A model generated the notes under the pieces. That model was not told the origin of the DNA, did not search any database, and worked only from the letters and a program-made list of their open reading frames with translations. Source: Octopus vulgaris (lineage: Eukaryota). Taken from it: a DNA stretch of 64,000 nt. This document shows, one piece after another, positions 1-64,000 of this stretch (the stretch's first letter is position 1; each line of letters starts with the position of its first letter). Both the position numbers and the translations under genes were made by a program. Location: positions 59,644,001-59,708,000 of the forward strand of contig OX597828.1 in NCBI GenBank assembly GCA_951406725.2. Reading direction: 5' to 3'.

Positions 1-3000
1 TATATACACCCATACACAAATACCTAATTATAAATAACCACATACACTAAATCACACACCTATATATATATCCCTATACATACACTATAAAAACGTCTAG
101 GCAACTATAAATAAATAAAATAGCTAAATACTTCAACACAATACTTATTCATACTCCCACACACACACACATACAACCCACATTCACGCTCTAGAAAACG
201 GACATCACTCAAAATTATGAACGGAGAAATGGAATAAATGGAATTAAAAATTATATTCACTTGGTAAAACGAACACTACTTAAAAATTATGAATGAAACA
301 ATGCAATAAAACAACAGACATCGCAAATAGACACAAATTACTACGAATTCCTTAACAAACCTACCATGATAAACCAAAACTCATAAAAACATATAATGAT
401 AAAATCTCCCTTTACTAAACTCTATAACATACCTATATAGCAATCCCCCTAACCTAAACATTCACACACAAATACACACACGTAAACCACACACCCACGA
501 CATATACAAATACCCACACCACTTACACATACCAATACATACATATAAACCTCAACATATACTCCAAAAACCCACTCAACCCCACACAGACAAATAAACA
601 CAAAAATTATGAATGGATTCTTTTATAAAACTACCATGATAACCTAAAACTCACAAAACAGAAATGATAAAACCTCCCTTTACTAAACACTATAACATAC
701 TTATATAGCAATCCCTTTAACCTATACATTCACACACAAATACACACACGTAAACCACACACCCATAACAAATACAAACACCCACCCCACTCACACACAC
801 CCACAAGTACATATAAGCCTCAACATATACACCAAACAAAATAACTTTACCAAGGAACTTAACATATAAAAAGTATAACCGCTCTGGAAACGAACATCTT
901 TAAATTAATGAATGGAGAAATGGAATAAATGGAATTAAAAATAATATTCACGTGGCAAAACTAACACCACTCAAAAATTATGAATGAAACAATGTAATAA
1001 AACAACCAACTTATTTAGATAATATATTTTTGGTTATGTTGTCTAGGCTTTAATTATAGTTAGTCTTTATTGATATTTCTTTGTTTTAATTAGTTCAGTT
1101 TTAATGTATATTAATTTAACAGTTTATGGTATGTTAAAACTTTAATAATTTATATTAGATTTTTTTATTTTCTTTATTTATATATTTTTTTTTTAATTTT
1201 TTTTTTTTTTTTAATTTTATTATGTATTTTTATTATGCATTTGTTATATGTATTTTGGAGGATATATTTATATGTTGATGGGTGTTATTTAGTGGTGTTT
1301 TTATTGAGTTTTGTATGTATGTGTGAATGTTTATGATCCCTTTGTTTTTTGTTTTTTATTTGGTATGTGGAATTGACAGATTTTATTTGGGTATTGTCTG
1401 TTATAATAAAGTACACACACCCATAACAAATATAAGTGCCCACTTCATTCGCTGTACCTGGAATTGCATGTGAGCCTCAACATATACACCTAACGGCCAC
1501 TCCCGCCCCATACGGATAAATAAACACATACATCCCCAAAAATGGGCGTAATCCCACTCACACCAATCATATGTATACAATTATACACACTAGAATAATA
1601 CATAACTAACCCAAATATACAGAACATACCAAAAATCACCAACTAACCACCATCACAAATGAAACCCACACCCATACAATGACTAAACTCCCCCCTCCAT
1701 ACCCAATTTACACCCAAATAGCAATCCCAATATATTCATCCATACATGGACGCACGTGCGTGAAGCACATGCACACAATAAATACGTACAACCCCCCAAT
1801 ACACACTCATATACATACGTATCAAGCTCGACATCCACAGCGATACGATTACACCCACTCACACCAAGATGGGTGAATTGCACAATCAGGGAACGCACAC
1901 ACACACGTGTGCGTTTTTTGATTGTGCAACTCGCCCATATGCATGTATGCGGGCGCGATTACATTGTTGCATATATCGAGCCCAAATAGCATGCATATGT
2001 ACATGTGAGGGGGTACACGCAAATGACGTGCGCGTGTACCCCCTGCATTTATACCCGTGCGTGAATATACACATGGAGACTACCATACAGGTACAAATGT
2101 GTATAGTAATGGGAGCCCCATCACTACACTCAATGTATACTCTCACCCATCCGCAAGGATGTGAAAGTGAATCTCCGGTGTATATGTTGAGGCTTATATG
2201 TAGCGCTGTGGAGGCGAACGTCGTTGAAATTGTGAATGAATGGGTGGAGTTGGGAATTGTAACCGGGTGGTGGACTAGCGTTGCTTGGAATTGTGAGTGG
2301 AATAGTGTAGTAGTGAGGTAGGCATCGAGAATAGGTTTGGGTTGCTGCAAGTTGTTTGTTAGAGATGCTAAGGTGAGCTATAGCTCATAAATGTATATAA
2401 TGATTTTTCATGGTAGTTTTTTAAAGAATCCATTCATAATAAATTTTTTTAAGTAGTGTTGGTTTGCCACGTGAATATAGTTTTTAGTTCCATTTATTCT
2501 ATTTCTCCATTCATAATTTTAAATGACGTTTACTTTCCATGGCGCGTATTCTTTTTTTACATAAGTTACTTCTATGGTAACGTAATTTTGGTTTGATTTT
2601 TTTTAACGGCTAAGAATTTAATTTCACTTCATAATTTGAAATTGACTTGTAAGTATGTATTTTATTTATCCTTATGTCATATTGTTATTTTTGATATTCT
2701 GGTTAATTACGATGTATTTAATGTTGTTTTCATAGGAGTGTTTATGTATATGAGATTGTGTGTGAGTTTTTAGTTGTATAATTTATTTATCTGTATGAGT
2801 GTGGGTGTGTAAATATTGTTGTATATATCGAGTTTAGTGAGTATGTATATGCGTATATGTGAGGGAGTATATGTATCTGTTGTGTGTGTGTGTTTTGGTG
2901 TGTGTGTGTTTGTGTGTGAATGTGTATATGGGTTTGTTATTTAGGTTTTGGGATGTATGTGTTAATTTGTCTGTGTGGGGATGGAGTGGGTTTTGGTGTA

Positions 3001-4223
3001 TATTGAGGTTTATAAGTTAGTATAGGAATGTGTATAAGTCGTGGGTCTGTGGTTTACGTGTGTGTATTTGTGTGTGAATGTTTAGGTTAGGGGGATTGCT
3101 ATATAGGTTTGTTATAGAGTATAGCAAAGGGAGATTTTACCGTTATATGTTTTTAAGAGTTTTGGTTTATCATGGTTTTTTTAGGGAATTCGTGGTAATT
3201 TGTCTTTTTTCGATGTTGGTTGTTTTATTACATTGTTTCATTCATAATTTTTGAGTGGTGTTAGTTTTGCCACGTGAATATTATTTTTAATTCCATTTAT
3301 TCCATTTCTCCATTCATTAATTTAAAGATGTTCGTTTCCAGAGCGGTTATACTTTTTATATGTTAAGTTCCTTGGTAAAGTTATTTTGTTTGGTGTATAT
3401 GTTGAGGCTTATATGTACTTGTGGGTGTGTGTGAGTGGGGTGGGTGTTTGTATTTGTTATGGGTGTGTGGTTTACGTGTGTGTATTTGTGTGTGAATGTA
3501 TAGGTTAAAGGGATTGCTATATAAGTATGTTATAGTGTTTAGTAAAGGGAGGTTTTATCATTTCTGTTTTGTGAGTTTTAGGTTATCATGGTAGTTTTAT
3601 AAAAGAATCCATTCATAATTTTTGTGTTTATTTGTCTGTGTGGGGCTGAGTGGGTTTTTGGAGTATATGTTGAGGTTTATATGTATGTATTGGTATGTGT
3701 AAGTGGTGTGGGTATTTGTATATGTCGTGGGTGTGTGGTTTACGTGTGTGTATTTGTGTGTGAATGTTTAGGTTAGGGGGATTGCTATATAGGTATGTTA
3801 TAGAGTTTAGTAAAGGGAGATTTTATCATTATATGTTTTTATGAGTTTTGGTTTATCATGGTAGGTTTGTTAAGGAATTCGTAGTAATTTGTGTCTATTT
3901 GCGATGTCTGTTGTTTTATTGCATTGTTTCATTCATAATTTTTAAGTAGTGTTCGTTTTACCAAGTGAATATAATTTTTAATTCCATTTATTCCATTTCT
4001 CCGTTCATAATTTTGAGTGATGTCCGTTTTCTAGAGCGTGAATGTGGGTTGTATGTGTGTGTGTGTGGGAGTATGAATAAGTATTGTGTTGAAGTATTTA
4101 GCTATTTTATTTATTTATAGTTGCCTAGACGTTTTTATGTGTATGTATAGGGATATATATATAGGTGTGTGATTTAGTGTATGTGGTTATTTATAATTAG
4201 GTATTTGTGTATGGGTGTATATA
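1..4223. repeat. Long inverted repeat: arms 1-1010 and 3215-4223, 2.2-kb spacer; the left arm runs off the window start
   Basis: 1-10 tatatacacc is the reverse complement of 4214-4223, and 1001-1010 aacaaccaac matches from 3215. Spot checks along the arms showed only one substitution and one 1-nt indel. Confidence 0.95.
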
Positions 4224-4671
4224 TAGTTTATTATAATATTATTATTTTTTTGTTTTGTTTTATATTTTATATTTTATATTTTATATTTAATTGTTGATAG
4301 GTTTATTTTAGTTTATATATTGTTTATATATTGATTATATATGGATTATATTTAGGTTATATATGGATTATATATTTATATTCTTTCATTCATACTTTAA
4401 TTATTTTAAAATTATTATTTTTATTTTTTAAATATTGATATTTTAGATTGGAAGTCCACCTGAAGATTGTCGATCAAGACAAGAAACGATTGTAGTGGTG
4501 GTTTTTTTGACTATTTATTAAAATTTTATGTATTGATTAAGTCTTTCCTTGTTTGTTTTGCAAAATAGTGGTTTTGTCTCTAATAATATTTTATAATATT
4601 TTACTATAAAATTGGATTTAATCCTAAATCTGATTTTTTTCCCTGTAAATTTGGATTTATTCCCTAATATT

Positions 4672-4675
<4 letters not shown>
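1011..4675 (+). mobile_element. Non-coding, strand-skewed, internally repetitive element ending in a hammerhead, a tail and (TA)n; probably a Penelope-like non-autonomous element
   Basis: GT-rich repeat sub-units recur at ~2385-2590, 2960-3400, 3400-3620 and 3625-4040. Hammerhead at 4456-4498, terminal ccctaatattt followed by (TA)n(TG)n, and an inverted copy of the 3' part at its 5' side. Confidence 0.6.
4456..4498 (+). ncRNA. Minimal type-I hammerhead ribozyme, canonical core
   Basis: ccac-CTGAAGA-ttgtc(gatcaa)gacaa-GAAA-cgattg-TA-gtgg. Stem I ccac/gtgg, 5-bp stem II, quasi-palindromic stem III acgattgt; predicted cleavage after GUA (4494). Confidence 0.88.
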
Positions 4676-4744
<69 letters not shown>

Positions 4745-4819
4745 TATGTATTATGTATAATGTGTATGTATATGCATATGTATGTATATATATATATATA
4801 TATATATATTGTTTTTTTT

Positions 4820-5034
4820 GTACTTGTTTCAGTCATTTGACTGCGGCCATGCTGGAGCACCGCCTTTAGAGTGGTGAAAGAGTACAGCAGGGATCACCAC
4901 CTCCTGCCGGAGCCTCGTGGAGCTATTAGGTGTTTTCGCTCAATAAACACACACAACGCACGGTCTGGGAATCGAAACCGCGATCCTCCGACCGCCAGTC
5001 CGCTGCCCTAACCACTAGGCCATTGCGCCTCCAC
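4820..5034 (-). mobile_element. tRNA-derived SINE
   Basis: Minus strand gtggaggcgcaaTGGCCTAGTGGttaggg...GGTTTCGATTCCC gives A/B-box-like motifs; a homologous copy lies at 58465-58680. Confidence 0.8.
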
Positions 5035-5099
5035 ATATATATATACCGGAGTAAACACATGATTGTGAAACAAGGTGGAAAAAGGAGTACTCAAATACC

Positions 5100-5780
5100 A
5101 GTGTTAGAGTCAATAATATCGAATTGTGTAAAACTGCAATTATTCTTATAGCTAATACATTTAAACCACTCTATGACCGACTTACTATTCTTCCAAATTC
5201 TCAAGTCTACTTCACTATCTAACTTAGTTAAAATACGGTCCAAAATATTTTTGCTAATAATGCCTATCTCAGTTTTAGCCGGATTTATCAATCTACATTT
5301 GGGGTTTCTATTAAAATTGGCTTTATGGTCTTTTAGTGTAATAAAAGCTGGTCGTGGGGAAAGATATTCAATCCTATCACTAATCTTAAGATTGTTAGCT
5401 ATTCCTCTATCTTCCAAATTCACCTCTTTGTATATATTTGTGTTATCTTTTTTTGTATGTATCTGTGACACTATTCGAAATCAGGCGCTTATAAACGTCC
5501 TTATCAAGTGCATATAAGTTCCTTGTCTTATCAGAATTAACGAAGATCTTATTCGAGTTGTTAATCTCCTTAATTTTTTCTTTCATATTTCTCTGTAATT
5601 GGTTGCTATATTTGCGGAATTTAATTTTCCTTAATAAGTTCGAAAAGGTCTTTCTCGAAGGCTTCTAATTCCGGAATAGGTGGTGGATTTAAGGTGGTGG
5701 ATTTAAATCTGGGAGATTTAAGGTCCAATCAAACAAGTCCATTTTTTTAAGGTGTAGCGTTTGTAATAGTCTGGATAGAA
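5100..5780 (-). pseudogene. Penelope-like reverse transcriptase fragment (broken, truncated at RT motif A)
   Basis: ORF 5091-5471 contains AFITLKDHK..F...PKCRLINPAKTEIGIISK.ILD....W.N...VI.WF......F..FDI.D, typical of PLE RT N-terminal motifs up to the first catalytic Asp. Confidence 0.75.
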
Positions 5781-5809
5781 TTGACATATCGGTTCCATTC
5801 TAGCAAAAA

Positions 5810-5847
5810 CTGTCCGATGAACGGCAACGGGAAACTCAGAGTAACAG
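5810..5847 (+). ncRNA. Minimal hammerhead motif, CCGAUGA core variant
   Basis: ctgt-CCGATGA-acggcaacgg-GAAA-ctcagag-TA-acag. Stem I ctgt/acag, stem III actc/gagt, GUA site; stem II is weak. Confidence 0.7.
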
Positions 5848-5874
5848 GTTTTGTTGAATTTTCTGCTGCTTTAA

Positions 5875-5919
<45 letters not shown>

Positions 5920-5933
5920 AGTATATGTATGTG

Positions 5934-6008
<75 letters not shown>

Positions 6009-7139
6009 CATAACTACCGCTCTCGAAATATACACAATATTTTTTGAATCTATAAAGTTGAAAAAGCTTCCGAATTCTTTAGCAATAATAGAACCCTAAT
6101 CAGTTTGAGATCCATAGAATTATGATAGAGATTTATTGAAGTATAGATGTTCTTTCCCCAAAATCAGAACTTGATGCTTTAACAAATTAGAGGAATATTG
6201 AATATTTCGATGAAGTTATTCGAGTGAATGAAACTCAGCAGGAGAGTGAATGGAATATTATTTAGATCATTCATTCTTTTATTTTCATGAAGCAAGAAAT
6301 ATATTGTGAGATGTTTTTTTCAAAAATAAGCGATTCAAATTCTAAGAATTCGATTAAATATTTTTAATTAGCTCTTAACAGTTGAATAAATCTGAAGTGT
6401 CGCTAACATTTTTTAAACAGAGAGCATTCAATTCTAAATAGAAAGTATTAAGTGTTGTTAGAAAAGGAATGTTAATAAAATAACTAATAATATTTTGATA
6501 GCTAATATATTTATGCACAAGAAAGTTTGTTTATAGACAATCGAAGATAAAGTGAAGTCGTTGAACTCCAGGTTTTAAAGGGAAAGTGTTTAAAACTGTA
6601 AGTTAAACGATTAAAATTGTCACAGAAATTTTAAAATTTATTAGATTATCCAGTGATCATTCCTAGAAGAAATGTTAAAATCAATGAACCGTATTTGGAC
6701 CTGTTAGTTTATGAGCGTGCAGCGATTTCAATGACTTTAGTAACTATAGCTCAAATTTTGTCATGGGGACTTTACCAAACTTAATGCCGTGTGTGTACGT
6801 ATCTCAGGATAATTTTTTTCCAAACCTAAAAAAATGCAGAGAAAATAGATAGAATACTTTTGTTTGAATACCATAGTCATAAGGGCGTCCGGTCACGCTT
6901 CCATTCCCTCATCAGAGTCACTGGAAAAGGTGAAGAAATATCCTTAGTTACCAAACGCTATTTTTGGAAATTATTTCGGCGCTTTGCTACAAGGAGAAAG
7001 CCGTCAAACCGAAATGCTGGCCGTGTAATATTCATACTCGTTCTGTCATTGCTTGTCCCCTGTATGTTTAGCTCATTGTGGGCAATCAAGAATTAAATAT
7101 AGTGATACTATAGTGATACAATATTGATTACATACTATA

Positions 7140-7420
7140 CCCTCGGGCCGACCAAAGCCTTGTGAGTATATTTGGTAGACGGAAACTGGAAGAAGTTTGT
7201 CCTATATGTATATATTTATGCGTGTGTTTCTGTGTTTCTTCCACCCCGCCATCGTTTGACAACCAATGCTGGTGTGTTTATATCCCCGTAACTTAGCATT
7301 TCAGATAGAATAAGTACTAGGCCTACAAAGAATTATGGAGTCGATTTCTCCGACTTACACCCTTTAAGGTGGTGCTCCAGCATAGCCGCAGTGAAACGAC
7401 GGAAACAACTAAAAAGAATA
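7140..7420 (+). mobile_element. SINE (5'-truncated), same family as 21528-21828, 25222-25445 and 47645-48090
   Basis: Shared blocks cctcgggccgaccaaagccttgtgag, ttggtagacggaaactg and ggtgctccagcat(g/a)gccgcag. Confidence 0.75.
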
Positions 7421-7558
7421 AAATGAATATATGTGTGTAAACACATATATATATATATATATATATATTTGTATACATACATATATATATATAACAATGC
7501 GAACGCATTGTGACCAGCGATGTGTAATAACATCTGATGATCTGGTCGGTCACGTGAT

Positions 7559-7659
<101 letters not shown>

Positions 7660-8443
7660 TCTATGTATATTTGTGTGTGCGCGTGTGTGTACACTGAGCT
7701 GGAGTTTGGGCACGAGGAAAATGAATAAATGGACACAGTGTCTGATGTATGTTAAGTTAATAAAAATTTCATATTTTATAAAGAAAATACTACGACAAAA
7801 GCCGTTCCATTGGAACAGATATTCCTTGCGATTCTACATAACAGGTGTTGCCAAATATTGATTCAGTTTAAAGAGTCATTTAATCAGTTGAGAATAGCCA
7901 TAAGAAAGTTAAAAGGAAAGAGAAACATCTATTGTCGGATATTACAGGCCGTTTATCACTATATCAAGAGGTAGCAGATGATTTACATGGACATAAATGA
8001 CTTAATTTTCTCTTTAGATGAACGTTGGCTTCATTATCGCATGTACAAAGAATACATGTGTTACACTGCGACACACAAGTATACATTCGCTGTCTCTTGT
8101 TCAGAGATATTGGATAGAGAGACAAAAGAAATAAATGAAAAAAAAAATGTTCAGAAACACAAGCATTGTCATTGACGGTAGCAAAATGTTGCAGAATGAA
8201 ATTTGATAGAGGAAGAGAATTGGAAATCGGGAATGAGAAAGGAAAGGGAAAAATAAAATTAATTTCTGGGAAATTGAGGATATCAATGTCAACTAAATGA
8301 ACATGTTATATGTCGAGCTGAAGAATAACGAGTTACTGGTGACGACATCTGATGTGATACGAGAAATTTAACAATTCGTATGCCAAACATTTTGTGCAAG
8401 ATCATACAGTTTACGCAAAACGTGTAATTACGCCCCCATACAT

Positions 8444-8556
<113 letters not shown>

Positions 8557-8656
8557 TAAAAACGGTAAGATAACAAAAGAAAGAAAGAGACCTCAATATT
8601 ATGTAAATAGAGGAAATTTATCTATAAAATAATATGTTACATTACTCAATAGTCAA

Positions 8657-8715
8657 GATAAAACTGAGTTTCAGATGCCGAAGTGGAAATCCACAACACC
8701 ATCTCTTCGGTTATC
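8657..8715 (-). ncRNA. Hammerhead motif (mirror copy), CCGAAGA core
   Basis: Exact reverse complement of 8717-8775. Confidence 0.65.
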
Positions 8716-8716
8716 T

Positions 8717-8775
8717 GATAACCGAAGAGATGGTGTTGTGGATTTCCACTTCGGCATCTGAAACTCAGTTTTATC
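8717..8775 (+). ncRNA. Hammerhead motif, CCGAAGA core, extended stem II
   Basis: gataa-CCGAAGA-gatg...gtgg(attt)ccac...catc-t-GAAA-ctcag-TT-ttatc. Stem I gataa/ttatc, GUU site. Confidence 0.65.
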
Positions 8776-8825
8776 TTGACTATTGAGTAATGTAACATAT
8801 TATTTTATAGATATATATATATATG

Positions 8826-8881
<56 letters not shown>

Positions 8882-8966
8882 GATACGAATATGAATACAT
8901 ATGTAACAACACACGCACACGTATATATGTAAATACGTAAATATGTGTTGCATTGTGTACGTGTGT

Positions 8967-9011
<45 letters not shown>

Positions 9012-9241
9012 AGAGAAAGATATCGACAAGTAATTGTGTGAGAAGAATAATGTAAAGAAGTATACACGCACATATGCTTGACTTGAATGTGACTTTTAAT
9101 ATGTCGCAAGAAGTAGATTTGAATAAAACATACACACATACAGAAACACACACACACGTGCACGAAGACACACACGCAAATGCAGACACACAAATACATT
9201 ATATATGCATAATATTTAATTCATATAACATTTATTATACA

Positions 9242-9312
<71 letters not shown>

Positions 9313-9316
9313 AATT

Positions 9317-10243
<927 letters not shown>

Positions 10244-10254
10244 GTATATATATG

Positions 10255-10335
<81 letters not shown>

Positions 10336-10337
<2 letters not shown>

Positions 10338-10706
10338 TTTATATATATTATTGGCCCAGGCCATATAATATGAAGTCTTTAGTCAGAATTTGGGCACTAT
10401 ATAGTAGAGAGTTATTGTTTACAGAGACATATCCGGGTGTAGGGGGTTTATCCGGGATTTCTTGAAGAAATCTGTCCAAAGACTTCTTGAACCCTATAGG
10501 GTCAGTTTCTGTTTTAATGTGTTTTGGTGTAATGTTAAAGAGAGCGGGGCCAATTGAGGTGAAATAATTGTGCCGTATTGTTGTTATGAGATGAGAGTGC
10601 GATTTTTGTTTTGGGCGGATGGCACGGGGCCCAAGCCTTGGATGTACCTTAAAGGTGATGCCAACATCATTTGGGCAATGCTGATGGAATATTTTCCACA
10701 TCATGC

Positions 10707-10707
<1 letters not shown>
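10336..10707 (-). mobile_element. 3' fragment of the CR1/L2-group LINE (copy 3), scrambled 3' end
   Basis: Near-identical to 11285-11588; encodes [15 protein letters not shown]...PDKPPTPGY. Confidence 0.9.
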
Positions 10708-10748
<41 letters not shown>

Positions 10749-10855
10749 GTACATATATATATATATATGTATATATATATATGTATATATATGTATGTAT
10801 ATATATATGTATATGTATGTATATATATATGTATATATATGTATATATATATATG

Positions 10856-10964
<109 letters not shown>

Positions 10965-10999
10965 ATATATATATATATATGTGTGTGTATATTTATATA

Positions 11000-11157
<158 letters not shown>

Positions 11158-11255
11158 TACGTATACTTTGATACTTTGATACTTTGATAGGTTTCGGCCA
11201 TTATTGGCCCAGGCCATGTCTAACTTAATAGCACCACCTGGTGAAGTCTTTCAAG

Positions 11256-14200
11256 TCAGAATTTGGGCACTATGGCCCACTCAAGTAGAGAGTTATTGTT
11301 TACAGAGACATATCCAGGTGTAGGGGGTTTATCCGGGATTTCTTGAAGGAATCTGTCCAAAGACTTCTTGAACCCTATAGGGTCAGTTTCTGTTTTAATG
11401 TGTTTTGGTGTAATGTTAAAGAGAGCGGGGCCAATTGAGGTGAAATAATTGTGCCGTATTGTTGTTATGAGATGAGAGTGCGATTTTTGTTTTGGGCGGA
11501 TGGCACGGGGCCCAAGCCTTGGATGTACCTTAAAGGTGATGCCAACATCATTTGGGCAATGCTGATGGAATATTTTCCACATCATGCAGATGATGTAGCG
11601 CTCACGACGACGTTGGAGAGAATAGAGTTTTAGCTTTTCTAGCCGACCCCAATAGTCGAGGCCTGTCATGCCATCTATCTTTTTTGTGATTGCCCTTTGA
11701 GGTGCTTCAACTTTTATGATACCTTGTATTGTGTGGGGAGACCACAGTGGACAACAGTATTCAAGGTGGGGTCGGGCAAAATTGGAGAAGAGAAGGATAA
11801 TGGTGTGGATATCTCTCGGCTGGAAAGTTCTGAGAATCCAGGAACACATTCTGCGGGCCATGTCAACTTTGGTGTTTATATGAGTGGCCCAGCTTACGTT
11901 GTTGTCCACAATTACTCCCAAGTCTCTGATGTTGTTGGACGCCGCGAGAGTTTCACCTGAAGGAAGGGAGTATGGGAGTTTCAGGGCATCCTCTTTTCCA
12001 AAGTGGATTAGCTCAAATTTATCCTCGTTCAGCAGCATATTGTTTTTTTCTGCCCATTGGATAACAGCCAGTAGATCTGACTGAAGGCATGTCCGGTCAC
12101 TCGCCTCATTTATGACCTTCTGTAGCTTGGAGTCATCTGCAAAGATTTTTATGTTGCTGTGCTTGATGATGTCATTAATGTCATTAATGTAAATGATGAA
12201 AAGAAGTGGGCCCAGCACAGTGCCTTGCGGAACGCCACTACTGACTTTGGCTGGGCTTGATTTTACCCCTTCAACTACAACATGTTGAGATCTGTCTGTC
12301 AGGAAACACTTAATCCATTTCAGTAACTTTCCAGAGACACCAATGTTGGATAGTTTTTTCAATAGGATCTTGTGATCGACCCTGTCGAAGGCCTTACTGA
12401 AATCAAGGTAGATGACATCGGTGTTGGAGCCCTCTCCCAAAGCTCTCAAAATGTCCTCAAAGTGATGCAGGAGCTGCGTTAGGCAGTCCCTTCCATTACG
12501 GAACCCATGTTGGTTGGAGATCAGCCGTCTGTTGCTTTCCAGAAATTGTTATTCGAGATCTCACCACCCTCTCAAATACCTTGATGATATGAGAGGTGAG
12601 TGAGATCGGACGGTAATTCACTGCAAGGGACTTGTTTCCCTTTTGAAAACTGGGACAACAGACTGGGACAGAAGGTTTTTTGGAATATAGCCAGCATCCA
12701 GTGAGTTTCTCCACAGATTAGCAAGGGGAGATGCAAGTTGGTGTCGACACACCTTCAGGACACAAGCAGGGAACCTATCGGGGCCTACTGCTGAATTGTG
12801 TTTTATTTCGTTTATCGCCGCTAAGACATCAGGGGCACTAAACGTTATGTCCGATATAGTGTGTTGGGGGTTGACATCACTGATACAGCCCAGATCGGCC
12901 ATATCAGGATTGCTGAAAATAGAGCAGTATTGTTTCTGCAGTATCTCGGCCATGGATTTGGCATTATCTTGGAGAGTGCCAGTTTCGTCAATTAGAGGGC
13001 CTACAGTGGAGACAGTGACCCTGCGTTTCCTCGCAAATGAAAAGAACACTTTGGGGTTGAGTTTGATTTTTTCAATGGCCCACTTCTCCTCAGCTGATCT
13101 TTGGTTATTGATGAGGGTCTTCATGCATTGTTGGAGGTTATATTTTTTGGATTCAAGCAGTGCGATAGCCGTCGAATGTGTGTGTTGCTGTTGGCAGTAC
13201 TTTAGTTTGTTAATTTTTTTGTTTGATCTTTTTATTTTTCTGATAATGGTTTTTCTGTTTTGGGGGATTCTGCACTTTTTGTTCACAGGTCTTGGTGGGG
13301 AGTGTTTTGCACATATGTCTGTGACGGTGTCTACAAAGATCTGCCAAGATGTTTTATGGTTGGTGGAGATGTGTGTATGTGTAAAGGACCAGTCAACATT
13401 TGATAGCTCGTTCCTGATTGCATCCCAGTTGGCTTTATGGAGATCCATGTTGTCAAATGGGTGGGCTGGAGGAAGGTCACTAGGATTAGCTTTCGGCTGG
13501 TGGAATTTCATGTTACAGAGAACCATGTCATGGTCTGAAAGAAGGGTTTTTTCCACTGTAACGTTATGTATAGTGTTAGTGTGGTTACTAAACACTAGGT
13601 CCAAAATGTTCTGATGTCTTGTTGGTGCAAGGACAAGTTGGGACAAGAAAAAACTCATTCGTAAAGTCGAAAAGTGACTCTGCTGCTTCTTTGTCAGCGG
13701 TTGAGGCGGGAGTGCTTGGTTTCAAACAGTTTGTAGTCCAGTCAACACAGGGTAGATTGAAGTCTCCCATCATGAGTATGTTGCTAGAATGGCACTGTTG
13801 AATAAAGCACTTAATGCTGTTGAGGCATTCTTTAAAGCACAGTATGGGTGTTTGGGGCGGCCTATAGAGCCCAATTACTGTCAGGTCATTGGCTTTGTTG
13901 TGCACGGTGACTGATTCACAGTAGCCATTGGAGAATATACTATTTCCATCTGCCGTAAATGAATCATGCAGGAAAATGGCAGTTCCACCCTTCCTCCTGC
14001 CGATACGATCCGCGCGGATGGTTGTGAAATTCTTCACTCTCACTTCGGCCTCCAAGTGGGAGTTGTCAAGGTGGGTCTCAGTGAGAATGAAGAAAGGGAT
14101 GTGGTATGAATGGTTACCAACCCAGTCTTCAATGAATTGGACCTTCCATTTTTGTGCATTGATGGAAGGGCTGACACCTTGTGCATTGAGTAGGAATGTG

Positions 14201-14289
14201 GAGGTTAGTGTAGTGGCTGGGTTTGACTGTTGCAGGGGGCTTGGATTTTTTGTGTGTGTTAGTGGCAGCAATGTGGGGAATTGGTGCAC
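11256..14289 (-). pseudogene. LINE ORF2: apurinic-like endonuclease plus reverse transcriptase, three small frameshifts
   Basis: APE motifs LLNAQG, LTETHL, GLYRPP, GDFNLP, ILDLVF, LSDH. RT motifs [42 protein letters not shown]. Frameshifts near 13650 (+1 in a homopolymer), 12642 (-1 in a homopolymer) and 12548 (-2). Confidence 0.92.
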
Positions 14290-15482
14290 TGGGGTAATAG
14301 CATAGGATGGTGTTGAGTGATGGCTAGAATGTTTTTGTGTATCTCTTTTGCCATGTTCAACATGGCTAAAAAAGAATTTTCCTGCTTAGGGAGCAGTTTT
14401 TGGCTGGAGGTGTGGTTGCACTGTTGGATAGCGTTGTAGTTTCCACTTTTGTTGTTGTTGTTTTTGTGTCTTCCTGAAAAGACTGGACCAGCATTACTGC
14501 AGCATGGTGTGTTTCTATTTTTATTGTTATTCAGGTTTGTGTGTTGGCTTGAGGCCCCGTTTCTGTTTGTGCGTCGGGTCCCTGGAAGATGAGTGAAGGG
14601 ACAGTCACTCAGTAGACATGTTCTCTCACGTTGGGAATACCGGCAGATTTTGGGACTCCGAGTTGTGTGTGTTTTGAATTTCGATTTACTATTTGGTGGT
14701 GTTGATGTTATTGTGGGATGCGTGCTTTGGCCTTGGCCGGTAGTGCGTCTAGTGCCGGGTAGATGCGTGAAGATGCAGTCACTATTTGTGCAGAGTCTCT
14801 GGCGCAGTGAATAGCGGCATATTTGGGGATTTCTTGTTTGTGCCGTGGGGGGCGCATTCTGCTTCCTATGTTTCTTTAAGTTTTTGTTACTGCAGTAGTA
14901 TTGAGGTGGTGATGTGGGGGAAGAGGGCAGTGGTTTCTTATTTGGTTTTCTGTCGGTATTTTTGGTGATAGAAGACGATAGTGGCAGCGGTGGTGATGAT
15001 GACGATGATAATTGTGGTGGTTGCTGTGAGAGCGGTGAAAAGATACTGGCATTTAGTGAATCGTCTAGTAAGCTAGAGTTGAGGAGTGGCTGTTGTTGTT
15101 CTTGTTGCTGTGGCTGTTGTTGTTCTTGTTGTGCCTGACCGATGTCAGGGTCAGCCATTGTGCTGGGAACCAGGAGTGGCTCATTCTGTTGTTGTTGTGG
15201 CTGCTGATTTTCTAGCTGTTGTTGTTCTTGAACTGTGAAAATATGTAGAAGCTTTTCATAATGGCCTCTTATCAGTTTGAAAGATACTTCGATATGTTTC
15301 AACTTGCTACGAATCTGTTTGACGGATCGTGTGTTGACCACTTGTGATGTTTTTTCGGCAATCTCATTCAAACACAAGACATTTAGATTTTCTGTTTGGG
15401 AAAGAGAGAGCCATGTGTTTATTAAAACATCAATTTCGTTATCAGACCAATTTCGTCTGTTGCAGGCCTGCAAGTTAGTCAT
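14259..15482 (-). CDS. LINE ORF1 protein (407 aa): Myb/SANT-like N-terminus, Q/S/P-rich linker, two CCCH zinc fingers
   Basis: NWSDNEIDVLINTW...IAEK...RSVKQIRSKL resembles a trihelix Myb/SANT. CRYSLRQRLCTNSDCIFTH and CRYSQRERTCLLSDCPFTH are C-x8-C-x4-C-x3-H. The ORF overlaps the ORF2 start by 31 nt. Confidence 0.85.
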   Translation of the reverse strand: MTNLQACNRRNWSDNEIDVLINTWLSLSQTENLNVLCLNEIAEKTSQVVNTRSVKQIRSKLKHIEVSFKLIRGHYEKLLHIFTVQEQQQLENQQPQQQQNEPLLVPSTMADPDIGQAQQEQQQPQQQEQQQPLLNSSLLDDSLNASIFSPLSQQPPQLSSSSSPPLPLSSSITKNTDRKPNKKPLPSSPTSPPQYYCSNKNLKKHRKQNAPPTAQTRNPQICRYSLRQRLCTNSDCIFTHLPGTRRTTGQGQSTHPTITSTPPNSKSKFKTHTTRSPKICRYSQRERTCLLSDCPFTHLPGTRRTNRNGASSQHTNLNNNKNRNTPCCSNAGPVFSGRHKNNNNKSGNYNAIQQCNHTSSQKLLPKQENSFLAMLNMAKEIHKNILAITQHHPMLLPQCTNSPHCCH

Positions 15483-15819
15483 GTTTGTTTTTCTTTTGTT
15501 TGTTTTCCTTTTGATTTTTGAAAATATATATATTCTTTCTTGGGAGTTAAAGAAGTGTATATATATATAAATGTTCTCTCTTAAGGGTGTGAGTTTTTGA
15601 TTATTTGGTTGTTTGAGGATATTAAAAGAAAAACAGTTGTATATAACAATTTGTAGTTAAATGAAAACGTACTTACGGGTTTGTAGGCAAACACGTGGTT
15701 ACAAATATATATATATTTAAGGTCAGTTAGTTTTGAAGCTGTGTAGCTTGCTACTGACTTGGGAGAGAAACAAATAGACGTCCGTCCACTTCAACAGTTA
15801 ATCCACGTATATATATATA

Positions 15820-15894
<75 letters not shown>

Positions 15895-15899
15895 GTATG

Positions 15900-16078
<179 letters not shown>

Positions 16079-16083
16079 GTATA

Positions 16084-18204
16084 TACTTTGATACTTTGAT
16101 AGGTTTCGGCCATTATTGGCCCAGGCCATGTCTAACTTAATAGCACCACCTGGTGAAGTCTTTCAAGTCAGAATTTGGGCACTATGGCCCACTCAAGTAG
16201 AGAGTTATTGTTTACAGAGACATATCCGGGTGTAGGGGGTTTATCCGGGATTTCTTGAAGGAATCTGTCCAAAGACTTCTTGAACCCTATAGGGTCAGTT
16301 TCTGTTTTAATGTGTTTTGGTGTAATGTTAAAGAGAGCGGGGCCAATTGAGGTGAAATAATTGTGCCGTATTGTTGTTATGAGATGAGAGTGCGATTTTT
16401 GTTTTGGGCGGATGGCACGGGGCCCAAGCCTTGGATGTACCTTAAAGGTGATGCCAACATCATTTGGGCAATGCTGATGGAATATTTTCCACATCATGCA
16501 GATGATGTAGCGCTCACGACGACGTTGGAGAGAATAGAGTTTTAGCTTTTCTAGTCGACCCCAATAGTCGAGGCCTGTCATGCCATCTATCTTTTTTGTG
16601 ATTGCCCTTTGAGGTGCTTCAACTTTTATGATACCTTGTATTGTGTGGGGAGACCACAGTGGACAACAGTATTCAAGGTGGGGTCGGGCAAAAGTGGAGA
16701 AGAGGAGGATAATGGTGTGGATATCTCTCGACTGGAAAGTTCTGAGAATCCAGGAACACATTCTGCGGGCCATGTCAACTTTGGTGTTTATATGAGTGGC
16801 CCAGCTTACGTTGTTGTCCACAATTACTCCCAAGTCTCTGATGTTGTTGGACGCCGCGAGAGTTTCACCTGAAGGAAGGGAGTATGGGAGTTTCAGGGCA
16901 TCCTCTTTTCCAAAGTGGATTAGCTCAAATTTATCCTCGTTCAGCAGCATATTGTTTTTTTCTGCCCATTGGATAACAGCCAGTAGATCTGACTGAAGGC
17001 ATGTCCGGTCACTCGCCTCATTTATGACCTTCTGTAGCTTGGAGTCATCTGCAAAGATTTTTATGTTGCTGTGCTTGATGATGTCATTAATGTCATTAAT
17101 GTAAATGATGAAAAGAAGTGGGCCCAGCACAGTGCCTTGCGGAACGCCACTACTGACTTTGGCTGGGCTTGATTTTACCCCTTCAACTACAACATGTTGA
17201 GATCTGTCTGTCAGGAAACACTTAATCCATTTCAGTAACTTTCCAGAGACACCAATGTTGGATAGTTTTTTCAATAGGATCTTGTGATCGACCCTGTCGA
17301 AGGCCTTACTGAAATCAAGGTAGATGACATCAGTGTTGGAGCCCTCTCCCAAAGCTCTCAAAATGTCCTCAAAGTGATGCAGGAGCTGCGTTAGGCAGTC
17401 CCTTCCATTACGGAACCCATGTTGGTTGGAGATCAGCCGTCTGTTGCTTTCCAGAAATTGGGTTATTTGAGATCTCACCACCCTCTCAAATACCTTGATG
17501 ATATGAGAGGTGAGTGAGATCGGACGGTAATTCACTGCAAGGGACTTGTTTCCCTTTTTGAAAACTGGGACAACAGACTGGGACAGAAGGTTTTTTGGAA
17601 TATAGCCAGCATCCAGTGAGTTTCTCCACAGATTAGCAAGGGGAGATGCAAGTTGGTGTCGACACACCTTCAGGACACAAGCAGGGAACCTATCGGGGCC
17701 TACTGCTGAATTGTGTTTTATTTCGTTTATCGCCGCTAAGACATCAGGGGCACTAAACGTTATGTCCGATATAGTGTGTTGGGGGTTGACATCACTGATA
17801 CAGCCCAGATCGGCCATATCAGGATTGCTGAAAACAGAGCAGTATTGTTTCTGCAGTATCTCGGCCATGGATTTGGCATTATCTTGGAGAGTGCCAGTTT
17901 CGTCAATTAGAGGGCCTACAGTGGAGACAGTGACCCTGCGTTTCCTCGCAAATGAAAAGAACACTTTGGGGTTGAGTTTGATTTTTTCAATGGCCCACTT
18001 CTCCTCAGCTGATCTTTGGTTATTGATGAGGGACTTCATGCATTGTTGGAGGTTATATTTTTTGGATTCAAGCAGTGCGATAGCCGTCGAATGTGTGTGT
18101 TGCTGTTGGCAGTACTTTAGTTTGTTAATTTTTTTGTTTGTTCTTTTTATTTTTCTGATAATGGTTTTTCTGTTTTGGGGGATTCTGCACTTTTTGTTAA
18201 CAGG
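16084..18204 (-). mobile_element. 5'-truncated copy (copy 2) of the same LINE with uninterrupted RT frame
   Basis: Nearly identical to 11172-13290, with a (TATCAAAG)2 tail and an open frame 16168-18204. The N-terminal IY part of the 752-aa ORF is (TA)n read-through. Confidence 0.95.
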
Positions 18205-18239
<35 letters not shown>

Positions 18240-18240
18240 G

Positions 18241-18370
<130 letters not shown>

Positions 18371-18390
18371 GTATATATATATATATATAT

Positions 18391-18860
<470 letters not shown>

Positions 18861-18893
18861 TGTATATATATACCTATATATAAGTATATATAT

Positions 18894-19372
18894 ATGGCTT
18901 CCCTTTGCAAATACTGATAGGGCACAGAAAGTGTGTCTATAGCCAACTGGAGGAGATGTCTTGCTGCGGCTAAAAACTACAGTAGCATCCACCCTTAGAG
19001 GTTAGCCATATTCAAATGGCATATTTACATCACGATGTGTTTCTGCTACTGTTGATAACTCACTCTGATATTTATCATTGTTTGATTTCACTTTTTTCAA
19101 TATCAGTGTCACCGAACACTGGAAAAAGTATATGTATTTGTAAAGAGAACCTCCTTCCTATCGACAACTGTGATTGTCACACGCTGATGATAGGTCAATA
19201 CCTTGAAACTTGGGTCCGTGTGTATCATAAGTTGAAGACGGGAAGGATGGCTTCCCTTTGCAAATACTGATAGGGCACAGAAAGTGTGTCTATAGCCAGC
19301 TGGAGGAGATGTCTTCCTGGGGCTAAAAACTACAGTAGCATCCACCCTTAGGGGTTAGCCATATTTACATCA

Positions 19373-19374
<2 letters not shown>
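18894..19374 (+). mobile_element. Retrozyme-like partial tandem repeat, 353-bp unit with one hammerhead
   Basis: ggcttccctttgcaaatac... at 18896 recurs at 19249, with a hammerhead at 19179-19221. Second family member at 25451-25756; (TA)n flanks. Confidence 0.82.
19179..19221 (+). ncRNA. Minimal type-I hammerhead ribozyme, canonical CUGAUGA core
   Basis: acacg-CTGATGA-t-aggt(caat)acct-t-GAAA-cttggg-TC-cgtgt. 5-bp stem I, GUC site (19216). Confidence 0.88.
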
Positions 19375-19432
<58 letters not shown>

Positions 19433-19434
<2 letters not shown>

Positions 19435-19640
19435 AATTAAGGACTGAACACGAAAAGTGGACAGTCAACATGCTAGATATAGACGTCAAATCGCCATTCT
19501 AGCATATTGACTGTCCACTTTTCGTGTTCAGTCCTTAATTGGTATATACAAATATTTAATCTTCGGGTTCTTTTTTTAATATGCTAGACCACTGTTTTTA
19601 ATTGATAAATATTGATTTCTACCCTTAATTAATTTTATAT
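19433..19640 (+). mobile_element. Fold-back non-coding element in (TA)n, no hammerhead
   Basis: 45-bp arms 19433-19477 and 19498-19542 (one mismatch); tail ends acccttaattaatt. Confidence 0.85.
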
Positions 19641-19664
19641 TATATATATATATATATATATATA

Positions 19665-19915
19665 CAAGGAAAGAAATAAGAATGAAAAAGAAGATGAAAA
19701 TAACACAGATTTGTTTTACGAGACGAAAGAATATATTTAAATCGTCATAGTAAAAGTTTTATACAATATTATACAAAATAATTTTTTTCCTCTAGAAGAA
19801 AAACCTTCTTTTTGTATAATACTGTATAATACTTTTGCCATGACGATTTAAATATATTCTTTCCTCTCTAAAAACAAATCTTCTGTCGCTTTTTCATCTT
19901 ATTTTTTTCCTAATA
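19665..19915. repeat. Older, degenerate inverted repeat (~120-bp arms, centre ~19795)
   Basis: gaaagaatatatttaaatcgtcat pairs with atgacgatttaaatatattctttc, and gatttgtttta with taaaaacaaatc. Confidence 0.8.
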
Positions 19916-19954
19916 TATTCAACCACGTATAATCACCAACAATACTTTCTCACT

Positions 19955-19988
<34 letters not shown>

Positions 19989-19989
<1 letters not shown>

Positions 19990-20450
19990 ATTGGGCATAT
20001 AAAAAAGTTCGTAGCGTTTTTCAACCGGTGATATTTAATCACGTGATCTGTTTTATCACGTAACAGGAACATATGATTCATATATATTTTCGTTATTTAT
20101 TGCTCCTTTATTTCCAGACAGTTAAGAACGCTGCACAAACAGCAAAGAAAATATGTGCTGTTTACGGAGGTGGTGTCATAGCTGAAAGTACTGTTTGTAA
20201 ATGGCTTGGTAGGTTTGGAATCAAATATTTTGTCTTGGAAGAACGTGAGCGTTGGCAGGCCTACATTATTTGATAATGAACAGATCGTGACTTTAATAAA
20301 ATGTAATTCATGTTACACATCGCGAGATATTTCGAACAATCTCCTTGTATTCATGTAAGCCTTATAAAGCATTTAAAAAATCAAGTTTTTTTTATATAAC
20401 TTAACGGAAAAAGAAACTTAATAGAGTACATCTCCATATGCGATTCATAT
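19989..20450 (+). mobile_element. mariner-type transposon 5' remnant (HTH region)
   Basis: FRYLLLLYFQ..KNAAQTAKKICAVYG..VIAESTVCKW..RF....F.LEE.ER resembles the mariner N-terminal HTH; TA-tattggg terminus. Confidence 0.75.
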
Positions 20451-21527
20451 GTTGATCCAGCCAGACATGTTTACATTCCGTCCGTCAAGGACGTTTTCCA
20501 CATCTTTGCGCTAACTCACTGTCTGCCTTGATAGCTGAAAAGGCTATTCTTTTAGTATTGTATACTTATAATTATTAACTCCAGTTATTGTAGAGCTGTT
20601 TGGCATTTTCTATTGTGTATAACGTTATTTTGTCCTGTTCCCGCAGACATTCGTCAGCTTTTTCCTGTAGCTCTATGATCTAGCGCTCTCATTAGATAGC
20701 AGTGGTCTTGGTTTAACTAGCGCGAAACCCCTATGACATCTTGGATACCAACTAATGAGAAAATCCCCTGCGAATGTTCTTTGAATTGTGTTTTTGTCTT
20801 CCTTTCCTGTCCGTTATGTTTTCGTCCAGTTTTCGTCTATTTTCCCCGATTAGTTTCTTTTTGCAATTAAAGTTGACCAACCTCCCTGAATAAATACAGA
20901 AAATAAACGCGAACTGAATTGCAAGCGCCAGTAAGAAGAATCATTTGGCTTTAAAATGTGACTGGCACCATATCTTATGCGAATAACACTCTTTACCTCA
21001 TTCAACAAAATATGAGACGATTCTCACTGAACAAATTCTGTTGAAGGTCAGGTTATCGCAGTACAAAATACAACTGGCACATTTATTGTTTTTATAAATC
21101 CAAGTTGTTTATCGTTTCCTTCAGGCTTAAAAGGCAAATGATTCCACAGAGCCGCACGATAATTCGTTATTTGGAAGTTTACCAATTATTTTTACTTATC
21201 CTTTCTTAACAGTTGCGAAAACAATATTAATATATAAATCTTTGCCAATAAATAAACTCGTATAAAAATTATTACTTCGCCAACGAATGATCGTCCTTAC
21301 CATAGCTTGACCAGTGGAAAAGCCTCCGTCTAAATATGAACGATACATAATTTTATGCTGTTTTCGTCATCATCTCTGAAAGGGACTGAGCGGTTGCGGT
21401 TACACGGTATTAGATTATACCTAAATAACTATTTAGGGTTGCTCGTAGCTAAAATAGTGCTGCTACTAAGTTGCTGTTGCCAGAGTAATTTCGTGTGATA
21501 TGACTTTTTCACTACTGTCAATTCACA

Positions 21528-21828
21528 GTACTCTTTTACTTGCTTCAGTTATTTGACTGTGGCCATGCTGGAGCACTGCCTTTAGTCGAGCAAATCGACC
21601 TCAGGACTTATTCTTTGTAAGCCTAGTACTTATTCTATCGGCCTCTTTTGCCGAACCGCTAATGTTACGGGGACGTAAACATACCAGTATCGGTTGTCAA
21701 ACGATGTTGGAGGCGGGGACAAACATAGACACACAAACTTATACACACGCATACATATACATATACATATATACGACGGGCTTCTTTCAGTTTCCGTCTA
21801 CCAAATCCACTTACAAGGCTTCGGTCGG
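21528..21828 (-). mobile_element. SINE
   Basis: Reverse-complement homology to 7140-7420. Confidence 0.78.
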
Positions 21829-22467
21829 AACTTATGCTAATAATATTCACATAAGTTTTAATTAACATCAATATTATCAATAAAAAAGTCCATTGCCCTT
21901 ATATTACTCTTGTGTATATCATTCGTTGTCACTTGCTTAAACGAACAAGATACTGAGTAGTTAATTATTACTTGATCAGATATCCTGTGGCAGATTAGTC
22001 GTTAGATAATTACGTCAGGTTAAAATTAGCAAGTATCTTGATGGGTTACAATCAATTATTCACGAATTTCTTAAAGCGATCAATGTTATTGTAAACAGAA
22101 TTTCTTTTAAAAAAAGTTTTAAAAAAGGCGAATAAAACAAAATGAAATAAATGAAATTATATAAAATATCAAGAATCATGCTTAGTTTGCTATCAGATAA
22201 CCAAAGCGAGTAGACTGTATGAATATGATACAGTAGCATATTCAACACACGAAGTGATAACGAACAAGGGTTATCTAAGGAAATTATTTGGGATGTATAA
22301 CTTAACATCGAAAACAACGGAATTCGTTGAAATGTAGTGCAACTTGTCACATTGATACGAACGTATTTCACAAGCTCAAGATGTGCCTAAGTATGCACTT
22401 ATACAAGCATATTACTTTGTAATTCTTGCATATATTCAACACACACACAGAGACTCTCCCCCTGTTC

Positions 22468-22530
<63 letters not shown>

Positions 22531-22534
<4 letters not shown>

Positions 22535-22860
22535 TAGTAATGGTATGACAACAAAAGAATGAATTAGACCTCGATATTATGTAAATAGAAGAATTTATCT
22601 GTAAAGTAATATGTGACAATTATTCGGTTGCCATAATATAATTCCGAGTTTCGGATGTCGGGGGGGGGGGAAATCTGCTCCGGCATCTCGTCAGTTATTA
22701 AGGCAATCAAAAATACTATGAAAATGACCGTTAAACAAAGGGAAATTACTATGTGATTGACCGTTATTAAGACAAAAGAACTATTAGAAAGACCGTTAAA
22801 TAAGGGGGAAAAAAACCGAAGGGGAGAAAGTAAAAAACTAAAAAAGTAAAAATGCCCATA
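22531..22860 (-). mobile_element. Penelope-type terminal repeat remnant, family of 8552-8813
   Basis: Alignable blocks acaaaagaa..gacctc.atattatgtaaataga and gagtttc.gatg.cg; (TA)n at its 3' end. Confidence 0.75.
22635..22700 (-). ncRNA. Hammerhead motif, CUGACGA core, decayed stem I/III
   Basis: Minus strand ataa-CTGACGA-gatgccgg...ccgacatc-c-GAAACTCGGAATT. Confidence 0.6.
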
Positions 22861-23095
22861 GAAATCGCGTATGTGCGCATGTACATACTTACACATGCGC
22901 GCACGCACACACACACACGTACATGTATGTACCTATATGGATATGTTCAGTCACGCTCGCGTGAAACACATACATGTGCACCCACACATACGCCTATATA
23001 TGCACATATATATGCAGCCATACATGTACACATTTATATATCCGCACATACACGCGTGCACACACACACTCGCGTGAAACACATGCATGTACACC

Positions 23096-23147
<52 letters not shown>

Positions 23148-23215
23148 TTTACGAAGACAGGTGGTGTACAAAACAAACAGATGTATTAGTATAACGCTCA
23201 GGAATAGAAAAAAGA

Positions 23216-23251
23216 CTTTTACGTTTCGATCCTACGCTCTTCTACAGAAAG
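23216..23251 (-). ncRNA. Hammerhead-like motif with CUGUAGA core, family of 55342
   Basis: Minus strand cttt-CTGTAGA-a-gagc(gtag)gatc-GAAAC-GTA-aaag; the flank tatta.t..acgctcagga is shared with 55310-55326. Confidence 0.55.
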
Positions 23252-23539
23252 GGACACAGAAAAAAACAAGGAGAGGAAAAAAAAGGAGATATATATATAT
23301 ACCCGCACACACACGATGTACATATATATATATCTGCATACATGCGCGCGCACCCACACACGTGCACATACCCATACGCGCACAATTATATTCAAATACA
23401 AGATTAACCAGTTATTTAACAAGGCTGATAGTTGTGGCTCCAAAGTTGGAGATAGTATACATCATATTTTCGATAAATAGTCTCTCACGCCAAATACGCG
23501 ACTTGTCGCTTGGAATGTGTGTGTGTATGTATGTATGTA

Positions 23540-23812
23540 TGTATGTATGTATTTATGTGGTGCTCCTGTGGTGATTGCACCACAGGAGCAGGGACAGCCG
23601 AGGAGGGACGGATTAGGTCAGCAGAGCAGAAACGCCAGATACGGAAAGCCAGAGCTGCCTGCACCAGTAGCACGGCCGCTACCCACTTCTGCCCCACCTG
23701 TGAGTGGGGCTTCCTTGCCCGGATTGGCCTCACCAGCCACCTCCGGTCTCACGGCGGCAGTTCCACCAGATGATGTCAGTGGTCATCTTCGAACCCGAAG
23801 GACGAACATTAT
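23540..23812 (+). mobile_element. RTE-clade LINE 3' end fragment with C2H2 finger
   Basis: AEQKRQIRKAR...HFCPTCEWGFLARIGLTSHLRSH is typical of the RTE ORF C-terminus. Confidence 0.8.
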
Positions 23813-23859
23813 TATGCATTTATGTAACGAAAAAAATGAAGTAAGGTTCCTTCCCCAGT

Positions 23860-24085
23860 CATATAGACACACAGGGCCGGTTTCCCGGTTTCCATTACGT
23901 ACATATTCCCCACCTGGACGGGAGATCAGCCTGTCGCAGAATTACTCATTTTTGCCAGGTGAGTAGACTGGATTAACGTGAAAAGAAGTGTTTTGCTCAA
24001 GAACACAACATACCGCCCGATTCAGGAAAAGGAAACCACAGTCTTACTATCATAAATACAACACCCTAACCACTAAACAACTAAA
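23860..24085 (-). mobile_element. Diverged tRNA-derived SINE
   Basis: Minus-strand head ttagtggttagggtgttg... followed by gttgtgttcttgagcaaaacactt. Confidence 0.55.
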
Positions 24086-24725
24086 CCACGCACCTTCACT
24101 ATATAATAAAACATGGCAAATATATCAGCATAGGACAGACAGAAACCAAGAAAACAAAATTTTATCTCAGTAACAACAAACGGATGGTTTTGCATACATG
24201 CCTACTCAGCCGTGATGCACTCACAGAAATATATTTTAATTAGCTATATAGCTAAACCCATTCGTAAACAACCTCTCACAAAACAACCCTTACCATATTA
24301 GAAACTTACACGTAATAGAAACGAAACTATGCGACATCACCAGTTCATCAAGTTATAACCAAGTTCAAAACACACAAACCGAACCGAATTTGTAAGAGAT
24401 ATAAACACAAAAGTGGATAAAAAAAAAAGTTAGCTGAACAACCAATAAAAAGGCGAGAAAAACAGCAGCAATAAATAAATACGAATGCAAGACAAATGAA
24501 CACAAGCACCTGACGGAACAGACTCAGACACCAACAGACATAAATACACCACTAATACCGCGTTGTAACTGTTTTCTGTGAAGATCACCGTGGCATAAAG
24601 CCTGAATCGCGAGACAAACATTCAGATTAAATACATCTCTCTCTCTCTCCCTCTCTCCCCCTCTCTCTCGTTCTCTGTCTGTATATACATATATACACAA
24701 ATACATATATATATGTATATATGTA

Positions 24726-24763
<38 letters not shown>

Positions 24764-24767
24764 CGTA

Positions 24768-24834
<67 letters not shown>

Positions 24835-25221
24835 TTATATATATATATAATAGATATATAGATAGCGCTTACGCAACATTTCTAGATTACACAAACACAC
24901 ACACACAAACACACACACACACACAACACACACACACACACACACACATATTTATATGTACATACTTCATATTTTTCTATCTTCCGTTTTAGTCCATTTT
25001 TTTCCATGCTTGCCATTCTTGGCACTAAACGTTATTCCTTTTTCGAGGTAAAGAATAACGCATTCACACGCAATAAAATATGTATGTGTATACGCCTGCA
25101 TAGATACAGACATATAAATAAACATGGATACGTGTGATTGTATGTGTGTGTGCGTGTGTGTGTATGTGTGTTAGTATGTGTGTGTTTGTGTGTGTGTCCG
25201 CATGAGGTTGATGGAAATACC

Positions 25222-25445
25222 AAGCTTAAAATGCTGCTGGGCTCGATTCGTTCGACTAAAACCCTTCAAAGTTGTGCCCCAGTATTGCCGCTATCTAACT
25301 GCTACAAGTAAATGATAAAAGGTTATAAAGGCGTGGCTGTGTAATAATAAGTTTGCTTACTAATCACATGGTTCTGCGTTCAATCTCACTGCATGGCACC
25401 TTCGGCAGATGTCTTCTACATTAGCCTTGTGCCTTGTGAGTGGAT
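25222..25445 (+). mobile_element. SINE fragments (tail piece then head piece)
   Basis: Homology to 47645-48090; the head ends at ccttgtgagtgga, where the hammerhead element begins. Confidence 0.6.
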
Positions 25446-25450
25446 ATATA

Positions 25451-25486
25451 CTCGATTTCTGGGTATTGACCTGTCATCGGCGTGTG
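25451..25486 (-). ncRNA. Inverted, truncated hammerhead copy (CCGAUGA)
   Basis: Minus strand cacacg-CCGATGA-c-aggt(caat)accc-a-GAAA-tcgag; the 3' strand of stem I is missing. Confidence 0.6.
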
Positions 25487-25505
25487 GCAATCACACGCCG
25501 ATTGT

Positions 25506-25550
25506 CACACACCGATGACGGGTCAATACCCAGAAACTCGAGTCCGTGTG
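25506..25550 (+). ncRNA. Minimal hammerhead, CCGAUGA core, palindromic stem III
   Basis: cacaca-CCGATGA-c-gggt(caat)accc-a-GAA-ACTCGAGT-C-cgtgtg; GUC site at 25544. Confidence 0.8.
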
Positions 25551-26669
25551 TATCATAAGTTGAAGACGGGAAGGATGGTTTCCCTTTGCAAATACTGATA
25601 GGGCACAGAAAGTGCGTCTATAGCCAGCTGGAGAAGGTGTCCTCCTGGGGCTACAAACTACAGTAGCATCCACCAATAGAGGTTAACCGTATTTAAATGG
25701 TAAATATACGTCACAATGTGTTGTAGCTACTGTTTATAACTCACTCTGAGATTTATTATATATATATATATATATAATATGTGAATGTATGTATATGTAT
25801 GTACAGCATATATATATATAATACACAGACGCACGTACACGTACGCTCGCCAGACACCATGTGACCAGTGATTTTATAAGATATATGATAATAATCATAA
25901 AAATCCTTTCATTAATCCTCAACTATCTTCGTGATGATATGCATAGTAATAGGGGCGATTTTTCTTTGAAACAATTTGTTTATATTTTATATCATAATAT
26001 TCATAGGTCATAGTCAAAATGATATCACTATTATCTAATCTAAGAGAAGCTAAAAAGTCTTTACATTACGAAAGAAAATGAGGAATGAAAACTATAAAAG
26101 AAAAAGAAAGCTAATGAGAAAGAGCGAATGAAGGAATTAAGAAAGAATCGAATTTGCATTGTACGGTCAATTAAAAACTTACGACTCTATGAAAGCATTA
26201 CCACTTACATCCATTGGCTCTGTTGTTCCCCCGAGGTTATTACAAATACATTATTTAACTGGTGCAATTGTCTTAAAAAATAATCACTATAAGTTGGTGA
26301 TTTCGATTGGTTTTCCAAACAACTGCGTCTAGAGAAAACAGAAAACAGTTTCTATTTCATTAACTTATCGGTTTCCGTGATTTATACATACTTTTCAATA
26401 CTTAGTCACGTATATAGATTACAATCAACAATTTTTTTCCAATTTCGTACCTTCACGATCAGTAGAAGAAATGATGACAAGGTTAATAACTGAATATTTA
26501 TAATTTTGATTACATTTATAAAATATTATTTTACATTTCTTCACATTAATAACATATAATTCTCGGATTATTATGTAAATTTCCAATGCCTAGGAATTTA
26601 GTTATCAGAATATATATTTCTTAAAATTATTTAAATTCGTGGTCAATGCCGTCAATATTATGCTACTAT

Positions 26670-27097
26670 ACCTCTGTCGAACCAATTCTACTATATGGCT
26701 CAGAAACCTGGACGTTATCAAAGAAGCTTGAGAGGCAGTTGGATGGAACTTACACTCGCCTCCTTATGAGAGCTCAAAATCTCTCGTGGAAGCGCCATCT
26801 AACCAAAATGCAAATATATGGGAAACTACCACCTGTGTCATCTCTTGTGAAAGGTAGGAGAGTCCAGTTTGCTGGACATTGTTGTAGAGCTGAAAACGAG
26901 GCAATATCTACTCTTCTCCTCTTGAAGCCATCTGCTCGCGATACCAGAGGGCGCACACTCGCCTACTCTGATGTAATCTCCAGGGATACAGGCATCCAGC
27001 AACAGGACCTCCGTAATGCTATGATGGACCGTGAAGTCTGGCGTAGCATAGTAAATTCCATTGTCTCGACCACGGTCGAACAATGATGATGATGATG
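26670..27097 (+). mobile_element. RTE-type LINE 3' fragment with (TGA)n tail
   Basis: VEPILLYGSETWTL...W.....YG...S.....RR..FAGHC.R...AM.DR.VWR; the stop runs into tgatgatgatg. Confidence 0.88.
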
Positions 27098-28129
27098 GGT
27101 GTGGTATTTGTCCTGTACTTCATAATGGTTAATTTCAGTTATGCTGTTTAGAGAAACATAGCAAGTTTCTACTAGGTGTCTAAAATGCGGGTACATTAAG
27201 CCTCTGTGCAGAAGGTCAAAGTCGATTAATAAGTGTTCTAATCTACAAAACGTTTTTCAGTAGATTTTTTTAACAAACACTGAGGCACGATTGTCAAGGG
27301 TGTATAGTGCGGAAGAGTGAGAATGGAACAGAGAGAGCTCCCCATCTATATATTTAAGAGAGTTCTACAAGATTCTAAACCATAAAGTAAAAGGCCATTG
27401 CATTTTTGTTATACTACTTATTTTCAAATTGTTTACGAAATGTGGTGTTAACAAATATGACGTTCTGGAAACACGAGAAATAAATTAAACAAAATTGACA
27501 AAATATTTTAACAGCATAAACATAACAAAAAAGGTTAATCAAATGTGAATTTTACCTTTTTTTATGTAAAATTACATGAGATAATTCGGTGATACCGAGA
27601 GGATATATGAATCCTATTTTTGGAATTGTGATATATGAAATATGAGCAGTGACTTTTTACAATCAGAAAATTGAAATTTCACAATTAGGAAATTCAAATT
27701 TAGTTATTAGAAAATTTAACATTGATACTGTGTAATCTTGTATTCTTATCATTTGAGCAATCCTAATCTGTTCTGGTTGTGTTTTAAAATCCTTATTTAT
27801 ATGTTTCAGAGGACAAGAATTCGCATAGAAGCCGAGTATGCATCATCAGTCAATAGAGAATATCGTCTAGAGAATATCGTCAAGAAGGGTAACATCAGCA
27901 CAATTATTGCTAAAACTGCAATGAATATTATCTTCTTCATTAATACTTCTAATCTTAGCGCTGCAGTAGTTTCAGATAATAATGAACCTTATATTTCTTT
28001 TACTCTTCTTCGTCCTCTTCCACTTCCTTATCATCAGCTTCATGACTGTCGTCGTCATATCTCAAACAGCAAAAATAAAATGTAAATGAAAGAAGTAAAG
28101 AGGCAATAATAAAAATTCGTTCTAACTTT

Positions 28130-28990
28130 GACAAAAAAATCAGTAATTTTTGTGGGAAAGGTCAAGTTCATTACATCCACTCCAGTACTTGGGCCGTACT
28201 TTACTTCATACACCCCTAAAGAATAAAAAGCAAAGTTGATGATTTGAAAGCTAGAAAAAATGGCACGAGGTATTTTGTCCGTCATGCTGACATTTCTGCC
28301 AGCTTATCACGTTACTATTGATTTAAAATTGTGGCACAATTCCCACAATTTCAAGATGCTGTGTTAGTCGATATTAAATCACAACTAGTACTTATTCTAT
28401 CGACTTTAAATGGATAAAATCGACCTCGGTGGAATTTGAACGTAAAAAGCTAAAACAAATACCATAATTAGATTTTCCGATGCGGTAACTACTATTCCAG
28501 TTCAATACCGTGCCAGTGCTAATGATAATAATTTTTCCTAATTTTCGCTCAAGGACAATAATTTCGAGTGGGATGGAGGGGGTGGATCAATCGAATACAT
28601 AGATACCAGAGTTTGACTGGTACTTTATTTTACTGATCAACAAAAGATGAAAGACAAAGTCAGTCTTGGTAGAGTTTGAATTCTGAACGTAATTTCGGAC
28701 GAAACGCGGATAAGAATTTTGTCATGCGTGTTAACGGTTCTACAAGTTATAGTCGACTTAATCGGTTTGTCTGTCCTTGTTTGTCCTCTCTGTGTTTAGC
28801 CCCTTGTGGGTAGTAAAGAAATAAGTATTTCGTTTGTTTTTACGTTCTGAGTTCAAATTCCGCTGAGGTCGACTTTGGCTTTCATCCTTTCGGGGTCGAT
28901 AAATTAAGTACCAGTTGCGTACTTGAGTCGATCTAATCGACTGGCTCCCTCCCCCCAAATTTCGGGCCTTGTGCCTAGAGTAGAAAAGAT
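28130..28990. mobile_element. Cluster of SINE copies of the family typified by 36626-36860 (several decayed minus-strand copies, one plus-strand copy at 28757-28990)
   Basis: Recurrent gttctgagttcaaattccg..gaggtcgactttg..ttcatcctttcggggtcgat and its reverse complement. Confidence 0.7.
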
Positions 28991-30059
28991 TTTACATTCA
29001 TTTCAAATTTCAACTTCAGACGAGGTAGTAAGTCTTTAAAGTTGAAATCTTACATTCTGTAGACAGCTTTGTGGGCAAATAGCTTGATTCACACATTGAA
29101 ATAACGTTTCTCATGATATCTGATTTCAGTATTGAAGAAACATAGGTGTACACAATCAATCGTGAATGCTCTCCATCAAAACACCTACTCTTAACTTTGA
29201 CACAACGACAATGATAGCATGAAATGAACCAATATATATAAACTAAAACCCATATTGGAACGAAAGTAATCTCCTCGAGATTTAATGGATGCAACTTTGA
29301 ATGTTTACGAATCTCGTCTGTTACCAATGTTACTAAAGAACAAATTAAATAAGACAGAGACAAAAATCATGGAAGTGTTACAAAATAAAATCTCTAGAGA
29401 ATATCGAATCGCGATTTCTCTGTTTATGATCTGTCGAAACTAAATCACTCTCTCTTATTTATTAAATAAAATTACCAGAAAAGCAACCAGGAATTCTTTA
29501 CGAAATTAAATTCTTAGAAAAATAACCAGCAACTTGCTTGCAATTTATTGCAAATGCACACACAAACACACAAGCACACCCACAAACACACGCACCCCCA
29601 CAAACACACACACACACACACTCACTCACTCACTCACAAACTCACTCACTCAATCACACATGTATTTTGGAATACTAAAATCAAAAGCAATGGAAATGCG
29701 GAGTTTATACACCAAGCATTGTCGATTCACACCATATTTATTCCAGCTTGTCTACTCTTTGATAATTATTTTACCGATCAGAAGAAAGGTGGTCTTCAGT
29801 GACTCTTGAATGTCTCTGCGCTTTCCGTCCTTTCTATAGACAGGAAGCCCTGAACTTTCAAGAAAGTATTCTAGTGAATTTTTTTCACAATACTAGGAGA
29901 CAGGTAAGAGGACTAAATTTTATGACATATGCCCTTTTGTTCTTATTTTTCATGATAAGCGTTGTTCTTTCATTCATTGACTAATCTCTCTTTTAAAAAT
30001 TGATCCAATATTTCTGCTAGCATATCGTGGTCACTCGTTTATCTTTTAAAGTAAAAAAC

Positions 30060-31655
30060 TTGTATCCTTACTTGTTTCAACAGAAGGGCTGAGGAAAATT
30101 TTCTCTGGTTGTGCCTCTGTACTCTTTCTCAATTTGCTTTATCGCGTATGGTTTCTTTCTGTTATCTATCTGTTTACTTCATACATCACTCCAGAATTTT
30201 ATTCTTCCTTCAGCATATATTTGGTTTTGTACTTAGTGTTGTACTAGTGAGTGTCTAAGAAACCATAAGAGAATTATGTTTGTTTTAAAACTTGAGATTA
30301 CATAGAAAGTATCTTGCGTAGGATATGAGCAGTGCCCATGAGCACTATCTTTTGAATTTCTGCCATTTTGAGGTTTCCTGGTATCTGAGTTAGGTAGAAA
30401 TCAGCCCTTTTGCTATAATTCCCAGGGCACCTATGACAACAGGTTTTATGTTAGTTAGTTAGTTAGTTAATTAGTTAATGTTTTGGCTCAAAATGCAAAA
30501 AGCAAGGCCATGTAGGGGGACATGGAGTTATGTACAGGGTGGTGTTCATGTAAAGAGTTCAGGCCACTTGTGGTCAAGTGAGACTTTGAACCGAGCGGTC
30601 GTCGGAATCTTCACCATCTCGTCTGGCAGCTTATTCCACGGATCCGCAACCCGGACGGAGAAAGCCCCTCTCCTTCGATTGAGACGAAATCGTCGCAGAT
30701 AGAGCTTTTCGGAATGACCCCGCAGCCGACGCTCTGGAGAAGGAGTGAAGAACAGCTCTTTCGAGAGGTTACACTTTCCGCTTATGATGTTGTGAGCAAG
30801 AATGAGATCACCACGGCGTCGTCGTTTTTCTAGAGAATAAAGGTCGAGCGTCTTCAGCCTTTCTTCATAAGACAAATTCTTGAGACCAAGAACCATGCGG
30901 GTAGCCAGCTTCTGGACTCTTTCGAGATGCTGAATGTCTTTGAGGAGATAAGGAGAAGAGGCTTGAATCCCGTACTCCAATATGGGTCTCACCAGCGTGA
31001 CATAGAGCGGTAGGAATATGGCTGCTGTGAGCATTCCGAATGACCATCGAATCAAGAACAGAACTCCGCGTGCTTTGTTGGCAGCATGGACGCACTGGAC
31101 CGAAGGCAAAAAGGAGGAATCCACCAAGATACCCAGGTCCTTTACCTGATCGGTCCTCTCTGGCAGCAGACGACCCGGCTCGAAATCAAGTTGAGTTGCT
31201 GGAGGAGACCCAATAGGCAGATGACAGCACTTTGACACGTTCAGACACAGGTCCCATTCGTTAGACCATCTCCAAATTTGGTGGAGGCATCGACGAAGAT
31301 TCTCTATATCACCGCGAGGAGCGACCAGTTTGACATCGGCAAATAGAAGGGTGTTGCGTGAGGTCGTCGGGCAAGTCATTTATGAAGTCATTTAAGTATT
31401 CAGGTTCCATATTTTGCTGATTTCTATTTCAAGATCTTTATATTTGCTCAGTGTTTGGTAGGTCTTGACAGATACGTTTATATCGATTGGGACAGTCATA
31501 TCAATGAGGAGGCATGATTTTTGTCAGAAGACTTTCAATATGATGTCTGGCCTATTCGCGTCTATTTTTCTGTCAGTTTGAATGGTGAAGTTCCAGAGGA
31601 GTGAGATGTGATCATTATCAAGCACTGGAGGTGGTTCGTGTTCCCGCCAGTTTTT
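30060..31655 (-). mobile_element. Dong/R4-like (restriction-like endonuclease) LINE 3' fragment split by a nested CR1/L2 insertion
   Basis: 31390-31655 encodes W.EH.P...LLWNFTIQTDR.I.ANRPDII...CLLIDMTVP...SKYKDLEIEI. 30310-30448 continues PVVIGALG...IQKIVLMGTAHILRK. The left boundary is approximate. Confidence 0.8.
30451..31385 (-). mobile_element. 5'-truncated CR1/L2-group LINE with (TAAC)n tail
   Basis: ORF 30546-31379: LLFADVKL, LN.SKC, VKDLGI.VD, YVTLVRPILEY, LERVQK.ATR, RR.RGDLI; tail ttagttagttag at 30451-30478. Confidence 0.9.
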
Positions 31656-31691
31656 ATCATTATTATTATTATTATTATTTTTATTCTTCTT

Positions 31692-31780
<89 letters not shown>

Positions 31781-31789
31781 CATTATTGA

Positions 31790-32344
31790 GTGAGAGAGCA
31801 ATGCATGCCATCAAAGTGATACTGGGGTAAAATATACGAAGCCCAGTATACCCATCAGGACTACCCGTCTGATAAGGGTACACCAGTCACATGCATCACA
31901 ACCATATGTGCGCAAGATGGTGATCTCATATCAAGATAAACAGCGCATGACCTTGCAGGTGGAGCCCAGTTAGAAGTTTCTTCTGGTGGAGTAACCCATC
32001 CTGCTCAAAAGGACCCTGAATAAAGGTTGTTTAAGGATGATGAACGAACCACCCCTGTTTCCAAAGGTGAATAATCCAAACCTCTAAGAATTCCTTTCAA
32101 CACATGGCTATGATGCTCCCTCACTACTTCTGCTTGTGATCAGAGATGCACATATCGTCAGCCACTAAGGGATATGCTCAACTGGTTACGGTCAAACAAC
32201 TGACAAGCAAATCTGTGGTATTGAGCAGAATATTTGCTGTAGCCCATCTTTTATACCAAGACAAAACAATGTACATGATGACACTTCCAATCAGTTGTGA
32301 TCAGCAGCCATGAGAGCCACTGCCTGGTACTGCATTAGGGCATT
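31790..32344. mobile_element. ~555-bp unclassified interspersed element between (TTA)n arrays
   Basis: A complex, GC-richer block sharply bounded by trinucleotide arrays with no credible ORF; possibly non-autonomous or the 5' part of a Dong-type element. Confidence 0.45.
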
Positions 32345-32514
32345 TATCATCATCATCATCATCATCATCATCCTCATCATCATCATTATTATTATCATTG
32401 TTATTATTATTATTGTTATTATTATTGTTATTATTATTATTATTATTGTTATTTTTATTTTTATTGTTATTGTTGTTGTTGTTGTTATTATTATTATCAT
32501 TATTATTATTATTC

Positions 32515-32864
32515 AGTAGTTTTATTTTTATTTTTATAGCGTGCTTTCACTTCACTACCGAGCGCAGCTCTGTGTGCCTTGGGTATGTGCTGTGATTTGT
32601 TGTGATGCTCTGATGGTTATTGTATGGAAAGTGTTCTGCGTAGGATGTGGGCAGTGCCTAGTAGTGCAATTTTCTGTATGTTATATGTGTTTGTAAGTCC
32701 TGGTGTTTTTGTTATGTATTTGTCTGAATATTTTTTTATCATGCCTAATGCACCTACTATGATAGGAATTGTTTCTGTTTTCAGATTCCACATTCTAGTT
32801 ACCTCTATTTCCAGGTCTTTGTATTTTGAGAGTTTCTCCATTTCTTTTAGAGACACGTTGTCTC

Positions 32865-32865
<1 letters not shown>
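32515..32865 (-). mobile_element. Dong/R4-like LINE extreme 3' fragment in (TAA)n
   Basis: DNVSLKEMEKLSKYKDLEIEVTRMWNLKTETIPIIVGALG...IQKIALLGTAHILRR; (TAA)n on both sides. Confidence 0.85.
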
Positions 32866-32936
<71 letters not shown>

Positions 32937-32939
32937 GCT

Positions 32940-33897
32940 AGTGCATTTTACTTTAGTCAGCATGTATTTCAATCCTGATGTTTGGCGAGAGCAGGTCTCC
33001 TCAAATCTCAAGTGTCTTTCTTAGGTTTCTCGCAAAATATAGGATGGATACTTTTCTGAAGGTCGACAACACGACTTTCAATTACAATTTCTTTCAATCC
33101 CTTAAGTAGCAGTTTGGGTATTGTGCCAAGTGCAACCAATTTACAACTAGAATAATTGTTGCCTTGGTCTTCTACAATCTTCTCAGCTTTCTGGCTAGGT
33201 CTTAGTATTTCTCAATTTTTTTCAATTTCTTTGCTTTCAACTCTGTTATCGGAAGGGAATTGGAAAATCGATTAACTTAGTTGTTTATTTTATTCTCTGT
33301 GATATTTGGCCTTTTTGCTTCAATAGTAAAATCAATCTTTATGGCGATGTCTCATAAGATCTTGTAATTCTCATTTTATATCACAACTTCTAGTTCGTGT
33401 TCATACCACTTTTCTGTTGTGAAGACGCACTCTCGGCTAACGACCCAATGAGCTCTTTTGCCCAGACAGTCATGTCTGCGCTTGTATTCCTTTCCTGCTA
33501 GCATACTGCGCTCCCTCAAAATGTGATTGATACTTTCGTCTCCTTTCCTGCATATTCAACCTTTGTTTTAAGGATTTTTACTTGACCAGCTATAATTTGC
33601 GCTTCTGTTTCTCGCTACAAGTTCCCGTCCCACAAGCAAAGCCAGTGACCTTCACTTCCAACATTTCCGGTTTCTTGCAAGAATTGGCCATATAGTTCCA
33701 TTTCTTGCCACTTGTTTATTGTGTTCTTCTTTTTCTCTCTGAATTGCTCTACTCTCTCTGCTACATATTCGGTAGCTGTGGCTGCTGCTGAGAATATTCT
33801 TTATTTATAATTTTTTCAGACCTAGTACTGCAGTCCGAACTGTGCCATTCGCGTTTAGTAATCCTGTACCACCTTCCTTTCCTAGCCTATAGAGTCA
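32940..33897 (-). mobile_element. Older Dong/R4-like LINE fragment (possibly continuing to ~34230)
   Basis: Decayed RLY..KEGG.GL (33850-33895), the CCHC region ICRKGDESINHI...EYKRRHD, W.EH.LE, and EIEKY*DL..KL.RL. Confidence 0.7.
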
Positions 33898-33899
33898 GT

Positions 33900-34105
<206 letters not shown>

Positions 34106-35656
34106 GCTTTCGATTGAGTGCTGCGTGTTTTCTCTCCCTCCATAAATCTTAAACGGATTGTTGTTTCTTTTCCGTCTGGTTTATCTTTTTCTAAAATTTA
34201 TGCAGCTCATTTAGTTGAAAAATTAACAACGTCCCTCTTGGACTGGTTGGTTCCTCAAGCATTTTGACAGGAATTTTTATTTCGAAGAACATTCTGAATG
34301 CATGAATCATTGCAGCGATATTATTTGGCAAGTGAGAGGTAAGAAACGAAGTTCCCATCAAAAGTCTCTGCTTCACAGAGAAAGATGATGTTCCCGTCCT
34401 CGCAGCGTCAGTTGAAGAAACAAGAATGTCAACAAGTAGATGAGCCAAAACAGAAAACGACATAATAACAGTGACATGACCAAGAGCAACAACGATACCG
34501 AAATACCCTCGCAAACAACAATAACAACCAGAAGTAACAGCAACATTAACTGCAGCAATATCATAGTGATACACAGCAACAGCGAAATCAACATTTCCAG
34601 TTCCACCGCCATTGTAACGGAGATATATGCCACAACTACAATTATCAACAGACGCAGCTGCAGCGTCTGAGTCTAGACTCTAGACCATTTGCCCGCGTCC
34701 AACATCACATGTTTTGGCATCATAGTTGACACCGCTGTCGCCACTAGCATGGTTGCTGCCACATCTTTTACAAAGATGGCGTAGACGATCGTAAAATATT
34801 CACTTCTCGACAAAGTGACGTTCAGATAGAAAGTAAATCTATGATTTGTGCGATTTGATCTACTCGTTGATTACTTTTGTTTAATTTATTGAATTTAACA
34901 TAGTTTTACGTTGTTTTTTTTTTCTCTTTAGCATTACAACTGTAACTATTATAGCAATGCTGATTATATATATTTTGAAAAATACAAAACAAACTGTGTT
35001 TGACATTTAACTTTAACAATTGCAGATTATGATTTGCTTATAAGTAAAGAAATCAACAAAACTCACAAGAGCAATAAAACAAGTTCAATGAAACAGAATA
35101 TAGTTACAATATCAATCAATCATCAAATTAAAAGTTTCTCATATACTCTTTCGAATTAAAACTATTATAACTTCATTTTGTATATGTAGCTTGTCAAAGC
35201 ATTTTTAAAAGATAAACTGTTATAAAGAGTTTATACAACTAGAAGAGTTTACCTGTTATGTACTACCAGAGATAGAGCAGAATAGAAAAACACACTCTAA
35301 ACCAAATTTGCCCAAATTTGTGTAGACAAAAGGTAATTCTGTTCTTATAATAATTTATAACTATTCAATAGAAAACTATAATTCTCATGATCCAGCGATC
35401 GACCAAGCATACTGAAGTGCCAGCAAGCTTACTGACCACTCCTGGACACTAAATGGTACATGCCTACGGTGCAGAATGGCCGTACTATATGAAGGTGATT
35501 TCGAATACATCGTAGTATGTAACCATATTAGGTCGACAGATTTAAACATTTATTGGACCTAACTTGTCTTAAACATCGATGTGTGTATGTGTACGTGCGC
35601 GTGTTTGCGTGTGTGTGTGTTTATTATCTTATGCGCAATCACATACAATACACTCA

Positions 35657-35762
<106 letters not shown>

Positions 35763-35809
35763 ACTATCTACCGTATATATGTGTGTATACGTATGTATGT
35801 ATACATATA

Positions 35810-36111
35810 CTAGCAGTATCGCCCGGCGTTGCTCGGGTTTGTAAGGGAAATAACTATATAAGCATTTTAGAGAGTTACTTCCCTTATATAAACCGAGCAA
35901 AAATCATTAAAAATGCGGGAAAATGGTGGTAATTTTTTTTTTTAATCGTAGACTCATCGTAGACGCGCGCTAATACCCAGAAGGGCTCGATATGAATCAT
36001 GACTATAAGATACCCGCTTTTCATTAAACTGCACCGCAAAATGTGGAAGTAGTTAGGAATCTAAATCGGAGTAGACAGACACACACACAACTTCATTTTT
36101 ATATATAAAGA
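35810..36111 (-). mobile_element. Non-autonomous Helitron-type element
   Basis: Minus strand A|TC...cccg(agcaacgc)cggg-cgatactg-CTAG|T: 5' TC, 3' hairpin plus CTAG, inserted between A and T. Copies at 52708-53103 and 60752-60900. Confidence 0.78.
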
Positions 36112-36625
36112 TATATATGTGTGTGTGTGTGAGTGTGTGTGTATGTGTGTGTGTTATGTGAAAGATATGTCAACAGAACATCCAATAGCCTGCAAATAAT
36201 TAAACAAAGTGTATTTCTTGCATAGATCGGTCTGTATGGTTACATGATTTCATGGAGATTATTTATGTTATACTCTTGCATCCTAAAGAGAAGTTGATGT
36301 GTTTCAGAGCCAAAGCGTTTAACGTAATATTTTACATGTGTAATTCTCTGCATCAACTTAATATCCGTTATCACTCAATTCCGACTATCTGATTACTAAT
36401 GAGCAATAATCTTAGTATCAACGTTTTTAACGCCTCATTCACCTGTATTATGTGCATCCAGCAGAAAATCAGAGGAAATATCCGGATTTGTATGCTAAAA
36501 CTACATTTATTCGATAATGATTGTTGAGTGTTGTTACCTAGCCTTTTCACGCTTCATTTAATCATTAATCATTTATCTGGTTTTTCTTTTTAGTGATAAA
36601 TGATTCATTAGGTGTGTGAGAAATT

Positions 36626-36860
36626 GAAGGCGGCGAGCTGGCAGAAACGTTAGCACGCCAGGCGAAACGCCTAGTGGTATTTCGTCTGCCGTTACGTTCT
36701 GAGTTCAAATTCCGCCGAGGTCGACTTTGCCTTTCATCCTTTCGGGTTCGATTAAATAAGTACCAGTTACGCACTGGGGTCGATGTAATCAAATTCATCC
36801 GTTTGTCTGTCCTTGTTTTTTCTCCCTGTGTTTAGCCCCTTGTGGGTAGTAAAGAAATTG
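36626..36860 (+). mobile_element. SINE, near-complete copy
   Basis: gaaggcggcgagctggcagaa head with a B-box-like gagttcaaattcc. Fragments also at 42830-42880 (-), 44435-44560 and 57450-57592. Confidence 0.8.
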
Positions 36861-39800
36861 GTGTGTGTGATATATTCTAGTGTGCTAGGGGCTAACGAAC
36901 GGGGATTTATTCGTACTGTTGGGTTTAACAAATAATAAGGATTCAAAACACAAAATCTAGCCGCTGTCTAGGTATAGTATTAGATGTGAATGACAGAGTA
37001 AAGCAGTAGTACGACAAATTTAGCACCATCTTCTATTTTGCCTAGTTTTGCTAATGAAATATTAGAAATAGTATTCTACACTCTTCTGAATACGTTGGAT
37101 TTTAGGACAAAAGTCAGTCTAAAGACGTTAAGAGAGATCTAACTGAGCTTAGAATTAAATGTTGACTTGAATTCACTTTTACATTTTAATGTGAACAGGA
37201 TTCGTTGTGTCTATGAATATTGATCGCCTCCTCATATTGGTATAATCGAATCACTTAATGTTTAGTATGGCGATATGTTCTGAATAAGAACGTAAAATAA
37301 CTTATAAATACTGCAGCAATTCTGAGCCTCAAAGACATCTGATTCACAAATGAAAATCAAGCTTCACTGCTGTAATATGTTCTGTCGTATGAATATAAGA
37401 AACTATCAAAGGCTATGAAGCGATGTATATCTGAAAATTAGGTATATTTTAGTTCTAACTTGCTCATGTATAAAGATGACTTGCTATCGTAGAATGTTTT
37501 CAAGTAGTTTTAATAATTACTGTTTTGGTCAGAGAAAAGAAAATATACCTTTGGCAATCACAGAGATATCAGAAACTATGAGACTGAAAGAGAAAAGAAA
37601 GGAACAGATATGGACAGGAAGGCAATTCAATTAGGTCGATGCTTTAGTAAGAAAGAACTAGGTATAGTAAATAGAGCGAGTTACTGGGGAAGAAACAAAA
37701 CAGTGGTGACAAGAAGAAAAGTGAAAATATGTTGGGGGTGTTTGAGTGAAAGTGAGACGACATTAGCCAGTTCCACGTAGAGGCCACAGTACTGGCAGAA
37801 TAAAAACAGAAAAACGAACAGAACACCTAGGGACTAAAGCATTTTCTTCTTTTGAAGAAAATGACCAGTGTCTGCGATGTAGTTTTTGGTACATTTAGGA
37901 TACGTATTCGTCAGGAGAGGTACTCAGCGATAGAAATACATGGAAAGTGTTCTCCATTGACGGCACAGAATAGAGATTTATATATTTACATTCCATTCCG
38001 TTCGAACACATTAAGAATAGAACTAATATTTTTGCTATGTTGGATGAGGCGATGTTGATTTCCATTCTAGCAACCAGTCAGGTATTGACTATTGCTTCTT
38101 CACATTTGTTTCATTGCTGATACACGCCATCTAGTCAGGTACTAGTCAGGTAATTTATCCTAGGAACAAGATACATTGTCAATCCAAGTGGTTTTCCAAA
38201 TGATTGCAATTATTGTATCGGAGAAATTCTTGATAACTATATCGGTCTCTGTCTGCAGTCCCATAATATATATATGTTACCGTTTTTCTTTCTAATGCTT
38301 TTCACTTTTTTTATCATGTCTCATGCTTGAATTCCTTATTCCGTTCCAAAATGCTTGAATATCTTCAGATGCTGCTGTGTCCTAAAACGTTGTTTTTATT
38401 TAATTACCGAATTATTTGCAATTTTATTTCAATGATTTGTTCTATGGTTTCTTATGTTTTTTTTTTTAATATTATGTTTAATCTTTTCTTCGAATTTCAG
38501 AAATTATTTATATTTTTTATTGATTCTATATATTTTCGTAGTTTGGATTCCTTTGTGTCTGTCATTTTCAATCTCCATTTTTCTGTTTGGTTTAAATACT
38601 GATGGGTCTTTCAATTTTAACATTTTATGTAGTATACTTTCTATTGTTGTAGTATAGAGATTACTTAAATGTGTAAGTATCTTACAAGAGGCCCGGCTCC
38701 TTCCATACCACTACAACTACAAAAGGCATTACAGCATATAAGAAAGAGGTGCGATGAAATATGAATTAAAATAACTAACGACAAGAAAAGTGCACGCTAG
38801 GAAAACAAATAAAAATTGACCAACAAAGACAGAAATGGTTTATTGCAAGTAACTTACGAAGATAAGCGGTTATATCATTGAAATACGAGTACATATTTCT
38901 AAAGCTGGAAAGATTCATTATGGATAGTAAAAGCAGATTTTTCGAATAAAAGAGCTTCGACATTAAAAAATGATGGCTGTATCATATTTGCTGAAAAGAG
39001 ATACTAATATCAATTCTTTCAGTTTAAATAAGATAATGTATGCAGCTGGAAAAGAATGCACGAAAGAGTGACAACTTCATATAAACCAAAGGAAATTACG
39101 TAGAAAACAAACAAAGAGATACAATAAATGTCTGCAAATATTAATAAAGTCAAAAATGAAAAGAGAGTGAAAAATAATGGGAGAAACCTAAATCCTTCAG
39201 AAATACAGTATAAAAAGAATTCTATCTTCTTTAAATGAAACAAATAGAAACACTATAAACGATAACGTTTGAAATTATCACAAAAAATGCCAAGCACAAA
39301 GCAATGCTGGCGAATAGGAAGAGAGATGGAATATTGAGAGTGAGGTGTGTGAATAACAGATGGATTACTATGGATGGGAACGTTCAAATCTAAATACAGA
39401 TCAGAAACAGGCATAATAATGAGAAGAAATAACTACGCGTGAAGTACTTCAAACATTGCAGAACATGGAAAATTGAAAAATGCAACACCTGGAAAGGAAA
39501 CAACTGGAAAGCTGTGACTAAAAATGATTAATAGATGTGCGTAAAATGCTTGGGAAATATTCAATTATCTTCTGAAATGATCACAAATAGCATCTCCTTG
39601 TTTCGTTTAAGGAAATCCCATTCTAATGCAGGGTTACAAAGCGGCAAACTGCAAAAGCACAGATGCATCAGTTGAATACCTGAAGTAACAAAGCCTTCCG
39701 CATAATCACATAATTGTATCTCAACAGTTATACACATAACGGCGAAGGGAGGCATATTTGCCGAAAAACTGATTCGCAAATGTTCATATAGGCGCAGAAA

Positions 39801-41714
39801 ATCAATTACTATATAATGCATGACATGAGGAACAAAGGTTATAAACAGACGCACAATGCACACACACACACACACACACACACATAGGTATAGGTGTGGG
39901 CGAGCGTGTGAGCCTTTATATGTAATTGTGTCTATGCGCGCATGTGTGTGTATGTCCGCGTGTGTATGCATAATAATAGATAACGGCAAATAGTATATAT
40001 GGTTGTGATTAAATCTTATCAACTCCATAGATTTTATTCGTGTGATCTCATGTTTGTAATCTCGTTTGCATTTTTGAAGATATAAAGAACACAGATATAA
40101 AGGAACATTGAAATAATTTGCTATGCATTTTTAGGAAAAGAGTAGTATTAGCAATCTCCAGATACTTGAAAAATCTTGTCCAAACAGGGATGATCTGTTG
40201 ATGTCTTTGATCCAGTTACGTTTCATGAAGGATCTCAGAAGGATTCTAAACTCCACCTTTTAGCTTTAAAAATTCAGTTATACTGAAAAAATTTTAAATA
40301 TGGTCATCCTACATTTTCAAAACCTGTCACTAGTTATTATTGCTCCATTAGCGAATTTGGCAAGGCAATAAAATTACAATCAGTGTAATTATTTTAGCTA
40401 GTTTCTGTCTTCCAAAGCAAAGTGACCAAATTTGTTTTTAAAATGCATCACAGAAGAATGCATAGCTGAAATAATCTTTATGGTCATTTTACGAAGTTAA
40501 GTGATGCTTTAAGACTTTAACTGAACAATAGTTATCCATGTATGTTCCAGATGTCCAAACTCTTAATTTAACCGGTATTACTGCACCTCAATGCGCATTA
40601 ATTACACCTTGTTGTATTCTAAATCTGGATTTTGGTTTGTAAATATGTCATTAAAGCGCAAAGTGATTTAATGAAATTTCTATCAATAAATTAGCAGATG
40701 ATTTGTGTATGAGAAGGGCGATATTTGAATGAATCAATGGTTAAAGGAAGCGTGTAATTTAATCACTGAAGGCACAATTATAAATAACTTGCTTATTGAA
40801 TTAGGGACTGTACGGTTCAAATGATCACTGCATGTTGTTTAAATAACTCAACGAATGATTAAAACGTTAGTCTAATAGAAGAATTTAATGGATTGGGGAA
40901 ATGATAAAATGTCGTTGAATAAGTATTCTTGTGTAAAAGACTGAATTGAAAGCCAAGTAAATTGATGTAAAATTTGCTTAACATTGCACCTATTACATCT
41001 AAAAGTATTCACAAAATAATGAAAGGAAAACATATCAATGCAGAAAGGAGGGAAACGGAAAATACTGAGGATCAATAAATAGATGATTAAAAGATTCACA
41101 TGAAGTTTGGCAATTTATGAAGTTGTAAAATAGCGAAGTAATATTGTATGTGAAATACACAGAAGTGTCAGAAGGATAAAGGCATCCTCAGAAAAATGAA
41201 CTCAGAACAAATACAAAGAACAATATACCGAGATGAACTATGAAGCATTTCTATACGGAGTGAACCACGCGATTATTGAAATAAATATAGTTCCCATTAG
41301 ACATGCGATTCAGGAGTAGACACACTTACGAGATGCCTTCTCTAAGTTTTGAGACTTTTGTTAGGCGAGGTGGTTATAACTGTTCTGCACTATTGCAATT
41401 TTAGTATATCATTACTATGCGTGTTATAAGCTAACCTGTCAAATTTTATTCTCTTCAGACTGATGAAGACGGCTATAACAGCTCTTTCAATACTACCTAA
41501 TAAACACGGTTTGCCAGAGCTGACTAGTATGTAGAATGCTTTCAAGATGTGAAGGCAATTAAGAATCTTACTATACAATAATGTTTTGTGCTTGAATCGG
41601 TATAAAATGCTTCATAAACTTATGAAATGGTTCAGGCTGCTTATTGATTGACATATATGAGACAAGCATCTATTTTTCGCTAGCACAAGACACCAGGCAA
41701 AGCATGTCCACCGG

Positions 41715-42140
41715 GAAGCGCACGATGATTCACTTTTTCAACACCAAAGGCATCATCTACATCTACTAGATTCCCTCAGGTGAGACAAAGTATTTTGTGA
41801 AAGTTTTCAGAGAGTTCAGGAAGAGATTTCCTCGCAAAAGGCCGCGGTACTTGCACCAAGTCAATGCACTAGTCGAAACTTCCATCCTGGTAATCAACTC
41901 CTTGATATAGATGGGCATCAACCTACCCCTCAACTTTCATACAGCCCAGACCTTGCTTCCTTTGACTTTTGGCTGTGTCCAAGCTAAAAGAGAAGGCGCA
42001 GGTGGCTGTAACAGAGGTTCTGGGCACTTCGAGAACTTCCATGAGGCCTTCACGAATTGGTAAGAATGCGACAAGTGCTAGTTTTGTATTTCTTGAATAT
42101 TAATAAATATCTCTCTTTGAAAAAGCCTCAAAACTTCTGG
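41715..42140 (+). mobile_element. Decayed mariner transposase 3' part
   Basis: tacagcccagaccttgcttcctttgacttt translates to YSPDLASFDF (mariner YSPDLAP motif); upstream FFNTKGII. Confidence 0.7.
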
Positions 42141-44729
42141 AATGCAAATTGTTTCTAATAAATAATACTTGTTCTTGTAGAACCCTGCAACTGTTTTCGA
42201 TTGAGAGAATATCAACTCGCCTATAGATGTCTTGTTTTTTGCCCAAATGTTTATACAGATAATAAGCCAGTATCTTTACATTAGAATAACAATTAAGTTC
42301 AAAATTAGATGTGTGTGACATAGACTTCACAACCTCCATAGAATTACTTGTATTGTTTATATATATCATCCGGCCGGCACATTATCAGAAGGTAGACTAT
42401 AACATTGAATGCATATTCACTTCTTTCGTTTCGCAAAATCATAGACTCTTCACAATAAACCTGCCTCTATTTTACATCCAGACCTTACGGCATATTGTAC
42501 CATATTGTAACTGGAATTTTGAGCTAATCTCTAGCTATATAAATAAAAGGTTATGTTCGTTAAAATATTGTTAAAATATAGTATAGCAAGTAATCACCTA
42601 TGTGATTATTTTTCGTCTCACCTAAGTGTTTATAAAACTATTTGTATGCAGTTAGAATTTAAAACTATTGAATAAATGTAAAGTTATAATTTATTCGGTT
42701 ATTTTATACAGAAATTCCGACAGTTTTGAATAAAGTTCTGATACACAAGTTGTTTAATCTATAAAAATTAAAAACATAACAAACCTTTTTCTTTACTTAA
42801 AAAACACCATCGATTACATAATGAGTGGAGGAAAGACAAAGTCGATCTCGGCGGAATTTGAACTCAGAACGTTAAGACGGAAACAACCTTGTGATGTTTT
42901 TGATCATTAATTTCTAGTCTTTTCCCTATTTATAATGACTTTATTTTCTTATTCAATACAGAAATATCCCTTCATTATACTGAAACGTTTGCCGCCCATT
43001 CGTGTATTCCTATCTAATAAAGTTACTGGGGCTTCATATCGTCAACGTAGAATATATTTCTTGATGCTTTTGTTATCATCTCAATCTTTTTTGTAGAAAC
43101 TTCTAGATGCATTAATATAACATGTATCTTATTCATATTAATATAATATAATAGCTGCGAACATACAATATATATAAAGGGTTTTAACAAATTGAAACTG
43201 CCATTGAATGTCAGGTTTCTGGTTTTACTACGCATAAGGCATTTAATCATTTTGAAATTTTGCAACAGAAGACTAAATACATGTCAAGCATTCAGTTATA
43301 TTTTAAAATATTATTCAAACCTCGCACAATTGTATATATTGCAGTATAAGGCATTCGACTGAAACATTAAGTTTGAATTTAAAGCCATTACTTATTTATG
43401 AATTCTCGTTGTTTAAGTTCGATCTTCTTAGGATACGGATGTAAATTTAATATTTGAAAATCAACATCATTTTAATCTAATACTGTTTCAAATAGGCTTT
43501 TAAAATTTAGACCTACCCGACAAATCATCCTCGCAAATCGGCGAACACTTCATTTGCAGATTTTTGCATTGCATTGAATATTGTTGGCATTATCTCAAAC
43601 TGTCCTGGTGGATCGCCACCCAAGCAATCAAATGTGGTTGAAACACCGTTTCCGACAATTTGGAAACAAAATTGTGAGCGACAAAATATGTGTGTGTGAA
43701 TGGGTGGATGCTTATGTGTACATATTCATACATAAAATCCACTACACGCCATCTTGTGTGTATTAGTATATGAAAATATCTAAAGTCAGAATGATAAATA
43801 CACACAGTCACACAACAAATCCTCTGTTAGGAAGTAAAATTGAACTAATTACGGAATGAATATTATTCTATAACACTCAGTGTTATACCGCCTTAACCTT
43901 AGTGATACGTCTGATTTTTATATTTCAATATTAATGATACTCATGTCTGATTTTATGTAGTTAGTTAATATAATTGGTATTAATTGGTATTAAGTTCAGT
44001 ATGCTGCCATTACATGTAATCTATTGTTATTCAATAGGGAAAATTCAGTTCTAAAATTATTAACTATTTGGTAGAGAATCTAATTCAAGATGTTCCAATA
44101 TCTTTTTCTATCAATATTGTTGTCAATGTGATTGTGGTTTTCAGTTTCTCTGGGTGCCAAAAAATAAAAAAAAATAATAAAAATAATATTTTCATATTTT
44201 CCAGTTCTGATTCTTTTTTTAATGTTGCGTTTCATTCTCACTGAAAGTGAATTTTCATGTTTCTAAATTTGATATTCAATGATTACGAAAAAAGTCATTT
44301 TGAAATGGTTGTAGAAGCTTGTTTAGAGGTAGGCGTTTCAAATCGATTTTTAAACAATTTCTTTATTTCTTCATTTCTTCAGAGAACAATTTGTGCTAAC
44401 GTAGATATGTGTAGGATATATTATTGGTGCATGTGTTCACGTTCTGATTTCAAATTTCGCCGAGGTCGACTTAGCCTTTCATTCTTTTCGGATATTGGGA
44501 TCGATGTAATCGACATACCCTCTCTTCCTGACTTGCTGGCCTTGGGTCAAAATTTGAAATCATTTGTGTATGTATGGAGGAATGTATTCACATAAATCTA
44601 AAAATATCGTACACGAACATACCAGTCGTCTTGTGTGCATAGGTGCTGGCTTTGCAACCACGTGGTTTCGGATGCTATGTGAGTGAATTTAGTACACAAA
44701 AACGTGTGGAAGCCCGTCATATATATACA

Positions 44730-45345
44730 TACGTTGTCTGATCAATAACTATCCGGACTGTTGCCATAGTAATGAAGCTAAAGCGCGCAGAGTAAAGCCG
44801 CTTGACACAAATTGAACTTAGACGCTGTTGTGCATGCGCACTAAGTTTTAACATTCTTGCTGAGGTCCGCTGTATGCAGCAGTGCTCGGAATGAATGTGT
44901 GTAGCGTGTGATCGTGGCATTGACCATTACAGAGAAGGTTGAGCTGAGAATCTGCATCAAATGTTGCCAAAAGCTTGGCGATTCCTGCTCAGAGGCCTAC
45001 GCAAATTTTTCAAAAAGTTTTCATCGTTTTCGACACAATCAAAGAGATCTTATGAAACGGAAAGCCGAGTGTCCTTTTGGTCAGCTGAAAGCAGTTTTGG
45101 CACAAACTTGCCAGACACGCATCTCATGCTCAAAACTTCAGTGATAACGGACTGAACTGAACCGTAACTTATCTGCATATCCTCTGATAACTCACGGATG
45201 GTGATTAGATGATTTCCCCTCACAGCTGCACACACATCTGCAATATTTTTCTCAGTTCTGTTGGTTGCGGGCCTCCCAGAACGTTCGTCACTATCGTCAT
45301 TTTCTTCGAAACGTCTGAATCACTCTTACACTTGCGTGCAGCTCA
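44730..45345. mobile_element. mariner remnant with internal inversion
   Basis: Plus strand ELRICIKCCQKLGDSCSEAYA (44940-45005). The following part is on the minus strand: WFRRF...DERSGRP...ITIRELSE..ISYGSVQSVI.EVL.M..V..KFVPKLL. Confidence 0.75.
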
Positions 45346-46401
45346 TAAACAACCCGGAAAAGTGGGTGTTGTTTCCAGTTCCCGTTCCCATTTCTGTTTC
45401 ATGTCCTATCCCGTTCCCTGTTCAGTTCCCATTTTTGTTCCGCTCCCAACCCTATGTCAATATATTAATAAATTTTAGAATCAGTAAGGTGAAATTAAAC
45501 CGTTAAATATTTCATTAACCTTTATGGTAATAGTTTATTACTAAAAATAAATATTACAAAACTATTAATACGATTAGTGGGTAAATAAGAAATGTTCCTA
45601 TATCATTTTAACAAACGAATATGCATCTGAGTAAAATAAATGAGTTCAACGGTAATACCGGGAAAGCGGGGGCTATTCGCAATTTCCGTTTACCATTACA
45701 GTTTTTCATCTCATATCCCGTATACTTTTTAGTTCTCGTCTTTACGCCCAACTGTCGGTTATGGTAATAGTTTATTGCTAAAAATAGGTATTATTTAATC
45801 AATTATTTCGATTAGTGGGTGAATAAGGCATCTCCCTATATAATTTTAACAAATTAATATGCATCTGAGTAAAATAAATTAGATAAATAGATAGATTTAC
45901 AAATATATTGACAAATAGTCCGCGTATTGTAGCTTATCGTAGCGTCGCCGTACCTCGCGTTGCCCGATAAAAATGATTAAGATGTTATGGTGATTTAGAT
46001 TTAATTGATCAAGTTGATCTTATGTTGAACCAACTTCCAGATCATTAATCATTACGTTTCTCTATGTCCTATCCACGAATCCTGCGGTCGACCGTGTCCT
46101 TAATATAACCTTGGCGTGATGTACGGGCGCTGCATGAAGAATTGTTTTCCTTTTGGAAAGCTGAGTTGTCTTCACAAAGGTCGCATATTGTTTACATGAA
46201 GGAGTACATCGTTTAGCCTTACAGAAGCCTTAGGGATCCCATTATAGATCTTTATTGAAATCCAATTAGTCTTTAATTCAATTGGATGTTAGTTTAAACA
46301 TGTATGCAAAAGCTACGTCAAGATTGGTTCACTAACAGCAAGATGGTAACAGACAGACAGAGAGACATCAAACAGACAGAAATTTCCATTTATGTATTAG
46401 A
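45345..46401 (-). mobile_element. Putative Helitron-type element with internal direct repeats
   Basis: The minus strand begins A|TCtaatacataaatgg followed by (tgtc)n, with repeats at 45523-45640 and 45760-45880. The 3' CTAG is not intact. Confidence 0.45.
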
Positions 46402-47068
46402 TATGTATATCAAAGTGAGAATAGATTCAATTCGCACTTGGCAAAGCTCTTTTTAAATTTTGCCTGTTACGATATTTTGTATGTTCCTCTCTATGTATCT
46501 TCTTGAAACGACATTATAAAGTCATGCAGAAAAAAATCAGTGTTTGAAAAACAAATGAAGATACGTGTATACAGTTTTCAAACTCAATGTTTGAAGTAGA
46601 ATAACAGTCTCGAAAGCAATTATTAAGAAAACATTATAATTCTGTTAAACTTCGCCAAGAGATTATTTGTACTCATCCTAAGCAAAAACAGAAAAGAATA
46701 TGATATAACTAAAAGTAACCCACTAGAATTATCGAAATTCTAGTGCGTTAAATCCAAAATATTGCGTTCAGTTTCGAGCGAAAATATAGCATGTATGTAT
46801 GTGTATGTATACGTTTACGCGAGTCTCTTTTCAGACACGTTCATGTAAAGGACGCGGGAAAAAGTAAAACAGATTGTGAATAAGTTCTGTGAAACAATTA
46901 TTTTGCAATTAGCTAGAAGTAGCCCTTTGTCAGCTTCTTGCCATCAAGCAGCTGTTAAAATACATCCAAAATTGACCACCTCAACGGTAATCGAATTATG
47001 TTTATAAAATTACAACGGTCCTACCTTGTGCATTTGACATTATGTGATATTCACACATGTTGTGCATC

Positions 47069-47165
<97 letters not shown>

Positions 47166-47336
47166 TTATATGTATGTATGTATATGTATGTATGAACACC
47201 TCTGATAATTACTTTTATTGGCACACATAGTAAAATTCGAGAGTGCTATCTTATCTATTATCTATATGATTATGTAGTTCTGCAGCACATAACCTTGTAC
47301 TTGAATAATCAATTGTTTTCATCATAATATATTTGC

Positions 47337-47395
<59 letters not shown>

Positions 47396-47644
47396 CATAC
47401 AATTATTCTTACAATACCTAAAACGATCATTCAAGTCAAGGCATTTTCAGGTTTCTGTTATCTGTTCTATTTTCTTTTTACTTTGACGTGATATTAAGCT
47501 CACATTGTCCTAACCTAAAGATTCGTTAGTCTCTGTAGAGAAAAATAAAAATAAAAAAACAATCATTCTTTTAGTAATTCTTGTTGCATTAAGTAAACTA
47601 CAATACAATAATTGCAAAAAATTATTCAGCAGAATCATCGATAT

Positions 47645-48085
47645 TCCACTGGTGTGTGGGAAGAAGTATATTTCTCAACCGCGTTCAGTCCCACCGCGTG
47701 CCACCTTTGGCAAGTGTCTAGTGCTATAGCCTCGAGCCGACCAAAACCTTATGAGTAGATTTGGTTGATGGAAACTGAAAGAAGCCTGTCGTATATACAT
47801 ACGCGCACACACACTTACACACTCACATACATTGTACGTTTGTGTGTGTGCGAGTGTGTGTGTGTGAGTATGTGTGTGAGTGAATGTGAGTGTGTTGCCT
47901 TTTTGTTTCTGTATTTCTCCACCACCACCGCTTCACAACCAGTATCGATTGTGTTTACCTTCCCATAGCCTAGCAGTTCGGCAAAACAAACCGATACATC
48001 AAGCCCCAGACGTTTAAAAGTTAATACTGAGGTTGATTTGTTCGACTAAAATTCTTCAAAGCGGTGTTTCAGCATTGCCGCAGTC

Positions 48086-48090
<5 letters not shown>
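47645..48090 (+). mobile_element. SINE, near-complete diverged copy
   Basis: B-box-like gcgttcagtccc plus blocks shared with 7140-7420. Confidence 0.72.
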
Positions 48091-48129
<39 letters not shown>

Positions 48130-48198
48130 GTGTGTGTAGTTTACAATATCGATATGGTAAAAGTACTCCATACCTGATATGAATGTATATATACATAA

Positions 48199-48525
48199 GG
48201 GATCTTTTCACTTTGACCAGCAGATTTAAAAAATAATTTTTTGTAACTTTTAAACTTCGTTGACAAACGAAATATATACGGCCGGAACTTCATGTTGACA
48301 AACAACAGCAGTAACTGTATTCACCTCAATAGACATCATTGATTGGTTGAAATTGCCGCAATACAAGAAATTTAACAATAAATAGCTTACAAACTACAGA
48401 ATTTACTCAAGAACGCCAATAGAAAAAATGTTTTATGTAACACATTCTACCAATATACGAAGTTTAAAAGTGTTTAGTTACAAAAAATTATTTTTTAAAT
48501 CTACCGGTCAAAGTGAAAAGATCCC
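48199..48525. mobile_element. MITE with ~50-bp terminal inverted repeats
   Basis: gggatcttttcactttgacc / ggtcaaagtgaaaagatccc, extending to tttttgtaact / agttacaaaaa. Confidence 0.85.
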
Positions 48526-48974
48526 CTGAATCTTCTTTAGATTTTTATATTTATCTGAAACAAACCTTAAGTGAACTTAACTTAGAATGTAAAATTATTT
48601 TTAATGTTGTCTCACGTTTACGCAATTCCTAAGATCACGAATATAGATTGTTTGGGGCCCAATTTTATAAAAATATCAAAATATAAAATATAAAAATATA
48701 TGAAAAAATAGATAGCATTTTATGAAAAAAACTAACTGTTTTTGGAATTCTACTTACTATAAAGCAAATGTTCGATGCATAGAGAGAATATCAGTATCGG
48801 ATTGCACGATGACTATTAATTCAATTTCTATATAGTTACCACAATTACAAGAAGTTGTTGTGTGTATGTGTCTGTGTGTACGTGTGAGCAAGCGAGTGAG
48901 TGGACAAACGAAAGTAAAGATACGCAACGCATTTGGTAGGAATTACATATATTATCATTTAAAAGAGTTTGATT

Positions 48975-49200
48975 CGGCTCAATGCTTCTAACAGAAACCT
49001 GGCTCGTTCAGCCTCAGATTACCGAATGGAGGAACACAGGGAACGAAGATGGTTACTGGAACTGCAGGGCGCTGCAGGGAAATGGGCTGCTATTATTGAT
49101 CAAAGCGAATCACACAGCGTTGCTAGAGGTCGGCATTTCAGAGACACCGAATGCCTTAGAAAGGAGAAAAAATAGAAGGCGTTTGTGGCGCCTTGTTGAC
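48975..49200 (+). pseudogene. Possible decayed APE endonuclease fragment of a LINE
   Basis: MLLTETWL...GNGLLLLIK resembles APE motifs II-III; the match is short. Confidence 0.35.
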
Positions 49201-49808
49201 AGGGAACCAAAGAGAAGTAAGGCCTGGTATAGTCATTCATATACCAGGTATATCAATGCGTGAATGCGGGTGCGTTATTGATTGTATGAGTGCGTGAATG
49301 CGGGTGTGATATTGATTTATGTGTGTGTGTACATATAACTCTGTGTGTGTATGCGTGTGAATGTATATACGTTAGTGTCTCCAATATGCGCGTGCCTGTG
49401 TTTTTATCTGATATGTATCGTTAATGTACTACTTCTCTCTAATGAATCGTTATTTGCCTCATTTACATACTCGCATATCTTCAGTAACTACAAATCCGAT
49501 AAGCTGTAACTAATGTTAAAACACGTAAACGAATATTAGTATGCAGTAGTAATTGCATATAACTGGATTTGCTTTTCACGATATTATATGATATTTTCCC
49601 ACTATAGTATTAGTTTTTGTGACTTACTGTTTTTAATAAGTCTCACTGTATTTCATCTATCGATAACTAAACAACCTTGCTTCCTCTCTTTGCCTTTTTC
49701 TATCGTTCTTTCTTTCTGCTGACATTTTTTCTGATAGAGGTGAAATAATATTTTGGAATACTGATAATTTTTTATTGTTGTGTGCCCTCGAATTTGCTCT
49801 GTATACAT

Positions 49809-50147
49809 CAGTGGTTCTCAATCGGGGCCCAAATGGCCATTATCGGGTGTCGACACATCAAACTAGTAAAATGGGGATACACAATAGTACTCTAAAGGGC
49901 CTCTGAAAAACATTTTACTGTAGATGTATATATTGGTTTGTATTGCAAGAAACAGCTTGGTTTCTTTCTTTAACATTTTACATTGTTCAACTTACGACAA
50001 GTTAATGTGTGAAAAATACAACAGGGATTTTGAAAGAAGTTTCTATATAACTAGTTTCCAACACTGAATAGCTAGGGGGCGGGGTGGCCACCAGAATAAA
50101 ATAGTAATCAAAGATGTCCATGTATACAAAATGGTTAAGAACCCCTG
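49809..50147. mobile_element. hAT-type MITE
   Basis: Termini cagtggttctcaa / ttaagaacccctg; the 8-bp flanks match only partly. Confidence 0.65.
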
Positions 50148-50269
50148 AAGTAGATCAAATGTCTTTCAGCCGTATATATGTGTGTGTGTAAATATATATA
50201 TATATATGGGGGAGCTGGGGATGCACCCGCACGAGTGTGTGTCTATTTATATAAGTTATGTATAATATA

Positions 50270-51249
50270 CAGGGGTTGGAGAAATATAATGGAAATACCT
50301 TAAAATTTCAAACACATTTATTTTAATATGGGGTAGGACCGCCTTTGGCAGTAATTATAGCTTGAATTCTACGAGGTATGGACTCGTACAAAGTTTGAAT
50401 TGTTTCCAAAGGAATTTTTAGCCATTCTCCAACTAAAACAGTCTCTAGTTCCTGTAGTGATCATGGTGGAGGATATCGACTCCCTACTTGTTTTTCTAAA
50501 ATGCACCATAAATGTTCAACAATATTGAGATCTGGGGACTGTGGTAGCCAGATAAGATATTCAACTTCACTAGAATGTTCCTCGTGCCATTCAGTAACAA
50601 CTTTAGCTGTGTGACTTGGTGCATTATCTTCCTGAAAGATTGCGTTTCCCTCCGGAAACAGTTCAGCTACAACAGGATGAATTTGATCAGATAAAATTCT
50701 TAAATAGTCTTGATTATTAATTTGCCACGAAGAGAAACCATTGGGCTAGCGGATTTCCAAGATATAGCCCCCCCCCCCCACCAAATCATCATAGATCATT
50801 CTCCATGTTTAACAGTTGGGAGAAGGCAGTCTGGGTCAAATGCTTCTTTTTGCGTAAGAGTCAGACTATCCCTATCTGAAAGGTTTAATATTCTTCCGGA
50901 GTTTTGTTTCGACGAGGAGGTTTTTCCCTTCTTTCTCAAAGTCTGTAATTACTTTCGGGACAGTACTTCTTGATACACCAAGGACTTCGGCTATTTTCGT
51001 TACCCTAGCGCCTGCTATACGAGCACCAACAATTTGACCTCTTTGAAAGTCAGATAAATCTGTCATTTTAACGAATTTTAATTACCTTTTTCTGATGATA
51101 CCTGAAAAGAAACAACAATTTTCGCAAAATATATTAAGCAACACTAATAATAAATAAAAAAAAACATAAAATTAAACAAGCTTTTGACAGTTTTATACAT
51201 ATTTTAAAATTATGATGCTAGTTATTTCTATTATTTTGTCCAACCCCTG
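50270..51249 (-). mobile_element. Internally deleted Tc1-like transposon
   Basis: TA|caggggttgga...tccaacccctg|TA. Minus strand MTDLSDFQRGQIVGAR...IAEVLGVSRSTV and FQEDNAPSH...W.PQSPDLNIVEHLW. Confidence 0.88.
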
Positions 51250-51537
51250 TATATGTATATACGCGTATACCTACAGGGTGTTTCGTTGAGTTGATAACCA
51301 TAAGCAGCATAGCTGCGTGTCGAATAAGTTCCCTTTTAAGAGGCATGTTTCCTGATTCCATTTCACGTTGTGTAACCAGATTTGGTTGACAGAAATTAAG
51401 AGAGCGCTATCATACAAAACTCATACACAAACACCCGCACACATAATATTTGTGAATATACTATTAATATGTATATATATATATATATATATTTATATAT
51501 GCATGTATGTATGTACAAGTATGTATATATATATATA

Positions 51538-52707
51538 TCTCTTATTATAAAAGGCAGATTTTATCTGCCTCCCTTTGGGAGTTATACAAATCTACAATAT
51601 AGGATTTCTTCAATTACAATTTACCTACCATTTTTAAGAGTAGAATGCATCGCGTCATGCCAGGTCCAGTTTTTAAAATTTAAACTCCAATTAAGCAAAA
51701 TTTACAGAAAACTCACATTCTGGTGTGTGTGTCAAATGCTTTTCTTAGTCTGGTTTACACCACACGCAAATGCACACACACAGTGGGCAACGAATAAAAT
51801 GAAAGTAAATAGCGACAGAGTGATTTGAGGAACACTAAACTGAAAGTATTTAAACCACTACTCAAAAAATAAAAAAACACAGCAAACAGAAACAAATAAA
51901 TACATAACCATTTACTCCTCACACAATTTCTTGAATTAGAATTTACCTAAGATTTTTCAGAGTACTTCAGTGGGTGATGCCATAAAAAATTTCTTTCAAT
52001 TTTACCACCAATTAAGACAAAATTCGAGAAAACTCAATATTTTAACATATCACTCCGAAAGCATTGATGTACATGTGTGCGTGCGTGAGTGTGTGTGTGT
52101 CATTCCTCACACACACGCATACACATACATATACAACTACATACAACTACATACACATACAACTACATACAAACACGTGTGTGTTTGTTATTAGTAAAAA
52201 AGGCGCCAAAACTCAACTCACTTATCATTCCAACACATTTTCAAAGACACACGGACGGACAGAAAAGGTAAATTGGTTTTTATTTTACTCTGTATATATT
52301 TTATTATATAATATTATATATAGATATATGTATATATAATTGCAGTATGAAACAGTGTTTATGTATAAACAGACGACACTTATATATAGTTACCAAGCCG
52401 CCCGAATTTACCTATTCATATTTAAATGAGAATATCAGAGCAAATCTCTTTAGTACATTCGTGAAAATACGTATTATACTTCGTAAACACTTCAACTACA
52501 GTTTTGCACAAAAATCGAAGTGTAATTTTAATTCCGTGAATTATGGGAGATTTTTTTCCGAAATTTGTTCCTATTGTGTTTTCAAAATTTGTAATTCTGA
52601 CAAAAAATGGATACGAATTTCATTATATCAAGCAGCGAGTCAGAATTCGAAGGATTTTCTACTGAAGACCTTCATAAATCTAACTCTATGACTGAAAAAA
52701 AAAAGCA
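51538..52707 (+). mobile_element. Putative Helitron 5' portion joined to the downstream Helitron
   Basis: Begins A|TCtcttattataaaagg within a (TA)-rich minisatellite whose unit gcatgtatgtatgtacaagtatg recurs after 53103. Confidence 0.45.
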
Positions 52708-53102
52708 TCTTTATATAAGAGTGAAGTTGTGTGTCTGTCTCCTACGATTTAGATTCCTAACTACTCCCACATTTTGCGGTGCAGTTTAACCAAAAGCGGG
52801 TATCTTATAGTCGTGATTCATATCGAGCCCTTCTGGATATTAGCGTGCGTCTACGATGAGTCTACGATTTAAAAAAATTTACCATCATATTTTTCCATTT
52901 TAATGCATTTTTTCCCTTTTATATAAGGGAAGTAACTCTCTAAAAATATCTACGATGTGTCAACGATTTAAAAAAAAATTTACCTTAATTTTTTTTTCAA
53001 TTTTTAATGCATTTTTTTTGCTATTTTTTGGCTATAACTCTCTAAAAATGCTTACATAGTTATTTCCCTTACAAACCCGAGCAACGCCGGGCGATACTGC
53101 TA

Positions 53103-53103
<1 letters not shown>
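52708..53103 (+). mobile_element. Non-autonomous Helitron-type element
   Basis: A|TCtttatata...cccgagcaacgccggg cgatactgCTAG|T. Confidence 0.8.
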
Positions 53104-53139
<36 letters not shown>

Positions 53140-53211
53140 TGCATGTATGTATGTACAAGTATGTATATATATATATATATATATATATGCATGCATGTAT
53201 GTATGTACAAG

Positions 53212-53257
<46 letters not shown>

Positions 53258-53261
<4 letters not shown>

Positions 53262-53381
53262 TAATTAAGGATGCTACAAGTGGCACCAGCACGCTAAAAA
53301 TAGCACCCAGGAGACGACTGCAACCAGAAATTTTCACTGACACATATCCATTGAGCTCGGTTCCACTTAATTTTATTGTAG

Positions 53382-53390
<9 letters not shown>
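53258..53390 (-). mobile_element. Short insert in (TA)n carrying the shared CTA-TTTT-TAG/hairpin motif and CCTTAATTA terminus
   Basis: Minus strand tttctggttgc...ctgggtg-CTATTTTTAG-cgtgct-ggtgccac(tt)gtagcatc-cttaattattaa. Confidence 0.55.
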
Positions 53391-53423
<33 letters not shown>

Positions 53424-53970
53424 GGTCAATTCAAGTGAATAAACTTAATGGGCAAAAAGAGGACGTGCACAAGGAACCTATTAGGTTGACTTTATTTGTA
53501 GTTACGGTGACATGCGAATGTTCCAACATTCACTTGCGTCAGAAATTAATTAGCACTTCTCAAATTTCTACATTAAATAGGTTAAATCAATTAACCTATG
53601 AGCTGTTCAAAACGTCTTACGCGATGAGAAAACTTAGTATGGTGTGATTTCGGTCCTTGCGAGGCGCTACCTATATCTATTAAACAAAGGAATTTGTCTG
53701 CATCCGCACTCCAAGTTGTTGTTGCACTGCTATGTCAACATCATAAGGCTGTAGACTCTCAAACTGCTCTGCAAACAAAGTTATGTCATCGTTCTGCGCA
53801 ACAGTGAACTCACAACAAAGCAATAGTTCGAGATATGGCCACTAGGTGACAGCACATACCTTGAGTGAAGAGCAAATCAAGGGTGCTAATTAATTTCTGA
53901 CGGTAGTGTATCTGAAATCAACTACGCTATCTTCGTGGCAAAGAAGATTACTTCTAATCTGTTCTAGGAT

Positions 53971-54105
53971 GTCTGCGCGAGCCGTCTGCGCGAGCCATCT
54001 GCACGAGCCATCTGCATAAGTCGTCTGCGCGAGCCGTCTGCACGAGCCGTCTGCGCGAGCCGTCTGCGTGAGTCGTCTGCGTGAGTCGTCTGCACGGGCT
54101 GTCTG
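53971..54105. repeat. GC-rich 13-bp minisatellite (GTCTGCGCGAGCC)~10
   Basis: Directly visible tandem units with mostly CpG-type variants. Confidence 0.9.
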
Positions 54106-55193
54106 TTCTGGGTGTGACATCTGCCTTGGCCGTCTATGGCAAGAGTGGAGATGCATATCGCTCACCCGACTTTCAAGATCTGCTTGGCAAGAGGTGAGAC
54201 GTGTGAATGAGTTGGCCGCTCTCAACGCTCAGCAAACAGTTAAACTTTGAGTGAATCATTACACTTGAAAGAATTTTTGACTTGAAATGAATAAAAATTG
54301 GCATTAGATGAGAAAATTAGTACTGAAATCTTAAGATAATCTTCCTTTGATTTGACAGGCGTACTAGGTTTTCGGCGACAGATACAACAAAAATATTTTC
54401 AACATTTTGATTGCGTTAACTTTGTGTTATGATTTTCTCTATAATTTCTCCTCAAAATTGTAATCCTAAAAGTTTAAAATTATGTCTTTTTACGTTAACA
54501 AAAATGAAGTTAAATTCAATGTTCCAAGTAATTTTTTTTATTTTTTATTTCAGCTTTGGAAACGTTGATGGAATGCGATTCGATTTGCACGTGAAAGCAG
54601 AAAAGATAAAATTCAAAAATACATCTTGAGTAAACTATTGACTTGTGAACCTCTCTCTCTCTCTTTCTCTCTTTCTCTATCTATCCTCTCTCCCTCTCTC
54701 AATCCCCCCTCACACGCTCTCTCTGCTGACTTTGCCCCAATATGTATATCCTACTCATTCTAGCTATGTCATCTTGACATTGGCTTTCTAAGGCTATATA
54801 TACTGTTTTCTATTGTGCTTTTCATAATCTTTAATGCCTTAACTGAGAAAGATATTGTGTAAGAGATGAATTCATTTGTCTCTTTTGCAAAATAATGTGT
54901 ATTAAATGAATTAAAATATATAAGTATTTGATTTGAATTCATTAATATATGGTAAATGATAATTTAAAAGCTAGCCGGTCCTTACTTGTAAAAGGGTCCT
55001 ATAGCAAGGATTTGGAGTGCATTATTCTAACGAAAACGAGTCACAAATTTCTAAAAGCGTGCATCGTGTCTTGGCATAAGGCAAAATCACGAAATCATCG
55101 TTAACCGGCTAGAGGAAATGTCTTCTGGAGCTTAAAAAATCGAAGTAAAGTCTATTCGAACAGACAGCCATGTGGAAGTGCTTACGAACATTG

Positions 55194-55225
<32 letters not shown>

Positions 55226-55229
<4 letters not shown>

Positions 55230-55594
55230 ATCCAAGCAAGAAAACACAGAAAAAAAGAGAAAAAAAGAGAAAAAAAACCCAGCAACGCAGGACGTGGAAC
55301 AATTAAAGTATTATTGACGCTCAGGAAAGAAGGGAAGGAGGGTTTAACGTTTCGAGCGGAGCTCTTCGTCGGAAACAAGGAGAAGGAAAGATCCCAAGGA
55401 GGGAAGACAGAGGAAGTGGAAGAATGGAGGTGGAAGAAGAAAGGTAAAGAAGGAAAAAGGAAAAATACAGGGAGATAAGTTCAGGAAAAGAGTTCAGGAG
55501 AAAGTTAAATAAGAGTCACGGACAGATTTTTTTGATTTCCAATCACGAGTTCAGTGGCGTACTCCGGAAGGATGGTAACAGTAATCCGTAGGTG

Positions 55595-55598
<4 letters not shown>
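55226..55598 (-). mobile_element. Penelope-type terminal repeat remnant in (TA)n
   Basis: Contains the hammerhead at 55342-55376 and is homologous to 23142-23290. Confidence 0.7.
55342..55376 (-). ncRNA. Minimal hammerhead motif, CCGACGA core
   Basis: Minus strand gttt-CCGACGA-a-gagc(tcc)gctc-GAA-ACGT-T-aaac; loopless palindromic stem III, GUU site. Confidence 0.72.
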
Positions 55599-55631
<33 letters not shown>

Positions 55632-55638
<7 letters not shown>

Positions 55639-55735
55639 GTCTGGGGAGAGTCATTTTCTTTTTGTGCCTTATAATATAACACACTCACCGGTAAAATTTC
55701 CACTTTTTTCTTATTTACATTTTCCTAAAATTTCT
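55632..55735. repeat. Dispersed repeat, second copy at 60559-60660
   Basis: tgttgtg.ctggggagagtcattttctttttgtgccttataat...acactcaccg is shared between the two. Confidence 0.85.
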
Positions 55736-55928
55736 GAAAGTTACTTCGCAAACAGTTATCTCCTTTGTGCAGATAACCCAGGCACAAGTATTTTCTGCGC
55801 CCAGTGGTCCCGTTATTCATTATGTGAAAACTTTTAAGAGTCTAAAACCATCGCTGAAACATAAGTAATATATGTTCCCAGTTTGGAGAAAAGCAGTTGA
55901 AAAATACGGCCGTCATAATATTTTACAC

Positions 55929-56016
<88 letters not shown>

Positions 56017-57176
56017 GGGATTTATATTACACACACACACAGAAGGGGATTTATATTACACATACACACACACACATACACATATACATATTCAGTAGAA
56101 AATAAGAACGATTCAATTAATCCATTTATTGATAATCCACCCGATACTGAAACTTCAGGTAAATTTACGCGACAATTCTATGTAAAGTACGGATTTTCAG
56201 GTAAAGAGGAAGTGCAATTGAATGTGAATCTTCTACACATATTGTCAAGTACCACGCGCAGAACTTTACTTCTCTATCTCGATCGTTTTCAAAGAGAAAA
56301 TTGATTACTTTTTGGAATGTGACAGCGTTTCAAAATGAGACAGCCATGTGATTTTGAAACACTTGTCTCACGCACAGAGACTTGAACTCTAACAATACAA
56401 TTCAAGTACCCTTTCATGCTTTTGAAGGCTCCGAGCATTTCTTGTGGAATTTCTGAATAGATTCTTCTGCTTCTAACGTATATAATTGCAATTTTTTTTT
56501 AATTTTTTATTTTTTGTATTTCTTTTGTGTTCACCTAATGACACATTTCATCCAAATATTTGGTAACAGACGTCTTCAAGTTTTTCTTATTTTTATCTTT
56601 ATTTTCATTTGACTTTCTTTTTTCACATTACTATGAGTACCATGAAGGCCACCTTCACTCTCTTATTATTGTCGTTGTTGATGCTATTATTTTATTATTA
56701 CATTTGTATTTGTGCTAGTGACAGCCGGAATCTGATAATTTGACTGGTGGAATGTAATATACATAATACATACAGAGAATTCAGAAAAATTCAACATGAC
56801 TTAATCGCATTCCAGATAAGACCTCGTAACCTGCATATAAGACCTGTTATACATTTATTTGGCTATCATGTGTTACCCTACAGACGGGTATATTCTAGGG
56901 CTAGATACACCTGTGAAACTCTTCTTTGCATAAGATTAATATAAGAATGATATAACACGTGGATGGAAGATACCAGGCTTTAATGGTAGACCATAGCTTT
57001 CGTTTCTGCATAGCACACCAGCATTAAGTTACTGAGTTTTATATTCATATACCATTATACATTGTGTCAATATTCTACATTGTGTCTATAGTATTATTGT
57101 GTCTATATTATTATATGTTTGAACGCCACGCATCCTCTTCCAAGTAAGTTTTGTCTATTTCTCTATCTATCTATCC

Positions 57177-57260
57177 GTATGTATGTATGTATGTATGTAT
57201 GTATGTATGTATGTATGTATGTATGTATGTATGTATGTATGTATGTATGTATGTATGTAT
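57177..57260. repeat. (ATGT)n microsatellite
   Basis: Directly visible. Confidence 0.95.
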
Positions 57261-58072
57261 GGTTGTATTATGCACGCATGAGTGGGGAAGAGAAAATGAG
57301 AGACAAAGGGGAGAACATACATATTCCAAATACAAAATTTTATTATGAAAATTTCCATGAATTTGTGTTGATACTGTTTTTAAAGTCTATCATTTTTGTG
57401 TCAATATTCACTTTCACACTTCTTAATAAATCTTTCTATAACAGCTTGGATGTTCAAATTCCGCTGAGGTCGGCTTTGCCTTTCGTCCTTTCGGGGTCGA
57501 TAACTTAAGTACGAGTTGTCTGCTGTGGCCAATCTAATCGACTGGTTCCCCTCCCCCAACATTTCGGACCTTGTGCCTACAGTACAAAAGAATAATAGCT
57601 TAGATGAAGTGAAGTGAATAATATATAATCGATTGTTTCGTTACTTGACTTCCAGAATTTTAAGAATTTCTGGTTATAATCGATATATATTTTAAGCAGA
57701 CAAGTGTCACATCAACATATAACAGAAGCAAATTTCATTTTACATTCTCAAATCAAATAAATAGTTAATGATACATTATGAAACATAATCTGCCAGCTGC
57801 TTCCATGTTTTTCTATAATTATATATTACGATATTTTGTATAATAGTCTGTCAAAATGAAGAGGCAGATTTAATAGAAAGCGAAGTGTTTCAATCATAAG
57901 AAAGTATATATACATATAGATAAATATATATAAATATGAATATGTATATATTTATATACATTTATATTTTTATATGCATACACACACACACATAACAAGG
58001 GTGGCTTGTTGGAAATTTTTCAACTGAAATGCAAAAAATATATACGCTTTAGTGACGTATATACATATACAT

Positions 58073-58143
<71 letters not shown>

Positions 58144-58159
58144 ATATATATATATATAT

Positions 58160-58205
<46 letters not shown>

Positions 58206-58269
58206 TTATATATATCACATTTTCTGTATCACATCTAAACTAAGCATGACTTAACTATACTCTCCCACC

Positions 58270-58321
58270 GTCTCCGATGAAGGGATATAATTAATAAATA
58301 TCATAGAAACAGCTGTAAGAC
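58270..58321 (+). ncRNA. Minimal hammerhead motif, CCGAUGA core, in a ~185-bp insert between TA-rich tracts
   Basis: gtct-CCGATGA-agg-gatat(aattaataa)atatc-ata-GAA-ACAGCTGT-A-agac; perfect palindromic stem III, GUA site (58317). Confidence 0.75.
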
Positions 58322-58412
58322 CTTCTATCTATAAATGCAATAATATCTAACACCCTTGTTTTTTCATCTCATTACGCAAATAAGTCTTATATATGTGTGT
58401 GTGTATGTGTGT

Positions 58413-58456
<44 letters not shown>

Positions 58457-58464
58457 TTATATAT

Positions 58465-58678
58465 GAAGTCGTAATCGCCTAGTGGTTAGGGCAGGGGACT
58501 TGCGGTTGTAGGATCGTGCTTTCGATTCCCAGACAGGGCGTTGTGAGTGTTTATTGAGCGAAAAGACTTAAAGCTCCACGAGGCTCTGGCAGCGGGTGGT
58601 GGCGAGCCCTGCTGTACTCTTTTGCCACAACTTTCTTCTGTTGGCCTGCTCGCTTAGCCAGCGGGGTGGTGTCATTTG

Positions 58679-58680
<2 letters not shown>
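58465..58680 (+). mobile_element. tRNA-derived SINE (family of 4820-5034)
   Basis: gcctagtggttagggcag...ttcgattcccagac...tttattgagcgaaaa...gctccacgaggctc. Confidence 0.78.
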
Positions 58681-58727
<47 letters not shown>

Positions 58728-59627
58728 GTACTGATCCGTGATAGAAAATTCAGCAAAAATAAGTACTCCATCTGGTGTCGTAATGCAATAGATAACCCAA
58801 GCAATGTTGCAATTTTCTTTTAAAGTGAGTATGATTCTGTTGTTTACATAGTTTGGATCAATGAGCCTACATTATTCGTTAGGGGAGATTTCAGCTAGCT
58901 CCTAGGTTACTATTCGTTTTCAAATAAATTTGAAATAATTAAATATTGTTAGCTGATCTTGTAATCCCCTCCAGTAATTAAAATATAACAATTATGAACA
59001 CAAATCAAAAAGATAATCCTATAGTTCTATCTTTTAATAGTCATTTCTAAATAATGAAACAATTATGATTAATACATAATTAATGATAATGAGGCAAAAT
59101 TTAAATCGTGTAGCTTATGCACCGTTTATTCGAGTTTCCTGTGTAATTACTGAACTGCAGTGTTACCTTTGTATAAGAAAACCTTTTTCATTATATCCAC
59201 AGTTGCATCAGTAATTAATATATTTTCAGACACCGTATGAATCTATGGTCAATAGTGTCCCAGCCGTCAATATCTCCTCTATCTTAGATACCGATGACTA
59301 TATAATAACTCATTTTTAGTTTGAGACGGTAAGATGTAATTTTGGAGAGGTTAGACAAATATTTCAAAATGGCTGAACCCCGGAGTAGAAGCTCTGCTAT
59401 AGCTTAAATGCAACCTGATTTCGCCACATGTAGGATAGTTTTCAAGGATGTCATCTTTTAATATCCTGATGTGTTTTGGAGAGTAGTGCAAATATGAAAG
59501 TACGGGTTAATGCAGTTTTATTATGACTAAAAGTTCTGAATTACCTGATTTGTTTTAGTGTTAAGTTAGCTGGACTAACAAGAATTATGTAATGAAACAA
59601 CCACATACGCTTAAATAATACAAACAC

Positions 59628-59753
<126 letters not shown>

Positions 59754-60751
59754 CCTTCTGACGGGAGTTTCGATCCATCCGTGACAGATAGTCAAGAATT
59801 CTTTAATTTAGCATTCGAACTGGTTTTACACTTTTGTACATACTGGAACGTGCTCATCTATTTCACCCGCTTTCATCAGTTGGTTTCGTTATTGCCTTCT
59901 CGGCATACAGTGGCATAGATCTTGTTTCTCGATTATTTGCATATTTTTACTATCGGCCAGATCAGTTGTTGATTTGTCTATGTTGATTGCATAATTACAT
60001 TATGCTTTACTAGAAACGTTTATTGATTATTGCTTATTAATTCATCTCTTCTGTAGATATTCTATAGTCGGCTATGTCAGTCTTATTTTGTATTCCATTC
60101 ATTTTGCAAAGGGTCTCTTTAAATACGATTTCATATACTCTGTGGCCTGTTCATGATTTATATCTCATATATCTAAATAGCTATTCTATTCAGTTGGTTA
60201 CATTCTACGTGATATATCGTCGATTTAGACATGTTTATACAGTCTTAACTGCTATTTCTATTGCTCGTGCGTCATAGAACGCTTACCCCGGTTGAAAATT
60301 TGTTTTCAGTTTGGATGAATTTTAAATATCAGTTTATATTTCGGTGTGCAGTATGACACCTTACCTCAGTTCTTTTGTTAAACCTGCATATGTATTACTA
60401 TATGCATGTCATTTTTTTGCAGTGCATACAGGGCATATCCTAGAACAATCTATAGAGGAGTGGCATATTCTATTATTTCTCTGTTTATAACTATATTTAC
60501 GTTTTTGGATTTGGTTTGCAAGATTCTTTATATGAGTTCATGTGTTGAAGCATATTCTGTTGTGCCTGGGGAGAGTCATTTTCTTTTTGTGCCTTATAAT
60601 GTAACACACTCACCGATAAGATTTCCACTTATTTCTTATTTTTATCTTCCTAAAATTTTCGTTGCGTCTTGCAACCTTTTCAATAGCCTTGAGTCAAGTA
60701 TTTTCCAATCAGTAATTTGATAATGTCGATTGACATCCACTTATATATCAA

Positions 60752-60900
60752 CTAGCAGTATCGCCCGGCGTTGCTCAGGTTTGTAAGGGAAATAACTATA
60801 AAGCATTTTTAGAAAGTTATAGCCAAAAAATAGCAAAAAAAATGATGGTAAATTTTTTTTGAGAGTTAAAAAAGGTGGAGTTGCGCCCCTAGACGGTCTA
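60752..60900 (-). mobile_element. Helitron-type 3' end fragment
   Basis: ctagcagtatcgcccggcgttgctc matches the terminus at 35810. Confidence 0.75.
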
Positions 60901-62439
60901 AAGTGTATTAATATTTCATTAGTATTTTTCACGCAATAAAATGTTTTAATTACAATTATATTTACTTATAGAAATGAAGATTGTTTTAGAGAAAATCATG
61001 TCATATGAAATATTCCGAAAAAGAAAAAAAAAGAAACAAATAAGATCCATTCAGTTCCTTTAAAGAAATATATTAATCTGTCAAGCGTTGATTCCATTTG
61101 ATGTTGCAGCTTTCTTTACGTTGGAAAGTTTCCTACGATGAAAGCTCTAAAATTCCTCACACTGCTATTGAACACGTAAGTGACCCTGTATTCATTTTAG
61201 TCAATTTGGATATTATTCTTATCAGTGCAGCTCTATCCTGTATTCAAGTCTTTTGAGTATGAATGCTCCTGAATGAAAGTATAGCTCTCATTATTTAGCT
61301 AATCATCGCCACTATGACGGGCACATTGCTAAGAAGTCGATAGAGAAAAATGTTTTTAAAGCAACGTTTGCACGTGCTTTTATTGAGGTCGTAGCTCATG
61401 TACAGAATCTTCAATTGTGTTGACCTCGGTTACGTAGTAATAATAATATGGTTCAAATTTGTTTTCTCTGTCTAGTATGATTTATACTATGCTTTCCATC
61501 TACAACACAAAGTTCAAAGCAAGAAAGGAAGAAAGGAAGAAAGGAAGAAAGAAAGAACAAATGAGCGAACGACGAAAGAAAGGAAGGAAGAATCAACACA
61601 GAAAGAAAGATATTTATGATTAAGAAAATTATCTTGTTAATTGAATTCCCGTAAAGTAATCTGTAAATTAAAATTAGTATCCAAAACCTCTCTAAAAGCG
61701 AGAAATTTGTAATGCCAAGTGCATTTTGTTTTCACATTTACCAATTTTTTTTTTAATTGAAAATATAAACTAATGTATTTCATGCATAAACCTACTGTAG
61801 TGAATCAAAGCTACTAAATAAACTTGCCCCCACATTTAATTGAATATATATCGGATAGCAATCATTAAATTCTGCTCTACATATATCTGTAACTATACGC
61901 ATGTCCGACTCGATAATTGGATGCATTAGTAAAGGATAAAAGCTAAGCTTCCTTTTAACCTTAACGAATGAATCGCTCAATCCTAAACATGACCAGAATA
62001 TGAAGGATTCATACATTAAGTGTAGGAACGAAATCTCTGATTCGACGATAATTACACAAATGAAAGATAGAAGTGTAACAGTAACGCGCTAAGTTAGTTA
62101 TCTGATTTTGCAAAAGAATAACTACAGCAAATGTATCGTTCCCTTACTAATTGGGTTTGACTGAACGCTAGTTAGATATTCTTCAAGTTGTTTCAAAGTT
62201 TTAAATCTATTTTTTCCTTTACACTATTAGATCGTTTTCGATCTCTATCAGGGCTGGATGCACAAATTGCAAGATAATCGGCTCTAAAAGTACAGTAGTG
62301 TTGGAAGTAAGATTGGTTTGCTTGATTCTGGGCCATTAGTTTTCTTTAGAAAATTGGTTATAGGCAAAAGCGAAATGTAAATTATCTAAGTGCTAAAACA
62401 TAAATACATACCGATGATATATACATATATATATACATA

Positions 62440-62521
<82 letters not shown>

Positions 62522-62630
62522 TAAATAAATGAATGGAGTCGAACGAAGATGTTAACAAAATTCCTATAGTCTCGACATATGTTTCGAAGACAACATGGTT
62601 TCATTCCAAAGGAATAAAGGGTGCAAGATG

Positions 62631-62687
<57 letters not shown>

Positions 62688-63090
62688 CATATTACATCAC
62701 TGTACATAAATCCCCTACTAAACAAGGTCCCTTTTTTAAACCTGTCTCCTTTCTGTACACATATTTATTCCCCACCCAAAACCTAAACAATTATCTCCCT
62801 TACACACAACAATAACAATAATAACAAACAATTACTTCCCTTTACTTGTCAACTTGTAAAATCATTCGCTCGTGAATTTCATTACAAACAACATGGACTA
62901 AATTTCTTCTTAAGAAAAAAAATATATTCATATAAATGAAACATTATATCATGAATAGTGATTGCGAAACCGGTCGATACATTAAAAATTATATTATAAC
63001 CATGTAAGTGTGCGTATTTTCTTTTTTTATTTTCTTACATACATTACAATCCACCACGTGGAGACAACCGAAATTCCTCTTTTCTGTTAC

Positions 63091-63144
<54 letters not shown>

Positions 63145-63209
63145 ATGTGTGTGTGTGTGTATGTGTGTGTGTGTTTGTATTTAAGTATGTATGTATGTAT
63201 GTAAATATA

Positions 63210-63800
63210 TACAAGGTGTTTCAAAAAATTTGACATCATTTGAGATGTAAATATCACAGAAACTACATAGTCAAAATAAATGAAAGTAAACAAGCTTAAT
63301 GTTGAGGAACATATGATTTATTCCTCCAAATTTGAATGAGAAATTTAAAGGTATGTGGATTCCATGAACGATTTCATAAATGGTCGATACGCGCACCCCT
63401 GAGAAACGGCACGCGTCAAGTCGGTAGTCCAGCACCTCCCGAACAGGCTGCAGCATTTCTTGGCTAACTGTCTCCGGTGCGGTAGTAATTCTCTGCTCGA
63501 GTTCTTCTAGATTTGCAGTAAAAGAGGAGACATAAACCAAGCCGTTCACATAACCCCATGTTGGTGCTTTCGGTTGTCATCTGCCGTTATGGTATGAACG
63601 AGCTGCAGCTTGTAGGGTTTCATTGGCAAACGTTTCCTCGGGACGCACCAAACAGTCGGTGGAGGAACCTGGGTTTCCAGACTTGTTCTGAGTATGGACT
63701 TCTTGGGGATTCGCATGAGCTTTTGCCGAACCAGCTCGACCGTTTCTTCCAATGTTAGTGGTCGTCCAGGTCCTTTTGCCTTGCTCAGATAGCCTTGAAT
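63210..63800 (-). mobile_element. Internally deleted Tc1/mariner-superfamily transposon remnant
   Basis: GRPLT.EETVELVRQ...PKKS..R.S.E..VP..TVW..RKRL.MKPYKLQLVH and VYV...NLEELEQRIT.A...RLDAC; TA-caaggtgtttcaaaaa terminus. Confidence 0.75.
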
Positions 63801-64000
63801 GTACGCATATATATGCATTTCTCCTTTTATGTGCATTTTCAGTTCTAAAAAACTGTACCCCGCTCCCAAACTCCATTATTTTCTTCGATTATACTGTTAT
63901 TTCTCTTTCTCTTTTTAATGCATTCTCTAATAAGAATATTGTACCACACCTACTAATAACTGATTCTGTTTTAAGTATGTACATGCATATATACACGCAT

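Follow-up and report, generated by a model that had tools for sequence, protein, structure and literature searches.

What kind of element left the insertion at 18894–19373 of the 64-kb stretch of Octopus vulgaris DNA analyzed here (the window, to which all coordinates refer), and by what route did it arrive? A sequence-only reading of the locus had described a 353-bp repeat period, and the period holds: compared with itself, the insertion (copy 1) gave 118 matches out of 126 at offset 353 and 23–37 at other offsets from 340 to 364; 18894–19012 and 19247–19365 are identical at 115 of 119 positions. Copy 1 consists of a full unit at 18894–19246 (plus strand; GC 0.40), delimited by the offset comparison, and a partial second unit at 19247–19373 (plus strand), equivalent to 18894–19033 but lacking 13 nt across a small hairpin; it amounts to 1.4 units. 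The full unit starts 30 nt downstream of the position expected for an upstream cut site, and the second one, ending at 19373 (equivalent to 19033), stops ∼140 nt short of where a second hammerhead would begin. On the 5′ side copy 1 adjoins a (TA)n tract at 18745–18893, with a 2-nt AT microhomology at the junction; on the 3′ side the sequence continues as (TA)n at 19374–19433. The 353-bp unit has no ORF of at least 100 codons, and it lies within the size and composition range of non-LTR retrozymes (150–450 bp, GC <50%, non-coding).

The hammerhead seen by the earlier reading is also there. A type I motif occupies 19170–19228 (plus strand); in a manual fold all its pairs are allowed. Helix I has 6 bp with an outer helix of 5 bp; the core is at 19184–19190 (C3 at 19184); helix II, 4 bp on a U.U mismatch, takes up 19192–19203; helix III, 2 bp with a tetraloop, takes up 19208–19215; the predicted cut falls after C17 at 19216. 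A hammerhead descriptor requiring a helix I of at least 6 bp matched the window twice and none of 60 shuffles; relaxed to 4 bp, it matched 5 times vs a shuffle mean of 0.017. The type I fold is far beyond chance. Rfam returned no hammerhead match in the window at the gathering score and none across 18300–26000 up to E = 10. Taken alone, the hammerhead stretches (61–81 nt) fold no better than their shuffles (z of –1.63, 0.51, –1.08 and –1.49), and in copy 1 the active fold (–8.4 kcal/mol) lies 5.7 kcal/mol above the local minimum (–14.1 kcal/mol).

The claim of one hammerhead per unit did not survive, as the 1.4-unit locus contains a single hammerhead and its second unit stops at 19373. Where the definition of a non-LTR retrozyme asks for two complete hammerheads, and the two-unit criterion of a 2026 preprint (bioRxiv 10.64898/2026.07.22.740005) for two units, copy 1 has one hammerhead; therefore, the locus itself is unable to release a monomer or a circle, and it is not to be classed as an active retrozyme.

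The window contains further hammerhead-like motifs at 4460, 55372 (minus strand) and 58274. A (TA)n-embedded stretch at 8554–8810 includes a 99.5% palindrome (8622–8810) with head-to-head hammerhead-like motifs, a U4C core and a long helix II; its fold-back center is at the 5′ base of helix I, like that of a second copy of the 353-bp unit (copy 2, below). A related stretch is found at 22539–22660. Apart from those at 4460 and 19184, most hammerhead motifs of the window have C at core position 4; this C may be a lineage-wide core variant.

Folded as a circle, the unit reaches –105.2 kcal/mol vs –78.7 ± 4.2 kcal/mol for shuffles (z = –6.3; 0 of 100 shuffles as low), while controls (39 tiles out of 109 free of microsatellites) range in z between –2.7 and +1.6. 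The predicted structure includes a rod of ∼39 pairs at 19130–19271 (plus strand), in which 19130–19174 pairs with 19224–19271, extending helix I, with a mean pair probability of 0.96 in both helices. In the model such a rod would hold both ends of a cut monomer together; it is predicted to form in one linear copy, too. To see how variation falls on this fold we took 40 listed contig variant rows (42 more are unlisted) and left out 8 with a low DNA share; of the resulting 32, 9 preserve or re-create a pair, 9 disrupt one and 14 concern unpaired or mismatched positions. Among the 33 differences of copy 2, 8 keep or restore a pair and 7 break one. Two-sided pair changes are three (19192/19203, 19005/19020 and 19107/19118); the first is the paired change in stem II that had been noticed from the sequence, A-U at 19192/19203 of copy 1 and G-C at 25520/25531 of copy 2. 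Covariation support for the fold is modest.

Is the repeat unique to this locus, which would speak against a retrozyme? The stretch or a part of it was present in 20 of 24 public runs, with at least half of its words in 5 (11 studies, four organism labels). Four of these runs, all made up of contigs, were aligned to the unit rotated to 19005–19357 at 80% likeness; the DNA and RNA labels of these runs are guesses. The aligned records number 5389 (X5) and 3223 (X3) in the DNA-guessed runs, which belong to two organism labels and two studies, and 153 (X12) and 49 (X13) in the RNA-guessed runs; contigs, by their nature, cannot show ends, strand or level. All 30 of 30 bins of the unit are covered in both DNA-guessed runs. 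Diverged contigs span spacer, hammerhead and core (19076–19234, 19081–19226, 19101–19357, 19116–19339, 19116–19260 and 19120–19269), 4 rows wrap from 19355–57 to 19005–06, and the strand changes in 3 of 12 joint rows. Among the 32 pieces listed of 8900, the longest of 266 nt, none holds a whole unit or two hammerheads. The relatives, found in two organisms, follow the 353-nt order.

Scaling summed depth to the joint rows, whose median depth is 48 and 25, gives a ratio, to be read as an order of magnitude and not as a copy number, of ∼4000–5000 for hammerhead and spacer, 42 000–49 000 for the core and 180–550 at the lowest points. The family has a high copy number, with thousands of diverged relatives in the same order. 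The core, ∼100 nt at 19236–19342 (plus strand) as delimited by contig depth, is common to other hammerhead-bearing subfamilies; in either DNA-guessed run its depth is roughly tenfold that of the hammerhead 5′ half. The loose ends listed (24 of 467) fall at 19236–19343 and mostly read as other subfamilies, in which a hammerhead 3′ strand, related or different, precedes the core and the sequence beyond it has diverged. The most conserved part of the core, 19257–19267, contains an octamer-like word; its bases also pair within the predicted rod. Newt satellite 2 is reported to have an snRNA-type promoter, according to a passage citing that work (PMC2220036), and on account of the octamer-like word a promoter of this type may be considered for the core. 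The 64-kb window has no tRNA genes, and a bacterial promoter scan of it, irrelevant here, was empty. A weak, diverged relative of the core (55102–55137, E = 0.007) lies within 55030–55195, a stretch that ends in (TA)n and has a possible hammerhead 3′ half upstream of this relative.

Family contigs are present in the RNA-guessed runs, where contigs are uninformative on expression or circles; X12 has zero depth at 19005–19052, and wrap joints are unlisted in X12 and X13, which proves nothing. The start and end listing of the aligned records contains no shared start or end position. An approximately two-fold step of depth near 19214–19217 was considered as a set of 5′ ends at the cut site and rejected, as the private letters of copy 1 at 19211 and 19213 would clip the alignments there. 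Pattern scans of metagenome contigs and viral contigs gave 0 matches. The 353-nt repeat is a real feature, and its family is a further case of a known kind. We found no report of a cephalopod retrozyme in the literature searched, with Repbase, Dfam and most subscription journals outside the search, so that the family may already have an entry under a different name; the main text of PMC13282606 mentions neither ‘ribozyme’ nor ‘retrozyme’.

The same private letters of copy 1 bear on helix III. In the two DNA-guessed runs the family has C at 19211 in 99% and 99% of depth and A at 19213 in 98% and 93% of depth; with these letters helix III is perfectly palindromic in 93–99% of depth, and copy 1 has lost the palindrome of loop III. 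The self-duplex of helix III has –10.7 kcal/mol for the family palindrome vs –4.2 kcal/mol for copy 1.

Copy 2 is built differently from copy 1. It opens with an inverted arm at 25450–25496 (minus strand), the reverse complement of 19168–19215, and continues with a forward arm at 25500–25759 (plus strand), equivalent to 19172 through 19078 + 353, which contains a hammerhead, has 90% and 86% identity to the unit and ends in (TA)n. The forward hammerhead has a U4C core, a palindromic helix III and a broken first pair of helix I (25511/25545). The inverted arm carries U4C as well; with U4C on both arms, the variant was probably already in the template. The sequence-only reading had let copy 2 start in a different register and had judged the two registers consistent with circular permutation; as forward homology begins at 25500, after a PLE-type inverted arm, this argument no longer holds.

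The inverted arm has its outer end one base before the predicted cut, and the helix III palindrome coincides with it. A uniformly placed end would fall within one base of the cut site with a chance of about 1 in 100, in what is a single post-hoc case; as a counter-case, the short arm of the palindrome 8622–8810 ends ∼40 nt past the cut triplet. By eye, 25493–25502 duplicates 10 nt from the 5′ side of the hammerhead, which suggests a template jump at the fold-back. The 3′ ends of the two copies, at 19033 and 19078, are 45 nt apart; for these two ends a PLE ‘tail’ of 30–40 bp, produced by two fixed starts of reverse transcription, fits as well as a circle does. Both copies have (TA)n at all their outer ends, a short stretch in the case of the left end of copy 2, and share AT-type microhomology with it at every outer junction; such flanks would mask any target-site duplication, which in non-LTR retrozymes (elements with no LTR, PBS or PPT) is long where it occurs. 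Directly to the left of copy 2, 25330–25445 is a truncated SINE-like stretch, a putative octopus tRNA-derived SINE; like the microsatellite load, it gives the DNA a seemingly octopus-like character.

The anatomy of these insertions, with a partial tandem in copy 1, an inverted 5′ arm in copy 2 and a (TA)n target, is of PLE type, each of the three being a hallmark of PLEs (PMC8557442). In work with a purified PLE protein, both strands of AT-rich DNA were cut and the protein started at a position internal to the RNA (PMC11167929); Hydra elements insert into (TA)n and bear hammerheads (PMC8557442). As neither copy has an RT or GIY-YIG endonuclease ORF, neither is an autonomous PLE. The window does have a PLE RT remnant (5094–5480, minus strand) with a motif resembling Hydra-clade sequences by eye; Pfam gave no match for 5094–5480, and an Atlas search returned unnamed clusters and DUF8422. 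No sequence link was found between this remnant and the 353-nt unit, so that a Hydra-clade helper is a candidate, and the window shows no homology of the unit to a PLE ORF or pLTR. The minus-strand RT remnant lies in a region (5040–5878) that also has an oppositely oriented hammerhead-like motif (U4C core, ∼5814) adjoining (TA)n.

We therefore read copy 1 as a 1.4-unit insertion of a 353-nt non-coding hammerhead repeat, likely a non-autonomous PLE passenger of the non-LTR retrozyme type, and put the probability of this reading at roughly 0.6. The observations under it are the period, the hammerhead motif, the lack of a long ORF, the (TA)n flanks, the inverted arm of copy 2 and the abundant relatives; the retrozyme type is assigned because of unit size, 40% GC, canonical hammerhead, self-pairing and the family-wide 353-nt order. 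That the family is non-autonomous and mobilized by PLEs we regard as very probable; that it additionally makes abundant circles has odds slightly in its favor, the circle being a prediction for the 353-nt family and not for the copy 1 locus. Membership in the non-LTR retrozymes is provisional: the family would work like a non-LTR retrozyme and be moved like a PLE passenger. The class named by the earlier reading was probably right. Of its proposal that a retrozyme family was copied from a circular or multimeric template, the multicopy family and a template longer than one unit stand, and the argument from registers falls.

The cycle could run as follows. Loci with at least two units would be transcribed; hammerheads, likely dimerized via the palindromic helix III, would excise 353-nt monomers; a host ligase would join the monomer ends, held by the extended helix I, into circles. 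The steps of cutting, ligation and circle formation are taken from the animal retrozymes of PMC7229834. A PLE protein, possibly of a (TA)n-targeting clade such as Hydra, would nick (TA)n, and reverse transcription, beginning at an internal point of the RNA past the 3′ side of the hammerhead and exceeding one unit, would yield copy 1; copy 2 would result from folding back, or from being primed a second time, at the hammerhead. Both copies appear to be dead-end offspring. Because copy 1 reads through an intact hammerhead and is longer than one unit, it must have been copied from a circle or from an uncut multimer rather than from a cut linear monomer.

The uncut multimer could be all there is. 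In this alternative, which we hold to be unlikely while taking it seriously, a non-autonomous PLE passenger moves solely via linear read-through multimers, with a weak or vestigial hammerhead and no stable circle. U4C, present in 50% and 24% of depth in the two DNA-guessed runs, reduces hammerhead activity in vitro (PMC3088659), and its presence on both arms of copy 2 indicates that a variant core was transposed; positions 10.1–11.1 of the hammerhead are unpaired. Selection on the ribozyme fold, which both the conserved helix III palindrome and the two-sided change in stem II argue for, does not agree with a vestigial hammerhead, and neither does an inverted arm that ends at the cut site. Reports from other systems point both ways: PLE insertion in vitro was unaffected by hammerhead mutants (PMC11167929) and 8 of 9 Xenopus dimers were uncleaved (bioRxiv 10.64898/2026.07.22.740005), while circles accumulate in all three animals tested in PMC7229834. 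The excess depth of the core over the hammerhead 5′ half also fits linear multimers.

Position 19078/79 raises another possibility. If copy 1 were two truncated cDNAs joined near this point, the unit would be the pLTR of a longer coding PLE, copy 2 an ordinary 5′-truncated inverted insertion and the 353 bp a by-product. Copy 2 does end exactly at the equivalent of 19078, the site of the supposed joint, all insertion marks are of PLE type, and among the 32 pieces listed of 8900 none bridges 19078/79 with 31 letters on each side (24 of 467 loose ends are listed). We consider this improbable. Depth in X5 runs from 83k at 19065 through 142k at 19069, 298k at 19077–88 and 256k at 19092 to 47k at 19107, and X3 has the same shape. 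This single peak over 19065–19100, at the hammerhead level, spans the end point of copy 2 and requires numerous short contigs across 19078/79; contigs that differ from the window at 19069 reach 35 letters from their end. Moreover, none of the 24 loose ends listed lies at 19005–19235, the fractions running on into unlike sequence are 0 and 0.01 in the two DNA-guessed runs, the unit has no 100-codon ORF, and a search of the PLE supplement of PMC8557442 for four motifs of the unit found none. A local 125-bp DNA duplication at copy 1, independent of any RNA life cycle, would suit the unstable (TA)n tracts and palindromes of the surroundings, and is largely excluded and highly improbable, as relatives in two organisms join spacer, hammerhead and core in the same order and both ends of copy 1 adjoin (TA)n with AT microhomology.

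How does the 353-nt family, read as a PLE-moved repeat of retrozyme type, compare with known systems? Units of metazoan non-LTR retrozymes have 220–245 bp in coral, 350–390 bp in mussel and 331/353 bp in axolotl (PMC7229834). Our family shares with them unit size, GC <50%, non-coding nature, high copy number, strong predicted self-pairing and a canonical type I hammerhead with a short palindromic helix III; axolotl HHR_Amex2 (PMC7229834) and copy 1 both have U.U at the base of helix II. Unlike them, the copy 1 locus has 1.4 units and one hammerhead, cleavage and circles being predictions here; relative to the retrozymes described in PMC7229834, U4C is common, and PLE-type inversions and (TA)n sites occur. 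The canonical architecture (helix I of 6 bp, II of 4 bp, III of 1–2 bp, palindromic loop) is defined in PMC4209133; the minimal PLE hammerheads described there have a long helix II and a short helix I, in contrast to the canonical form with 4-bp helix II seen here.

With Hydra, Neptune and Naiad PLEs (PMC8557442, PMC11167929, PMC4209133) our copies have in common a partial tandem, an inverted 5′-truncated copy, a (TA)n target, variable 3′ ends and a hammerhead near the end; they differ in having no RT or GIY-YIG ORF. Non-autonomous Chlamys PLEs, such as MRC1 (PMC8557442), are likewise non-coding and inserted head-to-tail by PLE machinery; they are, however, green-algal and mostly without canonical hammerheads, as described in that source. 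The preprint cited above (bioRxiv 10.64898/2026.07.22.740005) proposes that non-LTR retrozymes derive from PLEs, from co-occurrence and pLTR trees; it covers 31 vertebrates, 3 insects and 1 anthozoan, with no mollusc among them. It offers the same model, PLE machinery moving pLTR-related hammerhead repeats with monomer offspring common; here the link to PLEs comes through insertion anatomy, and homology to a pLTR was found neither in the window nor in the PLE supplement of PMC8557442.

As animal retrozymes, including one from a mollusc, are known already, a further family is a modest addition. The value lies in the anatomy, with PLE insertion marks directly on retrozyme-type copies, beyond co-occurrence and pLTR trees. 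According to a 2020 review, retrozyme repeats are without a conserved motif pointing to a helper (PMC7761336); in contrast, the 353-nt family offers a candidate core. One could speculate, and we do so with considerable doubt, that the copies are fossil footprints of a retrozyme cycle and at the same time that the core is a helper-recognition signal. The inverted arm would halt at the cut because, in vivo, the PLE RT met or used an RNA end made by the ribozyme; the core of ∼100 nt would be a cis signal marking the passengers for a PLE protein that targets (TA)n, possibly of the Hydra clade, or for the host polymerase. If true, this would identify the helper behind an animal retrozyme and assign PLE hammerheads a function in transposition. 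As the copies number in the thousands, any good assembly allows insert ends to be tallied by their position relative to the cut, and so puts the hammerhead's part in PLE transposition within reach of a test.

The surroundings of copy 1 have their own repeats. Three more palindromic inserts occupy the (TA)n tracts around copy 1, at 18392–18638, 19433–19542 and 19685–19906, a pile-up of inverted insertions of PLE type. Two minus-strand LINE copies with RT domains (11171–15656 and 16083–18204), 99.3% identical, are each interrupted or capped by (TA)n; the longer one also has an AP-endonuclease domain and an upstream ORF. Finally, 1–1010 and 3215–4223 form an inverted repeat of 1 kb (99.8% identity), which itself contains repeats of ∼270 bp.
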